This document shows, piece by piece, positions 1 to 64,000 of a DNA stretch of 64,000 bases (position 1 is its first letter; each line of letters starts with the position of its first letter). The stretch comes from Candidatus Multivoradales bacterium (lineage in GTDB: Bacteria; Acidobacteriota; Thermoanaerobaculia; Multivoradales; JAHEKO01): the NCBI GenBank assembly GCA_965223155.1, contig CBDCVR010000014.1, positions 928,001 to 992,000 on the forward strand, in the 5' to 3' direction. The notes beneath the pieces were generated by a model. The model was given only the letters and a program-made list of their open reading frames with translations, had not been told where the DNA came from and ran no database searches. The position numbers and the translations under genes were made by a program.

Positions 1-220
1 CCATGGCGTAGCTCATGATCGCGAACATGAGGTCGTGCTTGCTGGCGAAGTGGTAGTAGAGGCCGGGCTTGGTCACCTTCGCCCGCTCGGCGATTACGTT
101 CATCGAGGTTCCGTCGTAGCCCAGCTCCAGAAAGACGTGCGCCGCCGTGCGCAAGATCTGCACCTTGCGCTCGTCGCCGCGAGCCGGTCTTCGCGGCAGC
201 TCCAGGATCGCCTTGTTCAC
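1..220 (-). CDS. TetR/AcrR-family transcriptional regulator (partial, runs off left edge)
   Basis: Manual minus-strand translation from GTG at 220 gives ...ERKVQILRTAAHVFLELGYDGTSMNVIAERAKVTKPGLYYHFASKHDL..., a classic TetR N-terminal HTH. Not in the ORF track. Confidence 0.9.
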   Translation of the reverse strand, partial: MNKAILELPRRPARGDERKVQILRTAAHVFLELGYDGTSMNVIAERAKVTKPGLYYHFASKHDLMFAIMSYAM

Positions 221-272
221 TCGCCCCACAATACCCGATCGAGGCTCGCCTAGCCTCCCAAGGGCAGCGCCA

Positions 273-1025
273 TCAGCCGCCTTGGGTGCCGTTTCCCGGC
301 TGGGCACCGGGCTGGGCATGGAAGCCGTCCGCTTCGAAGACCGGCCGCACCTCGCCGGTAACGCCCGGGAACACGGCCTTGAACGGAGTAGATTCTCCGG
401 GCCGCAGCACCCGATTCCCAACCAGGGCCGACTTCGTGGCGAGCTCGGCGCCGCCATCATCGAAGACGGTCACCGCCACCGTCACACCCACCGAGACCAG
501 CTCGCCGTCGTTGCGAAGCGTTCCGGTGACCGCCACCCCGGACACGGACGGGTCGAAAGCCTGGTTCCAACCGATCACTTCAAGAGGACCGGACTCGGAC
601 CGCCGGTTTCCGTTCGACTCGGAAGCCTCCAGCCCCCCGGCGTTTCCGTTCCGGTCCGCGGCGGCGCCACCCCGGTGCTCTCCCGGGTTCACGTGGCCGA
701 CGTCGGCATCAGTCAGGATGAAGGTCGCCTTGCGCCGCGGGGTCTCGACGGAGCCCCCGCCCGAATCCTCCGTCGTCTCGTCCCCGGAGGACTCCGCCTC
801 GGCCTCGGTCTCGGCCCGCTGGGCGGTCTCCGTCAACTCGCGGCTGGCTTCCAGATCGACTTCATCGAGGCGAACGGCCGCCAGGGTCCCACCGGGAGTC
901 GTGAACACGACCAGGGCGCCCTCGACCCGCCATGCGCCGTCGGTCTGGATACCGTGCCCGCCCCGAATCACCAGCCAATCGGCCCCGGCCGCCGCCGCGC
1001 CGAGCGCCGCTACGACCACCGCCAT
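273..1025 (-). CDS. Secreted protein with C-terminal FxLYD-like Ig domain
   Basis: Signal-like N-terminus (MAVVVAALGAAAAGA), acidic linker, C-terminal VTGTLRNDG...VTVFDDGGAEL...LRPGESTPF pattern. Directly downstream of pilY1. Start uncertain. Confidence 0.65.
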   Translation of the reverse strand: MAVVVAALGAAAAGADWLVIRGGHGIQTDGAWRVEGALVVFTTPGGTLAAVRLDEVDLEASRELTETAQRAETEAEAESSGDETTEDSGGGSVETPRRKATFILTDADVGHVNPGEHRGGAAADRNGNAGGLEASESNGNRRSESGPLEVIGWNQAFDPSVSGVAVTGTLRNDGELVSVGVTVAVTVFDDGGAELATKSALVGNRVLRPGESTPFKAVFPGVTGEVRPVFEADGFHAQPGAQPGNGTQGG

Positions 1026-1045
1026 CACCACCGATCGAGTACGGC

Positions 1046-4000
1046 CTAGAACTCCTTCCAGTTGCGATCGATAACACATACGGGCACCGGGACGATGCAC
1101 TGTACACCGTTCTCCGATTGAAGTGTCATCACGTTCAAGCTGTACTGAGCGAAGTCACACTCTGCTGGCATGTCGGCCATGAGTGAATTGCGCAGGGCCT
1201 GGAGTTCGTCGTCTGAGCAGGCGGTTTGGTCTTCGGGCGGCTGCGACGGATCCGTGGGCTTGCCCTTGGCGGCTCCGGCTGACTCGACAAAAGGTTGGGT
1301 CACGAAATCGGAGACCTGACGGAACCTGGCACCGTTCGAGCTGAGTCCGCCACCGTTGTCGGCAAACACCGAATACAGACGGCTGTCGCCCGACGAGCTG
1401 CACACCGCCGTGCCGCTCCCCGTCGTCGTCACCGGCAGGTAGGTCGAGAAGAACACCACACCGGAAAGTCCGAAGGACTTGGCCGCGACCCGCTCCTTGA
1501 GGTCCAGCTCGAGGACCCAGCCGGCCCGGAAACCCCGGGTCGTGTCCGGGTTCTCGATCAGATCCCGGTTGGGATCCACGTTGCGGTTCCGGCCGGCGTC
1601 GAACGATTCGAAGTCGCTCTCGTCCAGGGGCAGAGCCGCCACGTTGCCGACCTCACCGAAGCCGTCGTCGAGGATCATGTAGAAGCGTCCGCCCAGGAGA
1701 TCGTCGGACCAGAGGTCCTCGCGGTCGCCGGTACCAAAGGCCACCGCGTAGCGGGCCTGCTCCGGCACGAAGATCACCGAGGGAGGGAAGTAGATCGGCC
1801 GGCCACCGGTTCGGAAGATCGGAAAGGGATCCCAGGCAGCGTCCACGATGCGATCGACCCGGCGCGTCAGAGGCGGACTGCCGGTCGAGGGGTCGACCTC
1901 CGAATAGTCCCGGATCGGAACGTTGGCAACGATCTCTACCGGCTCACTGATGTCCACCTTGTATAGATAGCCAGCGGTGTTGCCGATGTAGATCGTGTCG
2001 AGATAGCTGTCCTGGTCGGTGTCGACCGCAGCCGGTTGGCTCGGAGCCGAGGCCGGCACCCGGGTACCGCTCGCATCAATCGCATCCAGGCTGCGCTTGT
2101 AGAGAAGCTGCCCGGTTTCGATGTCGACCATGAAGAGATAGTTGCCCTCGACCTCCGTGCCCACCGGGTTCTGCTTGAACTCGGGGTCCATGCCGCCGCC
2201 GAAGATCGCAACGTACCGGTCCTCGGTGACTACTTCACCGTTGACCACCCCGGTCTTGATTCGGACCCGGCCGGTGTTGGCCTGCGACCAGGTGAAGGCC
2301 AGGTCCGCCGCTCCATGGCCGGGAGTGCCCGGCGGGTCCTCGTCCCAGGTGTGGGTCCATTCCCACTTGATCTCCGGATACCGGCCACGACAGTTGGTCT
2401 CGGGATTGCCACCCGGTGCCGTCGCGTTGGTGCCGGAGCAACCCGGATAGAGGAGCGACGGATTGCTGGGCACCCCCTGATTGGGATCGATCGGATCCGG
2501 CCGGGTGACGTCCAGCGCGTAGTAGGCCTTGCCGCCCTCACGCAGCCCGCCCACGGCCACGGTGCGCCACTCCCGGTCCGCGGGATCCAGAGGATCGTTG
2601 GTGGTGAAGCTCGGATCGATGAGCACGTCATCCACCGTGACCGGACCGTCCACCGTGAACTGATGGCCGCTGCCCGCCGCCATCTCGCGAATCTTGGGCA
2701 TCACGCTACGCGGAACGTAGGCGAAGAGCTCGCGCCCGGAACCGACCGAGTACTCGACAATGCCGTCCGTGTTGCGACTCGCGGCACCTGCGTCGAAAGC
2801 GTGCAGAGCGCCCTCGTTGCTGCCCACCAGGACCACCCGTCGGCGCGACAACTGGTCGCGCACGAAGCACGGGTAGCGGGACGGATCGTCGTTCGATGCG
2901 CCGCAGGGCTCGGTCTGTCCCTCGAGGTCCTTGGCGAAGTAATCGAAGCGCCGGGGCTCGGCGATCACAGTGGGATCCGAGTGGAAGATGTCCGCCATCA
3001 CGTAGTCGACGGTCTCCTGAGCTCGGGTGATCGGATTCAGGATATCGGCCTGCTTTTCCTGCAAGAAGTACTTGACGATCTCCTCGCCATCCGCCTGGAA
3101 GTTCGGATCGCCCAGAGTCAGGCCGAAGCCCTGCGGACCGTACAGCTCGTCCTGGACCTGGCCGGGGCTCTTGGTCCGGAAGATCCTTCGGGTCTCGACC
3201 GCTCGGCCCGCGACCGGCTCGCCGTAGAAGACCCGCCGCAGACCGTTGCCGTTACCCAGCTTGAACGTGCCGGCGTCGAGCTCGGCCCGGGTCGGCGCCT
3301 GGACCAGCAGCTCCTTGGCGCCGTCCCAGGCCAGACAGTTGTCGGGATCGGCGCCCAGGCACGTCTTGCGGCGGTCGGCGACCACCTGGCCGCCAACGTC
3401 GACCAGGGGCACCGGCTTGATGTAGCCGTCCAGGCGACCGGGCCAGAGCGAAGTACCGTCCGCCGTCGGACTGAACTGGGTGAGATAGACGTTTTCCGCC
3501 GCCGAGCCGACCACCGAAGGCACCGCCGCGGTGGCGAACGTCCTGGATCGTTCCTGGACGTCGTCGATGATGGCGTTGAAGGCATCGATCAGGTCTTGCT
3601 GGTTGGTCGCCGTGTACGAGTAGACGCCGTCCGGAACGTCATCGCCATCAAGGTCGCGCTCGGGCGAGCCGCCCTCGCGGGCGATGTCCTCGAGCGCAGG
3701 GTTGTTGACCGCGAAGCCGATCACATAGACCGTGATTCCGGCCCGCGCCAGAGTCTGGGCCGCGGCGACCGGATCGGTATTGTTGCAGGTGTCGAAACCG
3801 TCGGTCATGAGCACGACGCTGACCTCGCGGCATCCGGAAGCCAGGGCGGGATCTTGAGCCTCGGCCAGCGGCCGCCAGGCATCGTGCCAGGCCTTGAAAT
3901 CGATCAGCGCCTCGCCCAGGGGCGTGGCGCCCCGAGCCAGGAACGGACGTGCGGCCGAGTCGCGCAGGCGGAAGTACGAGCCATTGGGAGGATCGGAACA

Positions 4001-4627
4001 GCCTCGGCACGCGGGATCCTCGAAGTAGCGGGCGATGCCGTAGTCTGGAACGGTCTCGCCGAGCGCCAAGTTGGGGGCGAGCCGGTCGCGGATCCGATCC
4101 AGGTTGTCCTCGGCCCAGTCGAGCGGAATCAGATCGCCGGTCGAGAGGCCGGAGGTCGTGGCGCCGGTCGGCCACTTGAAGGTGTAGTTGTCGTAGAGAT
4201 CAGAGCTCGAGTCGCTATTGAGCTCGATACCCTCGCACCACCGGCTCTCGGACTCGAGGTCTTCCGAGACGTAGAAGCCACCGGTGGTGGCCGCGATCCG
4301 GCGAACCCGCAGCCCGGTGTGGTTGGGAAACGTGGCAAAGCCGAAGTGGACGCCGCCGGTTCCCTGGAGCACACCGTCGAGCGCCTGCTTGGCGAGAAAG
4401 AGGCGCGACGACGGATCGTCGTCGATGCGGGCTGGCGTGGTCTCCGCCGTCAGAATCCATTCCATCGATCCAGTGGCGTCGAACAGGATGAAGAGATACG
4501 GCGAATCGGCCGCCGAGCGAAACAGATCGCGATCGTCGGCAGCTGCCGGCACCGGCAGAGCCAGGATCGCGCTCAGCGCCACAATCGCGGTGGTCAGAGC
4601 TGGAACATTAGATAGACGACGCTTCAT
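1046..4627 (-). CDS. pilY1: Type IV pilus tip adhesin PilY1/PilC
   Basis: Signal peptide from MKRRLSNV (RBS GAGGAAAG), vWA domain (LFDATGSM, TPL, LMTDG), beta-propeller motifs (DIFHSDP, GSNEGALHAFD, ELFAYVP, VDG), Ca-loop DTDQDSYLD, VAFGTGD. Last large gene of a minor-pilin operon. Confidence 0.9.
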   Translation of the reverse strand: MKRRLSNVPALTTAIVALSAILALPVPAAADDRDLFRSAADSPYLFILFDATGSMEWILTAETTPARIDDDPSSRLFLAKQALDGVLQGTGGVHFGFATFPNHTGLRVRRIAATTGGFYVSEDLESESRWCEGIELNSDSSSDLYDNYTFKWPTGATTSGLSTGDLIPLDWAEDNLDRIRDRLAPNLALGETVPDYGIARYFEDPACRGCSDPPNGSYFRLRDSAARPFLARGATPLGEALIDFKAWHDAWRPLAEAQDPALASGCREVSVVLMTDGFDTCNNTDPVAAAQTLARAGITVYVIGFAVNNPALEDIAREGGSPERDLDGDDVPDGVYSYTATNQQDLIDAFNAIIDDVQERSRTFATAAVPSVVGSAAENVYLTQFSPTADGTSLWPGRLDGYIKPVPLVDVGGQVVADRRKTCLGADPDNCLAWDGAKELLVQAPTRAELDAGTFKLGNGNGLRRVFYGEPVAGRAVETRRIFRTKSPGQVQDELYGPQGFGLTLGDPNFQADGEEIVKYFLQEKQADILNPITRAQETVDYVMADIFHSDPTVIAEPRRFDYFAKDLEGQTEPCGASNDDPSRYPCFVRDQLSRRRVVLVGSNEGALHAFDAGAASRNTDGIVEYSVGSGRELFAYVPRSVMPKIREMAAGSGHQFTVDGPVTVDDVLIDPSFTTNDPLDPADREWRTVAVGGLREGGKAYYALDVTRPDPIDPNQGVPSNPSLLYPGCSGTNATAPGGNPETNCRGRYPEIKWEWTHTWDEDPPGTPGHGAADLAFTWSQANTGRVRIKTGVVNGEVVTEDRYVAIFGGGMDPEFKQNPVGTEVEGNYLFMVDIETGQLLYKRSLDAIDASGTRVPASAPSQPAAVDTDQDSYLDTIYIGNTAGYLYKVDISEPVEIVANVPIRDYSEVDPSTGSPPLTRRVDRIVDAAWDPFPIFRTGGRPIYFPPSVIFVPEQARYAVAFGTGDREDLWSDDLLGGRFYMILDDGFGEVGNVAALPLDESDFESFDAGRNRNVDPNRDLIENPDTTRGFRAGWVLELDLKERVAAKSFGLSGVVFFSTYLPVTTTGSGTAVCSSSGDSRLYSVFADNGGGLSSNGARFRQVSDFVTQPFVESAGAAKGKPTDPSQPPEDQTACSDDELQALRNSLMADMPAECDFAQYSLNVMTLQSENGVQCIVPVPVCVIDRNWKEF

Positions 4628-4673
4628 GGTCTCTTTCCTCGTAGTCTCGACGCGCAGTTCGCCCTCGAGACGA

Positions 4674-5270
4674 TCAATACCGAACCTTGAACTCATCGGG
4701 AACGGGCTGGAAAATCTCCTCGCGAAAGACCGCGTCCCACGGCTGGAGCTCGACCATCAAACTGACCGAGCGGCGGGATACGACCTGAGCGTTGGCCGGC
4801 GGCGGCCCGGCGCCCGTCCAACCGACCCGCTCCGAGGTCGCGGACACCGCGTGATTCACCATCTGCTTGCGTTGCGGGCCCTGATTGATCTCGCAGTACG
4901 CACACGGCCCGGCCTGGATCGCCATGAACGGAGACACGTTGACCCGGTTCGCGAGGTGGTAGTCCTGCTCCCGATTCTCCTGATTCATGCGAAAGGTGAA
5001 CCGCTCCTGGCCGCTCCGCGTGAGCGCCCGAGCGGTGCCGATGGCGACGCCGGAATCGGCCGAATAGAAGGTCTGCTCGATCGCCTGCTCGGCCTTCGAG
5101 ATCTGAAGCTCGGTCTGCGTCACCACCGACAGCGACAGCCCCAGAACCATGATGATGACGAGGGCCATGAGCGAGATGAGATAGGCGCTGCCCTCCTGCC
5201 GCCGCAGGCGGACCCGCCGGGGCGCACCGCGCGCTGGGATCGTCGAATCGGAAGTGAACGTCTTGGTCAT
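4674..5270 (-). CDS. pilX: PilX-like minor pilin
   Basis: RRQEG|SAYLISLMALVIIMVLGLS...QTFYSADSG is the PilX N-terminal pattern lacking Glu5. Located between pilW and pilY1. Confidence 0.8.
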   Translation of the reverse strand: MTKTFTSDSTIPARGAPRRVRLRRQEGSAYLISLMALVIIMVLGLSLSVVTQTELQISKAEQAIEQTFYSADSGVAIGTARALTRSGQERFTFRMNQENREQDYHLANRVNVSPFMAIQAGPCAYCEINQGPQRKQMVNHAVSATSERVGWTGAGPPPANAQVVSRRSVSLMVELQPWDAVFREEIFQPVPDEFKVRY

Positions 5271-5272
5271 GA

Positions 5273-6544
5273 TCAGAGGTTCCTGAAGTCGATGACCGAC
5301 CGAATCTGGCGCCGCCGGAAACGGCGGTCGCGCACGTCGCGGGCTGGGGGTGTCGCGGGTTCGTTCCAGAGGTGGTCCTCGATACGGTCGATCGGCGGCG
5401 CGATGAACTTGACGTCGGTCCGATCGGTTCGCACCAGAGCCGTCAGCCGGAGCAGCTCCAGGCGTCCTCCCGAGTTCCATACCCAACCGCGCGGATCGTT
5501 GGGGTCGTCGAGCACGTCATTTTCGTCGTTGAAGAGCCACTCATCCGAGGCCAGCTGGGAGGCGTCTGTTCCTTCTTCTAACTGACCGTCACGGTCCAGA
5601 TCGATGCCGAGAGCGATCTGCAGATCCAGGACATTGTCGGCAATGTCCTCTTGGGCGTACCGGTTCGAGGGGTGTACGACCTGGGTTCCCGGATAGAAGC
5701 GGGCGCGACTCAGACGCGGCGTTTGCAGGCTGGCTGGGTTGGAGGGATCGATCGACGACTTGCGCACGTAGTACCGATACTCTTCGAGCACGCCGACGTA
5801 GGCCGCCGAGGTCATCTGAGCCGGAAACGCAGCATCCGGCATCAGCTGCAAGTAGTCACTCTGCCGGGTGCCTCCGGAGCGCGTGAAGCTCAGGGTCACG
5901 CCGCGCACTTCACCGCTCGAGGGATCCCGATCGACGTTGCCACCGGTGAGCTCGACCACGGAATAGAGAGACGAGCCCATCGGACTGACCAGGATCAGCG
6001 CTTCGGGATCGGAGGTCGCGTCGTCCACGGCGTCGGCCAACGGACCGATGTCCTGAACCACCCCCATCGCGCTCAAAGCGCCAACCGTGATCTGGTTGTT
6101 GGCAAAGCCGGTCGTGGAGATCTCGCTTTGGTAGACCGACCCGAAGAGGACACCGCGGACGGTCAGAACGTCGGTACCTTCCACGATCTCGGGCGTCCCG
6201 GCACCACCGATGGCGCTCCCCGCCGGGACATTGTTGGTGACCGCTATCGCCGCTCCCTCGGGCAGCAGGTGCCCGCCGAAGCCCGGGCTCGGCGCCAGCG
6301 AGGCAGGCAAGCCGCCGCGCCCGGCCATGCGCGCGTAGCGCTGCGTGTCGTACAGGGCGATTCGCAGATTCTGCTGCATGTCCGAGACGTCGGTCTGGGT
6401 CTTGGCGATCTTGCCGCTGGCCTGAAACAGGGTCAGGACGCCGGCCATCACCAAAACCGTGATGGTCAGGGACACCAGCATCTCGAGTAGGCTGAATCCC
6501 GCCCCTCGGGGAGATCCGATTTCTTGTCTTCGGGCTCGCTTCAT
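5273..6544 (-). CDS. pilW: PilW-like minor pilin
   Basis: Class III signal G|FSLLEMLVSL, then DMQQNLR...ARMAG, and IADNVLDLQI near the C-terminus. Confidence 0.85.
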   Translation of the reverse strand: MKRARRQEIGSPRGAGFSLLEMLVSLTITVLVMAGVLTLFQASGKIAKTQTDVSDMQQNLRIALYDTQRYARMAGRGGLPASLAPSPGFGGHLLPEGAAIAVTNNVPAGSAIGGAGTPEIVEGTDVLTVRGVLFGSVYQSEISTTGFANNQITVGALSAMGVVQDIGPLADAVDDATSDPEALILVSPMGSSLYSVVELTGGNVDRDPSSGEVRGVTLSFTRSGGTRQSDYLQLMPDAAFPAQMTSAAYVGVLEEYRYYVRKSSIDPSNPASLQTPRLSRARFYPGTQVVHPSNRYAQEDIADNVLDLQIALGIDLDRDGQLEEGTDASQLASDEWLFNDENDVLDDPNDPRGWVWNSGGRLELLRLTALVRTDRTDVKFIAPPIDRIEDHLWNEPATPPARDVRDRRFRRRQIRSVIDFRNL

Positions 6545-6546
6545 GG

Positions 6547-7131
6547 CTAGTTCGACTTCACCAGGTTGATCGTCACCTTCCTGGGCCTGCCCATGGAGGC
6601 GATGTTGGAGCGCTTCTCGACTTCGATCAGGACCTGCTTCAGATGAACGTTCGACGAGTCCGCCGAGGCGTCCAGCGCATCCAGGTTCGCGGCGGCAACG
6701 TCGGTCACCAGCTCACCGTCATCGATCGCCGAAATGTGAAACTGGCGCACGGTCACGGTCCGTAACCAGGAGTAGGAGGCGTTCGCCGGCGGATCTGGAG
6801 TCGTGTACGCCTGCCAGGTCTTGGTGCTGTTGTCCAGATATGAAGTGGTCGCTAGCTCGGTGCCGGCTCCCACGGTAAGGCGGGCGTCGTCGAACGGAAT
6901 CTGCACGTACTCTTCCATCGTCGCCCGCGCCAGCGCGTTGGCCGCGGTGACGTCGCGGCTCTGCATGTTGCTGATCGTGGCGCGGCTGAAGATGGGGAGA
7001 ACTCCCAGGATCATGACCAGGAGAAAGGTGCTCGCCACCAGCACCTCGAGCAGCGAGAAGCCGCGGTTCGCGGCTCGGACGGGACGGTCCAGTCGGTCCG
7101 CTTCGAGGTCGGTCGAAGGAATACGGTGCAT
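6547..7131 (-). CDS. pilV: PilV-like minor pilin
   Basis: Prepilin motif RG|FSLLEVLVA followed by a hydrophobic helix and A..LA...MEE. Located between fimT and pilW. Confidence 0.8.
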   Translation of the reverse strand: MHRIPSTDLEADRLDRPVRAANRGFSLLEVLVASTFLLVMILGVLPIFSRATISNMQSRDVTAANALARATMEEYVQIPFDDARLTVGAGTELATTSYLDNSTKTWQAYTTPDPPANASYSWLRTVTVRQFHISAIDDGELVTDVAAANLDALDASADSSNVHLKQVLIEVEKRSNIASMGRPRKVTINLVKSN

Positions 7132-7142
7132 CACGTCCTCGC

Positions 7143-7766
7143 TCAGTACCAGACCCATGGGGTGGGTGCCTGATCGCGCCGGTAGAACCTGCCATCGACG
7201 CTGAAGTACTTGCGCACTTGGACCCGGCCGACGGCTCGCGGCTCGACTCGAACTTCCAGGAAGTTCCTGGCGCGCGCCGGATCCGGATGGTCCGCCAGCC
7301 GGTAGGCACCGGTCTCGGCCACGGAACCGTCCTGCTGAAAATGAACGCGGCTGTCGGGCGCGAAACCAACGACGGGGACCGGGTCGGATGGCGGCGCCAC
7401 CGGATAGACCCCGGCACCGAGGGTCGTGCGCATGATCAGAGTTTCGGTGCCTTGATCCCAGATACCGTCATCGTCGCTGTCCACCCAAGCCTGAAGAAGC
7501 CGGTACTCAGAATGGCTCGGATCGGTGGTGGTGCCAAGCAGAAATACGGTCGGCTCCTGGGTCTTGAGAGCCTGGTACCGAGCTTGGCGCATGGCCGCCT
7601 GGATCTCCTGCACGGTCCCCGACATCCGGGTACGGCTAAAGAACTTCTGGATCGCCGGTCCCGACCACACGATGACGATGCCGAGAAGGGCCAGCACCAC
7701 AAGGAGCTCGAGCAGGCTGAACCCGCTCGGGCGCTTTCCATCGTGTGGCGATCGGCTTCGTATCAT
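7143..7766 (-). CDS. fimT: FimT/GspH-family pseudopilin
   Basis: SG|FSLLELLVVLALLGI, QARYQALK, and FQQDG near the C-terminus. ATG at 7766 with GGAG RBS. Confidence 0.8.
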   Translation of the reverse strand: MIRSRSPHDGKRPSGFSLLELLVVLALLGIVIVWSGPAIQKFFSRTRMSGTVQEIQAAMRQARYQALKTQEPTVFLLGTTTDPSHSEYRLLQAWVDSDDDGIWDQGTETLIMRTTLGAGVYPVAPPSDPVPVVGFAPDSRVHFQQDGSVAETGAYRLADHPDPARARNFLEVRVEPRAVGRVQVRKYFSVDGRFYRRDQAPTPWVWY

Positions 7767-7791
7767 CTTGCGCTCCGGGCGCTTGCTGAAG

Positions 7792-7808
7792 ATCAAGCTA
7801 CGTGCCAA
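7792..7808 (-). promoter_or_regulatory. Putative sigma-54 (-24/-12) promoter of the minor-pilin operon
   Basis: Minus strand reads TTGGCACGTAGCTTGAT versus consensus YTGGCACG-N4-TTGCW (GC->GA at -12), about 25 nt upstream of the fimT ATG. Confidence 0.55.
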
Positions 7809-7977
7809 CCGTTCGCTGGTCGCGCGAAGCCATGTAACTGCAAGAAAGCAAAAGGCTTTCAGGAACTCAACTGGCGCGGCGGGAGATCTCCGGGAAGGCG
7901 ACATGCTACCTATCGTAGCAATTGTGCACAGCCCCCTCGCGCTTGGCGCGGCGTCACGGCCGCGCGGATCCAGGCGC

Positions 7978-8175
7978 TCAGCCGAACCCCGAACCGCAAC
8001 CGCCCGCCGACGCGGCGCTTTCGGAGCTGCCGCGACTGGCAAAGGTCGAAACCATCTTCGAGAGCTTCGGGCTGCGGCAGTAGATGCAGACCAGCCTCTC
8101 CGCCGTCTCTCCCAGGTTCTGCAAAACCTCGAAGTCCCGGCCACATTCCTCGCAGCGATACTCGTAGAGCGGCAT
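7978..8175 (-). CDS. FmdB-family zinc-ribbon protein; possible selenoprotein extending to 7954
   Basis: MPLYEYRCEECG...CIYC; Gly/Ser tail GGCGSGFG ends at TGA, followed by a SECIS-like hairpin. Confidence 0.9.
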   Translation of the reverse strand: MPLYEYRCEECGRDFEVLQNLGETAERLVCIYCRSPKLSKMVSTFASRGSSESAASAGGCGSGFG

Positions 8176-8313
8176 GGATCTCCTTCGGTCCCCATCTTAC
8201 GCTTCCTCGACACACCGCGGTAGCGCCCAACCTGGCGGTTTGTGTGAGCAGCAGCGCCAAGCCTGAAACAGAATTTCGTGCGTCTGCGTAGTACAGCTTG
8301 AGGAGAGAACATC

Positions 8314-9030
8314 ATGGCTCAAGCAGATCCTTGGACTCGCTGGCTCGACGCCGTCTTCGGCGTCTTCTATCGCGCCCGGCCCTACCTCAACGCGCTCTAC
8401 CTCCTGGCGGCTCTTCCGCTCGGCGTGGCCTATTTCGTGTTCTTGATCACCGGCTGGGCGCTGGGGCTCGGCCTGATGATCGTGTGGGTCGGGTTCCTCA
8501 TCCTCGCCGCCGTCGTGCTGCTGAGCTTCGGCATCTCGTGGTTCGAGCGGCTGCTGGCGATCCATCTGCTGGGAGCCCGAGTCGGACCGATCGCGGCCTC
8601 GCCCGCGGGCCTCGGCGGAATCGCAAGCCGTGCCGAAGGTCAGAACGAGACCGGCTCGAAAGAGACGGAAGGCTTTCTCAACCAAGCCAAAGCCTTCTTG
8701 ACCAACAAGGTGACTTGGACCGGCATGATGTTCCTCTTCCTCAAGTTTCCGCTCGGCGTCGTCTCGTTCGTGATGACCGTGGTCGGCTTCGCGGTAAGCG
8801 GTACCCTTCTTGCGGCCCCGATCTACTTTCGTTGGGATCCACCCACGATCGGCTGGTTCGGCACCTGGTGGGTCGTCGACACCCTGCCCGAGGCCCTGCT
8901 CTGCTCGCTGGTGGGCCTCGTCTTTCTGATCGCCAGCCTGCATCTGGTGAACGCGTTGGCTTGGGTGTGGCGATTCCTGGCGGAAGCGCTCCTGGGACAC
9001 GGTCCCGAACCGGTACCGGCCGAAGCCTGA
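8314..9030 (+). CDS. Putative sensor-domain membrane protein (PF13796-like)
   Basis: YLLAALPLG..YF...GL.L...WVG pattern, FER.L, TW..FL.LKFPLG; four TM segments; GAGGAG RBS. Confidence 0.8.
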   Translation: MAQADPWTRWLDAVFGVFYRARPYLNALYLLAALPLGVAYFVFLITGWALGLGLMIVWVGFLILAAVVLLSFGISWFERLLAIHLLGARVGPIAASPAGLGGIASRAEGQNETGSKETEGFLNQAKAFLTNKVTWTGMMFLFLKFPLGVVSFVMTVVGFAVSGTLLAAPIYFRWDPPTIGWFGTWWVVDTLPEALLCSLVGLVFLIASLHLVNALAWVWRFLAEALLGHGPEPVPAEA

Positions 9031-9071
9031 TCGCCTGAGGCTCCAGCCCAGGTGACTCGGATCGCCAAGAC

Positions 9072-10112
9072 TCATCGAAGCCGGCGGCCGGCTCGGGCGC
9101 GCCCGACGTACGGCGCGGCAAGCTTGGCGACCCGTGCCCAGTGGCGGTCGCCCTCGGACAGGGCGGCGAAGGCCCGCACCGGTTTCCCCGAACGGCAGTT
9201 GGCGGCGCCGTCGCGATAGGCGGCAAGCATGCGCCGAAGCCGCTGCCGCATCTCGTATTGTGGCGCGCCGGCGACGACGGTCGCGCTCATCACATCCAGG
9301 TCTCGGCCGAACTCCAGGCAGGCCCGACCGGCCGCCGCCAGGGAATCTCGAGCGATTTCGATCTCGAGCCGGCGCCGAATGAGCCGGAGCCGGCCGGCCT
9401 CGCGGACGAAGAGCTCGACCCATTGGCGATGGCGCGCGGCAACCGCCGGAGCCACCGGCTCGATGAGGATTCCAGGCCGCTTCGCGACCCGACCGAAAGC
9501 GACCGGACGCGGTTTGGGATCCCTCCGAGCCCGCCGCCCGGGTACCTGAGGTACAGGCGCTCCGACACCTCGCGAACCGTTCCTCTCGGCGGACTCCTCC
9601 CCGCGGTCTGCGCCGACGGCGCCCATCGCCGAGGCTCTCGCCGCAGCCGGTCGGCGCGCACCAGCTCCCGGAAAAGGCTCTCCTCGGTTCCGAGCGGCCA
9701 GCGCCGCCACCGCGGCCCCGTCGAGCCGATCCAGATAGGGATGGAGTGCTCGCCGCCTCCCCGAGCCAGACAGGTCCCCTCCGACGCGAACCGGGCTCTC
9801 GGTTCGGCCGGCGACGACCGTTCCGCAGCTCGCCTCGAGCTCGCGGCTCCACGCCTCGATGCGACTCCGTTCGCCATCGAGAGCCCGCCTCTGAGCCAGC
9901 TCGGCGACGATCGTCAAGAGCTCGCCCGCCACTGCCGAACGCGTCGCCAATGCCCCGCGCGGCGCGGCGCCGGCACAGAGCTCGGCGGCCTCCAGCATCA
10001 AGAACTCGACGGTCTCGATCGTCCCGGGTCGATCAAGGGCGCCGAGGCCGGGCAGAAACGGGCGAAACAAGGCCAATCCCAAGACCACCACGGTACTCCA
10101 CAGGGCTCCCAT
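9072..10112 (-). CDS. Hypothetical exported/helical protein
   Basis: 346-aa ORF with a hydrophobic N-terminus and GGAG RBS, filling the gap between flanking genes. No recognisable family. Confidence 0.45.
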   Translation of the reverse strand: MGALWSTVVVLGLALFRPFLPGLGALDRPGTIETVEFLMLEAAELCAGAAPRGALATRSAVAGELLTIVAELAQRRALDGERSRIEAWSRELEASCGTVVAGRTESPVRVGGDLSGSGRRRALHPYLDRLDGAAVAALAARNRGEPFPGAGARRPAAARASAMGAVGADRGEESAERNGSRGVGAPVPQVPGRRARRDPKPRPVAFGRVAKRPGILIEPVAPAVAARHRQWVELFVREAGRLRLIRRRLEIEIARDSLAAAGRACLEFGRDLDVMSATVVAGAPQYEMRQRLRRMLAAYRDGAANCRSGKPVRAFAALSEGDRHWARVAKLAAPYVGRARAGRRLR

Positions 10113-10412
10113 CAGGAGCTCCCGCCAATCTTGGCTAGCGCTCTCTCGGAGGATCTCCGCCTGGCACTCAGGGTCTTGCCGGTCCTAGGATTTTTCTGAT
10201 CCTGGAGAACCTTCAGACCTTTCAGATCCTCTTGATTCTGGTGGCTCGTCATCGGGCTCGTCTCCAATCTCCCTACATGCAGAGACGCGCCGCCACGCCC
10301 GCATCTGACGGCACGGCGGCCGGGTGAGCTTGATTCCCCGCGCGGTTCGCACTAGCCTGCCGCGCGGGACCTCCGCTCGAGGCCGGTTCCCGCTTCCTGC
10401 CCTACTCGGTCC

Positions 10413-11357
10413 ATGCCCTCCTCGCCACCCCGAGTCGCCGCGATCGTTCTCAACTACAACGGTCGCGAGGTCACCCTCGAAGCCCTGGGCAGCCTGGCGA
10501 GGATGACCTATCCGGCCTTCGATCTCATCCACGTGGACAACGGCTCCTCGGACGGCTCGCACGAGGCCGTTGCCAGTGCCTTCCCGGACGTCATCCAGCT
10601 CCGGGTCGAGAACAACACCGGCGCCGCCACCGGCATGAACGTGGGTCTCGAGTACGCCTGCCGCGAGGGCTACGACTACCTGCTGCTTCTCAACAACGAC
10701 ATCGAGGTCGATCCCGACATGCTGACCGAGATGATGCGCGTGGCCGAGCGCGGGGACCAAGTCGGTTGCGTCGGACCCAAGGCCTACTACTACGGCGACC
10801 GTACCCGGATCTGGTCGGCGGGAGGAATCATCCGATTCAAAGAGTCGGTCACGCGCGAGCGCGGCATGCGCCAGATGGATCGCGGCCAATTCGACGAGGA
10901 CCGCGAGGTCGACTACATCAACGGCTGTGCCCTCTTGACCCCCAGGCGCGTAGTCGAGGAGATCGGCGGCTGGGATCCTCTCTTTTTCCTCGCCGCCGAG
11001 GACGCCGACTGGTGCATGCGCATGAAGCGCCAGGGCTACCGCTGCTACTACGCCCACCGCGCCCGCTTGTGGCACATGGTTTCGCACACGGCCGGCGACT
11101 ACGTCCCCAAGCGCACGGTCCATACCGGCCGGGGAGCGGCTCTCTTTGTCAAGCGCTACGCCAACGCCTGGCAGTGGCTGACCTTCGTCGCCTTCATGAG
11201 CGGCTCGTTCGTCTGGGCGTTTCTGCGCGAGCTGCCCAAGGGCAACGCCCTGGCGGTGGTCCGGAAGGCCCAGGGCGTGGTCCGGGGACTGCGCACGCCG
11301 CTGACCGAGCCGCCGGCGATCGACACGAGCCGCGACGCCGCGACCGCCGGCTTATAG
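10413..11357 (+). CDS. Glycosyltransferase family 2
   Basis: IVLNYNG, VDNGSSDGS, LLLNNDIEV, GCALL, EDADWC motifs. Confidence 0.92.
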   Translation: MPSSPPRVAAIVLNYNGREVTLEALGSLARMTYPAFDLIHVDNGSSDGSHEAVASAFPDVIQLRVENNTGAATGMNVGLEYACREGYDYLLLLNNDIEVDPDMLTEMMRVAERGDQVGCVGPKAYYYGDRTRIWSAGGIIRFKESVTRERGMRQMDRGQFDEDREVDYINGCALLTPRRVVEEIGGWDPLFFLAAEDADWCMRMKRQGYRCYYAHRARLWHMVSHTAGDYVPKRTVHTGRGAALFVKRYANAWQWLTFVAFMSGSFVWAFLRELPKGNALAVVRKAQGVVRGLRTPLTEPPAIDTSRDAATAGL

Positions 11358-11495
11358 CCAGCTCGTAGCCGGCGGCCGCCGGGAACCGGGATCCCACCGG
11401 GCTTCCGAGCTACAATCCGGCATCGTGCCGGCACACCGAATCTCGCCACCGTCCGCCTCGCACCGCGACGCCCGGTCCCATCCCCAGCGCGCCCA

Positions 11496-13835
11496 ATGAC
11501 CTTCGAGATCGGCCTGGTTCTGGCGGTCCTGGCTGGCGCCGTCGCCCTCTTCGTGAGCGAGTGGGTACGGGTGGACGTGGTCGCCCTCATCGTCCTCGTC
11601 ACGCTGGCGCTGACCGGCTTGGTAACTCCCTCGGAAGCGCTCTCGGGTTTCAGCAACCCCGCCGTGATCACGGTCTGGGCGGTGTTCATCCTGAGCGGCG
11701 GCCTCGCCCGCACCGGCATCGCTGGCCGCCTCGGCCACCAGGTGCTGAAGATCGCCGGCAAGCGGGAGGTCGCTCTCATCGGCACGATCATGCTGACGGC
11801 CGGCTTCCTGTCAGCCTTCATGAACAACGTAGGGGTCGCGGCCATGATGCTGCCGGTGGTCGTGGACATCGCCAGGCGCACCAAGATTCCGACCTCGAAG
11901 CTGCTGATCCCGCTGGCCTTCAGCTCGCTTCTGGGCGGGCTGACGACCCTTATCGGCACACCCCCGAACATCCTGATTAGCGCCGCGCTGGAAGAGTCCG
12001 GGCGGGAGCCCTTCGCGATGTTCGACTTCACTCCCCTGGGCGCTGCGGTCCTCTTCGTGGGGGTCGCCTTCATGGCCACCATCGGCCGCCGGCTCCTGCC
12101 CGACCGCGACCCGCGGACGCTCTCCGGCGCCACCGAACCGGACAAGGACAAGCTCTACCGCTTACAAGAGCAGGTCTTCATGGTGGAGATTCCAAACAAC
12201 TCGACTCTGGCCGGCCGCAGCCTCGCCGACAGCCGGCTGGGCTCGGCCCTGGCCCTCAACGTGATCGCGATTCAGCGCGCCGATCGAACGCTGCTGGCGC
12301 CCCGGCCGGACACCACGCTCCAGGCCGGAGACCGGCTGCTGGTCGAGGGCGACGCCGAGCAGCTCCACAGTGACGGCGAGATCTTCGCAATCGAGCGGCA
12401 AGCCAGCGCCGCCGACACCCTGCGCTCGAAGGACGTCCACATCGTCAACATCGAGATCCTGCCCGGATCGAGCCTGGCAGGCGAGTCGCTGCGCTCGAGC
12501 AACTTCCGCAACCGCCATGGCGGCATTGTGCTCGCGATCCGGCGCCGCGACGAGGTGGTGCGGCGGGGGCTGGATAGGTGGCCCCTGGACCACGGCGACA
12601 TGCTCCTGGCCCTGGCCTCGACCGAAGAGTTGGACCGTCTCCAGCAAAACGACCACCTGCTGGTCACGCGCCCGGAGGAAACCGAGGACTTTCTTCTGGG
12701 CGACGAGCTCATCGTGGTGCGCGTTCCGCACGGCTCGGCCTTGGCCGGCAAGTCACTCATCGAAAGCCGCCTTGGCGAAGGCTACGGCATCGGCGTCTTG
12801 GGCGTCGTGCGCGGGGAGCAGACCGACCTCTCGCCGCCGCCCAGCTACCGCATCCAGGAAGACGACGGTCTGCTGATCAAAGGTTTGCGCGAGGACCTGG
12901 AAACCGTCCAGGCCCTGCACGGCCTCGAAGCCGGGACGCGCGGAATCGACCTCGACCTGCTCGAGTCCGAGCGCATCGGACTGGCCGAGGTGGTGCTCTC
13001 ACCGCGCTCGACGCTCGCCGGCAAGACCCTGGCCGAGCTTCATTTTCGTGAAAAGTACGGGTTGAACGTGGTGGCGATCTCGCGCGCCGGCGAGATCATC
13101 CGGCGCGGCCTCAAGGACGAGCCGCTCTTTTTTGGCGACGCCTTGCTGCTCCACGGCTCACGAGCCCGTCTCAAGGTCCTCGCCTCCGAGCCCGACTTCC
13201 TGGTCCTCGACGCCGAAGCGGTCGAAGCGGTGGAACCGCGCAAGGCGCCCCTGGCCGCGTTCTTGATGCTGGGCGTAATCATCTCGGTGGTCGTGGGCTG
13301 GCTGCCGATCTACATCGCCGCCGTCACCGGCGCGCTGCTGATGGTGCTGACCGGCTGCCTGACCATGGACGACGCCTACAGCGCGATCGAATGGCGGGCG
13401 GTGTTCTTGATCGCGGGCATGTTGCCCCTGGGAATCGCTCTCCAGAAGACCGGCGCGGCGGAGTTTCTGACCCTCCAGGTCGTGTCCGCGGTCGGCGGCT
13501 ACGGGCCAATGGCGGTGGTCGCCGCGCTTTTCTTGGTCACCGCCTTCGCCGCCCAGGTCATGCCGACCGCCGCGGTCGCGATCCTGATGGCGCCCATCGC
13601 CCTCAATACCGCCAGCGACCTCGGGCTCTCTCCCCAGGCTCTGCTGATGGCGGTCGCACTGTCGGCCTCGGCCAGCTTCATGAGCCCGGTCGCCCATCCC
13701 GCCAACACCCTGATCATGGGGCCCGGCGGCTACCGGTTCGTCGACTACATCAAGGTCGGCCTGCCCCTGACCATCCTGTGCCTGGTGACGGTTCTCTTCT
13801 TGCTGCCGCTGGTCTGGCCCATCGTTCCCCGTTGA
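11496..13835 (+). CDS. SLC13/DASS-type permease with four TrkA-C (RCK_C) domains
   Basis: GFSNPAV, SAFMNN, TLIGTPPN, SFMSPVAHPAN...GGYRF; four repeats of S.LAGKSL..RL...NV.AI.R. Confidence 0.92.
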   Translation: MTFEIGLVLAVLAGAVALFVSEWVRVDVVALIVLVTLALTGLVTPSEALSGFSNPAVITVWAVFILSGGLARTGIAGRLGHQVLKIAGKREVALIGTIMLTAGFLSAFMNNVGVAAMMLPVVVDIARRTKIPTSKLLIPLAFSSLLGGLTTLIGTPPNILISAALEESGREPFAMFDFTPLGAAVLFVGVAFMATIGRRLLPDRDPRTLSGATEPDKDKLYRLQEQVFMVEIPNNSTLAGRSLADSRLGSALALNVIAIQRADRTLLAPRPDTTLQAGDRLLVEGDAEQLHSDGEIFAIERQASAADTLRSKDVHIVNIEILPGSSLAGESLRSSNFRNRHGGIVLAIRRRDEVVRRGLDRWPLDHGDMLLALASTEELDRLQQNDHLLVTRPEETEDFLLGDELIVVRVPHGSALAGKSLIESRLGEGYGIGVLGVVRGEQTDLSPPPSYRIQEDDGLLIKGLREDLETVQALHGLEAGTRGIDLDLLESERIGLAEVVLSPRSTLAGKTLAELHFREKYGLNVVAISRAGEIIRRGLKDEPLFFGDALLLHGSRARLKVLASEPDFLVLDAEAVEAVEPRKAPLAAFLMLGVIISVVVGWLPIYIAAVTGALLMVLTGCLTMDDAYSAIEWRAVFLIAGMLPLGIALQKTGAAEFLTLQVVSAVGGYGPMAVVAALFLVTAFAAQVMPTAAVAILMAPIALNTASDLGLSPQALLMAVALSASASFMSPVAHPANTLIMGPGGYRFVDYIKVGLPLTILCLVTVLFLLPLVWPIVPR

Positions 13836-13861
13836 CAGAGCTCGAAACGAATGGGTATAAC
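13832..13861 (+). promoter_or_regulatory. Possible sigma-70 promoter for the DRR-repeat gene
   Basis: TTGACA (13832) -18 nt- TATAAC (13856), about 90 nt upstream of ATG 13950. Confidence 0.4.
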
Positions 13862-13949
13862 TTTGGAAACGAGTCGGTAGAGCCTTGCCGTCCGGCGGTA
13901 CTCGCCGGCCTTGATCTTGGAAAGAACCCGAAAAAGCCCTGACCTCGAG

Positions 13950-14231
13950 ATGGCGCCCCGCGTCACGGACCGCCGCTGGTGCTCGGACCGGAGGCTGACG
14001 GAGCGTCGGCGCGCGTCGGTGCCGGTGGTCTTCGACCGCCGCCGCCGCGAACGGCGAGTCTCGGAACGGCGAACCGTCTCGGATCGGCGGGGCCGAACCG
14101 TCACCTCCTGGCACCATCGGTGTACCGAGCTGTCGGACTCGACCGCCTGCGGCCAGCCCGCCCTGTTGCGAACCGAAACGGGGTGGCGCTGCGTCTGGCA
14201 CCTCGAGGCGACCGTCCCGGACGCGACTTGA
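13950..14231 (+). CDS. Small DRR/ERR-repeat protein with C-terminal Cys3His motif
   Basis: MAPRVTDRRWCSDRRLTERRRASVPVVFDRRRRERRVSERRTVSDRRG...CTELSDSTACGQPALLRTETGWRCVWH; occupies an otherwise empty gap downstream of a promoter-like sequence. Confidence 0.65.
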   Translation: MAPRVTDRRWCSDRRLTERRRASVPVVFDRRRRERRVSERRTVSDRRGRTVTSWHHRCTELSDSTACGQPALLRTETGWRCVWHLEATVPDAT

Positions 14232-14355
14232 AGGGTCTCGACTTCTCCCAGAGTTCGAGTCAGAAGGACGTAGGTGCTTGAAGATCCAGGCTCGCGACCG
14301 GCCGAACGAAACAGCTTCCAACGATCGCGTCCCGAGTTCCGGACCTTGGCCAGAC

Positions 14356-15000
14356 ATGCGGCATAGCTCGGCCGACGACGGATTCCGCCGGCCGCCCGCT
14401 CCCGCCGCCGGACTCGGACTGGCAGCCCTGCTCATCATTCTGCCGGCGGCCTCGGAACCGGCCGCGGCCACAACGCCGCCCGACGTTCAGATCGCCGCGG
14501 CAGTCGCGGCGGCGCCCGAAGACCGGCGCGCCGGCGCCACCGTCCTCGGCTACTCCGCTTCGGGCGAGTTGGTGCGGCTTCGCGAAGGCGAAAACGAGCT
14601 CATCTGCCTTGCCGACGATCCCACCGACGAGCGCTTCCAGGTGACCTGCTACCACCAGTCCCTGGAGCCCTACATGGCGCGCGGCCGCGAGCTCAAGAAG
14701 CAAGGTGTCGCTTCGGTCGAACGCCTGGCGATCCGGCACCGGGAAGCCGACGCCGGCGAGCTCGCGATGCCGGAGGAGCCCGCGACCCTGTTCAACCTCG
14801 GTGGACCCCTCGACCTGGTCGACTGGGAGACCGGCCAGGTCACCGGCGGACGCCGCGTGTGGTCAATCTACATTCCCTACGCGACCGAAGCCGACACGGG
14901 CCTGCCCACGACTCCCCAGACGCCGGGCGCGCCCTGGATCATGCGGCCGGGAACCGCGTCGGCCCACATCATGGTCGTCCACGCCGGCGCCGGCGGCTGA
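14356..15000 (+). CDS. Conserved secreted hypothetical protein
   Basis: Signal peptide; QIAAAVAAAP..RAGATV, ICLADDP, CYH..LEPYMARGREL, PWIM.PGT..AHIM. GC-rich coding-like codon usage. Confidence 0.75.
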   Translation: MRHSSADDGFRRPPAPAAGLGLAALLIILPAASEPAAATTPPDVQIAAAVAAAPEDRRAGATVLGYSASGELVRLREGENELICLADDPTDERFQVTCYHQSLEPYMARGRELKKQGVASVERLAIRHREADAGELAMPEEPATLFNLGGPLDLVDWETGQVTGGRRVWSIYIPYATEADTGLPTTPQTPGAPWIMRPGTASAHIMVVHAGAGG

Positions 15001-15057
15001 TCGCCGCGAAGTTTCGGGCTCTTCGGAGCAATCGGAGCAGCCGGAACAGCAGCGCCA

Positions 15058-15095
15058 AGAAAAAAGCGGCCCCCCGATTTCTCGGGGAGCCGCTT
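15058..15095 (-). terminator. Rho-independent terminator of the TonB receptor gene
   Basis: AAAAAAGCGGCCCCCCGA-tttc-TCGGGGAGCCGCTT hairpin; the A-run reads as a U-tract on the minus strand, 35 nt past the stop. Confidence 0.75.
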
Positions 15096-15129
15096 GGCGC
15101 TGCTTTGCCGCTAGCGGGCTAGAGGCCGG

Positions 15130-17730
15130 CTAGTTGCCCCAAGACGTCTGGAAGTTGTACTTGAGGCGGGCGTAGTAGAACGCACCGTTGAAACCGAACG
15201 GCGAGAACTGACTGTAAAGATTGCCGACGCCGGAGCGCGCGCCCTGGTTCTCCTCAGGGAAGGTATCGAGCGCGTTCTGCGCTCCCAGGACGAACGTCAC
15301 GTTGTCGTTGAAGTCGTAGGCGGCCTCGAGGTCGAGCACATGCTCGCCACCGTAGACCGCGCCGTCCTCCGAATCGAACCAGCCATCGTAGGAGCTCAGG
15401 CGTCCGAGAATCCTGAAGCCGTTGTCCATCTTGTGGTTGGCGCTCAGGTTCCAACGAGTCTCGGGCAGGGCCTCCTGGAGCTCCCGAATCCGGGTGGCGT
15501 CCAGTGTCGCCGGGTTGAACTTCGTGACCTCTGTGTCCGTGTTGTTGAACAGGAAGCTGAAGCTCGTCTTGCCGTCGAAAGCCGGCGGCGTGTAGGTCGC
15601 TACCACGTCGAAACCGGTGGTCTCGGTGTCGAAGTCGTTGGTGAAGAACCGGAAGTTCTGCAGGTTGGCCGCGCTGGTGATGCCTTCGGCGACCAGAGCG
15701 TCGACCTCGTCCGGGTTGAGCGAGAAAAGCTGGGTCACGGCCAGCCGATCCTCGAGATCGATCTGGAAGTAGTCGATCGTCAAGGTGAACGGACCGTTGT
15801 CGTAGACGAAACCGGCCGCCAGGTTGGTGGACTCCTCAGCCGTCAGCGGCTCACCGCCACGAAGCTGGGCGACTCGCGACGACGACGGGATGGTGCCGTT
15901 GTTGACCAGATCCATCAGCACCAGGTCGAACTCGGTAGACACGTTGAACGCGTTCGACTGGCCGGGCGTCGGAGCGCGGAAGCCGGTCGAGGCGCTGGCC
16001 CGGAGCTGGAACCGGTCGTTGACCTGGTAGCGGCCCGAGAGCTTGCCGTTGGTGGTCGTGCCGAAGTCCTCGAAGTCCTCGAACCGGACCGCCACGCCGT
16101 AGGCCCATTTGCCGTCGCCGCTGTTGCGCTCCAGGTCCCCGTACAGGGCCCAGTTGCTGCGCGCCCAGCTACCCGCGGCGATCGGACCGAAGCCCGGAAA
16201 GCCGTTCGAGGCCGAGCTGAAGCCCTGCGCCGCCAGCGGACCGATCTCCCAGGAAGCCTGGTCGCCGATGCCGATGGTGAACTCCTCTTCACGCCACTCG
16301 AGCCCGCCCGCCACGTTGGTGCGGTCGTTGAGGGCATACGTGACGTCGAAGTTGAAGTTGAGCTCTTCCTGCTCGTAAAGGCCCGGGTCGAACGACGTCG
16401 GCGTGTTCGGACCCAGCGAGGCGTTGACGGTATTGAAAATGAAGTAGTCAGCCTCGTTGGTGCCCTGGCTGACGCTCACGTCCCAACCCAGGCCGGCGTT
16501 GGTCGAGCCGCGCAGGCCCAGGACGATCGAGCTGTCGGTGACGTCGCCACCGAAGTTCGGCGTAAAGCCGCCGGGGAAAAGCTCCTGGAAGGAGAAGCAA
16601 TTGGGGTCATCCAAGACCTGCTGGAGGGCGACGGGATCCGGAACGTCGTTGGTGATCGTGACCACCGGGCAGTTGGCCGAGCCGTCGAGGACGCCGTCCT
16701 GGGCGTCCAGCAGATCGCCGATCAACAGGGTCGCGCCACCGTCACCGCTGAACACGGATCCGCGGGTGTTGGGGTTCCGGAAGTAGAACCCTCCGGTGAC
16801 CTTCTTGGTGCCGTAGTTGGCGTGGCCGTAGAACTGCTTGCCGCTGTCCGTGACCGTGCCGAAGTTGGCCCACAGCTTGACGTCGTCGGCGATCTCGGGC
16901 GAGCCCCAGATCTGCGCCGGAGTGCGGACCGCGGCGTTACCGGCCGCGATCAGCGCGGCGGCGTCGTTTCGTTGGACGCTCCGGTCGGTGGGATCGGCAT
17001 CGGAGACCTCGGCGCTCAAGTTGAAGAAGCCGTTCTGCCCCATGGGGAAGCCGACGTTCGCGGCCACGGACAGCGCGCTGCCGTCACCCTCGGCGTACTC
17101 GCCGGTCTTGACCTCGATCGAGCCGCCCTGGCTGGCGTCCTTCAGCATGAAGTTCATGACGCCGGCGATCGCATCCGATCCGTACTGGGCGGAGGCGCCG
17201 TCCCGCAAGACCTCGACCTGGCGCAGCGCAATTGCCGGAATCATTGCAATGTCCGGTCCCTGCGCACCATCGGCGACACCGTTGCCGAGCCAGTGGATCA
17301 CCGCCGCGCGGTGGCGCCGCTTGCCGTTGACCAGCACCAGAGTGTGGTCGGGCGCCAGATTCCGCAGATTGGCCGGGCGCACGAGCGTTGACGCGTCACT
17401 GATGGGCTGGGTGTTGACGTTGTAGGACGGAGCCACGGTACGCAGCAGATTGCTGACGTCGGTCTCGCCCTGATTCAGAAAGTCCTCATCCGACAGCACG
17501 TCAATCGGCACCATCGACTCGACCACCGAGCGCGGCTGCGCGCGGGTACCGGTCACGACGATGACATCGGAGAACTCTTCGGTTTCCTGAGCTTCCTCGC
17601 CGTCGCCTTCGTCCATCGATTCGGCCATCTCGCCGTCATCCTGGGCAAACGCCTGGGGCGCCACGCCTGCGACGACAAGCACTGCCAGACCCAGGATCAA
17701 CACCAGGTCTCGAAGTCTGTTCATGGTCAC
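15130..17730 (-). CDS. TonB-dependent receptor
   Basis: Signal peptide, TonB box IVVTGTR, plug (TLVLVNGKRRH, VEVLRDGASAQYGSDAIAGV), barrel strands, C-terminal YARLKYNF. Confidence 0.95.
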   Translation of the reverse strand: MTMNRLRDLVLILGLAVLVVAGVAPQAFAQDDGEMAESMDEGDGEEAQETEEFSDVIVVTGTRAQPRSVVESMVPIDVLSDEDFLNQGETDVSNLLRTVAPSYNVNTQPISDASTLVRPANLRNLAPDHTLVLVNGKRRHRAAVIHWLGNGVADGAQGPDIAMIPAIALRQVEVLRDGASAQYGSDAIAGVMNFMLKDASQGGSIEVKTGEYAEGDGSALSVAANVGFPMGQNGFFNLSAEVSDADPTDRSVQRNDAAALIAAGNAAVRTPAQIWGSPEIADDVKLWANFGTVTDSGKQFYGHANYGTKKVTGGFYFRNPNTRGSVFSGDGGATLLIGDLLDAQDGVLDGSANCPVVTITNDVPDPVALQQVLDDPNCFSFQELFPGGFTPNFGGDVTDSSIVLGLRGSTNAGLGWDVSVSQGTNEADYFIFNTVNASLGPNTPTSFDPGLYEQEELNFNFDVTYALNDRTNVAGGLEWREEEFTIGIGDQASWEIGPLAAQGFSSASNGFPGFGPIAAGSWARSNWALYGDLERNSGDGKWAYGVAVRFEDFEDFGTTTNGKLSGRYQVNDRFQLRASASTGFRAPTPGQSNAFNVSTEFDLVLMDLVNNGTIPSSSRVAQLRGGEPLTAEESTNLAAGFVYDNGPFTLTIDYFQIDLEDRLAVTQLFSLNPDEVDALVAEGITSAANLQNFRFFTNDFDTETTGFDVVATYTPPAFDGKTSFSFLFNNTDTEVTKFNPATLDATRIRELQEALPETRWNLSANHKMDNGFRILGRLSSYDGWFDSEDGAVYGGEHVLDLEAAYDFNDNVTFVLGAQNALDTFPEENQGARSGVGNLYSQFSPFGFNGAFYYARLKYNFQTSWGN

Positions 17731-18099
17731 GTTCGTCTCCTTTCGATCTTTCCGGGCCGACCGTGGCGGTCTCAGCCAGCCACGCGTAGTCCGGATGCGA
17801 TTACCAGAATCCTCGACAAATACCCAGAAACACTACCACAAACGCCCATTCCCGCCCGCACTTCCGGCGTCGAATCAACACTGGGAGCGCGGGCCCTTTC
17901 CCGAACACTACGGACCGTTCCGCGGAGAAGTTCCAGGTGGCGCGACGTACCGACCCCGGCCGCCCCGCCAGGGCGAACCGGCTCGGGATGCCATCCCGCT
18001 GGAAAACCGAGGAACCGGATCCGACGTCCCACCTGCGGGGCGGTCCGAGGGTCGGCGTGGCCGGTGCTGGCGACTCGTACCGCGCTGAGTCGCGATTTC

Positions 18100-18118
18100 T
18101 ATTACAATTCTTATTAGC
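18100..18118. promoter_or_regulatory. Putative Fur-like box between divergent TonB receptor and TPR genes
   Basis: AT-rich island whose reverse complement GCTAATAAGAATTGTAATA matches 12/19 positions of GATAATGATAATCATTATC. Confidence 0.4.
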
Positions 18119-18181
18119 ACTCACCACCGGCCGCGGTGCGCTAGCGCACACTGGCCCATTTTCTTCGGCAAGGAGTCCCGC

Positions 18182-19915
18182 ATGACCGATCCCTCTCTTC
18201 GTCGTTCCCGCTCCCCTCGACGCCGTTTCCTATCGACCTACCCACGATCGATCAGCTCGGCCGCGGTCGGCCTCCTCATCGTTGCCGGCTGTGCGGCCCC
18301 CGAATCCGCCTCGACTCAACCGGCCGAGGAGAGCCCCGCGGTCGGGACAGCGGTGGTCGATGCTAGCGGCGCTCCGCTCGGTACCGTGGACTTCCCGACG
18401 TCGTGCCCGGACGCGCAGGAGCAGCTCGAACTAGGGCTCGCGCTCCTCCACCACATGAACTACCGCAAGGCCGAAGAGGTCTTCGAAGCCGCGGCCACGA
18501 CCGATCCGGAGTGCGCTCTCGCCTACTGGGGCCAGGCGATGACCTGGGTCCATCCGCTGTGGCCGGACACGATCCCGGCAGACAAGCGCGAAGCCGGCGA
18601 GGAGCTCTTGCAGCAGGCCGCCGGCGCGGCGCACACCTCGCCTCGCGAGAGTGCCTACGTGGAAGCCCTGGCCAGCTACTACGACGGTGCGGACCGCTCC
18701 GAGCGGGAGCGCCTCGAGACGTATCTCGCCGCCTGGACGAAAGTCCATGCCGACAACGCCGGCGACAGCGAGGCGGCACTGTTCCACGCCTTGGCACTCC
18801 TCGCCAACGCCCCGGCGTCCGACAAGACCTACGCCAAGCAACTCGAAGCCGGAAGCCTCCTGGAGGACGTCTTGGCCCGGGTTCCCCAGCATCCCGGAGC
18901 CCACCACTACACGATTCACGCCTACGATTTTCCGCCGCTGGCGGAGAAGGCGCTCGACATCGCCCGCCGGTACGACGAACTCGCGCCCGAGAACACCCAC
19001 GCGCTCCACATGACCAGCCATATCTTCACCCGGCTGGGACTGTGGCCGGAGTCGATCGAGTTCAACCTGCGCGCCGCGGCGGCGGCCGCCGACCGGACCT
19101 CCACCGGCGAGGTTTCGCTCCACCACCTCCATGCGCTCGACTATCTGGCCTACGCTTACCTCCAGCAGGCTCAAGAAGGCAAAGCGGACGGCGTCCTGGC
19201 CGAGATCCAGGCTTTGGAACCGCCGTTCCAGAATCACTCCGCAACAGCGTACGCCTTCGCCGCCGTGCCCGCGCGTCTGGCGCTCGAGCGGCACGACTGG
19301 GAATCGGCGGCCGCAACCCGCATCGGTTGGCCCACCGAGGTGGCTTGGGAGCAGTACCCGTACCTCGACGCCATCTCGCACTTCGCCCTGGCCTTGGGCA
19401 GCGCCCACACCGGCAACCCGACCGCGGCCCAGGCCGCGATCGCAGAGCTGGAGCGTCTCGAAGGCGCCGCTTCGGTCCTCAACGTCGCCTACGACTGGGG
19501 GATCCAGGTCGAGATTCAGAAACTCGCCGCGCAGGCGTGGCTCGCCTACGAGACCGGCGACGTGGCCGGCGGTCTGGAACGCGCCCAGGAAGCGGCCGAG
19601 CTCGAAGGCACCACCGAGAAGAACCCAGTGACTCCCGGAGAGGTGCTGCCGGCGGCGGAGCTCTACGGCGACATGTTGCTGGCAGCCGAGCGCTACGGCG
19701 AGGCCATCGACGCCTACCGGAAGGCTCTCGACCGCTCGCCCAACCGCTTCAACAGCCTGTACGGCGCGGGGCGGGCGGCGGAGCTCGCTGGCGACGCGGC
19801 GGCCGCGGCCTCGTTCTACGGACAACTGGCCGAGGTCTGCTCCGGAGCTCCGGAAGGCCGGCCCGAGCTCGCCCACGCCCGCGCGTTCTTGACCGAAGCC
19901 TCCGCGGGCCCGTAG
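18182..19915 (+). CDS. TPR-repeat lipoprotein
   Basis: Lipobox IVAGC; LGTVDFPTSC, DPECALAYWG, HPGAHHYTIHAYD, HALHMTSHIF, C-terminal TPR (PNRFNSLYGA). Confidence 0.85.
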   Translation: MTDPSLRRSRSPRRRFLSTYPRSISSAAVGLLIVAGCAAPESASTQPAEESPAVGTAVVDASGAPLGTVDFPTSCPDAQEQLELGLALLHHMNYRKAEEVFEAAATTDPECALAYWGQAMTWVHPLWPDTIPADKREAGEELLQQAAGAAHTSPRESAYVEALASYYDGADRSERERLETYLAAWTKVHADNAGDSEAALFHALALLANAPASDKTYAKQLEAGSLLEDVLARVPQHPGAHHYTIHAYDFPPLAEKALDIARRYDELAPENTHALHMTSHIFTRLGLWPESIEFNLRAAAAAADRTSTGEVSLHHLHALDYLAYAYLQQAQEGKADGVLAEIQALEPPFQNHSATAYAFAAVPARLALERHDWESAAATRIGWPTEVAWEQYPYLDAISHFALALGSAHTGNPTAAQAAIAELERLEGAASVLNVAYDWGIQVEIQKLAAQAWLAYETGDVAGGLERAQEAAELEGTTEKNPVTPGEVLPAAELYGDMLLAAERYGEAIDAYRKALDRSPNRFNSLYGAGRAAELAGDAAAAASFYGQLAEVCSGAPEGRPELAHARAFLTEASAGP

Positions 19916-20065
19916 CATCGCCCCGCGTTCTCGGGCGGCTGACGAAGCGGAGCACGGGGAAGCCGACCTGACCTTGGAAACCTCCGGAAACGAGCTGGCT
20001 CACCCGGCCGGCTCCGGCGACGGCTGACGAGGATCTCGCCCCCCGATCAGGGCCGATACCAGCCT

Positions 20066-21073
20066 CTAGAGAACCGACGCGTATGCCGGCAGCGCGGGCT
20101 GGCCGCCCAGGTGCGCGTAGAGCACGGTCGAGCCCGCCGGGATCTCGCCGCTCCGCACCATGCCGATGAGACCGGCCATCGACTTGCCTTCATACACCGG
20201 GTCGGTGAGCACTCCCTCGAGGCCCGCCACAGTGCGAATCGCGTCCAGGGTGCCCTGGTCGGGTACGCCGTACTCGCCGGCGTTGTATCCATCCACGATC
20301 TCGATCTCGCTCTCTTCCAGTGGCCGTTCCAGACCAATCGCCTCGGCCGTGAACGAGGCGATGCGGGTCACCTGGCCGATCGTCTTGTCGAGCGTGGCCG
20401 AGGCGTCGATACCCAGGACCCGGCGGCGGCGATCTTGGAGCGCGAAGCCCGCGATCATGCCGGCCTGGGTCGAGCCGGTGACGGTGCAGACGACAACGGT
20501 GTCGAAGAAGCGGTCGATCTCGGCCTCCTGCTCGGCCACCTCCCGCGCCCAGCGCGCAAAGCCGAGACCACCCAGGGGGTGGTCCGAAGCTCCCGCCGGG
20601 ATGGCGTAGGGGACACCGCCCTCAGCCCGCACGGACTCGAGCGCCCGCTCCCAACTGGCGCGAACGCCGATGTCAAAGCCGGCCGGATCGAGCCGGACGT
20701 CGCTTCCCAAGATGCGGGAAAGCTGGACGTTGCCAACCCTGCCGTACATCGGATCGTCCCAATCCACCCACGTCTCCTGAACCGTGACCGCCTTGAGGCC
20801 CACATGGGCCGCAACGCCGGCCACCTGCCGGGTGTGGTTCGACTGAACCCCGCCGATCGACACCAGCGTGTCGGCTCCCTGCGCCAGAGCCTCAGGAATC
20901 AAGTACTCCAACTTCCGAACCTTATTGCCGCCGAAGGCGATGCCCGAATTGCAGTCCTCGCGCTTGGCCCAGATCTCGACCTCGCCGCCCAGGTGCTCCG
21001 AAAGCCTGCGCATGGTGTGAATCGGCGAGGGACCGAAGGTCAGCGGATAACGCTCGAACCGGTCGAGACTCAT
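20066..21073 (-). CDS. acdS: 1-aminocyclopropane-1-carboxylate deaminase
   Basis: [21 protein letters not shown] (PLP Lys), [18 protein letters not shown] and HLGGQPAL. Carries the Glu and Leu that distinguish ACC deaminase from D-cysteine desulfhydrase. Confidence 0.92.
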
Positions 21074-21879
21074 CGCGCCGCCTGGGCGCCCGCCGAGCGG
21101 TCCACCACCCGGTACAAGACCCCCGGCTGCGGCCAGTCGAGGACCATGCCGCGGCCGACGCCGCGAGCCACCTCGTCGCCATAGAGGTGGGCAACGAGGT
21201 ACATGGCGACGTCGTAGCTCCGGGCGCCGCCCTGGGAGGTAAGCGCCTTGCCGTCATGGACGAAGCTCACGTCCCGGACGACCTCGAGCCGCGGGAACAT
21301 CGCGACGTAACGGTCCACGTCGCCGGGGAAGGTCGTGCTCACCAGGCCATCCAGAAGGCCGGCGGCCGCCAGCACGAAGGCGCCATCGCAGAGCGAGACC
21401 AGGTAGTCGGCCGCGGCGCCCACCCGCCGGACCCAGGCCATCATCGCTTCGTTCTCGAGGTCGGTGTCCATCGAGTGCTCGGCGCTCGGCACGACGAGGA
21501 CGTCCATCGCGGGAGCGTCGGCGAAGCCGTAGTGGGCCGCTACCGTCAGACCCTCGAAGGTCGTCACCGGCTCTCCATCGGGCGAGACCGTGAAGACCTC
21601 CATGCCCGGCTCGACGTGGAAGACGGTGTGGTGAAAGATGTCGTAGGGCGCCATGAGCTCGCTGTTGTAGACACCGTCCACGATCAGAAAGCCGACCCGA
21701 AGCGCCCCCGAATTCGGAGCCAGATCCGAAACCAAGTTCGAAGCAGACTCCGAAACCGGCGTCTCCGCGTCAGCCTCCAACGCCGGCAATCCGGCGGCCA
21801 GAAACGCGACCGCCAGTGCCGCGGCCGCGACGACTCCTAGACCTGTCAGGGTGCCAGCCCCCGACCTTGGCGAAGGCAC
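21070..21879 (-). CDS. DJ-1/PfpI-family protein with signal peptide
   Basis: [36 protein letters not shown]; ATGA overlap with acdS. Confidence 0.85.
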
Positions 21880-21882
21880 GGA

Positions 21883-22425
21883 TCAGTCCTCCGCGCCTGC
21901 CGGCAGCCGGAGTTCATCCAGCCGGACTTCATGCAGCCAGACTTCGTGCAGATGACGCCAGACGAGGCCGTTCGGCGCGGCGTCGTCCGGTCCAAAAACC
22001 ACGGTGCTCAGCCGGCCGCGGCTCGCGCCTTCCCGGTCGTGCCATTCCTCATAGGTAGCGACCACGAGCTCTGGCGACGCCTGGCGCACGACCACGTCTT
22101 CGATCCGGATGCGGCCAGGAGCGTCCCGCCAGCGGCCGTGCGCCTTGCGAATAGCGTCCACGATCGGCTCGCGGCCGGCCTGGCCGCCCTCCGGACCGAT
22201 CAGGACGAAGGATGCGTCCAGAACGTCGGCGAACCGGGCAAAGGCCGCGTCCGTATCGGGCAGCTCGGCGTTCGACCATGCCTCCAAGAATTCGTGCAGC
22301 TCGACCACCTCGGCCCGGCAACGGTCCTCGAGTGAGGGTTCGGCCCGGGATACCGAAGCGACCCCCAGGATCAGGGCGGCCGCGGCCAGGGCTCCGACCG
22401 CGCCGTCGATTCCAAGCATGCTCAT
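21883..22425 (-). CDS. DUF4440/NTF2-like protein
   Basis: EVVELHEFLEAW, F.LIGP.G, ATYEEW, RLST..F, WRHLHE. Confidence 0.8.
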   Translation of the reverse strand: MSMLGIDGAVGALAAAALILGVASVSRAEPSLEDRCRAEVVELHEFLEAWSNAELPDTDAAFARFADVLDASFVLIGPEGGQAGREPIVDAIRKAHGRWRDAPGRIRIEDVVVRQASPELVVATYEEWHDREGASRGRLSTVVFGPDDAAPNGLVWRHLHEVWLHEVRLDELRLPAGAED

Positions 22426-22605
22426 CCACCGATCTTCTCACTGTTCGCCCCTCCCACGAGCCTGCCGGGGATTGGGCGAGACGGCAGAAAACGGTGGAGT
22501 CGAAGGCTACTGGAGCGGCCACGGGCTGGAGCCGGAACGCAAGATGCGATCACCAGCCCGGCGGGCCGGTACCGGCCCCTCTCGGGACTCTCGACCCACG
22601 CCGCC

Positions 22606-23730
22606 TCAGCGACTGTGGATGCGCCGTTCGATCAGCTCGTCCACCGACAGGTCGCCCGGCCCCTTGGTGCCCGTGCGCCGGACGAAGGACGGCGAAACGT
22701 CGTGGATGCGCATCTCGACCAGCTTCTTGACCGGAACGTCGACGTATCCAAGCTCCTGGAGCGCGCGCACGAAACCCGGCGTGACGTCGTGAATCCGGGC
22801 CTCGACCAGTTGCTTGGCGTCGAGGCCCCGGTACCCCAGCTCGGCCATCTTCTCGAGATACGAGCGCGAGACGTCATGAATGCGCATCTCGATCGCCCGG
22901 CGGAAGCTCCCCTCGCGGACACCGAACTCAGCCAGAGCCGCCAGGTACTCGGGGGTGACGTCGTGAATCCGCATCTCGACCAGACGCTCGACCTCCGGAA
23001 CGCCCAAGCCGGCCGCCAGCATGCCTTCGACGTAGGCCGGCGCGACGTCATGGATCCGCATCTCGACCAGACGCTTCGCGGGAACCTCCGCATACCCGAG
23101 AGCCTGGATCGCGCGCACAAACTCCGCGTCGACGTCGTGAATCCGCATCTCGAGCAGCCGCTCGAATGGCAGGGCGCCGTAGCCGAGATCCGCCAGATCC
23201 GAGGCGAACGCCAGCGTCAGGTCGAGGAGCGCGCAGCGCAGACCGTCCCAGTCGCTCAGATCCGGATAGCCCAAGTCGGCCATCGCGCGCGCGAACTCGG
23301 CCGACGAGACAAAACGAAAGCTGCCCCGCACCTCGCCCCGCTGGTCGCTCTCGCGAGTCAACTCGAAGGATCCAGCGTCGCGGCGGACGGTGTGCCGGAC
23401 CCCATCGCCTTCGAAAAAGCGGACCAGGGCTTCGGCCTCCAGGCGGGCGGCGAGATCTTCCTCCGACGCGTCTAGACCCAGCCAGTGCGACTGATGGATG
23501 TGGTCGCGCCCCGAGCGGGCCCTGGTCTCGACCTGCCAACCCTTGCCGTGCCGTTCGGCCCTCCAGGTGCCCTCAATTCCCTTGGTTTCGACTCCCTCGG
23601 CCGCCCACAGGGCGCCCGCGAACGCCACCAGCGCGACCACGGCCGCCAGGGCGCAGCCCGCGGCCACCTCGATCCACGACAGCCTGCCTCCCGAGGGACC
23701 CGTCAAGAAGGTTCGTTCCAATCTCATCAA
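22606..23730 (-). CDS. Secreted protein with 29-aa (L/I)xEMRIHDV tandem repeats
   Basis: Six clear 29-aa units (87-bp period) plus degenerate copies; N-terminal signal-like helix. Confidence 0.85.
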   Translation of the reverse strand: MMRLERTFLTGPSGGRLSWIEVAAGCALAAVVALVAFAGALWAAEGVETKGIEGTWRAERHGKGWQVETRARSGRDHIHQSHWLGLDASEEDLAARLEAEALVRFFEGDGVRHTVRRDAGSFELTRESDQRGEVRGSFRFVSSAEFARAMADLGYPDLSDWDGLRCALLDLTLAFASDLADLGYGALPFERLLEMRIHDVDAEFVRAIQALGYAEVPAKRLVEMRIHDVAPAYVEGMLAAGLGVPEVERLVEMRIHDVTPEYLAALAEFGVREGSFRRAIEMRIHDVSRSYLEKMAELGYRGLDAKQLVEARIHDVTPGFVRALQELGYVDVPVKKLVEMRIHDVSPSFVRRTGTKGPGDLSVDELIERRIHSR

Positions 23731-23743
23731 CAGTCTCCTTGTT

Positions 23744-23803
23744 CCAGATACTCAGATCACTCAGCTGGCTCAGCTGGCTCAGATCACTCAGATAGCTCAG
23801 ACT
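23744..23803. repeat. 9-bp-period tandem repeat (CTCAGnTnn)
   Basis: ctcagatca ctcagctgg ctcagctgg ctcagatca ctcagatag ctcagact. Confidence 0.8.
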
Positions 23804-23963
23804 CTCTCTGATCACTCGGTCGTCTGTAGCCGGCATCTCGCCGACCGCTCCGCACCTACCGAAACTACCGCGCGCGGCCGGAAAGGTTACTCGGCCGCTA
23901 CGCCGCGGCTATGATCGCACCAGGAGCACCGGGCGCCGCATCCGAGCCTGGCGCATCGAAACC

Positions 23964-26321
23964 ATGTGGATTCCGTCCCTGCCAGTCCGAGTCCCGAATG
24001 CCCGTCTTCGCCTGCCGACGGCGCCGGTCATCCTGGCGACTCTGGGGATCCTGGCGGGTCTTGGGAGCCCCGGATCGGGCGCCAGCGGACAGACGTTCCC
24101 GAGCGTCGAGGCCACCCGCACCGAGTTCGAGACCGTCTGCCGGGTGCTCCGCGATCTCAACCCGTACTTCGAGGATGTCTCGACCGAGCGTCTTCGCGGC
24201 CTGGCCGACGCCGCCGGCGAGCCGGTGGCTGAAGCCCGGCTGCGCTCCCGGCTGGGCTGGGACCTCATCCGGCTGGGCCGCCTCGACCGGGCCGTGGCCG
24301 AGCTCGAACGGGCACGCGCGCTGGCTGAAGCGGGCTCGGCACCGGTCGCGCTCGAAGTGGACATCCTACGCAACCTCGCTAACGCCCACTTCCAGCTCGG
24401 CGAGGACGAGAACTGCATAGGTCTTCACGTGGCGTCGAGCTGCATCCTGCCGGTCTCGGCCGAGGCCGTCCACGAGCGGCCCGACCACGCTCGCCGAGCG
24501 GGGGATCTGTACCTGGAGCTCCTGGAGCTCGCCCCGGCCGATCCCCGCGCGCGCTGGATGCTCAACCTGGCGCGCATGGTCTCCGGCCAGCACCCGGACG
24601 GAGTTCCCGAGCCTCACCGGCTGCCGACGGCGGCCCTCACTCCGGCCGCCGAGTTCCCCGATTGGGTCGATGTCGGCGCCAGCCTCGGAATCGCCGCCTT
24701 CGATCTCTCGGGCAGCGTCGTACTGGACGATCTCGACGGCGACGGCCTGATCGACATTCTCAGCTCGAGCTGGGACCCGTGCCAACCGATGCGCGCCTAT
24801 CGCAACGACGGGGCCGGCGGTTTCGAGGACGTGTCCGAAGCCTGGGGCCTGGATGGTCAGCTGGGCGGCCTCAACCTGGTTTCGACCGACTTCGACAACG
24901 ACGGCCGTGTCGACGTCTTGGTCCTGCGCGGCGCCTGGCTCGGCGACGGCGGCCAGATCCGGAACTCGCTCTTGCGCAACGACTTGGACCGGCCCGCTGG
25001 GCGCTTCGTCGACGTCACCGCGGCGGCCGGCCTCGCGTATCCCGCCTACCCGACCCAGACCGCCGCCTGGGCCGACTACGACGGCGACGGCGACCTCGAC
25101 GTCTACGTCGGCAACGAGACCGACGCGGGCACGTACGAGCCACTCCGTCTCATGTCCGACCTGGGCCGGCCGTACCAATCGCACCTCTACCGCAACAACG
25201 GGAACGGCACGTTCACCGAAGTCGGCCAGCAGGCCGGCGTCGAGAACTTCCGCTTCGCCAAGGGCACGGCCTGGGGCGATTTCGACAACGACGGCGACCC
25301 GGATCTCTATGTTTCGAACTTCGGCGCCAATCGCCTGTACCGCAACAATGGCGACGGCACCTTCATCGACGTGGCCCAAGCCGCCGGCGTCACCGAGCCG
25401 GAACGAGGCAGCTTCCCAACCTGGTTCTTCGACATCGACAACGATGGCGATCTGGATCTGTTCGTGGCCAGCTATTCGGCGCCAATGACGATCATCGCCG
25501 CCTCCTACTTCGGCGAGGTTCCGCCTGGCGGACACCCGCTCGTCTATCGCAACAACGGCGACGGCACCTTCACCGACGCCTCGGCCGAGCTCGGACTCAC
25601 CCGGCCGACCCTGCCCATGGGCGCCAACTACGGCGACATCGACAACGACGGCTTCCCGGACTTCTACCTCGGAACGGGCGCGCCCGAGTTCGACACTCTG
25701 ATTCCGAGCCTGATGTACCGCAACGATCGTGGGCGGCGCTTCGAAGACGTCACCTTCGCCGCCGGCTTCGGTCATCTCCAGAAGGGCCACGGCATCGCCT
25801 TTGCCGACGTCGACAACGATGGCGATCAGGACATCTTCCATCAGCTCGGCGGAGCCTTCCCGTACGACGAGTACGGCAACGCCTTGTTCGAAAACCCGGG
25901 AATCGATTCCGGCCGGCAGGATTCGACGCACGCAGACAAGGTCTTCGCAGACGCCCGGCCCGCCTGGATCACCCTGCGTCTCGAGGGCCGGCGGGCCAAC
26001 CGGCCGGGCCTCGGCGCCCGCATCGAGGTCGTGGTGCGCGAGGGCGGCGGCGGCCTGCGCTCGGTGCATCATCTGGTCGGCTCGGGCGGATCCTTCGGCG
26101 CCTCGAGCCTCCAGGCGGAGATCGGCCTGGGAGCCGCCGAGGCGATCGAACGGGTCGAGATCGTCTGGCCCGGAAGCGGCACCCGGCAGACCTTCGCCGC
26201 CGTCGCCCCGAACCGCTTCTACCGAGCCGTCGAGGATCGGCCCAAGCTCGAGCCGCTCGAGCTGCCCCGGATCCTCCTGGGCGCGCCACGACCGGCCCGG
26301 CGCCACGAGCACGGCAACTAG
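23964..26321 (+). CDS. CRTAC1-family protein (TPR + FG-GAP repeats + ASPIC/UnbV)
   Basis: Many D(F/Y)DNDG..D repeats, LYRNNGDGTF, C-terminal GARIEV...GLG...IVWPGSG. Confidence 0.92.
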   Translation: MWIPSLPVRVPNARLRLPTAPVILATLGILAGLGSPGSGASGQTFPSVEATRTEFETVCRVLRDLNPYFEDVSTERLRGLADAAGEPVAEARLRSRLGWDLIRLGRLDRAVAELERARALAEAGSAPVALEVDILRNLANAHFQLGEDENCIGLHVASSCILPVSAEAVHERPDHARRAGDLYLELLELAPADPRARWMLNLARMVSGQHPDGVPEPHRLPTAALTPAAEFPDWVDVGASLGIAAFDLSGSVVLDDLDGDGLIDILSSSWDPCQPMRAYRNDGAGGFEDVSEAWGLDGQLGGLNLVSTDFDNDGRVDVLVLRGAWLGDGGQIRNSLLRNDLDRPAGRFVDVTAAAGLAYPAYPTQTAAWADYDGDGDLDVYVGNETDAGTYEPLRLMSDLGRPYQSHLYRNNGNGTFTEVGQQAGVENFRFAKGTAWGDFDNDGDPDLYVSNFGANRLYRNNGDGTFIDVAQAAGVTEPERGSFPTWFFDIDNDGDLDLFVASYSAPMTIIAASYFGEVPPGGHPLVYRNNGDGTFTDASAELGLTRPTLPMGANYGDIDNDGFPDFYLGTGAPEFDTLIPSLMYRNDRGRRFEDVTFAAGFGHLQKGHGIAFADVDNDGDQDIFHQLGGAFPYDEYGNALFENPGIDSGRQDSTHADKVFADARPAWITLRLEGRRANRPGLGARIEVVVREGGGGLRSVHHLVGSGGSFGASSLQAEIGLGAAEAIERVEIVWPGSGTRQTFAAVAPNRFYRAVEDRPKLEPLELPRILLGAPRPARRHEHGN

Positions 26322-26406
26322 CGGCCTGCCACGGCACTGGGCAACCCTGGCGCTCCGCTGACGTAGAATCGGCAACCGCGTGGGACAGCACGAAGGAGAA
26401 CGAGTT

Positions 26407-27648
26407 ATGCACTTTGCACTTGCGAGACGGATCGCTCTGGTTGCGACCGTCGTTATCTGGACCGCCGCCTCGGCGGCGGTCGCGGAAGACTGGCCCCAGT
26501 TTCGGGGGCATAACCGGGACGGCATCTCGCCCGAGACCGGCCTTCTGGCCGAATGGCCCGAGGACGGGCCGCCCGAGCTCTGGCGTGTCCCGATCGGCGA
26601 AGGCTACTCGGCCCCGTCGGTCGTCGGCGATCGCCTGTACACGATGTACGCGGGCGAAGAAGACGGCGAGGCGGTGGAATACGCCGCGGCCTTCGACGCC
26701 GGCTCTGGCGCCGAGCTCTGGCGCACGCTCATCGGCGAGAAGCTGGACACCGAGTTCGGTAACGGCCCTCGCGCCACGCCCTCGGTTGCCGGCGACTCGG
26801 TCTACGTCATGGGCTCGCACGGCGACGTGGCCGCTCTCGACGTCGGTACCGGCGAGGTGCGCTGGAGGCTCTCTCTCCAGGAGCGCTTCGGCGGTCCACG
26901 CCCCGGCTGGGGCTTTGCGAGCTCGATGCTGGTTGACGGCGACCGGATCTTGGTCGATAGCGGCGGCCCGGACGGCAAGTCGTTCGCCGCCCTCGACGCC
27001 GCCACCGGCGAGACGATCTGGACCACGGGAGAAGCTCCCCGAGCCGGCTACAACTCCCCGCTCGCCGTCGAGGTCAATGGCGAGCGCCGGTACGTCTACG
27101 TCGGGGCCGGCCAGCTGCGCTGCATCGACGAGGACGGCAACGAGGTCTGGGCCCACGAGTGGCCGCAAGGCGAAACCCACGCCATGCCGGTGGTGATCTC
27201 GCCCAACCGCATTTACGCTTCCGGCGCCCAGGGCGTCGGGGCGCAGATGATCGAGGTTGACGAGTCCGGGGACCCGGCCACGGTCGAGGTCATCTGGAAG
27301 GAGCAGAACCTACGCAACCACTTCTCGACCTCGGTGGTCCACGACTCGACGATCTACGGGTTCGATAACGCCACGTTCAAGGCGGTCTCGGCCGACGACG
27401 GCAGCCTGGCCTGGGCCAAACGCGGGCTCGGCAAGGGCTCGCTCATCCTCGCCGAGGGCATGCTTTACGTGCTGACCGACCGGGGCCGCCTGCTCCGGGT
27501 CGAAGCCTCACCGGCGGGCTTCTCCGAGGCCGGCAGCGTCCAGGCCCTGTCCGGCAAGACCTGGACCGCGCCGACGCTCTCGAACGGCGTCCTCTTCCTT
27601 CGCTCGCACAGCGAGATGGTCGCCTACGACCTCCGGGGAGGCGCCTGA
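26407..27648 (+). CDS. PQQ-like beta-propeller protein (BamB-like repeats)
   Basis: DWPQFRG.NRDG, LWR..IGEGYS, ALDAATGETIW, TWTAPTL; GAAGGAG RBS. Confidence 0.9.
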   Translation: MHFALARRIALVATVVIWTAASAAVAEDWPQFRGHNRDGISPETGLLAEWPEDGPPELWRVPIGEGYSAPSVVGDRLYTMYAGEEDGEAVEYAAAFDAGSGAELWRTLIGEKLDTEFGNGPRATPSVAGDSVYVMGSHGDVAALDVGTGEVRWRLSLQERFGGPRPGWGFASSMLVDGDRILVDSGGPDGKSFAALDAATGETIWTTGEAPRAGYNSPLAVEVNGERRYVYVGAGQLRCIDEDGNEVWAHEWPQGETHAMPVVISPNRIYASGAQGVGAQMIEVDESGDPATVEVIWKEQNLRNHFSTSVVHDSTIYGFDNATFKAVSADDGSLAWAKRGLGKGSLILAEGMLYVLTDRGRLLRVEASPAGFSEAGSVQALSGKTWTAPTLSNGVLFLRSHSEMVAYDLRGGA

Positions 27649-28877
27649 TGACGCGGCTCACACGCACCGCACTGTTCGCCCTGGGCGTTGTCGCCTTCGC
27701 CGTAGCGCCCGCCGTGGCCGATCATCACGAGCTCCCGAGCGCCGAAGACGTCATCGCCGCGCACATCGCGGCCAAGGGCGGCGCCGACGCCTGGGCGGCG
27801 ATCGACAGCCTGAAGCTCACAGGGGACTTCACAGCCTTCAGCAGGATCAGTCCGTTTGCCGCCTACAAGACCCGGAACCGCGAATACCACATGGCCCAGA
27901 AGTGGGGCGACCATCCGGTCACGATTGGCTTTGACGGAGCCGAGGCCTGGTGGGACAACCACATGATGCGCAAGGGCGCGCAGCCGGTTCGCGGCGTCGA
28001 CCGCGCCGTTCTCGAGCGCGACCTGGATTTCGCCACTCCGTTTTTCGACGTCGAGGCGCAGGGCCACGAGGTCACCGTCGTGGGATTCCAGGATCTGGAC
28101 GGCCAGCAGGTGCTGGCCGTGGAGCTCAAGCGCGCCGATGAGTCGACCGAGACCTGGTTCCTGGATCCGGAGACCTACCTCGAAGTCGCCCGCGATTCTC
28201 CGGGCTCGGACTTCGGACGCCCGATGACCCAGCGGACCTTCTTCGACGACTTCCGCGAGGTGGCCGGGGCTCTGATTCCCCACTACACCGAGACCCAGTG
28301 GTACACCCGACACCGGGTGATCGCCGCGGATTCGATCGAAGCCAACGTCGAGATTCCCGAGGGCCTGTTCTCGATGCCCCCTCCCTACGGCATGGAGAAG
28401 CTCCAGAGTCTCGCCGGCACCTGGAAGGTCACGGTCGAGTCCCGGCAGGCGCCGAGCGCGCCTTGGCAAAACGAGGAGCGCGTTTCCGAGATCCAAGGAC
28501 GCCTGCGCGGCGGCCTGTTCGAGGAGACCTATGCAACCCCGACCGCCAAGGTCATCCGCAGCTTGTCCTACGACCAGTACCGCGATCGGTACTTGCTGAC
28601 CCAGATCCACTCGGGCAGTAATGTCCTGGACATCCTGGCCGGCACCTGGACCGAGGACGGAGCGCTGCTCTTGGACAACGTGGTCACCGAGACGCCTGCT
28701 TTGATGTTCGGCCGAGTCCTTCACGAGCGGTTCAAGCTCTTCGAGATCGGCGCCGACGCCTTCAAAGTCGAGCGCGAGAACTCGGTGGACGGCGGCGAGA
28801 ATTGGGCTCTGATGCAGAAGCTGACCTTCGAGCGCCAGGCGGGGGAGAACTCCGAGGAGGCCGGCGGCTCCCGCTAG
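27648..28877 (+). CDS. Exported LolA-like protein with C-terminal DUF1579-like beta domain
   Basis: Signal peptide; PSAEDVIAAHIAAKGG, GFDG..AW, FLDPETYL, FDDFREVAG, then MEKLQSLAGTW domain. Confidence 0.65.
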   Translation: MTRLTRTALFALGVVAFAVAPAVADHHELPSAEDVIAAHIAAKGGADAWAAIDSLKLTGDFTAFSRISPFAAYKTRNREYHMAQKWGDHPVTIGFDGAEAWWDNHMMRKGAQPVRGVDRAVLERDLDFATPFFDVEAQGHEVTVVGFQDLDGQQVLAVELKRADESTETWFLDPETYLEVARDSPGSDFGRPMTQRTFFDDFREVAGALIPHYTETQWYTRHRVIAADSIEANVEIPEGLFSMPPPYGMEKLQSLAGTWKVTVESRQAPSAPWQNEERVSEIQGRLRGGLFEETYATPTAKVIRSLSYDQYRDRYLLTQIHSGSNVLDILAGTWTEDGALLLDNVVTETPALMFGRVLHERFKLFEIGADAFKVERENSVDGGENWALMQKLTFERQAGENSEEAGGSR

Positions 28878-28926
28878 GAGGGAGCCGTCCAACCGGCCTC
28901 GAGCCGGCACACCGGAACGGCGGCTG

Positions 28927-30723
28927 TTGGCTCGATCCGAAGCCCAGCGCGTCGTCGTCCGGAGCCGGCCGGGCCTCGATCCAGACTCGGCTTCGAACTG
29001 GCTCGAGTTCGTCGAGCCGGTCGAGATCCTCGAAGCCTCGACTCCGGTCGAGGTCTGGCCAGCTCTCGACGCGCTCGAACGCCGCCTGAGCCGGGGGCGG
29101 TGGGCCGCCGGCTTTCTGACCTATGAGGCCGCGCCCGCCTTCGATCCGGCAATGACCACCCATGCCGGAGACGATCTTCCGGTACTGCGCTTCGGTATCT
29201 ACGATCGGCCCAGGCCGCTGCCCGCGATGGAAGTCGCCGATGCCGGTGCGGACTCCGAACCGGCGCCAACTCCGGAGGCATGGCAACCGTCCCTCGAAGA
29301 GGCCGCCTACCGGAGGGCGGTGGAGGCGATCCACCGAGCGATTGCCCGCGGCGACACGTATCAGGTCAACCTGACCTGGCGCTTGGAAGCGCCGTTCCAT
29401 GGCGACTCCTGGCTTTACTTCCGGCACCTGGCAGCAAGATCCGCCGCCGGCCATGCTGCCTACGTGGAGCTGCCCGGCTACGCGCTGTGCTCGGCGTCAC
29501 CGGAGCTCTTCTTCGAGCTCGAAGGCGACCGGCTCACCTGCCGGCCGATGAAGGGCACCGCCCCACGCGGGCTCTATCCGGCCGACGACGCGCGGCTGGC
29601 GGCCGAGCTTCGAAGCTCCGAGAAGAACCGGGCCGAGAACCTGATGATCGTGGACATGATCCGAAACGATCTCGGCCGGATCGCCCGGCCCGGCAGCGTG
29701 CGAGTCCCGAGCCTTTTCGACGTCGAGACCTACCCGACCGTACATCAGATGACCTCGACCGTGACCGCCACAAGCGATGCCTCCTTCTCCGAGATCCTGG
29801 CCGCTCTCTTTCCCTGCGCCTCGATCACCGGGGCTCCCAAGATCCGGACCATGGAGATCATTCGCGAGCTCGAAACCGGACCGCGCGGCATCTACACCGG
29901 CACCATCGGCTACCTCGGCCCGGATCGCACGGCGCGCTTCAACGTGGCGATCCGCACCGTGCATCTGGATCTCGAGCGCGGCCGCGCCACCTACGGCACC
30001 GGCGGCGGGATCGTTTGGGACTCTGACGCCGAAGCCGAGCTGCGCGAAGGCCGCACCAAGACCCTGGTGGTTACCGAGCGGCCCGACTACCGGTTGCTCG
30101 AGACCCTGCGCTGGTCAGCCAAGGACGGCTACGATCTCCTCGAGCGCCATCTCACGCGGCTCGCAGAGTCGGCCGATCTGCTCGGCTTCGTCTTCGACGA
30201 CAGCGCCACTCGCTTCGCTCTCGCTCGGCTCGAGAATTCTTTCGGTCTCGAGGAGCCGCCCGAGGCCAAGCCTCACCGTGTCCGGCTGCTGGTCGACGCG
30301 GCCGGTGCGATCGAGCTCCAGCACCAGAAGCTCGAGCTCGAGGAGAGCCCCTGGACGGTCGGGCTCGCGCTCGAACCCGTGAATCGCGACGATCGGTTCC
30401 TCTACCACAAGACCACCCGGCGGGCGGTCTACGACCGCGCCCGCTCGGCCCGGCCCGAGCTCGACGACGTCATCCTCTGGAATTGCGACGGCGAGCTGAC
30501 CGAGGCCACCGTCGCCAACCTGGCCCTCGAGATCGATGGCGTCTGGTGGACGCCACCTGTGGCCTCGGGGCTTCTGGCCGGCACCATGCGGGACCGGCTC
30601 CTGGACGAAGGCCGGCTGCGCGAGCGAATCCTGACTCGCAACGACCTCGACCGGGCCACGGCCGTCGCCCTCGTCAACTCGGTGCGGGGATGGATCCCGG
30701 CCCGGCTTACCCGGACTCGCTGA
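28927..30723 (+). CDS. pabB: Aminodeoxychorismate synthase component I fused to ADC lyase (PabB-PabC)
   Basis: GFLTYE, GDTYQVNLT, SPELFF, PMKGT, AENLMIVD..RNDLG, FPCASITGAPK, then LLETL...HL.RL...HKTT.R, LTEAT.AN, GLLAGT.R. Confidence 0.92.
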   Translation: MARSEAQRVVVRSRPGLDPDSASNWLEFVEPVEILEASTPVEVWPALDALERRLSRGRWAAGFLTYEAAPAFDPAMTTHAGDDLPVLRFGIYDRPRPLPAMEVADAGADSEPAPTPEAWQPSLEEAAYRRAVEAIHRAIARGDTYQVNLTWRLEAPFHGDSWLYFRHLAARSAAGHAAYVELPGYALCSASPELFFELEGDRLTCRPMKGTAPRGLYPADDARLAAELRSSEKNRAENLMIVDMIRNDLGRIARPGSVRVPSLFDVETYPTVHQMTSTVTATSDASFSEILAALFPCASITGAPKIRTMEIIRELETGPRGIYTGTIGYLGPDRTARFNVAIRTVHLDLERGRATYGTGGGIVWDSDAEAELREGRTKTLVVTERPDYRLLETLRWSAKDGYDLLERHLTRLAESADLLGFVFDDSATRFALARLENSFGLEEPPEAKPHRVRLLVDAAGAIELQHQKLELEESPWTVGLALEPVNRDDRFLYHKTTRRAVYDRARSARPELDDVILWNCDGELTEATVANLALEIDGVWWTPPVASGLLAGTMRDRLLDEGRLRERILTRNDLDRATAVALVNSVRGWIPARLTRTR

Positions 30724-30777
30724 CTCCGCGATCCGGCGACTCCCTCCTACCCCACCAGCTCCACGGCCTCACCGCCG

Positions 30778-31449
30778 TCATGAGGCTGCCGCTCGGTGGC
30801 GACGAGTCGGAATCCGGCCCACCGACCACGCGATCATCCAGATGGCCAGGTAGTAGGTTCCAAGGACCAGAAGATCAGCTCCCGCGAACGGTGCCCGGAA
30901 ACGGTTGGCCGCGAGGGCCGCATCAGACAGCAGGAACACCGTCGCGCCCGCGGCCGCCATGAGCGAGCCGCCGGCGCGGCGCTCCAGCCATGCACTCCAA
31001 GCCCACCACGCCATGCCGGACAGAGCGAGCGTGTAGACGACCGCCGGCGCCTCGAGCCCTCCGAGGTGTGGCCACAGCACCGACAGCGACACACCGGCCA
31101 CAATCGCCAGGGGCGGCGCCGGCGGCCATCGCAGTCGCGCTCCCGTGGACCTGAACGCCGCGATGAACAGAAGATGCCCAACCAGAAAGGCCGCCAAACC
31201 GGCCACGAACCGATCGCTAGGCAACATCAAGAAGACGTCCCCGGCCAGACACGCGACGAGTCCCAAGATCACCAGGACCCCGTAGCGAGCCGTCCGGGAT
31301 GGCATCCCAACCAGTGCAACGGCCAGGATCAAGAGAGTCGCCAGCGGCTTGAAGACGTAGACGAGATCCAGCCTTCCTCCGTGCCGACCCGCGATCGCGA
31401 CCCCGGCGGCGCCGAGGGCTCCGAGACTGAGCAGGACTCGACTTCGCAC
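30778..31449 (-). CDS. YhhN-family lysoplasmalogenase
   Basis: FKPL, GDVFLM, F.AGL.AFL.GH, FLLSD, TYY.A motifs; multi-TM. Confidence 0.88.
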   Translation of the reverse strand: MRSRVLLSLGALGAAGVAIAGRHGGRLDLVYVFKPLATLLILAVALVGMPSRTARYGVLVILGLVACLAGDVFLMLPSDRFVAGLAAFLVGHLLFIAAFRSTGARLRWPPAPPLAIVAGVSLSVLWPHLGGLEAPAVVYTLALSGMAWWAWSAWLERRAGGSLMAAAGATVFLLSDAALAANRFRAPFAGADLLVLGTYYLAIWMIAWSVGRIPTRRHRAAAS

Positions 31450-31524
31450 ACGCTCAGACTATCCCGAGCACGAGGTCCGGGCGCGGCAGTCGCCGGCTGC
31501 GCTTCTTGACCTCGAGCCCTACCC

Positions 31525-31660
31525 TCGAGGGTGGCCACCCGGTCGCCGGTCCCTGCATCGACTCGATCGCCCAACAGTTCCTCGACACCGCATCCGTCGA
31601 AGGAATCGACACCTCGTGCATCGAGGTTCTCCCGAGGACGGAGTTCGTGGTGGACGGAGA
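31525..31660 (+). pseudogene. Orphan C-terminal fragment of a TAP-like alpha/beta hydrolase
   Basis: GGHPVAGPCIDSIAQQFLDTASVEGIDTSCIEVLPRTEF resembles the terminal segment of TAP-like peptidases; there is no room for the rest of the gene. Confidence 0.5.
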
Positions 31661-31728
31661 GTGGCCGGAAGCGACTCCGGACGAAGCGAAACGAGCCTCA
31701 AGCGACTCGCAAGATCCGGGGCCGGGTT

Positions 31729-31926
31729 CTAGTCGTCTTCGAGTCGCGCCGCCGACCCCGACTCCTCCCCCGCCCGCGGCTTCCAGCGCCCGGCCTTCTT
31801 AACCGCCTCGAACAGCAGATACTCGATCTGCCCGTTGACGCTCCGCAGTTCGTCGTCCGACCACCTCTTGAGCGCGTCGTAGAGGCGCGGGTTGACGCGC
31901 AGCGGAAAGGACTTGCGTGGAGCCAC
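31729..31926 (-). CDS. Arc/ribbon-helix-helix DNA-binding protein
   Basis: RKSFPLRV...[23 protein letters not shown], typical of the partner gene downstream of SPFH genes. Confidence 0.88.
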
Positions 31927-31952
31927 CTGCGGACTCTAGTCGACCGAGCGGC

Positions 31953-32822
31953 CTAGTTGTGCAACGTGCCCGTGTTGACCACGGGCTGCGTGTGGCGATC
32001 GCTACAGAGAACCACCAGGAGGTTCGAAACCATCGACGCCTTGCGCTCCTCGTCGAGCTCGAGAATTTCCTGCTCGGACAGCATCTCGAGCGCGCTCTCG
32101 ACCATGCCGACCGCACCCTCGACGATCTTCTGGCGGGCCGCAACCACCGCCGATGCCTGCTGCCGCTGCAGCATGGCGGCGGCGATCTCGGGAGCGTAGG
32201 CGAGGTGGCTGATACGCGCCTCGAGGACGCGGATGCCGGCCTTTTCCAAACGCTGCTGGACCTCGCCGCGCAGTTGCTTCGAGATCTCGGAGGTGTTGCC
32301 GGTCAGTGAGGTTTCCTCGCCCTCGTGGGCATCGTACGGGTAGCCGGTGGCGAGATTCCGCAACGCCGCCTCGCTCTGAACGTGGACGAAGTCGCGATAG
32401 TCATCGACGTTGAAGATCGCCTCGGCGGTATCGACCACCCGCCAGACCACGACCGCGGCGGTCTCGATGGGATTACCGCGCAGATCGTTGACCTTGAGCT
32501 TGCCGGTCTCGAAGTTCCGCGTGCGCACCGAGACCTTGCGCTTTGTCAGGAGAGGATTGGCCCAGCGCAGCCCCGGGTCGTAGGCCGTGCCGCGGTACGA
32601 GCCGAAGAGCTGCAGCAATTGGGGCCGGTTGGGGTGAACGGTGAAGAAACCCACCCAGAGGAAGACGAGGAAGCCGCCGGCGAACCCACCGAAGACGAGA
32701 CGACCCGCTGTCTGGATCAAAGTCCCGTTGAAAAACAACCACACCAGAGCGACCGTGGCCGCCGTTAGCACTCCGAACATGAGAAACCCGGACACGGCGC
32801 GGACCCTATTCTCTTGAATCAT
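31953..32822 (-). CDS. SPFH/band-7 membrane protein
   Basis: Two TMs, [48 protein letters not shown]. Confidence 0.93.
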
Positions 32823-32842
32823 AGTGACCTCCCTTCGTTCTA

Positions 32843-32876
32843 GTCGATATCAAAATGATATCATTCTGATATCGAC
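32843..32876. promoter_or_regulatory. 34-bp palindromic operator upstream of SPFH-Arc operon
   Basis: GTCGATATCAAAATGAT|ATCATTCTGATATCGAC with one mismatched pair; three GATATC hexamers at 11-bp spacing. Confidence 0.75.
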
Positions 32877-32935
32877 CTGTCCACCCAGCCCGTTGGAGCA
32901 CGCAACCAGCGTCTTCCACAATTCCCGACGAGCGC

Positions 32936-33799
32936 CTACAAGGGCAGGAGGCTGTATGCCGGCTCTTCCGCCGGTACCGAAACCTTCCGGGCGGCAAACA
33001 GCGTGTTGCCCCACGCGTAGCGCCACAGGGGCACCCGACTCAGCACTCGGCGAACCCACCGCTGCAGTACCGACGGGTTCGGGTTGTGGACCAGGCTTTG
33101 CTGTACGAGGATCTCAAGACCGGCAGCCTCGAGAAACCGCCGGAGGAGGACGGACTGGGTTACAAAGACGGCGTCGGAGTCGGGAACGTACTCTGCGGTC
33201 AAGGCCAAGGGGTTGGCAACCACGTCGAAGCGATGGCGCCCGTCGAGGACGGAGCGCAGCTGGCGGCCCAGGCGCCGGAACGCGATCGGCAGTTTCCGGC
33301 GGGGATCGAGCGACGGCGGCAGCGACAGGGGCAGGTCCCAGGCCGAGCCCACAAGGAGAAACAGGGCACCTGGGCGCAGCACACGAACGGCCTCGAGCAA
33401 GATGCGCCCCGGCTCGTGGAAGTGCTCGATTGCCCAAGTAGAGACGACCGCGTCGAAAGACTCGTCGGCGAACGGCAACCGCTCCGCGTCCCCACGCACC
33501 AGCTCCGCCGGGCGATCCAGCGAACGGGCCTTCACCAGACCCGCCGTTGAGACGTCGACGCCGACGTACCGACAACCGGCGGGCAGCCATTGGGCGTTCT
33601 CACACGAGCCACAGCCCAGACCCAGGACCAACTCGGAACCTGTCAGCCTTGAGAAAAGCTCGTTGCGCTCGGGAGCGGCCTCGGGATTGGCCCCGGCCGA
33701 CAGCTCGTAGTAGACCGAGCTCTCGTTCCAGAAGCGCTTGAGGCTACGCTCTCTGTCCGCCGGGCCGCCGGCGGCAAGGTCCCCAGGAATCTTCGGCAG
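32936..33799 (-). CDS. Class I SAM-dependent methyltransferase (likely CTG start)
   Basis: LGLGCG, GVDVS, GDAERLPFADESFD, EHF, RVLRPG. The frame is open upstream of the tracked TTG (RFWNE..YY) to a CTG at 33799 preceded by GAGGAGGG. Confidence 0.8.
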   Translation of the reverse strand: MPKIPGDLAAGGPADRERSLKRFWNESSVYYELSAGANPEAAPERNELFSRLTGSELVLGLGCGSCENAQWLPAGCRYVGVDVSTAGLVKARSLDRPAELVRGDAERLPFADESFDAVVSTWAIEHFHEPGRILLEAVRVLRPGALFLLVGSAWDLPLSLPPSLDPRRKLPIAFRRLGRQLRSVLDGRHRFDVVANPLALTAEYVPDSDAVFVTQSVLLRRFLEAAGLEILVQQSLVHNPNPSVLQRWVRRVLSRVPLWRYAWGNTLFAARKVSVPAEEPAYSLLPL

Positions 33800-34306
33800 G
33801 TCTGGACCCTCCTCGAACCAAACGCAAAGTCAACTCCCCGGCGCGGCTCCCCATCCCTCGGAGACACCTTGCGCCGCACCATCGGATCTTGAACTCGTGC
33901 CTATTGTACAGAGTGGCGGGCGCATCGGCGCAAAGCCGCGGCCCAGGACGTGCCCGGCCGGCGAAGATCGGTATCGGGACTACCTGACCCTGAACCGCCT
34001 TCTAGCAGCCACGGAAGAAGGCGCCCCCTTCCTCGTGACGGCTAGGGCCGAGCTCCACGGCAAGAGCCACTCGAAGAGACCTGCCGGAGCCGTCTCAAGC
34101 CGCATCAGCGCCAGACTCTGAAACGTGGTTGCGCCGTAACGATAACGTGCGAACCCGAACCTTCCACACCGGCGGGATAGACCTGGCTGAAGGGCTGGAG
34201 CCCCCCGGCGAACTGCCAGTAGCCTCCGCTCAGACCAGCGTGACCCGAGCCGTTCTGACCCGGCGCGTTCCCCTGGGGCCTGGACGGTCGATGATAGCGT
34301 CTGTTC

Positions 34307-35455
34307 GTGTCGGCGTCCCTATCTCGCACCCGCTCCCTACGGCTCCCTTTCATAGCGATTGCCATCGGGTTGGCCACGCCGGCGCTCTACGCTCAGACGA
34401 CCCTCCGGGTCGCGACGCTCAACGCCTGGCACGGCCTGCGCAGCGACGAGCTGTCCGTCCGGGAGACGGAGACCGCCGAGCAGCGCGAGGCACGCTTTCA
34501 GTGCCAGATACAAGAGCTGCGCGCGCTGGCGCCGGACATCGTCTTTCTCCAGGAGGTCAACCCGATCCCCCGGCAGTCCGCTCGGTACGCCGAGGCGCTG
34601 GGCTACGACGAGATTCATCGGATCTCTGCGTGCGGCCTGCGGCTAGGTCCGCTGAAGTTTCCGAGGAGTCTCAGCGAGGGGCTCACGATTCTAGCCAAGC
34701 CTGAGCTCGGCTTACGTGAGCTCGGAACGACCAAGCTGAGTGGCCCTGGAGGTTGCTGGTGCCGGCGCTTTTCTCTCCAACTCGGCGAGTCCCGCTACGC
34801 ACTCTTCGGCGAGATCAGCCTCAATGGCCGCCGCGTGCTCCTCGCGAACACGCATCTTCACGCTCGCGCCTACGTCGGCGAAGACTTCGAGTCCTCGATC
34901 CGGTCGCTGGCCGAGGCGGGCTCGATCTCGGGCAAGCAGCGGGACCAGATCTTCAAAGCCCACTCCAAAGCGCGCGAGCGAAACGCACTGGAGGCGGCTC
35001 GGCTCCTCGAGGCAACCGATCGCATCGAGCGACGGTGGGCCGCGAGCGGGGCGTCTCCCTTCGAGGCCGTCCTTCTGGGTGGCGACTTCAACGCCACGCC
35101 CGACTCCGACGTGGTGCGCTCGATCCGGTCCGGGGGCTTCGACAACCTGACCAAGGCGAGTCCGGGCGCCTACGCGACTCTCGACTGGCAGGGTAACGAC
35201 AATCGCCACGCCGCCAAGAGCGCTCGCTACTCACTGCCCGATTTCGGGGTGTCCGACCTCCAAGAGCTGTACCGGAAATGGCAAGACGAGCCCCACCAGG
35301 TGGATTACCTCTTCTTGCGTTCGGACGGCATCCGGTCCGCGGACAACGCGCGAATCGCCTTTGACAGCCGCTGCGACGACGGCCGCTTTCCCTCGGATCA
35401 CTACGGCCTGGCGGTCGACATCGAGCTGCCCGCGGCCGAGGCGTCGGAGCCCTGA
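34307..35455 (+). CDS. Exported endonuclease/exonuclease/phosphatase (EEP) family protein
   Basis: LRVATLN, LQEV, NTHL, GGDFNA, VDYLF, PSDH motifs; signal peptide. Confidence 0.9.
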   Translation: MSASLSRTRSLRLPFIAIAIGLATPALYAQTTLRVATLNAWHGLRSDELSVRETETAEQREARFQCQIQELRALAPDIVFLQEVNPIPRQSARYAEALGYDEIHRISACGLRLGPLKFPRSLSEGLTILAKPELGLRELGTTKLSGPGGCWCRRFSLQLGESRYALFGEISLNGRRVLLANTHLHARAYVGEDFESSIRSLAEAGSISGKQRDQIFKAHSKARERNALEAARLLEATDRIERRWAASGASPFEAVLLGGDFNATPDSDVVRSIRSGGFDNLTKASPGAYATLDWQGNDNRHAAKSARYSLPDFGVSDLQELYRKWQDEPHQVDYLFLRSDGIRSADNARIAFDSRCDDGRFPSDHYGLAVDIELPAAEASEP

Positions 35456-35474
35456 GCTCAGAGCCCGGCTGGCC

Positions 35475-37622
35475 TTAGGTCCGTCCGCATCCCAACTTCT
35501 TGCACAGCATCTTGGCGAACCGGCGCGTGGGCACGTAGAACGACAGGCCGAAGTCGATCGCGTTGTCCCGTTCCAGCCTGCGCGCCGCGGTGGGCCGATG
35601 GTCGCTCGAGAGTCCCAGGCTCAGAGTAAAGATGTTGAACCCCCACTCCACTTGAACCCCGGTCATGGGCCGCGTGCTGGAGCCGCCCGCTAGATCAAAG
35701 GACCGCGCGCCCGCCTCGACGCTCACCTGGCCGTTCAGCCGCCGCCAGTAGGCGCCACCCCGAAGCAAGGCGCCATAAGCTTCATAGCCGTCTCCGCTCA
35801 GGTACGAGATCCCGCCAACCACGAACGGCCCGCCCACGTGCTGGAGCCCTTGCCGCGGAGCCACTTCCGTTTCGATGTCCTCTCGCCTGATGACCACCGC
35901 GGTTCGGGGCCGGAAGTAGCGCACCGGAAACTCCACGCGGTACTGGGGTCTCAGATCCTTCTCGCCGCCTCCCATCAGCGTTTGGCCGCGGATCGAGACA
36001 ATGACCATCTCTCCCGGGCGCAAGCTCGGATCGTCGTGGCGAACGGGCGAGGTGTCCGAGGTATCCGAAGTATCAGAGGCCGGGGGGTCCGGGGAGCCAC
36101 CAGAGCCGGCGGCGAAGCGGAACGCGCCGTAGTTCAAGTAGGCCTCCATCGGCCCGAGCTCGGGCGCGCCGGGACGATCCCGCCAAAGCGGAAGCCACTC
36201 GAACGTTCGGATTCGGTTGACGGCCACGCCATCCCGAAACGACAGCAGGACGTCGAGAACCGCCCGCGCGCTCAGAAGCGTCAGATAGGCGAGCTGCCCC
36301 CGCCCCCGGCCCAGATCGCCGTCGCCGAAAAACACCAGACACGCGGCTTCCGATCTGTCCTCGAAAAGGGCTTCGAGCTCGCCGAGCTGATCGGGCAGCT
36401 TGGCAAGGGCGCAGGCATCGTCCGCGACCGCGCCGGCGCGCTGCGCGACCAGCTTCTTGGTCTTGCCTCCCACTGCCGCCGCCCAGGCAAGGCGATTGTC
36501 GAGGTGACGCACTCCGGACAGACACACCTTGGCGGCCTCCCGGTCGGCATCGGCGGTTCCGGACCCCGGCCCGGAAGCTGCCGCGCTCGACCCGCCCGGC
36601 ATCGGCGGGCAGGCGACGTCTCCCTCGAGCTTGTCTCGGTCGCAGTTCACGGTTCCGTACGGTTCCGTCCAGTTCGGAAGCTCCCGAGCCAACTGCCGTC
36701 TGAGAGCTCCCAGGTCCTGGTCGAAACGGTCGGCAAACGAGTCCTCGCCGCCGGCGGGAGCTTCGAGACAGAAGGGAATCCCCGCGGCATTGACCCGGTC
36801 GTGCAGCGCGTTGGCGGCGATTCCCTGCATGTCGGACCGCGCGGTGACCACATGGCCGGGCGCGTGCAAATCCTGCAGATAGTGGAGCGCCGCCGCCGTC
36901 CGCACGACCGCCTCGACCAGGCTGATGCTTCCGGCCGCGGCGAGCGCGGTCGTATCCGCGTGCTTGCGCCGGAAGGCGGTGATGGCATCCCCCTGGAAGT
37001 GGTTGACGTTCGAATGCATGGCGTCGACCTTCTTGCTGAGCAAAGCGCTCGTGCTCAACACATCGACACTCGGCCAGTGAACTTCGCGGACCGGGTCTCC
37101 GAGGTTCCTCGTCCCGCCGGGAGCGCCGTCAGCTCCCTGCTCGGCATTTGCCGTCCCCGCGCCCGCCCGAGGAAACTCCCCGATCTGAGCGAGAAACGGG
37201 TGATGGGCCGTCCCCGCCCGATCGATCAGCGCCACCAGGTCGCCGAAGCTCCGGGCCTTGAAGCGCGGGCGAGGCCGGTCGGGCTCGCGCCTGTCGAGAA
37301 GCGAGCACGGCACCTTGCGACCGGCCGATGTGGGGCTGTCGAAGCCCGGCTCACACACGAGAAACGACCCCAGAAGGCCCAGTTCCTCCTCGTCGAGACC
37401 GCCAATCGAGCCCCCCGGCTCGGAGGCTCCTCTCGCGGACCCAGGAGCGCACTCCGGATCCGCTACACACGAGACGGCCAGGGCGAACGCCCAGTTCGAT
37501 ACGCGCCGGTGTTCGTCGTACGAGAAGCCCGACGCGGCCCGAGCCGGCGCCAGCATCGCCACCAGGAGCAACAGGATCGGCCCGAAGCCGCGCCGGCTGG
37601 CGCTCGCTCTCGCGTTCGCCAT
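35475..37622 (-). CDS. Secreted Zn-dependent phospholipase C/P1-nuclease-like protein with C-terminal beta-strand domain
   Basis: Signal peptide then F..DEH, NHF, HYLQDLHAPGH, LHD; the C-terminal ~170 aa are alternating amphipathic strands. Confidence 0.6.
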   Translation of the reverse strand: MANARASASRRGFGPILLLLVAMLAPARAASGFSYDEHRRVSNWAFALAVSCVADPECAPGSARGASEPGGSIGGLDEEELGLLGSFLVCEPGFDSPTSAGRKVPCSLLDRREPDRPRPRFKARSFGDLVALIDRAGTAHHPFLAQIGEFPRAGAGTANAEQGADGAPGGTRNLGDPVREVHWPSVDVLSTSALLSKKVDAMHSNVNHFQGDAITAFRRKHADTTALAAAGSISLVEAVVRTAAALHYLQDLHAPGHVVTARSDMQGIAANALHDRVNAAGIPFCLEAPAGGEDSFADRFDQDLGALRRQLARELPNWTEPYGTVNCDRDKLEGDVACPPMPGGSSAAASGPGSGTADADREAAKVCLSGVRHLDNRLAWAAAVGGKTKKLVAQRAGAVADDACALAKLPDQLGELEALFEDRSEAACLVFFGDGDLGRGRGQLAYLTLLSARAVLDVLLSFRDGVAVNRIRTFEWLPLWRDRPGAPELGPMEAYLNYGAFRFAAGSGGSPDPPASDTSDTSDTSPVRHDDPSLRPGEMVIVSIRGQTLMGGGEKDLRPQYRVEFPVRYFRPRTAVVIRREDIETEVAPRQGLQHVGGPFVVGGISYLSGDGYEAYGALLRGGAYWRRLNGQVSVEAGARSFDLAGGSSTRPMTGVQVEWGFNIFTLSLGLSSDHRPTAARRLERDNAIDFGLSFYVPTRRFAKMLCKKLGCGRT

Positions 37623-39229
37623 CACGGCCCCTCCGGGTCCTCGGCCTCGGCGCCCACCTGCCCGCCTTCCGACGGTACGTACGCTCCCCACCCCTCCGGG
37701 ACGAAGCAGCTTCGGCCGTCCGCCGCTGGCAGGTCGCGAGTCGCCGGCTCCCAGCACTCCGGCTTCCAGAACCGAAACGAGCTCGAGAAGGCTCCGTGTC
37801 TTCGAGGGTGGGTTCCCTTGACGCACTTGCCATGACCGTAAGCCTTGAAATGGATGCGGCTACGGACGTCGTCCGGCAGCTCCGGCGCGGGCGCGATCCG
37901 GAGCAGGTTGTTGATACGGCCCGCCGTCCGTCCTTCCGTGATCTGCGGATCGTCCAGATAGTCATCGAGCCACACCAGCAGGGACCCCCGCGGGGGCAGG
38001 TCGAAGGCATTGACCTCGCGAACCTCGGCCTTGCGGCCGAGCGCCAGGTGGTAGACCGCGGCCTCGGCATTCCTCTCGAGATGGGGAATCGCGACGTCCT
38101 CGAAACTCTGCAGGGTGTCGGCGGACGCCATATACACCAGGTTCTGAATGGGCAGCCGCTCTCCGAAGTACTCGACCACGCCGTTAATCACGATGGCTCC
38201 CATGCTGTGGCCGGCCAGGGTGATCTCCCAGTCGTCACCTTCCAGCTCTTCGCTCAACCGGTGGAGAAAGCGAGCCAGCGACCCGGTCGCCGAGCTGGGC
38301 GTCGGCGCGCAAAAGAACTTCCCGCTCGGCAGCTCCCGGCACTCCGGGAGGTCCTCCTCGTCCCGCGGCGCGTATCCCCCGCGCCGGTGCTCGTCGTCTC
38401 GAAAGAGGGTCAGCGTGCGCCGCTTCATGACGTCCCACGCGCTCTTGCCCATCGCGTCGATGAACGGAGCCAGCACAGCCTTGGTCGGCAGCGTAACGAC
38501 AAAGGCGCCGATTCGAGCGGCCTGGCCGCTCCGGCCGCCTTCGCAAACCTCGTCCTCGAGATTGCCCCACTCCCAGAAGTTGTCGGGGTTCTCCTCGGTC
38601 AGCGCCTCCGCCGTCTGCCGGGTCGAGGAATTCGCCTTCGAGCCTGTGCGTGCCCGGTAGAGATTCTTCAATTGCGAGGCCCAGACGATCGGGGCGCGGC
38701 CGATGCCGCGCAGGAGGTCGGTCGCCAGGTAGAACGGTGACAGCACGACGTAGGCGTGCCCCCTTGGGTAGTACTTCCCCTGCCGGACATGAAAAAGATG
38801 GTCGAAGTAGCTCGACCGCAGGGACGAGCGCCAGACCACGAACAGGGGATAGAAATCGCTCTCTTCCTCGATAAGCCTTTCGAGCTGGGCCGCTCGCTTG
38901 AGAGCGTTCTTGCGCTGGTTGAGACCGCCGTGGACGAAGACCAGAACCTTGCGCCGGTCTTGAGCCTTCAGGGCGGTGACGATGCGCTCGATGTGCTTGT
39001 CATAGCAGGCCTCAGTCAGAGGCCTCGTCGCGCGGCTGGTGTCGGTCGGCGCTCCTCTCCTGTTGAAGGCCAACGCGTGCTCGGGCGACGGCACGCCCTC
39101 ATCGGCGGGCACCTCGGGACACACGACGTCCGTGCTCGAGGCATCGACCCGAGCCCGCGGATTCGTACTACACGCCGCCGACACCAGAATCGGCAGGCCA
39201 ACGGCTACCAGAACGAAGCGCTTCCCCAT
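37622..39229 (-). CDS. Alpha/beta-hydrolase lipoprotein
   Basis: Lipobox VSAAC, VLVFVHGGLN, nucleophile elbow AGHSMG, YMASA, HGAF; TGATG overlap with the downstream gene. Confidence 0.8.
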   Translation of the reverse strand: MGKRFVLVAVGLPILVSAACSTNPRARVDASSTDVVCPEVPADEGVPSPEHALAFNRRGAPTDTSRATRPLTEACYDKHIERIVTALKAQDRRKVLVFVHGGLNQRKNALKRAAQLERLIEEESDFYPLFVVWRSSLRSSYFDHLFHVRQGKYYPRGHAYVVLSPFYLATDLLRGIGRAPIVWASQLKNLYRARTGSKANSSTRQTAEALTEENPDNFWEWGNLEDEVCEGGRSGQAARIGAFVVTLPTKAVLAPFIDAMGKSAWDVMKRRTLTLFRDDEHRRGGYAPRDEEDLPECRELPSGKFFCAPTPSSATGSLARFLHRLSEELEGDDWEITLAGHSMGAIVINGVVEYFGERLPIQNLVYMASADTLQSFEDVAIPHLERNAEAAVYHLALGRKAEVREVNAFDLPPRGSLLVWLDDYLDDPQITEGRTAGRINNLLRIAPAPELPDDVRSRIHFKAYGHGKCVKGTHPRRHGAFSSSFRFWKPECWEPATRDLPAADGRSCFVPEGWGAYVPSEGGQVGAEAEDPEGP

Positions 39230-39724
39230 CTGCTTCAACCTCCTCGGGACCAAGATCCCAGGAATGCAGCCGGCAAGAAACCGACACCCGGCTCCGGGCG
39301 CCGGTCCCGCCACTGTCCAACGAACGTGCTCTGAACCTAGCATGGGTGGGCCCTGAGCAGGGGTCCCGCTGCCCTCGCGGCAGCGATCGGGCTCTCCTCT
39401 CAGAGGGCCGGTCCTTCGCGCCGTCATTTCTTGCCGGAGTCCCTAGACCGAGCTCGAGGTCGGCGCCGACGGCTCCGTTACCGAGATCCAGGCTGGGCTC
39501 CGAACCGCTCGTGAACGGGCCGCACCGGGGTGAAGCGAACGCTCCACAGACTGCTCCGAGAAAGATGCTACGGCAGCTTCGACAGGCGGCCGAACCATCG
39601 GCTGGCCCGGATTCAGCTCGAGGCCGAGTCGGGTATAGTCCGGCCGACAAGCGAGTCTATGCAGGGCAGGCCGGCGTTCTCCTAGGGGAACCGCGGGTTT
39701 TCTTGCTGTCTCCGAGCCGATTCC

Positions 39725-40477
39725 ATGTCGTCGTCGTCCTTGATCGCTGCCGCCGACGCCGGTTGGAAGCTCGTCTTCGACCGGGCCGTCATCATCCGCC
39801 ACCGGGATCCGAAGTGGTACTTCTGCACCGAGAGCGCGACCAGGCTCTGGCGTGAGATGGCCGGCTCGGGACTCGAAGCCGCCAAGTGTTTGGCCCGCCA
39901 CCGTCCTTTCGTGTCCCGCTTGGTCCACTGGGGTCTCCTCGCGGAGGGCCTGCGGCCCGACTTCCCCCCCGGAGGATCCCATCAGGCGGGAGATCCGATG
40001 ATCTTCCGGTTCTCGCACCTGTCTGCCATCCTGCGCCAGTTCCTACCGAATCCCGAATCTGTGACGACCTCTCGGCTTCGGGGTGAAGCGGTGCTGCAAC
40101 TCGCGGACGGCCGACGGTATCGGCACTTTCGACTCGATCCAAACGGTTCCTATCTCTGGGCTCTCCTACGGGAGCAGCCGCGAAGCTTGGCGCAACTGAC
40201 CGAGCTCTTGGCCAGCAGGGGTTCGGCCGCTCCCGAAAGGGTCCAGGCGAAGACTGCATCGTTCCTGCGCACGCTGAAAGAAAACCGCCTGGTCCGGCCC
40301 GTCGAGACAACCGCCCCGGTCGGGACCCATCAGCCGCGCCGGGACCGTCGGCGCCGGGTTCCCCCAACGCGAGTACGCCCGCAACGCAGTGACGGAGACG
40401 TCCTCGATATGCGAGGACTCATGATCTGCGAATCCGTTCCCTTGGACCGGCTCGAGCCGACTCACTCCGTGCGATGA
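39725..40477 (+). CDS. Tandem PqqD/RRE-domain protein with C-terminal tail
   Basis: Domain 1 (WKLVFDRAVII..WYFCTESATRLW..FVSRLVHWGLL) and domain 2 (GEAVLQ..FRLDPNGSYLWALL..SLAQL..FLRTLKENRLV) both follow the PqqD winged-helix pattern. Confidence 0.7.
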   Translation: MSSSSLIAAADAGWKLVFDRAVIIRHRDPKWYFCTESATRLWREMAGSGLEAAKCLARHRPFVSRLVHWGLLAEGLRPDFPPGGSHQAGDPMIFRFSHLSAILRQFLPNPESVTTSRLRGEAVLQLADGRRYRHFRLDPNGSYLWALLREQPRSLAQLTELLASRGSAAPERVQAKTASFLRTLKENRLVRPVETTAPVGTHQPRRDRRRRVPPTRVRPQRSDGDVLDMRGLMICESVPLDRLEPTHSVR

Positions 40478-40478
40478 G

Positions 40479-41012
40479 ATGACCCCGGCCAAAGCAGAAC
40501 AGATTCAGCGCATCGCCATCGCATGCCAGTACGGCATCAAGGGCTTCGCCACCGGAATCGATGAATACGTCCTCGAGGCGGTGGTACAAATCGATCGCTG
40601 GCGGCCCGATCTTCTGATCCTCTCGGGCGGTGGCAGGAACGGGCGCACCACCCTACGCGAATCCGACTCAGTCGCGCATCTCTATCGCCGGCATCTTCCC
40701 GACATACCCGTCCTTTTGGAGCGGCACTCCCGAACGACCTGGAAGAACCTGGTGTTCAGCTTCGAGATGCTCTGCGCACTCGGGTGCGCGCCTCGGACGG
40801 TCGCTGTTTTCTGTGACGGCTGCCGCCGAGACAAGGTCCGCGTAGCCTCGAGACTTGCCCGCCGGCGGTTTCCTGAAATGAAGAAGACCCGCCTCGAGAT
40901 CCTGCCGATCGAACGGCAGGCTGCGACGTGGAGGGACTCTCGACTGGCTCAATTCGCGTTCGGCGGCTTTCAATTGGCACACGAGATCGTTCTGGCGGAC
41001 CGGACGGCGTGA
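40479..41012 (+). CDS. YdcF/DUF218 (ElyC/SanA-like) protein
   Basis: LILSGG, ESD, LLERHSRTTWKNL motifs; 1-nt gap from the upstream gene. Confidence 0.7.
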   Translation: MTPAKAEQIQRIAIACQYGIKGFATGIDEYVLEAVVQIDRWRPDLLILSGGGRNGRTTLRESDSVAHLYRRHLPDIPVLLERHSRTTWKNLVFSFEMLCALGCAPRTVAVFCDGCRRDKVRVASRLARRRFPEMKKTRLEILPIERQAATWRDSRLAQFAFGGFQLAHEIVLADRTA

Positions 41013-43204
41013 AGCACGACATCTTCGACTTCATCGACCTCTTCCTCGCCCTGGAGAATGGTGAGACAGGCTGGGCCGTCGAGAGGGTGAGATCATGGCA
41101 TCCCGATAGGTTCACCGAAACCTGCCGCCGGCACCAGGTGGCCGGCTATGCCTACCTTCTGCTGGAAAACCTGCAAATCGATCACCCCGAACTACTGCCG
41201 GCGGTGGCACGGCTTCGCGGAGACTACGTCGAGCAGTGGGCGGCCAACACCCGGCTGGCGTGGCGGTTTCTCGAGCTCGTAGCCGCCTTGGACGAGGCCT
41301 CCGTCCCCTTTGCCCTTCTCAAGGGGCTCTACTTGGCCGATCGATACTATGGAGCTCCGGACCGCCGGCCGATCGGCGACATCGACATCCTCGTAGCCCG
41401 CGAGAACCTCAGCGCCACCGCGGAGGCTCTTGAGTCTCTCGATCTCAAGCCCGTCGCAATCGGCGTCGAGGAAGCCGTACGGTCTTCGGCCCATCTCTAC
41501 CACGTCGAGTACTCGGCGCCCGGTCTTCGAGTTGAAGTCCACTGGGCCCTCAGAACGAACCCGACCTTCCGTATCGCGACGGACGAGATCCTGGCGCGCG
41601 CCGAGCCCTGGGTATTCCAAGGCAGGACGATCCGAGTCCCGCCGCCCGACGTCGACTTGCTCCTCCAACTCCTGGGACTCCATACCGATGTCAGCCTGGG
41701 AGAGGTGCTGTTTCGCAACTTCCTCGACATCCACAAGGTGTGCGCCAGACTTCAGGAGGTCGTGGACTGGTCTCGGTATCTGGACGAGCGAGAGCTGGAC
41801 GGGACACTGAAACTTTGTGTGAACACGCTCGCGATGTTTCTCGTTACGACCCGGCAGGAACCCACGTTCGAAGAGTTGGCGCGTGTCGTCAACGAGCGGC
41901 GCGAGCTTCTGGTGGGCCAACCCGACCGAGCCTATTACCGGGAGGTCCTTAGCTCCACGTCTCTGATCAAGCGCAAAGACTGGCCCTTCCGACAGTTCGA
42001 CACAGCGCTCGCGAAGACCGCGACCTGGTGGCTCAGAGGACTTCCGGCCCGAGCAAGAGCCCACGGAGCCTCTCTGCGGAAGCGCGCGCGTACCGGGCCG
42101 CGCGTGGAGCCCCTTTGGCCCAGCGGAAACTTCCGCTCAAAGGACATCCCGGGAAGTCCGGCTCTGGAGAGAGACTACGACGTCTCCCCGGCCTTGCTTC
42201 GCGAGGGTAGGCTGCGCTTCGGAAGCCTGGCGACCCGGCTTTTCTATAGCCGCGCAGCTTTCCGGTCGATGATCGAGGAGCTTTTTCGGCTGCGAGTCTC
42301 CGACCCGGAGGCCGCACCGTCCCGCTCCCGCGACGAGCTCGAGCTCTTCGTCTTCGATGTCGAGCCGGAGAGGTTCGAACGCTACGGCCGCTTCCGCACC
42401 GGCCGAGTCGACCTGACGCTCCAGAGCGTCGTCGAGCTCCGACACGGCATCGCGGCCGCCGAAATCCACCCGGCTGCCGTGCCCAACCGAATCTATCTTT
42501 CGGTTCTGACCCAGGGCCAATCGGAAGAGCACATCCTGCATTCGCTCATGATCGTGCTCTACAAGAGCCTCTTCGTCCTGGGTCGCTTGCAGCTCCACGC
42601 CGCGGCTATCGACTACCATGGTGCCGTGAATCTCTTTGTCGGCGAGAAGGGCGCGGGCAAGTCGACGATCAGCCTCTTCCTGGGACGAGCCGGGGGCACG
42701 ATTCTGGCGGAAGATCACGTCTTCCTGCACCGGACCGGCCAGTCGTTCTTGGTCAGCGGTTGCGACTTCACGATGCGCTTGACCGAAACGACGGAACGCC
42801 ATTTCTTTGATGCTCCTCTCGAGATCGAGCCGCGGCTGCACGCGGGAGTGCCAAAAAAGGAAGTGGACCTGAGGAACCTCGACATCTCGACTCGTCCGTT
42901 TCAGGACGAGCCCGTGCGGCGAGTGTTCTTCCCCCGGCTCGGCCACAGGCTCGCCCGCAGAAGGCTCTCCCCAGCGGAGGGGATCACCCGCCTTCTGGAC
43001 TTCGTTCATGAACGACATCGGCTGGCGGACGAAGACAGCATCGACTTTCTGGCGTTTTTTCGGGACCTGGCCGCTCAAGCAGAAATGTACGATCTCGAGC
43101 TCAGCTCGGACCTGGCCGACCTTAAGCTCCTGGCGCCGTGGCTCACGGGCCAGGCCGAGGGCGAGATCGAGGAGTCCGCGGGAGCGCTGGATTCCCGCCG
43201 CTAG
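41009..43204 (+). CDS. Nucleotidyltransferase (NTP_transf_5-like) fused to HprK-like kinase
   Basis: N-terminal LLKGLYL..RPIGDIDILV..VEVHW; C-terminal LHAAAI, Walker A GEKGAGKS, ILAED; GTGA overlap with ydcF. Confidence 0.82.
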   Translation: MKHDIFDFIDLFLALENGETGWAVERVRSWHPDRFTETCRRHQVAGYAYLLLENLQIDHPELLPAVARLRGDYVEQWAANTRLAWRFLELVAALDEASVPFALLKGLYLADRYYGAPDRRPIGDIDILVARENLSATAEALESLDLKPVAIGVEEAVRSSAHLYHVEYSAPGLRVEVHWALRTNPTFRIATDEILARAEPWVFQGRTIRVPPPDVDLLLQLLGLHTDVSLGEVLFRNFLDIHKVCARLQEVVDWSRYLDERELDGTLKLCVNTLAMFLVTTRQEPTFEELARVVNERRELLVGQPDRAYYREVLSSTSLIKRKDWPFRQFDTALAKTATWWLRGLPARARAHGASLRKRARTGPRVEPLWPSGNFRSKDIPGSPALERDYDVSPALLREGRLRFGSLATRLFYSRAAFRSMIEELFRLRVSDPEAAPSRSRDELELFVFDVEPERFERYGRFRTGRVDLTLQSVVELRHGIAAAEIHPAAVPNRIYLSVLTQGQSEEHILHSLMIVLYKSLFVLGRLQLHAAAIDYHGAVNLFVGEKGAGKSTISLFLGRAGGTILAEDHVFLHRTGQSFLVSGCDFTMRLTETTERHFFDAPLEIEPRLHAGVPKKEVDLRNLDISTRPFQDEPVRRVFFPRLGHRLARRRLSPAEGITRLLDFVHERHRLADEDSIDFLAFFRDLAAQAEMYDLELSSDLADLKLLAPWLTGQAEGEIEESAGALDSRR

Positions 43205-44172
43205 AGCGGGTATTCGTTCTGTTCCAGCCGGAGTCCGAAGTTCTCGATCAGCCACCGGTTCCCATCGCGAGTCATCTCAGCGACCCTCTGCCTGGCTTCG
43301 CGCGACAGCCTGGGTAGCTCCCTCCTCTCTCGGCCCTCCCGCGCCTTGAGCCGAGGCTTCAAGTAGGCCCGTCGGTGCTTCGGGTTCAGGGCCCGCAGCA
43401 GCGATCGCCTCCAGCCTGGAGCCGCTACCTTCCGTAACCGGCCAAACGCCTTCTTCGAGCGCGCGTTTTCGCGGTGCCGTCCCACCAGTCGCTGTCCCAA
43501 CTCGGAGTCGATCTCTAGAAAACGGCAAACTCGGTCCACAAAAGCCCTCGGATTCCGCTTCAGGTCCTCGAACAGCAAAATCTCTACGGAATCACGACCG
43601 AAGGACGTTGCGAAAATCTCCGCCGTCGTAGCGTAGTCCAGGTGCGGGCCTATCTCTCCTTGCAGATCGTTCCAGAACCATTCATCGATCGGTACGAGCC
43701 GGTTCACCGTCGAGCCACGTTTCACCTGCTCCCGAACCGAGATCAGAAAATAGGCCGACTCGAGAAGATCCACCGGATGCCGCAACGTCATGAGGACCTT
43801 CGCTTCGCCAAAGACCTCGCGAAAGTTGGCCGCCCGACTGCGACGGGCCTCGGCGACATCCATCGACATCCCCTCCCAGGACCAGATCGGGATGCGATCT
43901 TGGCTGTCTTCGACGATCTCGAGAAAGAGAGTCTGGGCGCGCTCGAGGTCCGGATTCCGCCACTGGCGCCAGGCGATCTCCTCCATCAGCGAAGCGATCG
44001 CACGGTTCCTGCAACTGTGTCGCTGGCCGGCCCGTCTCAGTCCCGGCTGGCCACTGTAGATTCCGAGATAGTGAAGCTCCGGGTGCTCCATGAAGAGTCG
44101 CCATTGGAGAGTCTTGGTTCCCGTCCGCGGGAGACCGACATGAAGAATCGGACTGCGAGCTGCCGGACTCAC
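43201..44172 (-). CDS. Sulfotransferase-family protein
   Basis: HVGLPRTGTKTLQ (5'-PSB loop), LRHP.D..ESAY, LFEDL. Confidence 0.82.
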   Translation of the reverse strand: MSPAARSPILHVGLPRTGTKTLQWRLFMEHPELHYLGIYSGQPGLRRAGQRHSCRNRAIASLMEEIAWRQWRNPDLERAQTLFLEIVEDSQDRIPIWSWEGMSMDVAEARRSRAANFREVFGEAKVLMTLRHPVDLLESAYFLISVREQVKRGSTVNRLVPIDEWFWNDLQGEIGPHLDYATTAEIFATSFGRDSVEILLFEDLKRNPRAFVDRVCRFLEIDSELGQRLVGRHRENARSKKAFGRLRKVAAPGWRRSLLRALNPKHRRAYLKPRLKAREGRERRELPRLSREARQRVAEMTRDGNRWLIENFGLRLEQNEYPL

Positions 44173-45152
44173 AACGGATAGCCGTACTTCGCAAGCCCGA
44201 GGCCCAATTCGCCCGCCAGATCACGATGTCCCTTCGCCGTCGCGGCTTCCACCAGACGCACCGTTTCGCCGGACAACTCTAGCGTCAGGGGACGGGCGCC
44301 AAAGGCCGGGTGCTTCGACGTCAGCCCTAGCTGCTTCCTCCGCCGAAACGGTGAGAGCGAAGCGAACACCCAGCACCTCAGCCTCGAGGCTTGAATGCGT
44401 CGCACCCGTTCCCAATGGGCTTCCGTGAACCGCTCGTTGCTACGCCGGTCCTGCGCCAGCTCCCAGCCGAGCGCGGCATCGACGCCGAAGAAATCGCAGA
44501 CACCCTCGACAAACGACCGGGGATTCGAGCACAGATCCTCAAAGAGCTGGACCCGGACATGCTTCTTGCCGAAGTGCTGCTGATAGAGCTCGACCGTGTT
44601 GGCGAAGTCCAGTGAACCGGGCAGATCGTGCTCCTCGATGCGGAGTCGGACCCAGGTATCGAGATCGGGGAAACGAGGGCACGCGTAGCCCGTCGGCGCC
44701 GGCCGCTTGCCGAGCAGGGTCCCACGCAAATCTTGCAGGTACTTTGACGGCAGGTGATCGATGGGATTCCGCAGTACGAGGAGGATGCGACTCTCCGGCG
44801 CGACGGCCCGCAGCGCCTCTGCCACCTTGATCCGATGGGGCCTCGCCCCCTGGGCCACTCCCTCCCACGAGCCTACGACCGCGCGATGCGACGGTTCGAC
44901 CCGATCCATGACTCGATCCAGAAGCCGTTTGGCCCTCGCGTTGTCGGTGCCAGCCGAGCGGGGTTCCAGGACCAGGCGATGGAACTGGTCGACGTTCGGG
45001 TCCCGCCCGGCCGGGTAGGCCCGGCCTGGGCCCGCAGACTTGCCCAGAAAGTACACCTCGGGATGCCGGGCAAAGAGGTGGCGCTGGAGCGTCGTCGTGC
45101 CGGTCTTGTCCAGCCCCAAGTGCCAGCAGATCCGCGGCCCTGTCGTTTTCAC
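44169..45152 (-). CDS. Sulfotransferase-family protein
   Basis: HLGLDKTGTTTLQ, LRNP.DHL.SKY, LFEDL; paralogous to its neighbour; 4-bp overlaps on both sides. Confidence 0.82.
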   Translation of the reverse strand: MKTTGPRICWHLGLDKTGTTTLQRHLFARHPEVYFLGKSAGPGRAYPAGRDPNVDQFHRLVLEPRSAGTDNARAKRLLDRVMDRVEPSHRAVVGSWEGVAQGARPHRIKVAEALRAVAPESRILLVLRNPIDHLPSKYLQDLRGTLLGKRPAPTGYACPRFPDLDTWVRLRIEEHDLPGSLDFANTVELYQQHFGKKHVRVQLFEDLCSNPRSFVEGVCDFFGVDAALGWELAQDRRSNERFTEAHWERVRRIQASRLRCWVFASLSPFRRRKQLGLTSKHPAFGARPLTLELSGETVRLVEAATAKGHRDLAGELGLGLAKYGYPL

Positions 45153-46963
45153 ACCCGCACCTCGGAGGGTTCTTCGACCGCGCCGAGCGCCGCTAGGTGC
45201 ATCCGGTACAACGTCGCGTACAGGCCTGCCTGCCCCATGAGCTCACCGTGGCTACCTTGCTCGGCGAGCCTCCCACCCTCGAGAACGAAGATCCGGTCCG
45301 CCATCCGTACGGTCGAGAACCGATGCGAGATCAAGAGGGTCGTGACCCCCGCCGCGAGGTCCCGAATCGCCGAGAAGATCCTCGCCTCCGCCGATACATC
45401 CAGGTTCGAGGTCGGCTCATCCAAGATCAGGATCGCGGGGCGCCGTCCCAGGGCACGAGCGATCGCCAGCCGCTGCCAGAGTCCGGCCGACAAGGTCACG
45501 GAACCGAATCGACGCCCGAGATGGGTATCGAGGCCCTCCGGAAGCCTCGCGACGATGTCATCGATCGAGGTCCGCTCGACGAGGCGCTCGATGGCCTCCC
45601 GGTCTCGGCCCAACGCCTCCCAGTCTCCGAACGCCAGGTTCTCGGCGGCGGTCGCCTCGTACGCTACCGGCCCCTGCGAAAGCAACGCCAATTGATCATG
45701 GTAGGCGCGCAGGTCCCAGTCGGTCACATGCTGCCCATCGACCAGGATCTCGCCTGCGGTCGGACGGTACAGCCGAGCCAGAAGCCTGGCCAGTGTCGTC
45801 TTCCCCGAGCCGTTGTGCCCCACGAGGGCGACCGTTTGGCCGGCCGCGATCCTCAGCGAGACTTTGTCCAGAGCGGGTCGCTTGGTCCGCGGATAGGTAA
45901 ACGACACCTCTCGAAGCTCGATCGCTCCGGCGATCCGCTCCCCGTGGCCCGACCCCGATTCCGAAATAGAGGGTGAGCTGGCCATGAAGTCCAGCAGGTA
46001 GGTGGAATAAAGAGAGCTCTCGAAAGCGCCCGCAATCGCGGACGCCAGACCCTGGTAGGCGCCGCGCAATCGCACTGCGGCCAGACCAAAGGCCGCAAAC
46101 TCGCCGACCATCAACGTCGACCCAAGGTCTCGCAGCAACATGCTCGACACCGCCGCCGTCAAGGCCGTGAGAAAGACGATCTGGGCTACGAGGACGCCAA
46201 CCGCCTGGCGCCTGTGCACCACCGCAAGCGACGCCACGATCTCTCCCAAGGTCTCTCGGAACCGGCCGATGAACAAAGAACCCAGATCCTGGATCTTGGT
46301 CGCGGACACCAGACCCGGCGAGGTCATGTGCGAGCGATAGTAGTTGCTCCACCGTCTCTTGGTAGTCCGTAGCCGCTCGAGCTCGAAGCGATCTCTCGCC
46401 GCGCTCAGGCGGTACTTGACGAACGGTAGAGCCGCCACCACCAGCACCGCCGCCCAGAAGGCCTGGATCCAAAACAAGACACCCAGCAGAGTCACGCTGC
46501 GTACGATCGTCTGGAGCGCGTCGACACTCGCACCCAGCAACCTGGTAAACGGTCTCCCCGGAACCTTGCTCGCGCGAGACAACATGTCCTGGGAATCAGA
46601 GTCTTCGAAGAAAGCTAGATCCAGCTCCCCGGCCTTGCGGAGAAGGTCCACGTTGAGCTCGACGTTGAGCTCGTCCGCAATCCGGTTGTCGGCAAAGGCC
46701 CTCAGGGCGGAGGCAACCGACTCGGCCAAAGCGAGAAGCACGAAGACGCCAAACAGCAGGAGGGTTCGCGATACGCCGGCGGAATCGAGCCCGCCAGATC
46801 GCAGACTCTGCACGGTGGCACCGAGCACCAGCGCCGAGGCCGCGGGGACGACCGCGGCTACGAGTGCGCTTCCCAGGAGAACGCCGCACAAGAAACGGGC
46901 ATCCTTCCAGGTTCTCGACAGAGCCCAGCGCGCTGCCGCGACGGCCTCGACTAGACGGGACAT
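45149..46963 (-). CDS. ABC exporter, fused TMD + ATPase
   Basis: TM domain, LDLAFFED, GHNGSGKTT, signature variant LSAGLWQR, ILDEPT, ISHRFST. Confidence 0.92.
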   Translation of the reverse strand: MSRLVEAVAAARWALSRTWKDARFLCGVLLGSALVAAVVPAASALVLGATVQSLRSGGLDSAGVSRTLLLFGVFVLLALAESVASALRAFADNRIADELNVELNVDLLRKAGELDLAFFEDSDSQDMLSRASKVPGRPFTRLLGASVDALQTIVRSVTLLGVLFWIQAFWAAVLVVAALPFVKYRLSAARDRFELERLRTTKRRWSNYYRSHMTSPGLVSATKIQDLGSLFIGRFRETLGEIVASLAVVHRRQAVGVLVAQIVFLTALTAAVSSMLLRDLGSTLMVGEFAAFGLAAVRLRGAYQGLASAIAGAFESSLYSTYLLDFMASSPSISESGSGHGERIAGAIELREVSFTYPRTKRPALDKVSLRIAAGQTVALVGHNGSGKTTLARLLARLYRPTAGEILVDGQHVTDWDLRAYHDQLALLSQGPVAYEATAAENLAFGDWEALGRDREAIERLVERTSIDDIVARLPEGLDTHLGRRFGSVTLSAGLWQRLAIARALGRRPAILILDEPTSNLDVSAEARIFSAIRDLAAGVTTLLISHRFSTVRMADRIFVLEGGRLAEQGSHGELMGQAGLYATLYRMHLAALGAVEEPSEVRV

Positions 46964-47261
46964 GGCAAGCCCGGATTGTACAGCGAGGGGAAACGCAAAA
47001 AGGGCGATGCGCCCGGTCCCTTGAGGGAGTGGAGCAGTATCCCCGTCGGGCGACCTGAAGCCGCAAAGCAACGTGCAGCCAGGTTCGGGTGCCGGTTGTG
47101 AACCGGGCTCCTAAGGAGATACGTATCCTGTCACCGCATTTCCGATGCCCACCTTGGTCGGAGGGCCACCGGAGATTCCGGTGGTTCTCGAAGCCTGTGA
47201 AGCAACGTACCCTTTCGAGGACGACGGCGTGTTCTTGACCCGGCCGGTCGCAAGCTCGAGG

Positions 47262-48959
47262 CTAGCGAGAGATCACGAACTCGTCGAGGACGATCGAGCC
47301 CGAGCTTCCCGCGGGCGAGCCTCCGGGCAAGCCCGCATCCAGGCTGGTCACCACGAAACCGCTGTTGGAGAGGTTCTGCGCTGCTCCCCGGCCTCGGTTC
47401 TTCTTGACCAATCGAGCTCGACCTCCCCGGGACCACTCGATGGCGAGGGGCACGGCCCGCGAAGCCGGAACCGGCGTCCGAGCCACCAGCCGCTCGCCGC
47501 CGTCTTCCGTGGCAAAGAGCGAAGCCCGGTAGCGCCGGTTTCCAACTTGCTCGAGCTCCAATCGCGCAACCGTCCGCGCGCCGTTTCGAAGCCTCAGAAC
47601 GTCCGCCGCGCCGCGTCCCAGATCGACACCGTTGGCATCCAGGAAGAAGCTCACTGTGAGGTTGTCCTCCCGACGCGGGGCCGTCGTCCGGACGAACGAC
47701 CTCCCGGAACCGGCGCCCACCGCCAGGGCGAAGTCCGAGCGGCCGAAGCCCGGCTGCACGACCTCGACAGCGCCACCTGCGCGCCATGCGGAAAGGTCGC
47801 CCGACTCGAAGCCGTCCGCGAAGATCTGATTCCCGACGATGCGGTACACCGCGCCCGAAAGATCGACGACGTAGACCTCGCCATCGGCGTCCTCTCCGAA
47901 GCTCGAGATCGAAAGCGAGGTCTGGAGCAGGACACGAGAGACCCAACGCCCGTTCGCGCCAGGTTCGGCACCCCATATCGTGCCCGCGCAGAAGTCGCCG
48001 TAGATGTAGAGGCCATTGAGATCGGTCGATCGGGTCCCCCGATGGCGAAAGCCGCCGGTAACCGAACACCCCAGCGCATGGCTGTACTCGAGAATGGGCA
48101 GCTCCAGCCGGCTCGTATTGCAGCCCGTCGGAGGCTGGAAGCACCGCGACCCCTCCATGCGACGCCAGCCATAGTTCTCACCGCCGCGACTTCGCGCCAG
48201 CTGCCGGTTGACCTCCTCGACGGTGCGCTGACCGACGTCCGCTACGAACAGGTCGCCAGTTTCGCGGTCGAAGCTAAAGCGCCAGGGGTTGCGCAGCCCG
48301 TACGCCCAGATCTCCGGACGGGCACCGGACTCGGCAAGGAACGGATTGTCGGGAGGAATCGCAGCCGGCAGGCGGTCTACGTCCACCCGGAGCAGCTTGC
48401 CCAGGAGATTGCTCAGGTTCTGAGCGTTGTTCTGCGGGTCGCCACCCGAGCCCCCGTCTCCGGTGGCGATATAGAGGTAGCCGTCCGGCCCGAAGGCCAG
48501 ATGTCCGCCATTGTGATTGGCAAATGGTTGGTCGAAACCCAAGACGCGGCGTTCCGATCCTGGATCGGCGCGATTCGGGTCAGCCGAGACCCGAAACCGA
48601 GCGACGACCGAATCCCCCGAGAGATCGGTGTAGTTGACGAAGAAGAAGCCGTTGTCCGCGTACCCGGGATGAAACGCAAGACCCAGGAGACCCCGCTCTC
48701 GACAACAAGAGACCTTTCCGGTCAGATCCAGAAACGGCTCCGATCGGACGTTGCCCCGATTCAGGACCTTGATCCTGCCGCCCTGCTCCACCAGGAAAAG
48801 ACGACCGGAACCATCTTCCGCCGAAACGACGCCTACAGGCCGATCGAGGCCTGAGGCCACGGGCTCCAACGTCACGGAACCTTGAGCGGTCGCAGCCCCC
48901 GGCAGCCAGAGAGCGGCGGCGCTCAGCATCAGGCACGCTCGACGAAACATGCTCGCCAT
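47262..48959 (-). CDS. PQQ-dependent sugar dehydrogenase (GSDH) family protein with extra C-terminal domain
   Basis: ERGLLGLAFHP, NHNGG.L.FGPDGYLY..GDGG, YGLRNPWRFSFD, DVGQ, then IFADGFESGDLSAW and about 150 aa of beta-rich sequence. Confidence 0.9.
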   Translation of the reverse strand: MASMFRRACLMLSAAALWLPGAATAQGSVTLEPVASGLDRPVGVVSAEDGSGRLFLVEQGGRIKVLNRGNVRSEPFLDLTGKVSCCRERGLLGLAFHPGYADNGFFFVNYTDLSGDSVVARFRVSADPNRADPGSERRVLGFDQPFANHNGGHLAFGPDGYLYIATGDGGSGGDPQNNAQNLSNLLGKLLRVDVDRLPAAIPPDNPFLAESGARPEIWAYGLRNPWRFSFDRETGDLFVADVGQRTVEEVNRQLARSRGGENYGWRRMEGSRCFQPPTGCNTSRLELPILEYSHALGCSVTGGFRHRGTRSTDLNGLYIYGDFCAGTIWGAEPGANGRWVSRVLLQTSLSISSFGEDADGEVYVVDLSGAVYRIVGNQIFADGFESGDLSAWRAGGAVEVVQPGFGRSDFALAVGAGSGRSFVRTTAPRREDNLTVSFFLDANGVDLGRGAADVLRLRNGARTVARLELEQVGNRRYRASLFATEDGGERLVARTPVPASRAVPLAIEWSRGGRARLVKKNRGRGAAQNLSNSGFVVTSLDAGLPGGSPAGSSGSIVLDEFVISR

Positions 48960-49088
48960 TCTGACACCCTCGAATCGCAAGTCTCGTGCCGCGGGTGGCG
49001 CAGGCCGGACCGGGGGTGGCTGGGGCGGACAAGAGCCACCAAGAACCTACTTCAGGTAGACGGAGGCCTCATAAACTACTGGTTCTCT

Positions 49089-49136
49089 TGGTGGAGCCGA
49101 TCGGGATCGAACCGACGACCTCTTGAATGCCATTCA
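49089..49136 (-). tRNA. 3' half of tRNA-Ala(GGC): truncated copy / att site
   Basis: Minus strand TGAATGGCATTCAAGAGGTCGTCGGTTCGATCCCGATCGGCTCCACCA gives the anticodon loop (GGC), T-arm and CCA. The D-arm and 5' acceptor strand are absent. Confidence 0.88.
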
Positions 49137-49299
49137 GATAGTCAAACTCTGCGGGGCTTGGATCCCCTTTGATTTCGGCCTTATATATCTGGCTCTTCGA
49201 GCGTCGAACCTGCTAGAATCTGCTGCGGTTTGAGCCACTCTGCTTGCTATTTGATTGCTGATAGCCAGGCAGATCGAGTAGGCTGAGCCGTCCAATCGG

Positions 49300-50538
49300 A
49301 TGCGGAAGCGGATCACGAAGCGCTCTGTCGACGCCCTGAAGCCCGGCGCTCGGGACGCCTTTCTCTGGGACACCGACCTCACCGGCTTCGGCTGCAAGGT
49401 CACACCCAAGGGCCGCAAGGTCTACGTACTCCAGTACCGACCACGCGGCCAAGGCTGGAAGACTGCGCCGAAGCGAGTCACCATCGGCAAGCACGGCGAC
49501 CTGACTCCGGAGAAGGCCCGCAAGATCGCCTCCGAGCTCCTCTTCGAGGTGAAGTCGGGCGCCGACCCGGCAGCGGCCTGGAAGCCGGGCGAGGCGCCCA
49601 CCGTGGCGGATCTCGCCGAGCGCTTTATCCACGAGTACCTCCCCAACAAGAAGAGGCCGCCGCGGGACTCGACAGTCTGCTACTACGAGTTGCTCTTTCG
49701 CTGCCACGTCGTGCCCAGCCTCGGAGGCAAACGCGTCGAGGCCGTCGGCCCGGCCGACCTCGAACGGCTACACGCGCAGATGCGCAACACGCCGTACGTC
49801 GCCAACCGGACGCTGTCTCTCCTGCAGAACGCCTTCGACCAGGCGGAGCGTTGGGGGTGGCGTCCGCAAGCATCGAATCCGGCAGTGCACGTCGACAAGT
49901 ACCCCGAGGAGCGCCGTGGTGCCAAGAAGGAAGTCATGCTGACCCCCGAGCAAATGGCCACGCTCCTCGAGGCCATCGATGCTGAAGAGGAAGCGGGTGT
50001 GAACCCGATTGCCTGCGCAGCGATCCGCGTCGCCTTCTGGAGCGGCTGGAGAATCGGCGAAGTCCTGAGCCTGCAATGGGCTCACCTCGACCTCGAGAGT
50101 GGCGCCGCGAAGCTCCTGAACACGAAGACGGCAACCGAAGAACATCGCCACCTTCCCACCGAAGCGGTAGGTCTGCTAAAGGACCTTGCACGATTGGCTG
50201 GTTCGCCCTGGGCCTTCCCCGGTCGCTCGCCAAACAGACACCTGACCACCGTACGGAGGACGTGGATCCGCATTCGTGAGCGAGCCGGCCTAGATGACCT
50301 TGAAGGCCTTGGTGCGCTCCGAATCCACGACTTGCGGCACAACGTCGTTAGCTGGGACGTTTCCCGGGGTGTCCCCCTCGAGATTGCCGGCAAGACTGTC
50401 GGCCACCGCTCGCGGCGTGCTACTGAGGTCTATGCCCACTTTGCGCCAGACGCTCTCAAGCGTGCCGCGGATGCGCGCGCGAAGGCAATGCGCACCGCTC
50501 TCGAGAAGGGCGTGCGAAGCATGGGCGATTCGAACTGA
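49300..50538 (+). CDS. Tyrosine recombinase/integrase with N-terminal arm-binding domain
   Basis: LWD..LTGFG.KV..G.K.Y..QYR arm domain; catalytic R (GWRIGE), K (NTKT), HDLRH, GH, Y (TEVYAH). Confidence 0.95.
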   Translation: MRKRITKRSVDALKPGARDAFLWDTDLTGFGCKVTPKGRKVYVLQYRPRGQGWKTAPKRVTIGKHGDLTPEKARKIASELLFEVKSGADPAAAWKPGEAPTVADLAERFIHEYLPNKKRPPRDSTVCYYELLFRCHVVPSLGGKRVEAVGPADLERLHAQMRNTPYVANRTLSLLQNAFDQAERWGWRPQASNPAVHVDKYPEERRGAKKEVMLTPEQMATLLEAIDAEEEAGVNPIACAAIRVAFWSGWRIGEVLSLQWAHLDLESGAAKLLNTKTATEEHRHLPTEAVGLLKDLARLAGSPWAFPGRSPNRHLTTVRRTWIRIRERAGLDDLEGLGALRIHDLRHNVVSWDVSRGVPLEIAGKTVGHRSRRATEVYAHFAPDALKRAADARAKAMRTALEKGVRSMGDSN

Positions 50539-50752
50539 CTCGGTCCCAGCATGCCCGAAAAGTGCGCTGGTCGCATCAGGAGAAGTCGCAGACAGCCTGC
50601 CCAAGGGACCTCAACTCGCCCCGCGGTGCCCCCCTGTTGCTCGGGTTTGGAGTCCGAGGGTCTTCGACCTGAGCCGACCTTCGGTGATTCCTCTTGACCC
50701 TTCTTCCCTTCCGAAGCCAGGGCATCACTTTCAGGAGACGCTTGATCTTGAC

Positions 50753-52183
50753 CTACCTTACTCTGAACCCTCTTGCAGACTCCTCGCCCATAATGGTGTC
50801 CCTCCAGAACCGGTTCTTCCTGATCGGGACGGCTCTTTCATTCCTGAAAGCCGGATCCTCAAGATTGCGCCTGATGTGTTCGCTCACAGCTGAGAGCCGC
50901 TCACTATTCGAACGCACAATGAAGTCGCGACACCTACTTCGGACGCGATAGTGCGCAACCAGTCCCGGTTGCTCCCACACAAACTCGACCACGTGCAAAA
51001 TAAAATCTTCCGTGTTTCGAACAGTCAAGTCACTGTCGGCAGCCCAGCCCAAGAAGTCGTCCACCGGCAAGAAGGTGAACTCAGGTTCTACCCTTGCAGA
51101 AGGCCTCGGTGCTGCTCTTTCGTCTACTTCAGCGCGAGTCGTCGCTGCGCGATCTACCTGCTCTCGCGCTTCAGGCTTCGAGACCCTGAACATCACGATT
51201 GCAGTCGTCGCGAGAACCACGACCACCAGAACCGCTGCTAGTCCAAGCGCCCACCGCGCAGGCTTCCGTAGACGCCTCCAAGGCTTCCCGAGCCCCCCCT
51301 CACCGTGTCTATCTCCAGCGACCGCTCCTCCCCAATAGTCCTCAGTCTCCACTGGCTCCCTGATCACGATCGGCTCAGGCCTTCCTTCGTCCTGACTACC
51401 CGGATAAGTCTCTGCCGGCCTGCTGAGCCTAGTCGCAGCTCGCCGGAGAAAGGCACCACAAGCCTCCATCTCCTCAGCCAGTCCTTCGATTCTCTCAACT
51501 ACCGCCGCAAGTTCAGCCTCCACCTGCGATCCACCCACTTCTCCTCTCGCCGCCGCTACGCCACGCTCCCTTCTCTCCTCCTCGACTACCCTGAGCTCTG
51601 GGGCATTTGAGGCTATCCGAACGACTCCGAACCTTTCGAAGACACCTCGTAGAACATCCTCTTTCGTTGCTTCTCCAACAGCCCCACGCTCGACACGCCC
51701 ATCCGGAGTGTTCTCCCCGAGTGCTGGCGCGACCCTGAACCAGTTTGCTGCAACTTCCTCGATCTGCCGGATTGCGCCCGTAATCCTCTCCCCAACCTCC
51801 TCGAACGACCGCGGCAGAAAGTACAGCGCCCCTTCCCGACCTCTGCCCAGTAGGAATCCGCTTTCTACGAATGCATCAATGGCTCTCTCGAAGACCCTCG
51901 CGCGCACGTCGCCTAATCTGATCGGCGAGCGCCCTTCTACCTTGAGCGCAATGCCAAAACATGCGCCCTCTCTGCCAGTCTTCGACTCCCTTACCGTATA
52001 GCGAACAAAGACGACCTCAAGAACTCCCCCTCTTTTCCGAGCCTCAAGTATCCACTCGGGTCGATCATCCGCTCGACCAAGATAGTACTTCTGGTAGTTA
52101 CCCCCCGGATAACTACTGAAACCGTCGACCGGCTTGCCGAAGATCTCTACCCGCGTCCTTGGCCTAACCTCTCCTCGTCCCAT
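50753..52183 (-). CDS. Single-TM protein with N-terminal alpha/beta domain (GAP1-like?) and coiled coil
   Basis: VEIFGKP..F...GREGACFGIAL N-domain, coiled coil, TM WALGLAAVLVVVVLATTAIVMF, C-terminal domain; 7 nt downstream of the GTPase gene. Confidence 0.7.
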   Translation of the reverse strand: MGRGEVRPRTRVEIFGKPVDGFSSYPGGNYQKYYLGRADDRPEWILEARKRGGVLEVVFVRYTVRESKTGREGACFGIALKVEGRSPIRLGDVRARVFERAIDAFVESGFLLGRGREGALYFLPRSFEEVGERITGAIRQIEEVAANWFRVAPALGENTPDGRVERGAVGEATKEDVLRGVFERFGVVRIASNAPELRVVEEERRERGVAAARGEVGGSQVEAELAAVVERIEGLAEEMEACGAFLRRAATRLSRPAETYPGSQDEGRPEPIVIREPVETEDYWGGAVAGDRHGEGGLGKPWRRLRKPARWALGLAAVLVVVVLATTAIVMFRVSKPEAREQVDRAATTRAEVDERAAPRPSARVEPEFTFLPVDDFLGWAADSDLTVRNTEDFILHVVEFVWEQPGLVAHYRVRSRCRDFIVRSNSERLSAVSEHIRRNLEDPAFRNERAVPIRKNRFWRDTIMGEESARGFRVR

Positions 52184-52190
52184 TCTAGAC

Positions 52191-53027
52191 CTAGGAGAAC
52201 CACCCGCCCTTCACACAATCATGAACGGCTTTCCACAGCGTCTTCGGGTAGTGGCCCGCCGACATCGAGTATGTCGCCCTCTCGCCGGTTGCGTCACTAG
52301 CGAACTGCCCGGCCGAGAACGGCACGAAATGCACCTTCCTAAGATTGCTGCTCTCGAGAAAAGTGCGGAGTGGCCCGAACGCCTTATTCCTATACAGAGA
52401 GTCCCTTACTTCCTTATAGATTGGCTTGCCACCTCGCAACCATGAGCCAGTATCGACCTTATTCAGTACGAGAATTACACGATCGCGCTTGGTGTCGGCA
52501 TGAGACCGTAGCGTCGCAACAAGACTGTTTGAGTATCGCGTCAGCAGTTCCTGATCACCGATCATTGCCGGCTCGAAGAACAGCATATAGACCTTCCGGT
52601 AGTCACCTTGGAAGATCTCCCGCAGGTAGTGGGGATGGGCCGCTTTCTCCCCACGACCCCTAGGAAGGAAGTGCTCGCCCGGCGCTTCTAGGAACTGGCA
52701 GTAGCGACTACCCCGGTAGCCGATGTTCACCAGGAGAAAGTCCAGGGCAGCCGTACTATCTGGAGCGAGGATATCTTCGGCTCGCTGCTCGTCGAAGAGC
52801 TCAACTGTACTGGCGTAGTCTGGATCATCACGGAAATGCGGCTCAGCCTCTACACTGAACTCTGATGAGATGTAATGGCACAGACGAAGAAGGGTCACCG
52901 TCTTGCCGATTCTCGTTGGACCATACAGAATCACAACTGGCCCTGTAACGCTCGCGATTCGAACGAGCTCTACATCACGCTCTTCGCGGGGCTCGCTCCG
53001 AAAATCCATGCTTTGCTCGTCCGTCAT
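52191..53027 (-). CDS. Atypical TRAFAC-class GTPase
   Basis: G1 GPTRIGKT, G2 Thr, G3 variant EAPGE, G4 NKVD, G5 FSAG. Confidence 0.8.
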   Translation of the reverse strand: MTDEQSMDFRSEPREERDVELVRIASVTGPVVILYGPTRIGKTVTLLRLCHYISSEFSVEAEPHFRDDPDYASTVELFDEQRAEDILAPDSTAALDFLLVNIGYRGSRYCQFLEAPGEHFLPRGRGEKAAHPHYLREIFQGDYRKVYMLFFEPAMIGDQELLTRYSNSLVATLRSHADTKRDRVILVLNKVDTGSWLRGGKPIYKEVRDSLYRNKAFGPLRTFLESSNLRKVHFVPFSAGQFASDATGERATYSMSAGHYPKTLWKAVHDCVKGGWFS

Positions 53028-53079
53028 GCTCTCGCACCTCTCCTATCAATCATTGTGTCTTGAAACCAAGCAGCTCCGG

Positions 53080-54144
53080 CTACGCGTAACTGTCCTCGCG
53101 CCTCAAGACGCCGAAGTAGAACAAGATAAACGCCGCTACGTCCAGAGTAATGGCCCAAAGCAATGAAAGCCAGAACTTCCAAGTTTCGAACTTTCCTGAT
53201 AGGAAGTCTTTCCAGGAACTAGCAATGTTCTCGAGTCGGATGCTCCCGGGCACGGATGGCAGCTCTTGCAGCGAAAGAGTGGATCGTCTAGCAAGCTCTG
53301 GAAGCTCAAAGCCCTGCTTAACCAAATCTACAGCCTCGTTGTAGGTCGAGAATGCGGTACGCAAGAGCTCCTTCAGATCTAGGATCTCCATGTTGTGAAT
53401 GCCCTGGTCAAGGGCATCACTCACTTGTGTGAGAACGGCTCCATATTTGGGCCGCTCAAGATACGCACTGATTGAGGCTAGGCTGCTGTCGATCTCGCGC
53501 ATTCTTGTATCTGATAGAGAGCGAACTTGGTCGGCCATCGAGTTCGCGTAAACCTCCCAGCCACTCATTCCAGTCCCCGGTCTATCGAGGCGCTGAACCT
53601 CCCGCTGAAGAAGCGCCTCTATTTGAGCGATGACTTTCTCGGTTTCGACGGAGTGGCCGGGGTCACCCGGGTTGGTAATCTCCGCTTTCATCTTCAAGAT
53701 GAGGGCCTCAAGTTCCTCACGGAAGGATTCCCTAGCCGCGTCCCCGGCCACAAGCGCCTTATCGCGAAGGAGATTCAGCGCACTTTGCACAGTAGCAGCC
53801 TCCTCACGGCGCAAGTCGTCAGCAGCCATGACGAAGTAGAAGTTATGCGTGTTGCTCGTGAGGCTCACGAACCACAAGAAGAGAAAGCCGATAAAGCCAA
53901 CGATGGCGAGGAGTGCTCGCCTGGGTTCATAGCCCGGTGAAAAGGCCTGCTTGATGAGCATCAGACATGTTGCCGCTCCAAGTAGGGCGGCCAGACCGAT
54001 GATGTAGCAGAAGGTGCGGGGCAGGAGCGTTGTCCGCCATATCGATTCACCCGTAGCCCAAACGCTGGCCGCGGTGAAGATCGCGTAAAGAACAAACGAA
54101 ATCGCCTGACCACGCGTCCAACCTGCCTCAAGTGGATTGCGCAT
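53080..54144 (-). CDS. Membrane protein with 3 N-terminal TMs, long helical region and 1 C-terminal TM (DUF4407-like topology)
   Basis: Hydrophobic segments at about aa 13-31, 44-63, 77-95 and 323-345; GGAGGAG RBS; first gene of the GTPase operon. Confidence 0.8.
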   Translation of the reverse strand: MRNPLEAGWTRGQAISFVLYAIFTAASVWATGESIWRTTLLPRTFCYIIGLAALLGAATCLMLIKQAFSPGYEPRRALLAIVGFIGFLFLWFVSLTSNTHNFYFVMAADDLRREEAATVQSALNLLRDKALVAGDAARESFREELEALILKMKAEITNPGDPGHSVETEKVIAQIEALLQREVQRLDRPGTGMSGWEVYANSMADQVRSLSDTRMREIDSSLASISAYLERPKYGAVLTQVSDALDQGIHNMEILDLKELLRTAFSTYNEAVDLVKQGFELPELARRSTLSLQELPSVPGSIRLENIASSWKDFLSGKFETWKFWLSLLWAITLDVAAFILFYFGVLRREDSYA

Positions 54145-54310
54145 AACTCCTCCCCCAAGCGCCTCGTAGATCGAAGCGATGAATAGCTCTAAGAGTCGGT
54201 TACCACAAGACTAGCACGCGCTTGAAGAACGGCACAAGCCTCCGAGGCACAGGCCAACTCTCGGTCCGGCGGTGAACGGCTTGTGGCCACGGAGAGGGCA
54301 AGGCTCTGCC

Positions 54311-54628
54311 TGTACGGCTACATACTAGGTACGTAGCCTACACTGGCCCACTGGTCTCGGCTGACGGCTCGGCCTAGTCTCGTTCGGCACGGGTTCCCCA
54401 CGTCGTCGGGCACACGCCCGACCCCGGACTTTTTCCGCCCTAGCCGGCCGGACTATCGGGCCTGCGGTCTCGCGACTGCGAGAACCGCGGCCAAAAGCCC
54501 GGGGTCGGCCGCTCGCCTCCGTTCGCCACGGCGAATTCGCCACCCGGAGGGTGGCCGGAGCCGTCCGACGACGTGGGGGACTAGCCTGTTCTGGGCTGAC
54601 GCCCCACGAAGGGCAGACTGGCTAGGCC
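54311..54628. other. Nested inverted-repeat non-coding region
   Basis: CCCCACGTCGTCGG (54396-54409) pairs with 54565-54578; CCGACCCCGG (54418-54427) with 54499-54508; inner hairpin 54464-54488; GGCCTAG (54371) with CTAGGCC (54622); separate IR at 54311-54342. Confidence 0.7.
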
Positions 54629-54831
54629 TCGATGACCTCGCAACTCTCTTCCCTGCCGCCCACCTCGACCAGCGCTTCGAGGCATTCCCTCGCGAGCGCA
54701 ACCTGCGGTTCACCTATCGGCTCGTACCGGAGCTCCCCATCCTGCTGCACACTTGCCTCGAGCCGCCTCGCTAGCGCGAGGCGCTCGGCGACTGGTAGCT
54801 CCAAGAGCTTCTTGACTTCGTCTTGATCCAT
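54622..54831 (-). CDS. Putative addiction-module antitoxin (TIGR02574-like)
   Basis: MDQDEVKKLLELPVAERLALARRLEASV matches the L.LP..ERL.LA..L..S pattern; GGAAGG RBS. Confidence 0.6.
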   Translation of the reverse strand: MDQDEVKKLLELPVAERLALARRLEASVQQDGELRYEPIGEPQVALARECLEALVEVGGREESCEVIEA

Positions 54832-55069
54832 ACCTTCCAGCGTACGCCTGTCCAGCGACTTTGCAAGCAGCCTTGGGTATACTGATTCAAGACCCCCGTA
54901 CACGGTTCGGAAACCGATCCCTACTGCCTTGCCGGCTCGGTCACCCATAACGACCCGGCAAAGCCACCTGTGAATAGGACGTGGGGGCAGGTAGCTTGCG
55001 CGGCAAGCGTGGCGTTGCGTCCTATTCGCCATAGCTGCGGCGCTAGGAGTAGGGGTCGGCTTCGGAACC

Positions 55070-56335
55070 ATGAGCGAAATCACCTACATCGGCGAGCGAA
55101 CTCCCTGGGGCGAGCCCCGGTTGTTCGGCGTGGAACGAGTCGATCGCCGGCAGCACGTCTACGTGGTCGGAAAGACCGGGCTCGGAAAGACAACGCTCCT
55201 TCGGAACCTTCTTCTCCAGGACATTCACCGAGGGGAAGGCGTCGGACTGATCGACCCCCACGGTGATCTCGCCGACGAGCTCCTCGATCACATTCCTTCG
55301 CACCGAGCCAACGACGTCCTCTACTTCAACCCGGCCGATCTCGAGTTCCCTATCGGGATGAACCTCCTTCGAGCTGCGTCACGCGACGAGGCGCATCTGG
55401 TCGTCTCGACCACCGTTTCCGCGTTCAAGCACCTCTGGGCCGACTCCTGGGGGCCTCGCCTCGAATACATTCTCGCGAATGCGCTAGCCGCGCTCGTCGA
55501 AAAGGGGCGAAGCACGCTGCTCGAGGTTCAACGGATGGCGTCCGATGAGCGTTTTCGAGCTCGCGTAGCCCAGCGCATCAAGGATCCAGTGGTTCGGAAG
55601 TTTTGGCTCGAGGAGTTTACCGAGTACGACAAACGCTTCCGCGCTGAGGCCGTCGCGCCAATCCAGAACAAACTGGGCCGATTCCTGGCTTCCGCACCCC
55701 TTCGGAACATCCTGGGCCAGGTTCGGAACTCGCTCGATCTTCCGTTCTTGATGGACAATCAAAGAATCCTGATCGCAAACCTCTCCAAGGGAACGCTGGG
55801 AGAAGACAAGGCGTCTCTTCTCGGTTCCCTCCTCGTAGCAAGCTTTCACCTGGCAGCAGTGGGCCGCGCGAAAACTCCGGAGGCCGAGCGACAGGACTTC
55901 TACCTCTACATCGACGAGTTTCAGAATTTCACAACGGACGCCTTCGCCACGATCCTCTCCGAAGCTCGGAAGTACCGGCTCAACCTCACGCTGGCGCACC
56001 AGTACCTCGACCAGCTGCCGCTCGAGACACGACAAGCCGTCTTCGGTAACGCCGGGACGTTGGTCAGTTTTGGTGTTGGTTCGGCCGATGCCGAGATCCT
56101 CGCGCCGAACTTTTCACCGATTGGGCCAGGGGCCCTTACCGACCTCGGGAAGTACCAGGCCTACGTGCGTCTCCTTTCTGAGGGCGAAGTGAGTTCGCCG
56201 TTTCGGGCGGAGATGTTCCCTCCTCTTGATACTTACTCAGGTGTGCGGGCCCAAGTCAAACGGCTCTCCCGAGAGCGGTTCGGGCGTCCCAGAGTCGATG
56301 TTGAGTCGCTGGTCTCGGACAGGCTCATTCGTTAG
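55070..56335 (+). CDS. VirD4/TrwB-like (coupling-protein family) ATPase without TM anchor
   Basis: H.YVVGKTGLGKTT, IDPHGDL, WGPRLEYIL, LYIDEFQNF, SEARKYRL..AHQY, GNAGT. Confidence 0.88.
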   Translation: MSEITYIGERTPWGEPRLFGVERVDRRQHVYVVGKTGLGKTTLLRNLLLQDIHRGEGVGLIDPHGDLADELLDHIPSHRANDVLYFNPADLEFPIGMNLLRAASRDEAHLVVSTTVSAFKHLWADSWGPRLEYILANALAALVEKGRSTLLEVQRMASDERFRARVAQRIKDPVVRKFWLEEFTEYDKRFRAEAVAPIQNKLGRFLASAPLRNILGQVRNSLDLPFLMDNQRILIANLSKGTLGEDKASLLGSLLVASFHLAAVGRAKTPEAERQDFYLYIDEFQNFTTDAFATILSEARKYRLNLTLAHQYLDQLPLETRQAVFGNAGTLVSFGVGSADAEILAPNFSPIGPGALTDLGKYQAYVRLLSEGEVSSPFRAEMFPPLDTYSGVRAQVKRLSRERFGRPRVDVESLVSDRLIR

Positions 56336-56522
56336 CAACCTCTTGCCGCCAGCTCTTGGCCAGCCTCGAACTCAGAGTTGCTCTAGTTGCTCTTGACAGC
56401 AGGGACGGATATGCTGCTGGCAGTTTCCACAAGACAACTCTGGTGCTGCGGCGAGCATGGCCGCGAATCGACCGAGCTTCTTGCGAGCGGCGCCGCCGTC
56501 AACTCGAAGGGAGTACGAGTAC

Positions 56523-58268
56523 ATGCCGAACTACAAGTCGATCTGGAACAAGGTGGTCTCGCAAACCGATCTGCCCGACGTCATAACTAGCGTCTCAGAA
56601 GCCAGTATTAACGACCTGCTCGTCGCTCATCGCAAGTACGACAGCGAGCTCTATCGCAGAGTGGAGGAGTTAAAGGACGAGACTACGGGCAAGGTCTTCT
56701 TTTCTCTTGACTTGATCGTTGGTGGTGACCGCAAGGCACACAACCAAGGTAAGGCCTTGCCGCTGAAGATGCTGCTTCCCATGAACTACACCAAACTGGC
56801 GAAGCAAGCGTCCGCCTACGAAATGGTCTACAGCTACAGGTTCCATCAAGGTAAGCCACCTGAGCCGAATGCCCTGCTCGACGCCCCTAACGTCAACTTC
56901 TATTTCGCCTGGCCGTCATCAACAGGAGGAACTCCATGGATGCACCATGTGCCGGGTGTGAACTTCCGGCTTGAGGCTCACCTGCGGCTGATGGACGAGG
57001 AAGTCGAGGAGGGCAAGCCTAGATCGCTTGAAATCGTTCCAGTACGGCTGAGAATCAGCAAGGCCTCTTCGGTACGCCTGAAGAAGTCAATCAAACACGC
57101 GCTACAGAAGACTACGCCGACTGTCACGAGCGACAAAGTGACTGATCTGTTCCTCGCTCTGATCGGGTACGGCGCTTCGACGATCGGCCCAGGCTTAGCC
57201 GAAGCAATCGAGCTTCCGGCAATCAAGCTCGAACGCTGGGAACTCTACCCAAACTTGTTTGCCATTCAAGACCGTACAGTGACCTTAGGTGCAAGTCTAG
57301 ACGCCACCAAGTCTTCCAAGCAGTTGCGCGACAAGACGGGAAGCTTTCTCGAGAACTATTGGGCAGCGGTTGACGCAGACATCCAAAGTGCTGGAGGCAT
57401 CGAGCCTCTCGTCCTGACTAAGAGCTCGCTCAACAAGGTGCGCGCTTCTGCCAAGACGACAGGAGCGCTGGCAACCAAGCTCGCCTTCCAGTCCGATCAG
57501 GCTATCCTGCGAAACTTCAAGACCGCGAACGCCTATCTCAACGAGGCCAAGGCGCAGAACGCTCGCCTACTATCTTCCCGCTTGGGGCCAGCTACCCGCG
57601 CTGTGACGAGCAAAGCGAAGGGTACCGTCCCTGATGGGATGGCAGCAGCAGTCAATGAGTACCTCCTCGACAAGATCGTCGCCCAGTATGGAAACATTTT
57701 GAAAGAGGGCTACACGAACGAAATCAAGATTCTGGACCTCATTCGCGGCCGGGTCGGGTACCGGCTGTCGGTTGGCGTTCCGGATATTGATATCACCCCG
57801 GCCAAAGGGCTGACGGGCAGCGTTCCGGTTGACGCTTGGGCAGGACTACTCTACCGAGTTCGACAGATAAACCGATGCAAGATCGTCTGGAGCGGAGAGA
57901 AGCGCATAGGGCTTGGAATCAGGGGGACGCCGAAGGTCAGCATCAAGACAAAGGTCAGTAGAGGGCTATCTCTACATGCGGATTTTGACCTTTCGAAGCT
58001 GAAACTCTATACGGGGGCTGGCTTCCCGATCGACGACATCGTTGGCGCCCTCTCGCCCATATTTGTCGGTGGAATCGAGGGAGTGCTTGACCTTCTGGCA
58101 TTGTTCCTATCCTTCGTTGTCGTGCCTGCTGATCTAGCGGCCGGAGAAAAGACCAAGCTCTCTTTGAGCGCCTTCAAGACTTCCCAGTACAGGAGAACTG
58201 GCGGTCCCTCTGACTCAAGAAACAACTATCTGATGCTCACGGCTGCAACTGAAGGGAAGAAAGCCTAG
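56523..58268 (+). CDS. Hypothetical cargo protein (possible TULIP/BPI-like fold)
   Basis: Long ORF with AAGGGAG RBS and atypical codon usage; two related segments DVITSVSEASINDLL and DGMAAAVNEYLLDKI. Confidence 0.75.
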   Translation: MPNYKSIWNKVVSQTDLPDVITSVSEASINDLLVAHRKYDSELYRRVEELKDETTGKVFFSLDLIVGGDRKAHNQGKALPLKMLLPMNYTKLAKQASAYEMVYSYRFHQGKPPEPNALLDAPNVNFYFAWPSSTGGTPWMHHVPGVNFRLEAHLRLMDEEVEEGKPRSLEIVPVRLRISKASSVRLKKSIKHALQKTTPTVTSDKVTDLFLALIGYGASTIGPGLAEAIELPAIKLERWELYPNLFAIQDRTVTLGASLDATKSSKQLRDKTGSFLENYWAAVDADIQSAGGIEPLVLTKSSLNKVRASAKTTGALATKLAFQSDQAILRNFKTANAYLNEAKAQNARLLSSRLGPATRAVTSKAKGTVPDGMAAAVNEYLLDKIVAQYGNILKEGYTNEIKILDLIRGRVGYRLSVGVPDIDITPAKGLTGSVPVDAWAGLLYRVRQINRCKIVWSGEKRIGLGIRGTPKVSIKTKVSRGLSLHADFDLSKLKLYTGAGFPIDDIVGALSPIFVGGIEGVLDLLALFLSFVVVPADLAAGEKTKLSLSAFKTSQYRRTGGPSDSRNNYLMLTAATEGKKA

Positions 58269-58378
58269 CAACACAGGTTGCGTAGTAGGGGCGTACGTGA
58301 GATTGGCTCGGATCACCCGAGTCAGATTGGGTGGTTGTCCACAGGAGGCGATGCGGCACAGGGAGTAGGCTGAAGTGT

Positions 58379-59320
58379 ATGCGTCCGTCCCGCCGCAGGC
58401 CGCGCTTCGAGAGAGTCCCGATCCGCAACTTCCGGCTCACTGACCGCGACCTCGCGATAATCGAAAACGTCGAGCGGTACCGACTGCTCGATTCGGAACA
58501 GATCGTCGCCCTCTTGGGCGAGGGCAGTCCGCAGCATGTGCGCCGCCGGCTGCAGCTTCTCTTCCATAACCGATACCTCGATCGCCCTCCGGTCCAGATA
58601 GCCGACTTCTATCGGACCCCGGGCACGTTGCCCATGGTCTATGGGTTGGGCAACCGGGGGGCCGATGCGCTCGCGGAGCATCTGCGGCGGAATCGAAGAA
58701 AGGGCGACTGGGCGACCAAGAATCGGTCGATCCGGTCAACCTTCTTTCATCACACGCTGATGGTCTCGTCGATCATTGTGGCGTTCGCGGTCTCCTGCCG
58801 CAGGCGCGAGAACGTCCGGCTGATTCCCTGGGAAGAGATCCTCGAGACAACCTGCCCCGAAGAGGCGAGACGCCTCAAACACCCGCTCACCTGGCGCGTC
58901 AGGGTCCCGGAGGTCGGTTCGCTAGGGGTAACACCTGACCGCGTCTTCGGCCTCGAGTTCGCCGATCGGCCGCAGAGCAGGCGCCGCTCCTACTTCTTCT
59001 TGGAGGCAGACCGCGCCAGCATGCCGGTGATTCGGAAAGACCTTCGCGGCACCTCCATCTTCCGAAAGCTCCTCGCCTATCAGGCAACCGCTTCCCAGAA
59101 GCTCCATTCGGAACGATTCGGAATCAACAACTTCCGCGTTCTGACGGTAACGAAAAGTCCAAAGCAGGAGCGCGTCTCTTCGATGGTCGAGGCGGCGCAG
59201 CAGCTCTCCGGGCCTCAGGGCATCTTCCTTTTCACCGACATCGAGTCGCTCACATCAGGTGACGCACTGACGCACGAGTGGAAGAACGGCCGCGGTGAGT
59301 CGGTTCGACTTCTGGACTGA
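58379..59320 (+). CDS. Replication-relaxation (Replic_Relax) family protein
   Basis: LTDRD..I......R.L...QI wHTH, VRRRLQLL, HTL, PD-(D/E)xK-like PD...FFLEADR, K...Y. Confidence 0.85.
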   Translation: MRPSRRRPRFERVPIRNFRLTDRDLAIIENVERYRLLDSEQIVALLGEGSPQHVRRRLQLLFHNRYLDRPPVQIADFYRTPGTLPMVYGLGNRGADALAEHLRRNRRKGDWATKNRSIRSTFFHHTLMVSSIIVAFAVSCRRRENVRLIPWEEILETTCPEEARRLKHPLTWRVRVPEVGSLGVTPDRVFGLEFADRPQSRRRSYFFLEADRASMPVIRKDLRGTSIFRKLLAYQATASQKLHSERFGINNFRVLTVTKSPKQERVSSMVEAAQQLSGPQGIFLFTDIESLTSGDALTHEWKNGRGESVRLLD

Positions 59321-59353
59321 TCGCCGCATCCGTCGTCCAGTACGCAGAGTCGC

Positions 59354-59381
59354 TTGACGATGCCCGTGGCGCGGGTACTCT
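59354..59381 (+). promoter_or_regulatory. Sigma-70-like promoter, copy 1
   Basis: TTGACG-N16-TACTCT(GAA); near-duplicate at 59719. Confidence 0.55.
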
Positions 59382-59436
59382 GAAGAGAGTACGACAACAA
59401 CGCCGTACCCGTTTACTCACCTAGCCTCGATCACCC

Positions 59437-59709
59437 ATGTCGAACAAAGACGACCTCCTGGAGACCATCGCCAAAGCTGTTGCTCGAATCGAGACGACCC
59501 TCGCCGAGAACGGCACCAAGCTCGACCGAGTCGAGCGCTCGGTCTCCGAGCTGAAGCTCGCCACGTCGGAGCTCAAGCGCGACACCGGCCGGCTCATCCT
59601 CCGAGTCGGTGACCTCGAAGACGCCGTCCGCTCAGAACAGGAGTTCACCTCCGACCTCTACGACCAGCATGAGAAGCGGATCGGCGCACTCGAAGCCAGC
59701 GCGAACTAG
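59437..59709 (+). CDS. Small coiled-coil protein
   Basis: Heptad-rich 90-aa ORF ending HEKRIGALEA, lying between two promoter copies. Confidence 0.75.
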   Translation: MSNKDDLLETIAKAVARIETTLAENGTKLDRVERSVSELKLATSELKRDTGRLILRVGDLEDAVRSEQEFTSDLYDQHEKRIGALEASAN

Positions 59710-59718
59710 CGCGTCGCC

Positions 59719-59746
59719 TTGACAACGCCCGTTTCATCCTTACTCT
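59719..59746 (+). promoter_or_regulatory. Sigma-70-like promoter, copy 2
   Basis: TTGACA-N16-TACTCT(GAA) upstream of radC. Confidence 0.6.
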
Positions 59747-59756
59747 GAACTCCAGA

Positions 59757-59788
59757 CCCCAGCTCCTTCCGAGCTGGGGCTTTTTGTT
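59757..59788 (+). terminator. Terminator-like hairpin
   Basis: CCCCAGCTC-cttcc-GAGCTGGGG followed by CTTTTTGTT. Confidence 0.7.
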
Positions 59789-59821
59789 CCCACACAACCA
59801 ACGACTGAAAGGAGGTCACTT

Positions 59822-60307
59822 ATGGCGACTTCGCAGGAGACGTGCGTCTCGAGCGAGGATCCGACGATCGCCACGCGCTATCGGCTCGAGCTCGTTCGCG
59901 AGCACGGGCCTCCCTACGAGGAGCTCCAGCCGTGCAACCGGCCCGAGCGAGCCGCGGAGTTTCTCACCGAGCTCGTGCGCCCGTTCGCCTTTGAAGTGAT
60001 GGGCGCCGTGATGCTCGATACGCGGAATCGCGCGATCGGGCACCTCATCGCATACCAAGGCACGCTGAGCCGCACCGCGGTCGAGCCGCGTGGGCTCCTC
60101 GTGCCGGCGCTTCTCGCCAACGCGGCGGGCATCATCCTCTTCCACAACCACCCTAGCGGCGATCCCACCCCGAGCGCGGAAGATCTCGCGTTCACGCGCC
60201 GCGTCGCCGAGGCCGGCGACACCGTCGGCGTCAAGCTCGTCGACCACCTGATCCTCGGCGCCGGTGAAAGGCGCTGGGTATCCCTCAAGCAGCGCGGCTC
60301 CTTCTAG
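59822..60307 (+). CDS. radC: RadC-like JAB-domain protein (short, mobile-element type)
   Basis: E...LD.RN, GT....V.PR, HNHPSGDPTPSAED, LVDHLI. Confidence 0.92.
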   Translation: MATSQETCVSSEDPTIATRYRLELVREHGPPYEELQPCNRPERAAEFLTELVRPFAFEVMGAVMLDTRNRAIGHLIAYQGTLSRTAVEPRGLLVPALLANAAGIILFHNHPSGDPTPSAEDLAFTRRVAEAGDTVGVKLVDHLILGAGERRWVSLKQRGSF

Positions 60308-60352
60308 CCGCAGCTCCACCCTTCAAAACAGCCCACGAAAGGAGGTTCCCTA

Positions 60353-60658
60353 ATGGGAGAACCACAGAAGACGTGTGTCCGCAGCAAGCCTCGCTTTCCG
60401 CTCGGCCGTGTTGTGGCGACACCGGGAGCGCTCGCGGCCCTCGAGGCCTCAGGCGAGCTTCCGGAACGCCTCCTCGGCCGCCACGTTCGCGGCGATTGGG
60501 GCGAGATTCCGGATGAGGACCGTCAGGAGAACGAGCTTTCGCTTCGCGAGGGCTACCGGGTCCTCTCCTCGTATCGCACTCGCCTCGGCACTCGGCTTTG
60601 GGTGATCACCGAGGCCGACCGTTCATCCACCTGTCTCCTCCTGCCGGAGGAGTACTGA
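60353..60658 (+). CDS. Conserved plasmid/ICE-associated hypothetical protein
   Basis: FPLG.VVATPGA, RH..GDWG, N..SL..G.R.LSSY, W.ITEADRS.T.LLP.EY. Confidence 0.88.
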   Translation: MGEPQKTCVRSKPRFPLGRVVATPGALAALEASGELPERLLGRHVRGDWGEIPDEDRQENELSLREGYRVLSSYRTRLGTRLWVITEADRSSTCLLLPEEY

Positions 60659-60684
60659 ACCCATTTCCACGAAAGGAGAACACC

Positions 60685-61698
60685 ATGCCCCAACCGGCAC
60701 GGAAACCGTCGACCTACGTCGACTTCAAGGCCGTCAAGGCCGCCGTCTCGATCCAAGCCGTCCTCGAGCGCTACGAGTTGCTCGACGACCTCAACGAGAA
60801 GGACGACGGCTACACCGGCGACTGCCCCTTCCACGAAGGGGAAACGCCTCGGCCGTTCCACGTTTCGACCTCGAAGAACGCCTGGTACTGCTTCGGCTGC
60901 GAGGAGGGCGGCAACGTCCTCGACTTCGTCGCCCGGATGGAGGATGTCTCTATCAAGAAGGCGGCGCAGCTTCTGGCCGAGTGGTTCGAGGTCAGATCGG
61001 CCCGCAAAGGGCCGAAACGGGCCCGCAGCGGGCCCCAGCGAGCGAGGCTCAAGAAAGCACCCGGTCGGGCGAAGGAGGAGCCTCAGGAAGGCCCTCAGGA
61101 GGCCGGCTCTGACGAGGTTGAAGCCGCACCAGGTGAGGAAACGCCGGAATCCGACGAGGAGCCGTCCAACCGCCCGCTGGGCTTCAGTCTGAAGAACCTG
61201 GATCCGAGCCACGAGCGACTCGGCGGCCTCGGTTTCGAGGTTTCGGTGTTCGAGCACTTCGAAGCCGGGTACTGCAGCAAGGGGATGATGAAGGGTCGCC
61301 TGGCGATCCCGATCCACTCTCCGATCGGCGAGCTCCTCGCTTACGCGGGTTTGGCTCTAGCGGCCGACGGCGGCTACAAGTTCCCACCCAAGTTCGACCG
61401 GAGCCTCGAGCTCTACAACCTGCACCGAGCCATCGAGCCGGCGCAGGAGCAAGGGCTCATTCTGGTCGAGGACGTGCTCGACGTCTGGCGACTCCACGAA
61501 GCCGGCTTCCACAACGCCGTCGCTCTGATGGCCGGAAACATGGGTCCGCGTCAAGAAGCGTCAGTGACCTCGGTCGCGGGCGACACCCAGCGGGTGGTCG
61601 TCCTCGGGCCGGAGTCCGATCGGCGTGACGCGCTCGTCAACCGGCTTTTGGCCCAGGTCTACGTCAAAGCACTCGAGCTTGACGAGTACCTCGCCTGA
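60685..61698 (+). CDS. CHC2 zinc-finger DnaG-like protein with degenerate TOPRIM
   Basis: CPFH...WYCFGC..GGN.LDFV, GRLAIPI, LYNL, LVEDVLD; no DxD motif visible. Confidence 0.85.
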   Translation: MPQPARKPSTYVDFKAVKAAVSIQAVLERYELLDDLNEKDDGYTGDCPFHEGETPRPFHVSTSKNAWYCFGCEEGGNVLDFVARMEDVSIKKAAQLLAEWFEVRSARKGPKRARSGPQRARLKKAPGRAKEEPQEGPQEAGSDEVEAAPGEETPESDEEPSNRPLGFSLKNLDPSHERLGGLGFEVSVFEHFEAGYCSKGMMKGRLAIPIHSPIGELLAYAGLALAADGGYKFPPKFDRSLELYNLHRAIEPAQEQGLILVEDVLDVWRLHEAGFHNAVALMAGNMGPRQEASVTSVAGDTQRVVVLGPESDRRDALVNRLLAQVYVKALELDEYLA

Positions 61699-61712
61699 GT
61701 GGACCAGTCGAC

Positions 61713-61922
61713 ATGCGCATTCTCAGAGTCCCTGAGGTCACGAAGAAGCTCGGAATCAGCCGCACTACGCTCTGGCGCTGGAGCCGGCGACCGGGCTTCC
61801 CGGTCAAGCTCGAATTGGGTCCTCAGACTGTCGGCTGGATCGAAGAGGAGGTCGACAACTGGATTCTGCGACAGCGTAACCGCTCGTCGAGAGAGCCTTC
61901 GACCAGCGACGAAGATCTTTAG
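61713..61922 (+). CDS. AlpA-family regulator/excisionase
   Basis: ILR..EV..KLGISRTTLWRW....FP....LG...VGW.EEEV..WI. Confidence 0.92.
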   Translation: MRILRVPEVTKKLGISRTTLWRWSRRPGFPVKLELGPQTVGWIEEEVDNWILRQRNRSSREPSTSDEDL

Positions 61923-61938
61923 GTTAGTTCTTTCAATC

Positions 61939-61973
61939 AAAAAGACGTCCCACTTCCGGGGCGTCTTTCTTTT
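61939..61973. terminator. Bidirectional terminator
   Basis: AAAAAGACGTCCC-acttcc-GGGGCGTCTTTCTTT between convergent genes. Confidence 0.75.
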
Positions 61974-61980
61974 CGCGCGG

Positions 61981-62271
61981 CTACTCCGATCGTCGGTCCA
62001 CCAGCCTGACCAGCCCCCAGAAGGCATCTCCCACCAGATCTTCCTCATAGTCGTCTCAAGTCTTCGGTTGCTGGACTTTCGGAACGTATAGCTCGTCAAG
62101 ATCGTTGACGTATTGGTCGTGGCAAGGGACCAGGGCCGTCTTCCCGCGAAGGCTGATCTTCCAGGCACCACCTCCACCAGCGCCACCAGGTCGCCAATCC
62201 ATAGTGCCGCCGATCTCCTTCAGGAGCTTCTTCACCTTCTGGTAGGGACGCGGTTCTTGCTCTGAGCTCAA
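61981..62271 (-). pseudogene. Small hypothetical gene with an internal TGA at 62056-62058
   Basis: The 71-aa ORF continues in frame after TGA for 24 codons (DDYEEDLVGDAFWGLVRLVDRRSE) to a TAG just before the terminator. Confidence 0.5.
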
Positions 62272-62885
62272 TTCGTCGCCTCCTTCTTCGCGTTGCTGCC
62301 ACCGGCTTCCAAGAGATGGAGCCTGGCTTCGAGCTTACCGACTTGCCGGCTCGAATCGGCCAGACGATCGACTAGGGCCTGTCGCTCCTTTACGAAGTTC
62401 GTCCGATCCTCTTGCAGCTGCTTGATGAATTGGTCCTTTGCCCGAGTGGCGATCTCCGCGTCCCGAAGCTTGAGCTCTAGCTCTTCGACACGGGCGTGGT
62501 CCTCGGCCTCTGCGGCAGCGGGCTGTGGCACACGCCTAGGTTGTACGGCGCCTTTCGTCACTCCACCTTTGGCCAATTCCTCCTGAATCGCTCGCTCGGC
62601 ACTCTCCGGCGTAATGAAGTACTTTCGCTCGTTCTGGTCGTAGCGACAATGGAGCCTGCTGCTTCCTGCGGCATCCTTCCGGCACCAGTTGGTGACGCTT
62701 CGCTCTGTCCGAGCCACGCCCGCGTCCTCGAACATCCTTGCCACCTCGCGCACCGTCAGCGTGTGGCTCTCACGAACTTCGGCATCGTTCGGAACAGTGC
62801 GGAACGCTTCCGAAGGCTGCGGAACCTTGCGGAAGTCTTCCGCACTGTTCCGAAGGGTGTCGGAGTTTCGCTGGTCTGGAGTCAT
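62268..62885 (-). CDS. HTH + coiled-coil protein (par/Kfr-like)
   Basis: LTVREVARMF..ERSVTNWCRK..YFITPES HTH followed by a long coiled coil; divergent from the initiator gene. Confidence 0.7.
   Translation of the reverse strand: MTPDQRNSDTLRNSAEDFRKVPQPSEAFRTVPNDAEVRESHTLTVREVARMFEDAGVARTERSVTNWCRKDAAGSSRLHCRYDQNERKYFITPESAERAIQEELAKGGVTKGAVQPRRVPQPAAAEAEDHARVEELELKLRDAEIATRAKDQFIKQLQEDRTNFVKERQALVDRLADSSRQVGKLEARLHLLEAGGSNAKKEATN
62781..62860. repeat. Eight 10-bp quasi-palindromic tandem units
   Basis: ggcatcgttc ggaacagtgc ggaacgcttc cgaaggctgc ggaaccttgc ggaagtcttc cgcactgttc cgaagggtgt. Confidence 0.75.
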
Positions 62886-62983
62886 GTTGTCTTCATTGTA
62901 GGGAGGCATCGGCAACGCGCAACGGCGACTTATCCACAGAGCGATTCCGGCCGCGAGCCGCATAATGAGAACCACTACAAACC

Positions 62984-63745
62984 ATGTCAGCGCACTTCAA
63001 TCGACAATTCTGGATGCTCGACTTTCGGCTCCTCGAGAACCCGGATTTTCTGCAGTTCATCGGCTCGAGCGAGTTCGCGACCTTCCTCGTGCTTCTGCGC
63101 TATGTGTGGCGCGGAGAAACTGAGCACTACATGGGCCTTAGAGCGCTCTACAGAGAGGAAAAGAAGCTGGTGTGCTCTTTGACCCGGCGAAAGATCGCTG
63201 AGTACACCGGCATCGCCGAGGACAACATCTCTCGCCATCTGACGTCCCTCCAGAACAAGGGCATCATTCAGATCAGCCGCACCGGCCGGCAGAACATCTA
63301 CGTCCTAGGCGAGTGGATCGACGTCTACCACGACGGTTCCTACCGAGGCGTCGAGTGGTTCTTCATCGACGGCGTGTTTGGGGTCTCAAAAGACGATCTG
63401 ACGAATTCGTCAGATCTGTCCCGACGCTCGCCGTCAGGTCAGACCCGACGGTCGGCGTCAGACACTAATAGAAAAGAGAATAGAGAAGAAACCGTTAGCA
63501 GAAACGGCGACCTGAAAGGTCTTCCAGACTTAGAGCAGCCCGAGGAGAAGGTTGAATACTTGGCTGAGGAGATCCTCCGAGAGCTTGGAGACAAGCATTC
63601 AGCCAACTTCTACAGACTCGTCGCGAGGAAGGTACCTGAGCCTGAAATACGACGAACTCTCTCAGAGATTCGAGCAGATGGCGCGGAGGTTCCCGCAAAG
63701 GTCTTCACCTACCGAATGAAGCTCTACGCATCCAGCTACTCGTAA
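62984..63745 (+). CDS. HTH replication-initiator-like protein
   Basis: wHTH (SLTRRKIAEYTGIAEDNISRHL..L..KGII.ISR.GRQNIY), repeat-encoded linker, small C-terminal helical domain. Confidence 0.7.
   Translation: MSAHFNRQFWMLDFRLLENPDFLQFIGSSEFATFLVLLRYVWRGETEHYMGLRALYREEKKLVCSLTRRKIAEYTGIAEDNISRHLTSLQNKGIIQISRTGRQNIYVLGEWIDVYHDGSYRGVEWFFIDGVFGVSKDDLTNSSDLSRRSPSGQTRRSASDTNRKENREETVSRNGDLKGLPDLEQPEEKVEYLAEEILRELGDKHSANFYRLVARKVPEPEIRRTLSEIRADGAEVPAKVFTYRMKLYASSYS
63395..63490. repeat. Iteron-like repeats plus A-rich tract (candidate oriV)
   Basis: Perfect palindrome GATCTGACGAATTCGTCAGATC, then CCCGACG-N5-CGTCAG twice at 24-bp spacing, then ACTAATAGAAAAGAGAATAGAGAAGAA. Confidence 0.6.
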
Positions 63746-64000
63746 AGTCCAGCCGCCTCTCTCCACGATACACTTCGCTCATCTCGTTTACCTTGGGCAC
63801 TTTGACGTTCTTGGCATATTCGCGACCTTCGAGCCTCGGGTTTCCAGGCTCTAACTTGATGAACTTCACAAACGTTTTGGCCCGGTAGGACCAAGAGATT
63901 GCCTCACGCTCCCTCAGACGCCGCCCCTTGCAGACATTCCGCACGTCCACCAGATTGGCTAGTCGAGAAGCTCGTCTCGCTCTTCGAGTCTGAAATACCG
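63705..64000 (-). CDS. Partial hypothetical ORF entering from the right edge
   Basis: Frame of ORF 63705..63950 is open to the window edge; no recognisable family. Confidence 0.3.
   Translation of the reverse strand, partial: VFQTRRARRASRLANLVDVRNVCKGRRLREREAISWSYRAKTFVKFIKLEPGNPRLEGREYAKNVKVPKVNEMSEVYRGERRLDFTSSWMRRASFGR

Follow-up and report, generated by a model that had tools for sequence, protein, structure and literature searches.

A three-gene membrane GTPase operon on a tRNA-Ala island is a candidate compact variant of the predicted DO-GTPase/GAP1 conflict systems

Results

Three co-oriented genes adjoin the integrase of a tRNA-Ala island

The window, a 64,000-nucleotide stretch of a contig from a Candidatus Multivoradales bacterium, contains three minus-strand genes (encoding P1, P2, and P3) that form the cargo adjoining the integrase of a 27.8-kb tRNA-Ala island. 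Its boundaries show two copies of a 71-bp direct repeat (C14:977066-977136 and C14:1004835-1004905) that are 96% identical to each other; the second copy, together with an intact tRNA-Ala(GGC), lies 27.8 kb away, past the window end. The main features are as follows (window positions unless marked C14).

49066..49136, no strand: left attachment repeat (3' half of tRNA-Ala plus flanking bases), a copy of the 71-bp direct repeat
49300..50538, plus strand: tyrosine integrase (Pfam Phage_integrase, 5.3e-19; Arm-DNA-bind_3, 2.6e-14)
50753-52183, minus strand: gene 3 (P3), 476 aa, predicted longin-type single-pass protein
52191..53027, minus strand: gene 2 (P2), 278 aa, cytoplasmic TRAFAC-type GTPase, recognized by its P-loop, ExxGE Walker B, and NKxD motifs
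53080..54144, minus strand: gene 1 (P1), 354 aa, 4-TM protein with a helical bundle (AlphaFold2, family conservation)
54147..54156, minus strand: Shine-Dalgarno sequence of gene 1, GGGGGAGGAG, including GGAGGAG, directly before the ATG at 54144
C14:1004858-1004933, complementary strand: intact tRNA-Ala(GGC)

The open reading frames, given here with the coordinates as first read, are separated by 52 nt and then 7 nt, and their GC content (56.4%) is lower than that of the island (59.5%) and of the whole genome (66.5%). The first-pass annotation of an A/T-richer, co-oriented operon in the integrase-proximal slot of an island is confirmed in coordinates, strand, composition, and context. Because all three proteins have strong homologs (e.g., E 6e-85 for the GTPase), the reading frames represent real genes rather than chance ORFs. 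The remaining island cargo includes restriction-modification genes, with C5-methylase, Vsr, GIY-YIG, and SNF2 plus NOV_C, and the island also encodes RadC, a primase, a Replic_Relax protein, and a pair of TraD/VirD4-like ATPases. A weak Rfam tmRNA match at 49089-49180 was rejected as the tRNA-like fragment of the left repeat. No family of PADLOC-DB v2.0.0, NCBIfam, or PHROGs was matched by any protein of the trio; the PADLOC rows for GajA (0.02) and mad8 (0.0019), over the P-loop region, are at chance level, and P3 had none. The trio carries no nuclease effector, as originally noted, and no known effector domain was recognized in it.

P2 is a TRAFAC-type GTPase with putative distant kinship to DO-GTPases

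P2 contains the TRAFAC GTPase core, GxxxxGK[ST] and [NT]KxD. Its motifs are GPTRIGKT (G1), FLEAPGEH (G3, with Glu for the usual Asp), NKVD (G4), and FSAG (G5); of the five G motifs originally reported, with EAPGE as G3, these four hold, whereas G2 is represented by Thr92 as a candidate only. Gly36, Pro37, Gly41, Lys42, Glu114, Pro116, Gly117, Glu118, Lys190, and Asp192 are invariant across 23 homologs. Among 194 family members, the P-loop is present in 189, ExxGE in 173, and [NST]KxD in 167. The DO-GTPases are defined by a conserved Walker B glutamate in the account of Kaur et al. 2020 (PMC7159879), and this residue (xxGE) is present in P2 as EAPGEH, in which Glu118 is the invariant position. 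The xPGE[HW]F Walker B and NKxD are common to the P2 family and the canonical DO-GTPases from a GASH-DO2-DO1-GAP1 locus; the canonical sequences read from loci are DAPGEW and DPSGEV.

PF19993 was matched by 6 of 16 P2 homologs at E ≤ 0.01, and its gathering cut-off (27 bits) was passed by one of the 16 (29.9 bits), but the P2 of the window matched no Pfam DO-GTPase model at E ≤ 0.1, and its own genome yielded no match to these models at E ≤ 0.001. An hhalign comparison of the P2 family with three TM-bearing DO-GTPases gave E 0.015. Since the family profile finds 495 clusters only among 1.84 billion proteins, it does not reach the canonical DO-GTPases, and the P2 family is small and separate. 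These sequence comparisons suggest that it borders Pfam DO-GTPase2 as a distant relative. Within the GTPase family, fusions to SEFIR (E 2.5e-20), TIR (7e-4), and nucleotide cyclase (6e-7) domains were detected. In the lists given by Kaur et al. (PMC7159879), TIR is among the effector domains of GAP1-N1 systems, and cNMP cyclases are effector domains of other systems.

P1 is a 4-TM protein with a long helical insert

The AlphaFold2 model of P1 (pLDDT 93.5, pTM 0.83) places TM helices at residues 11-39, 43-67, 76-~100, and 321-346, in agreement with the hydrophobic windows, and a helical bundle of ~200 residues between TM3 and TM4. This arrangement corroborates the initial description of a 4-TM protein with a long helical loop; the insert is probably periplasmic. 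Ser27, Trp91, Asn98, and His100 are invariant in the family, Asp335 is 98% conserved, and the conserved polar residues lie in TM1, TM3, and TM4. Fold searches returned generic helical-bundle matches only. A relationship to DUF4407 (PF14362), likewise a TM protein with a helical insert, is visible as a weak contact of the family (2 of 61 members, best E 2.2e-5; nearest named Atlas cluster to P1, score 0.76), while P1 of the window itself has no match. DUF4407 has no known function, and no paper with this name in its title or abstract was found in the literature searched. Nor does P1 resemble the TM region at the N-terminus of DO-GTPases. P1 is described here as a candidate membrane partner or effector.

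P3 is predicted to join a longin-type domain to a hypervariable outer domain

The four regions of P3 are encoded on the minus strand as follows.

51728..52183: residues 1-152, predicted cytoplasmic longin-fold domain (pLDDT > 90, fold searches)
51422..51601: residues 195-254, coiled-coil stalk (AlphaFold2 helices 195-215 and 218-254)
51179..51256: residues 310-335, single TM helix (AlphaFold2 helix, preceded by a basic stretch)
50756..51178: residues 336-476, extracytoplasmic hypervariable C-terminal domain, candidate sensor (BLAST components)

The order of an α/β N-domain, coiled coil, one TM helix, and variable C-terminal domain, proposed at first reading, is confirmed by the AlphaFold2 model and by comparison of 72 family members, whose N-domains form 1 BLAST component and whose C-terminal parts form 44. 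Even among pairs with N-domain identity of at least 50%, 26 of 59 have no alignable C-terminal part. LysM was found in 2 of 65 family members, and some outer domains of relatives are LysM or MORN-like. Coiled-coil Pfam noise occurs throughout the family, and 71 of 79 downstream genes encode a TM helix at the corresponding position. The basic stretch ahead of the TM helix places the N-terminus inside.

The longin fold ranks first for the N-domain in two structure searches. In re-scored Foldseek candidates, the best match was the Roadblock-Longin protein 8yqg_A (Z 9.5, rmsd 3.6, 129 aligned residues), followed by values of 8.3 for Lst4, 8.2 for the FLCN complex, and 8.1 for Vamp7. A Foldseek-independent search of 48,161 chains placed longin-type domains in its first 33 rows, with a best Z of 9.3, again to a Roadblock-Longin protein; these best values, 9.3-9.5, are moderately above the tool background of 7-8. 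At the level of fold, and at moderate Z values, the N-domain is a longin domain: an α-β-α sandwich of about 120-150 residues that solved longin domains cover for most of its length. A shared fold as such shows no function. The N-domain contains GREGACFG at residues 69-76, and its invariant residues are Gly16 and Arg71. Gly16-Lys-Pro18 (family consensus HGVPxG) precedes strand 2. Longin domains are established platforms for GTPases; according to PMC12290439, the arginine finger of FLCN, NPRL2, and SMCR8 adjoins a GP motif located ahead of strand 2.

Comparison of P3 with GAP1-N and a predicted P2-P3 complex

Like GAP1, P3 is encoded downstream of the GTPase gene. An hhalign comparison of its N-domain with 9 GAP1-N2 domains gave P 8e-4 at a probability of 24% over 38 columns, and the aligned part includes the family-invariant GRxG motif. 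Among the nearest language-model clusters in the Atlas, five of the six rows listed carry GAP1-N1/N2; their scores of 0.77-0.86 are below 0.9 and they therefore serve as leads only. The likeness to GAP1-N1/N2 that the first-pass annotation had raised is hence seen weakly, for GAP1-N2, in hhalign and the Atlas but not in Pfam: no GAP1 match was found in 65 full-length and 78 N-domain sequences of the P3 family, and the window's own proteins reached no Pfam DO-GTPase or GAP1 model. GAP1-M and GAP1-C gave no Pfam match in the trio or the P3 family; P3 itself continues beyond its N-domain with the coiled coil, TM helix, and variable domain. The trio has no Pfam match to GASH or an FNIII-repeat protein, and a canonical locus scanned alike gave GASH at E 7e-92.

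Complex prediction for P2 with P3(1-170) gave a median score of 0.36 (runs 0.42, 0.36, and 0.28) versus 0.01 for the best control, weakly supporting an interaction. In the calibration of the tool, 58 of 80 solved complexes passed the mark, as did 2 of 110 mismatched pairs; only 7 of these solved complexes, but both of these mismatched pairs, passed with scores of 0.60 or less. At least 53% of the contacts recur between runs, and the partner pLDDT is at least 76. The P3 N-domain is predicted to bind and regulate P2.

The trio is conserved as a unit and sparsely distributed

In 80 related loci, mostly from Bacteroidota, the 4-TM partner accompanies the GTPase in 79, and the P3 N-domain family is likewise present in 79, so the trio is conserved together, as a genuine system had been expected to be. 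The P1 homolog lies directly upstream of the GTPase in 75 of 80 loci, with a median gap of 23 nt. The relatives frequently add a periplasmic retropepsin-type lipoprotein (aspartyl protease; 58 of 80 loci) and a second longin paralog (44 of 79), neither of which has a PADLOC match. The trio of the window is about the smallest self-contained version seen, with three genes in 3.4 kb and no accessory effector. The module was found in none of 40 relatives of this genome. Among 251 genomes of the order around a Parabacteroides distasonis record, it occurred in the center genome only (0 of 250 relatives). No plasmid copy was detected in 72,556 plasmid records, and no phage copies of the module were found. 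One copy, at locus L003, is interrupted by an IS insertion.

Enrichment in defense islands, which had been anticipated, did not emerge: recognizable defense neighbors were present at 2-3 of the 14 relative loci inspected, namely L004 (type I restriction enzyme), L001, and perhaps L013. About five of the 14 (L010, L013, L014, L040, and L061) are situated among housekeeping genes. Among the closest relatives, L002 adjoins an integrase and L001 adjoins CHAT, TPR, and NB-ARC genes. The neighbors of L002, L058, L072, and L008 include integrases, VapE-like primases, serine recombinases, SSB, and RadC.

Discussion

A membrane-tethered GTPase switch of the conflict type

The gene linkage, motifs, fold, variability, and mobile context observed in the trio are best explained, in a reading whose chances we judge to be about even, if it represents a compact, membrane-embedded form of the predicted DO-GTPase/GAP1 conflict systems, with a longin-type regulator linking the GTPase to an outer sensor. 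P2 would act as the cytoplasmic GTP switch, and P3 as a dimerizing, N-in, single-pass protein whose longin-fold domain, possibly a divergent GAP1-N-like domain, would dock on the GTPase and set its nucleotide state, with the invariant Arg71 as a candidate arginine finger. The outer domain may read an envelope signal, for example damage to the envelope or the presence of an invader such as a phage. P1, the obligate 4-TM partner, could serve as a GTPase-gated membrane effector, or as a second sensor or scaffold. In this scheme, P2-P3 binding, the direction of regulation, and the P1 role are steps that we infer, and the output may be defensive, e.g., membrane depolarization or abortive infection. 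The contrast between a constant N-domain and a hypervariable outer domain, the sparse and patchy spread, and the SEFIR, TIR, and cyclase fusions are features suggestive of a conflict-type function.

The reference systems are the "GTPase-centric" conflict systems described by Kaur, Burroughs, Iyer, and Aravind (2020, eLife; PMC7159879), represented by PF19975, PF19993, PF20012, and PF20013. The trio shares with them a TRAFAC GTPase with the Walker B Glu (xxGE) and NKxD, and a partner with a constant N-domain encoded just downstream. Going by that account, frequent TM segments, extracytoplasmic variable domains, a mobile and patchy distribution, and relatives fused to TIR-type and nucleotide-related domains are also common to both, as is the fact that both are known by computation alone. 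Unlike those systems, most P2-family members (173/194) have ExxGE instead of DxxGE, and the trio has a single GTPase without a zinc ribbon, lacks GAP1-M, GAP1-C, GASH, and the FNIII-repeat protein, remains below all Pfam thresholds, and includes, as a separate and obligate component, the 4-TM protein with its helical bundle. The retropepsin-type lipoprotein and second longin paralog added by most relatives of the trio are a further difference.

The fold of P3 residues 1-152 also resembles that of the longin GTPase regulators FLCN-FNIP, GATOR1 NPRL2-NPRL3, C9orf72-SMCR8, Mon1-Ccz1, SNARE longins, and Asgard Roadblock-Longin (Z 7-9.5), at a sequence identity of 6-13%. The Gly-x-Pro motif before strand 2 and the invariant arginine would match the GAP-type longins as these are described in PMC12290439, and the two longin paralogs in many relatives recall heterodimeric longin GAPs/GEFs. 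Unlike these regulators, P3 is bacterial and tethered to the membrane by its own TM helix, and its predicted partner is a DO-type GTPase rather than Rag, Arf, or Rab. A bolder proposal, which we hold to be doubtful, is that the GAP1-N domains of DO-GTPase systems, including P3, are GAP-type longins with Gly-x-Pro and an arginine finger; that bacteria thereby have membrane-tethered longin-GAP/GTPase immune switches built like the FLCN, GATOR1, and C9orf72 modules of eukaryotes and Asgard archaea, and possibly of common ancestry with them; and that the GTPase, under the control of the hypervariable outer receptor, gates the 4-TM partner, which would breach the membrane as the effector. TagF, a post-translational regulator of type VI secretion, belongs to the same fold class (best Foldseek match, E 3.7e-3; Z 7.2-7.8); unlike P3, it is soluble and without a GTPase partner, and no type VI genes occur near the trio.

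Kiwa and Zorya are membrane-anchored anti-phage systems in which a multi-TM protein and a cytoplasmic partner are thought to sense envelope events. The trio resembles them in outline, without a sequence or PADLOC match, and to our knowledge neither contains a GTPase or longin domain.

Alternative explanations

An unlikely alternative is a non-immune envelope-signaling switch of the MglA/MglB or Rag/FLCN kind, in which the GTPase/longin pair would pass a periplasmic cue (cell wall state, nutrients, or contact) on to the membrane protein and thereby control envelope remodeling or a surface process. The housekeeping surroundings of several Bacteroidota loci fit such a role, as do the periplasmic nature of the extra genes, including the lipoprotein protease, the LysM or MORN-like outer domains, and a trio without a recognized effector domain. 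In polarity control, moreover, bacterial GTPases are known to work with longin and Roadblock partners; MglA/MglB likewise joins a small GTPase of bacteria to a regulator of the Roadblock/longin-like type. MglB, however, is small and soluble, and the MglA/MglB pair is encoded on the chromosome, is widely conserved within its lineages, and lacks both a 4-TM partner and a hypervariable domain. The very sparse occurrence of the module (0/250 and 0/40 relatives), its carriage on an integrative island, an outer domain that varies even between close N-domains, and the fusions to TIR, SEFIR, and cyclase domains argue against envelope signaling.

The conflict-type reading must also be weighed against a function serving the element itself, namely entry or surface exclusion of related elements, or addiction (post-segregational killing) that would stabilize the island. 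We regard this as quite improbable. The integrase-adjacent position, the TraD/VirD4-like ATPases, Replic_Relax protein, primase, and RadC of the island, the recombinase and primase neighbors of other copies, and a membrane location like that of exclusion proteins are compatible with it. Yet conjugation genes are absent nearby at most of the 14 inspected loci, the plasmid records contain no copy, and the elaborate combination of a switch with a sensor whose outer domain is hypervariable is atypical of known exclusion or toxin-antitoxin pairs.

Equally improbable in our estimation is a spurious DO-GTPase/GAP1 kinship, with the linked genes forming an independent new GTPase system and P3 merely sharing the common longin fold: the narrow reach of the P2 profile (495 clusters only, short of canonical DO-GTPases), the hhalign value of 0.015 only, the lack of Pfam GAP1 matches in the 65 + 78 members, and a P1 unlike the N-terminal TM region of DO-GTPases would accord with it, against which stand the PF19993 matches of 6/16 homologs, the shared [DE]xPGE[HW]F and NKxD motifs, two independent weak P3-N/GAP1-N signals (hhalign and Atlas), and the same gene order.

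Significance of the locus

GTPase-centered conflict systems have been predicted by comparative genomics only; no experimental test of them was found in the literature searched, in which GAP1-N1/N2 is named solely in the original prediction. Because it consists of three genes in 3.4 kb with no accessory effector, the trio provides a practical handle for testing such systems. If the longin reading is true, the "GTPase-associated protein" would gain a concrete biochemical role, as a platform for GAP or GEF activity in which Arg71 is the arginine-finger candidate, and a bacterial immune-type switch would be linked to the longin/GTPase logic by which eukaryotes run membrane traffic and sense nutrients. 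Many gut Bacteroidota genomes carry the larger, five-gene form, whose function may therefore bear on phage or mobile-element dynamics there.

Organization and conservation of the three-gene module

The three minus-strand ORFs were recovered at precisely the positions claimed in the first-pass annotation, and the neighbouring gene encodes the tyrosine integrase of the island.

49300-50538 (+): tyrosine integrase
50753-52183 (-): gene 3, P3, protein with an N-terminal α/β domain and one TM helix, ORF of 476 aa
52191-53027 (-): gene 2, P2, GTPase, ORF of 278 aa
53080-54144 (-): gene 1, P1, four-TM protein, ORF of 354 aa

The intergenic gaps are 52 nt and 7 nt, and a GGAGGAG ribosome-binding site precedes P1. 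The trio is indeed A/T-richer, with a GC content of 56.4% against 59.5% for the island and 66.5% for the genome. Upstream of gene 1, approximately 475 nt (54145-54620) contain no convincing gene, and a simple scan of this segment found no sigma-70-like promoter. Next to it, a minus-strand 153-aa ORF (54622-55083), whose Pfam row is at chance level only, runs into the beginning of the ATPase gene on the opposite strand.

P2 relatives were collected by a pattern scan of one genome per species, which yielded 175 stretches, and the best 80 loci were retained. These 80 are mostly from Bacteroidota, and a few carry the labels Acidobacteriota, Alteromonas, Verrucomicrobiota or Firmicutes; for some of the gut MAGs the label may reflect misbinning, since the sequences resemble those of Bacteroidaceae. 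The three genes are conserved together. Within the best 80 of 175, a P1 profile identified a homologue in 79 loci, the single exception beginning at a contig edge, and in 75 a single-sequence search found P1 immediately upstream of the GTPase gene in the same orientation (median gap 23 nt). A gene downstream of the GTPase is present in 79 of the 80, and a profile of the P3 N-domain likewise matches 79 loci. All of the downstream genes belong to one BLAST component with P3, and 71 of the 79 encode one predicted TM helix at residue 210-377. The linkage of P1 and P3 to the GTPase across these loci indicates that the three genes constitute a conserved module.

The module is sparsely distributed. 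The GTPase gene is single-copy in the window's genome and was not found in 40 relatives from the same genus, family and order, and no copy of the module was detected in plasmid and phage collections. Among 251 genomes of the order around a Parabacteroides distasonis record, a screen that scored just part of its first-look candidates gave a match in the centre genome only. In locus L003, from a member of Pyrinomonadaceae, a DDE transposase (4565-5560, -) lies between the four-TM and GTPase genes, and the four-TM ORF is cut to 276 aa; this copy is probably inactivated.

Many relatives possess a five-gene form. A gene for a retropepsin-like aspartyl protease (PF13975) is found with the module in 58 of the best 80 loci; in 56 of those 58 it lies on the GTPase strand, downstream of the GTPase gene and mostly immediately after the P3 homologue.

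L040:7990-8505: retropepsin-like protease
L058:8189-8695: retropepsin-like protease
L061:8330-8890: retropepsin-like protease
L072:8189-8770: retropepsin-like protease
54 further loci: retropepsin-like protease

Five standalone examples (169-194 aa) contain the D[TS]G motif and a lipoprotein-type signal ending in Cys; by our own reading of this lipobox, the standalone proteases should be periplasmic. In L004 and L005, the protease makes up the C-terminal region of a larger protein (327 and 362 aa, respectively) encoded upstream of the four-TM gene. In 44 of 79 loci, a second protein has a P3-type N-domain and continues into a coiled coil, a TM helix and a further outer domain. The clade nearest the window (L001-L003; 39-41% identity to P2) resembles the window in having neither the protease nor this paralogue.

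A small, distinct GTPase family

The P2 motifs GPTRIGKT, FLEAPGEH, NKVD and FSAG agree with their earlier description, and their key residues are invariant across 23 homologues. No component of the trio has a significant match in Pfam, NCBIfam, PHROGs or PADLOC. For P2, the match to AAA_16 (27.1 bits) lies under the cut-off of that model. The suggested comparison with DO-GTPases gives matches at the family level: 6 of 16 homologues match Pfam DO-GTPase2 (E <= 0.01), one of them above the gathering score, whereas P2 itself has no match. In Kaur et al. (PMC7159879), the defining trait of DO-GTPases is a conserved glutamate in Walker B. Canonical DO-GTPases from a GASH-DO2-DO1-GAP1-N1 locus and from GAP1-N2 loci carry DAPGEW or DPSGEV together with [NST]KxD, and the window's family is characterized by EAPGEH and NKVD; 173 of its 194 members show ExxGE. 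When the family profile was run with HMMER against all 1.84 billion representatives, only 495 proteins matched at E <= 0.001, of which 414 reach 1e-10 and 263 reach 1e-30. With so few matches in a database of this size, the family is small and set well apart from the canonical DO-GTPases. A PDB search with the GTPase profile returned only P-loop and Ras G4-region matches, with E values of 0.001-0.5.

Long N-terminal extensions are found in four database proteins among the best 150 of the 495 family matches. Three of these extensions were assigned to known domains.

P0174: SEFIR domain (PDB 5y8e, E 2.5e-20)
P0203: TIR domain (E 7e-4)
P0125: class III nucleotide cyclase (E 6e-7)

The extension of P0214 has no PDB match, and we take it to be metallophosphoesterase-like from its motifs alone. 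The idea that the long members are P1-GTPase fusions was rejected, as the part joined to the GTPase is SEFIR, TIR, a cyclase or probably a phosphoesterase. Among the effectors of GAP1-N1 systems, Kaur et al. (PMC7159879) list TIR and phosphoesterases of the calcineurin type; cNMP cyclases are named there among the effector domains of other systems. On metagenome contigs, one locus examined for fused GTPases matched the cyclase part only, and the other gave a fragmentary opposite-strand match to the GTPase profile.

A longin-type domain in P3

AlphaFold2 models of P1 and P3 were built from family alignments. The P3 model reproduces the claimed architecture, with a confident α/β N-domain (residues 1-152, pLDDT above 90), long helices (195-254), one TM helix (310-335) and a C-terminal domain at moderate confidence. 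The residues ahead of the TM helix are basic, which predicts a cytoplasmic N-domain and an external C-terminal part. A Pfam scan of 65 full-length and 78 N-domain members of the P3 family found no fitting family. The best Foldseek matches of the N-domain model are TagF (E 3.7e-3), Sec22b and Lst4. VIA-align gave a Z score of 9.5 with an Asgard Roadblock-Longin protein (rmsd 3.6, 129 residues), followed by 8.3 for Lst4, 8.2 for an FLCN complex and 8.1 for Vamp7. In a Foldseek-independent search of 48,161 chains, the first 33 rows are longin-type domains, with a best Z of 9.3. Although the individual Z scores are moderate, longin-type domains fill the list uniformly and the matches extend over the whole domain; the modelled N-domain matches the longin fold.

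Longin domains are described as established small-GTPase platforms in PMC3747258, and PMC12290439 reports that the GAP-type longins FLCN, NPRL2 and SMCR8 use an arginine finger adjoining a GP motif that precedes strand 2. P3 contains G16-K-P18 before strand 2, within a family consensus of HGVPxG, and no residues other than G16 and R71 are invariant in the family. By analogy with the GAP-type longins, Arg71 is a candidate arginine finger.

The comparison with GAP1-N2 yielded a weak likeness: hhalign against nine domains gave a probability of 24% (P 8e-4). The alignment pairs the invariant GRxG(S)YFG of the P3 family with GRWGNFFAH of GAP1-N2. In a language-model Atlas, GAP1-N1/N2 occupies five of the six rows shown for P3 residues 1-160 (scores 0.77-0.86, which serve as leads only). 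The location of the gene after that of the GTPase is a third weak line of evidence, and the three combined make it likely, though short of proof, that P3 carries a divergent GAP1-N-like domain. A search for GAP1-N2 domains with which to widen the alignment found none in a phylum sample of 401 genomes. As a word, "longin" is absent from Kaur et al. (PMC7159879), where all six string matches fall within "belonging".

A profile of full-length P3 gave two matches and was swamped by coiled-coil words. The N-domain profile retrieved 73 matches among longer proteins, all unnamed or "hypothetical"; none contains PF20012 or PF20013, and some carry PF27605, PF26052 or PF24161. Homologues with precomputed PF27605 and PF26052 are among P0058, P0068, P0071, P0074, P0076 and P0081. 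A recent Pfam family (PF27605/PF26052) may therefore already cover part of P3.

The outer domain is variable, as had been proposed. The C-terminal parts of 72 proteins fall into 44 BLAST components, compared with one for the N-domain, and among 59 pairs with at least 50% N-domain identity, the C-terminal part is alignable in 33 only. LysM is present in the outer part of 2 of the 65 family members.

Predicted contact between P2 and P3

The P2 alignment was paired with the P3 N-domain alignment for complex prediction, alongside three controls. The complex scored 0.42, 0.36 and 0.28 (median 0.36), compared with 0.01 for the best control; the runs share at least 53% of contacts, and the partner pLDDT is at least 76. 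When the tool was calibrated, 58 of 80 solved complexes passed the mark, as did 2 of 110 mismatched pairs, and the passes at 0.60 or under comprised only 7 of the 80 solved complexes and both passing mismatches. A pass of this kind is thus more often wrong than right unless the pairing is likely beforehand, and the models lend weak support to binding of the P3 N-domain by P2.

P1 membrane protein

The P1 model (pLDDT 93.5, pTM 0.83) contains the four TM helices previously predicted, at 11-39, 43-67, 76-~100 and 321-346, with a helical bundle separating TM3 from TM4. The best Foldseek E value is 0.039, and the best VIA-wide Z is 10.2 (talin), the remaining matches being generic helical bundles; no family can be named for P1 from these fold matches. 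The suggested comparison with DUF4407 gives a match in 2 of 61 P1-family members, and DUF4407 is also the nearest named Atlas cluster (0.76), whereas P1 itself has no Pfam match. Conserved polar residues lie within the TM helices or at their ends, namely S27, W29, T31 and S34; W91, S94, N98 and H100; and D335. Across the 61 members, the Lys/Arg counts are 2.2 for loop 2-3, 2.0 for the C-terminus and 0.43 for loop 1-2. This distribution suggests that both termini are inside and that the helical bundle is periplasmic. The possibility that the trio is a split form of a TM-bearing DO-GTPase is unsupported, as hhalign detected no likeness between P1 and the N-terminal TM region of those proteins (E 0.3).

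Relation to known systems and possible function

Among known kinds of system, the module comes closest to the DO-GTPase/GAP1 conflict system, which was itself predicted computationally. Both share the GTPase hallmark, gene order, membrane association and probably the GAP1-N domain. In contrast, the module lacks GAP1-M, GAP1-C, and GASH or FNIII, carries ExxGE in its GTPase, has its own four-TM partner and falls under Pfam thresholds. The branch may already be listed in the supplementary tables of Kaur et al. (PMC7159879). Literature searches on double-GTPase, DO-GTPase, DUF4407, GAP1-N1/N2, and longin with bacterial GTPase or TagF retrieved no description of the trio.

The genomic surroundings bear on a role in defence. 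The window's island carries restriction-modification and helicase genes. Among the relatives, L001 adjoins CHAT, TPR and NB-ARC genes, L004 adjoins a type I restriction enzyme, DUF559 and NOV_C, and L002, L008, L058 and L072 lie in elements with integrase/recombinase, VapE-like primase, RadC and SSB. The rarity of the module, its IS-disrupted copy, the hypervariable outer domain and the TIR/SEFIR/cyclase fusions also count for defence. Against it, about 5 of 14 inspected relative loci lie among housekeeping genes, PADLOC recognized nothing in the module, and no effector is evident in the trio, the earlier remark about a missing nuclease included. We infer from these features that the trio may have a defence role.

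Linkage, motifs, fold, variability and context were observed, whereas the mechanism outlined here is a proposal. An envelope signal would be sensed by the variable outer domain of P3, which is probably a coiled-coil dimer (in relatives, paired with the paralogue), and would reach the longin domain by way of the TM helix and the stalk. This domain would bind P2 and alter its GTP/GDP state, possibly using Arg71. Once active, P2 would act on P1; the conserved polar residues in the TM helices of P1 hint at a gated path or at perturbation of the membrane. The infected cell would then probably be arrested or killed, or incoming DNA blocked. In relatives with five genes, cleavage of an outer domain by the periplasmic protease may be part of activation. 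The trio would represent a minimal, tractable example of a GTPase-centred system, to which the longin reading supplies a testable biochemical core.

The tRNA-Ala island

The module resides on a 27.8 kb island integrated into tRNA-Ala(GGC). The island is bounded by 71-bp direct repeats that are 96% identical, one at 49066-49136 of the window and the other 27.8 kb further on the same contig. The second copy overlaps the intact tRNA-Ala(GGC) on the complementary strand, and repeat and tRNA together span C14:1004835-1004933 (contig CBDCVR010000014.1), beyond the window. Given this spacing, the window contains the left 15 kb only and ends inside the island, with the integrase at the end distant from the intact tRNA. 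ARAGORN detected no tRNA in the whole window. A tmRNA candidate there (Rfam, 15.7 bits against a 47-bit cut-off) was rejected, as it corresponds to the 3' half of tRNA-Ala in the att repeat; the genuine tmRNA is located on a different contig.

Island genes within the window encode a TraD/VirD4-like ATPase, a 603-aa protein, a Replic_Relax protein and RadC. The 603-aa ORF (56457-58268, +), between the coupling-protein-like and Replic_Relax genes, has no match in Pfam, NCBIfam, PHROGs or PADLOC. Further island genes encode a DnaG-type primase, an SNF2 helicase, a NOV_C protein, Vsr, a GIY-YIG protein, a C5 cytosine methylase and a second TraD-like ATPase fused to HTH. Both ATPases match the PADLOC model "mad8", at 55070-56335 (+) with E 6e-18 and, in the island part containing the second ATPase, at L106:10120-13542 (+) with E 5e-22. 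The C5 methylase matches DruM/MTase_II models. The mad8-like ATPases, together with the C5 methylase, Vsr, GIY-YIG, SNF2 and NOV_C proteins, could be a methylation-associated defence set, instead of or besides transfer genes.
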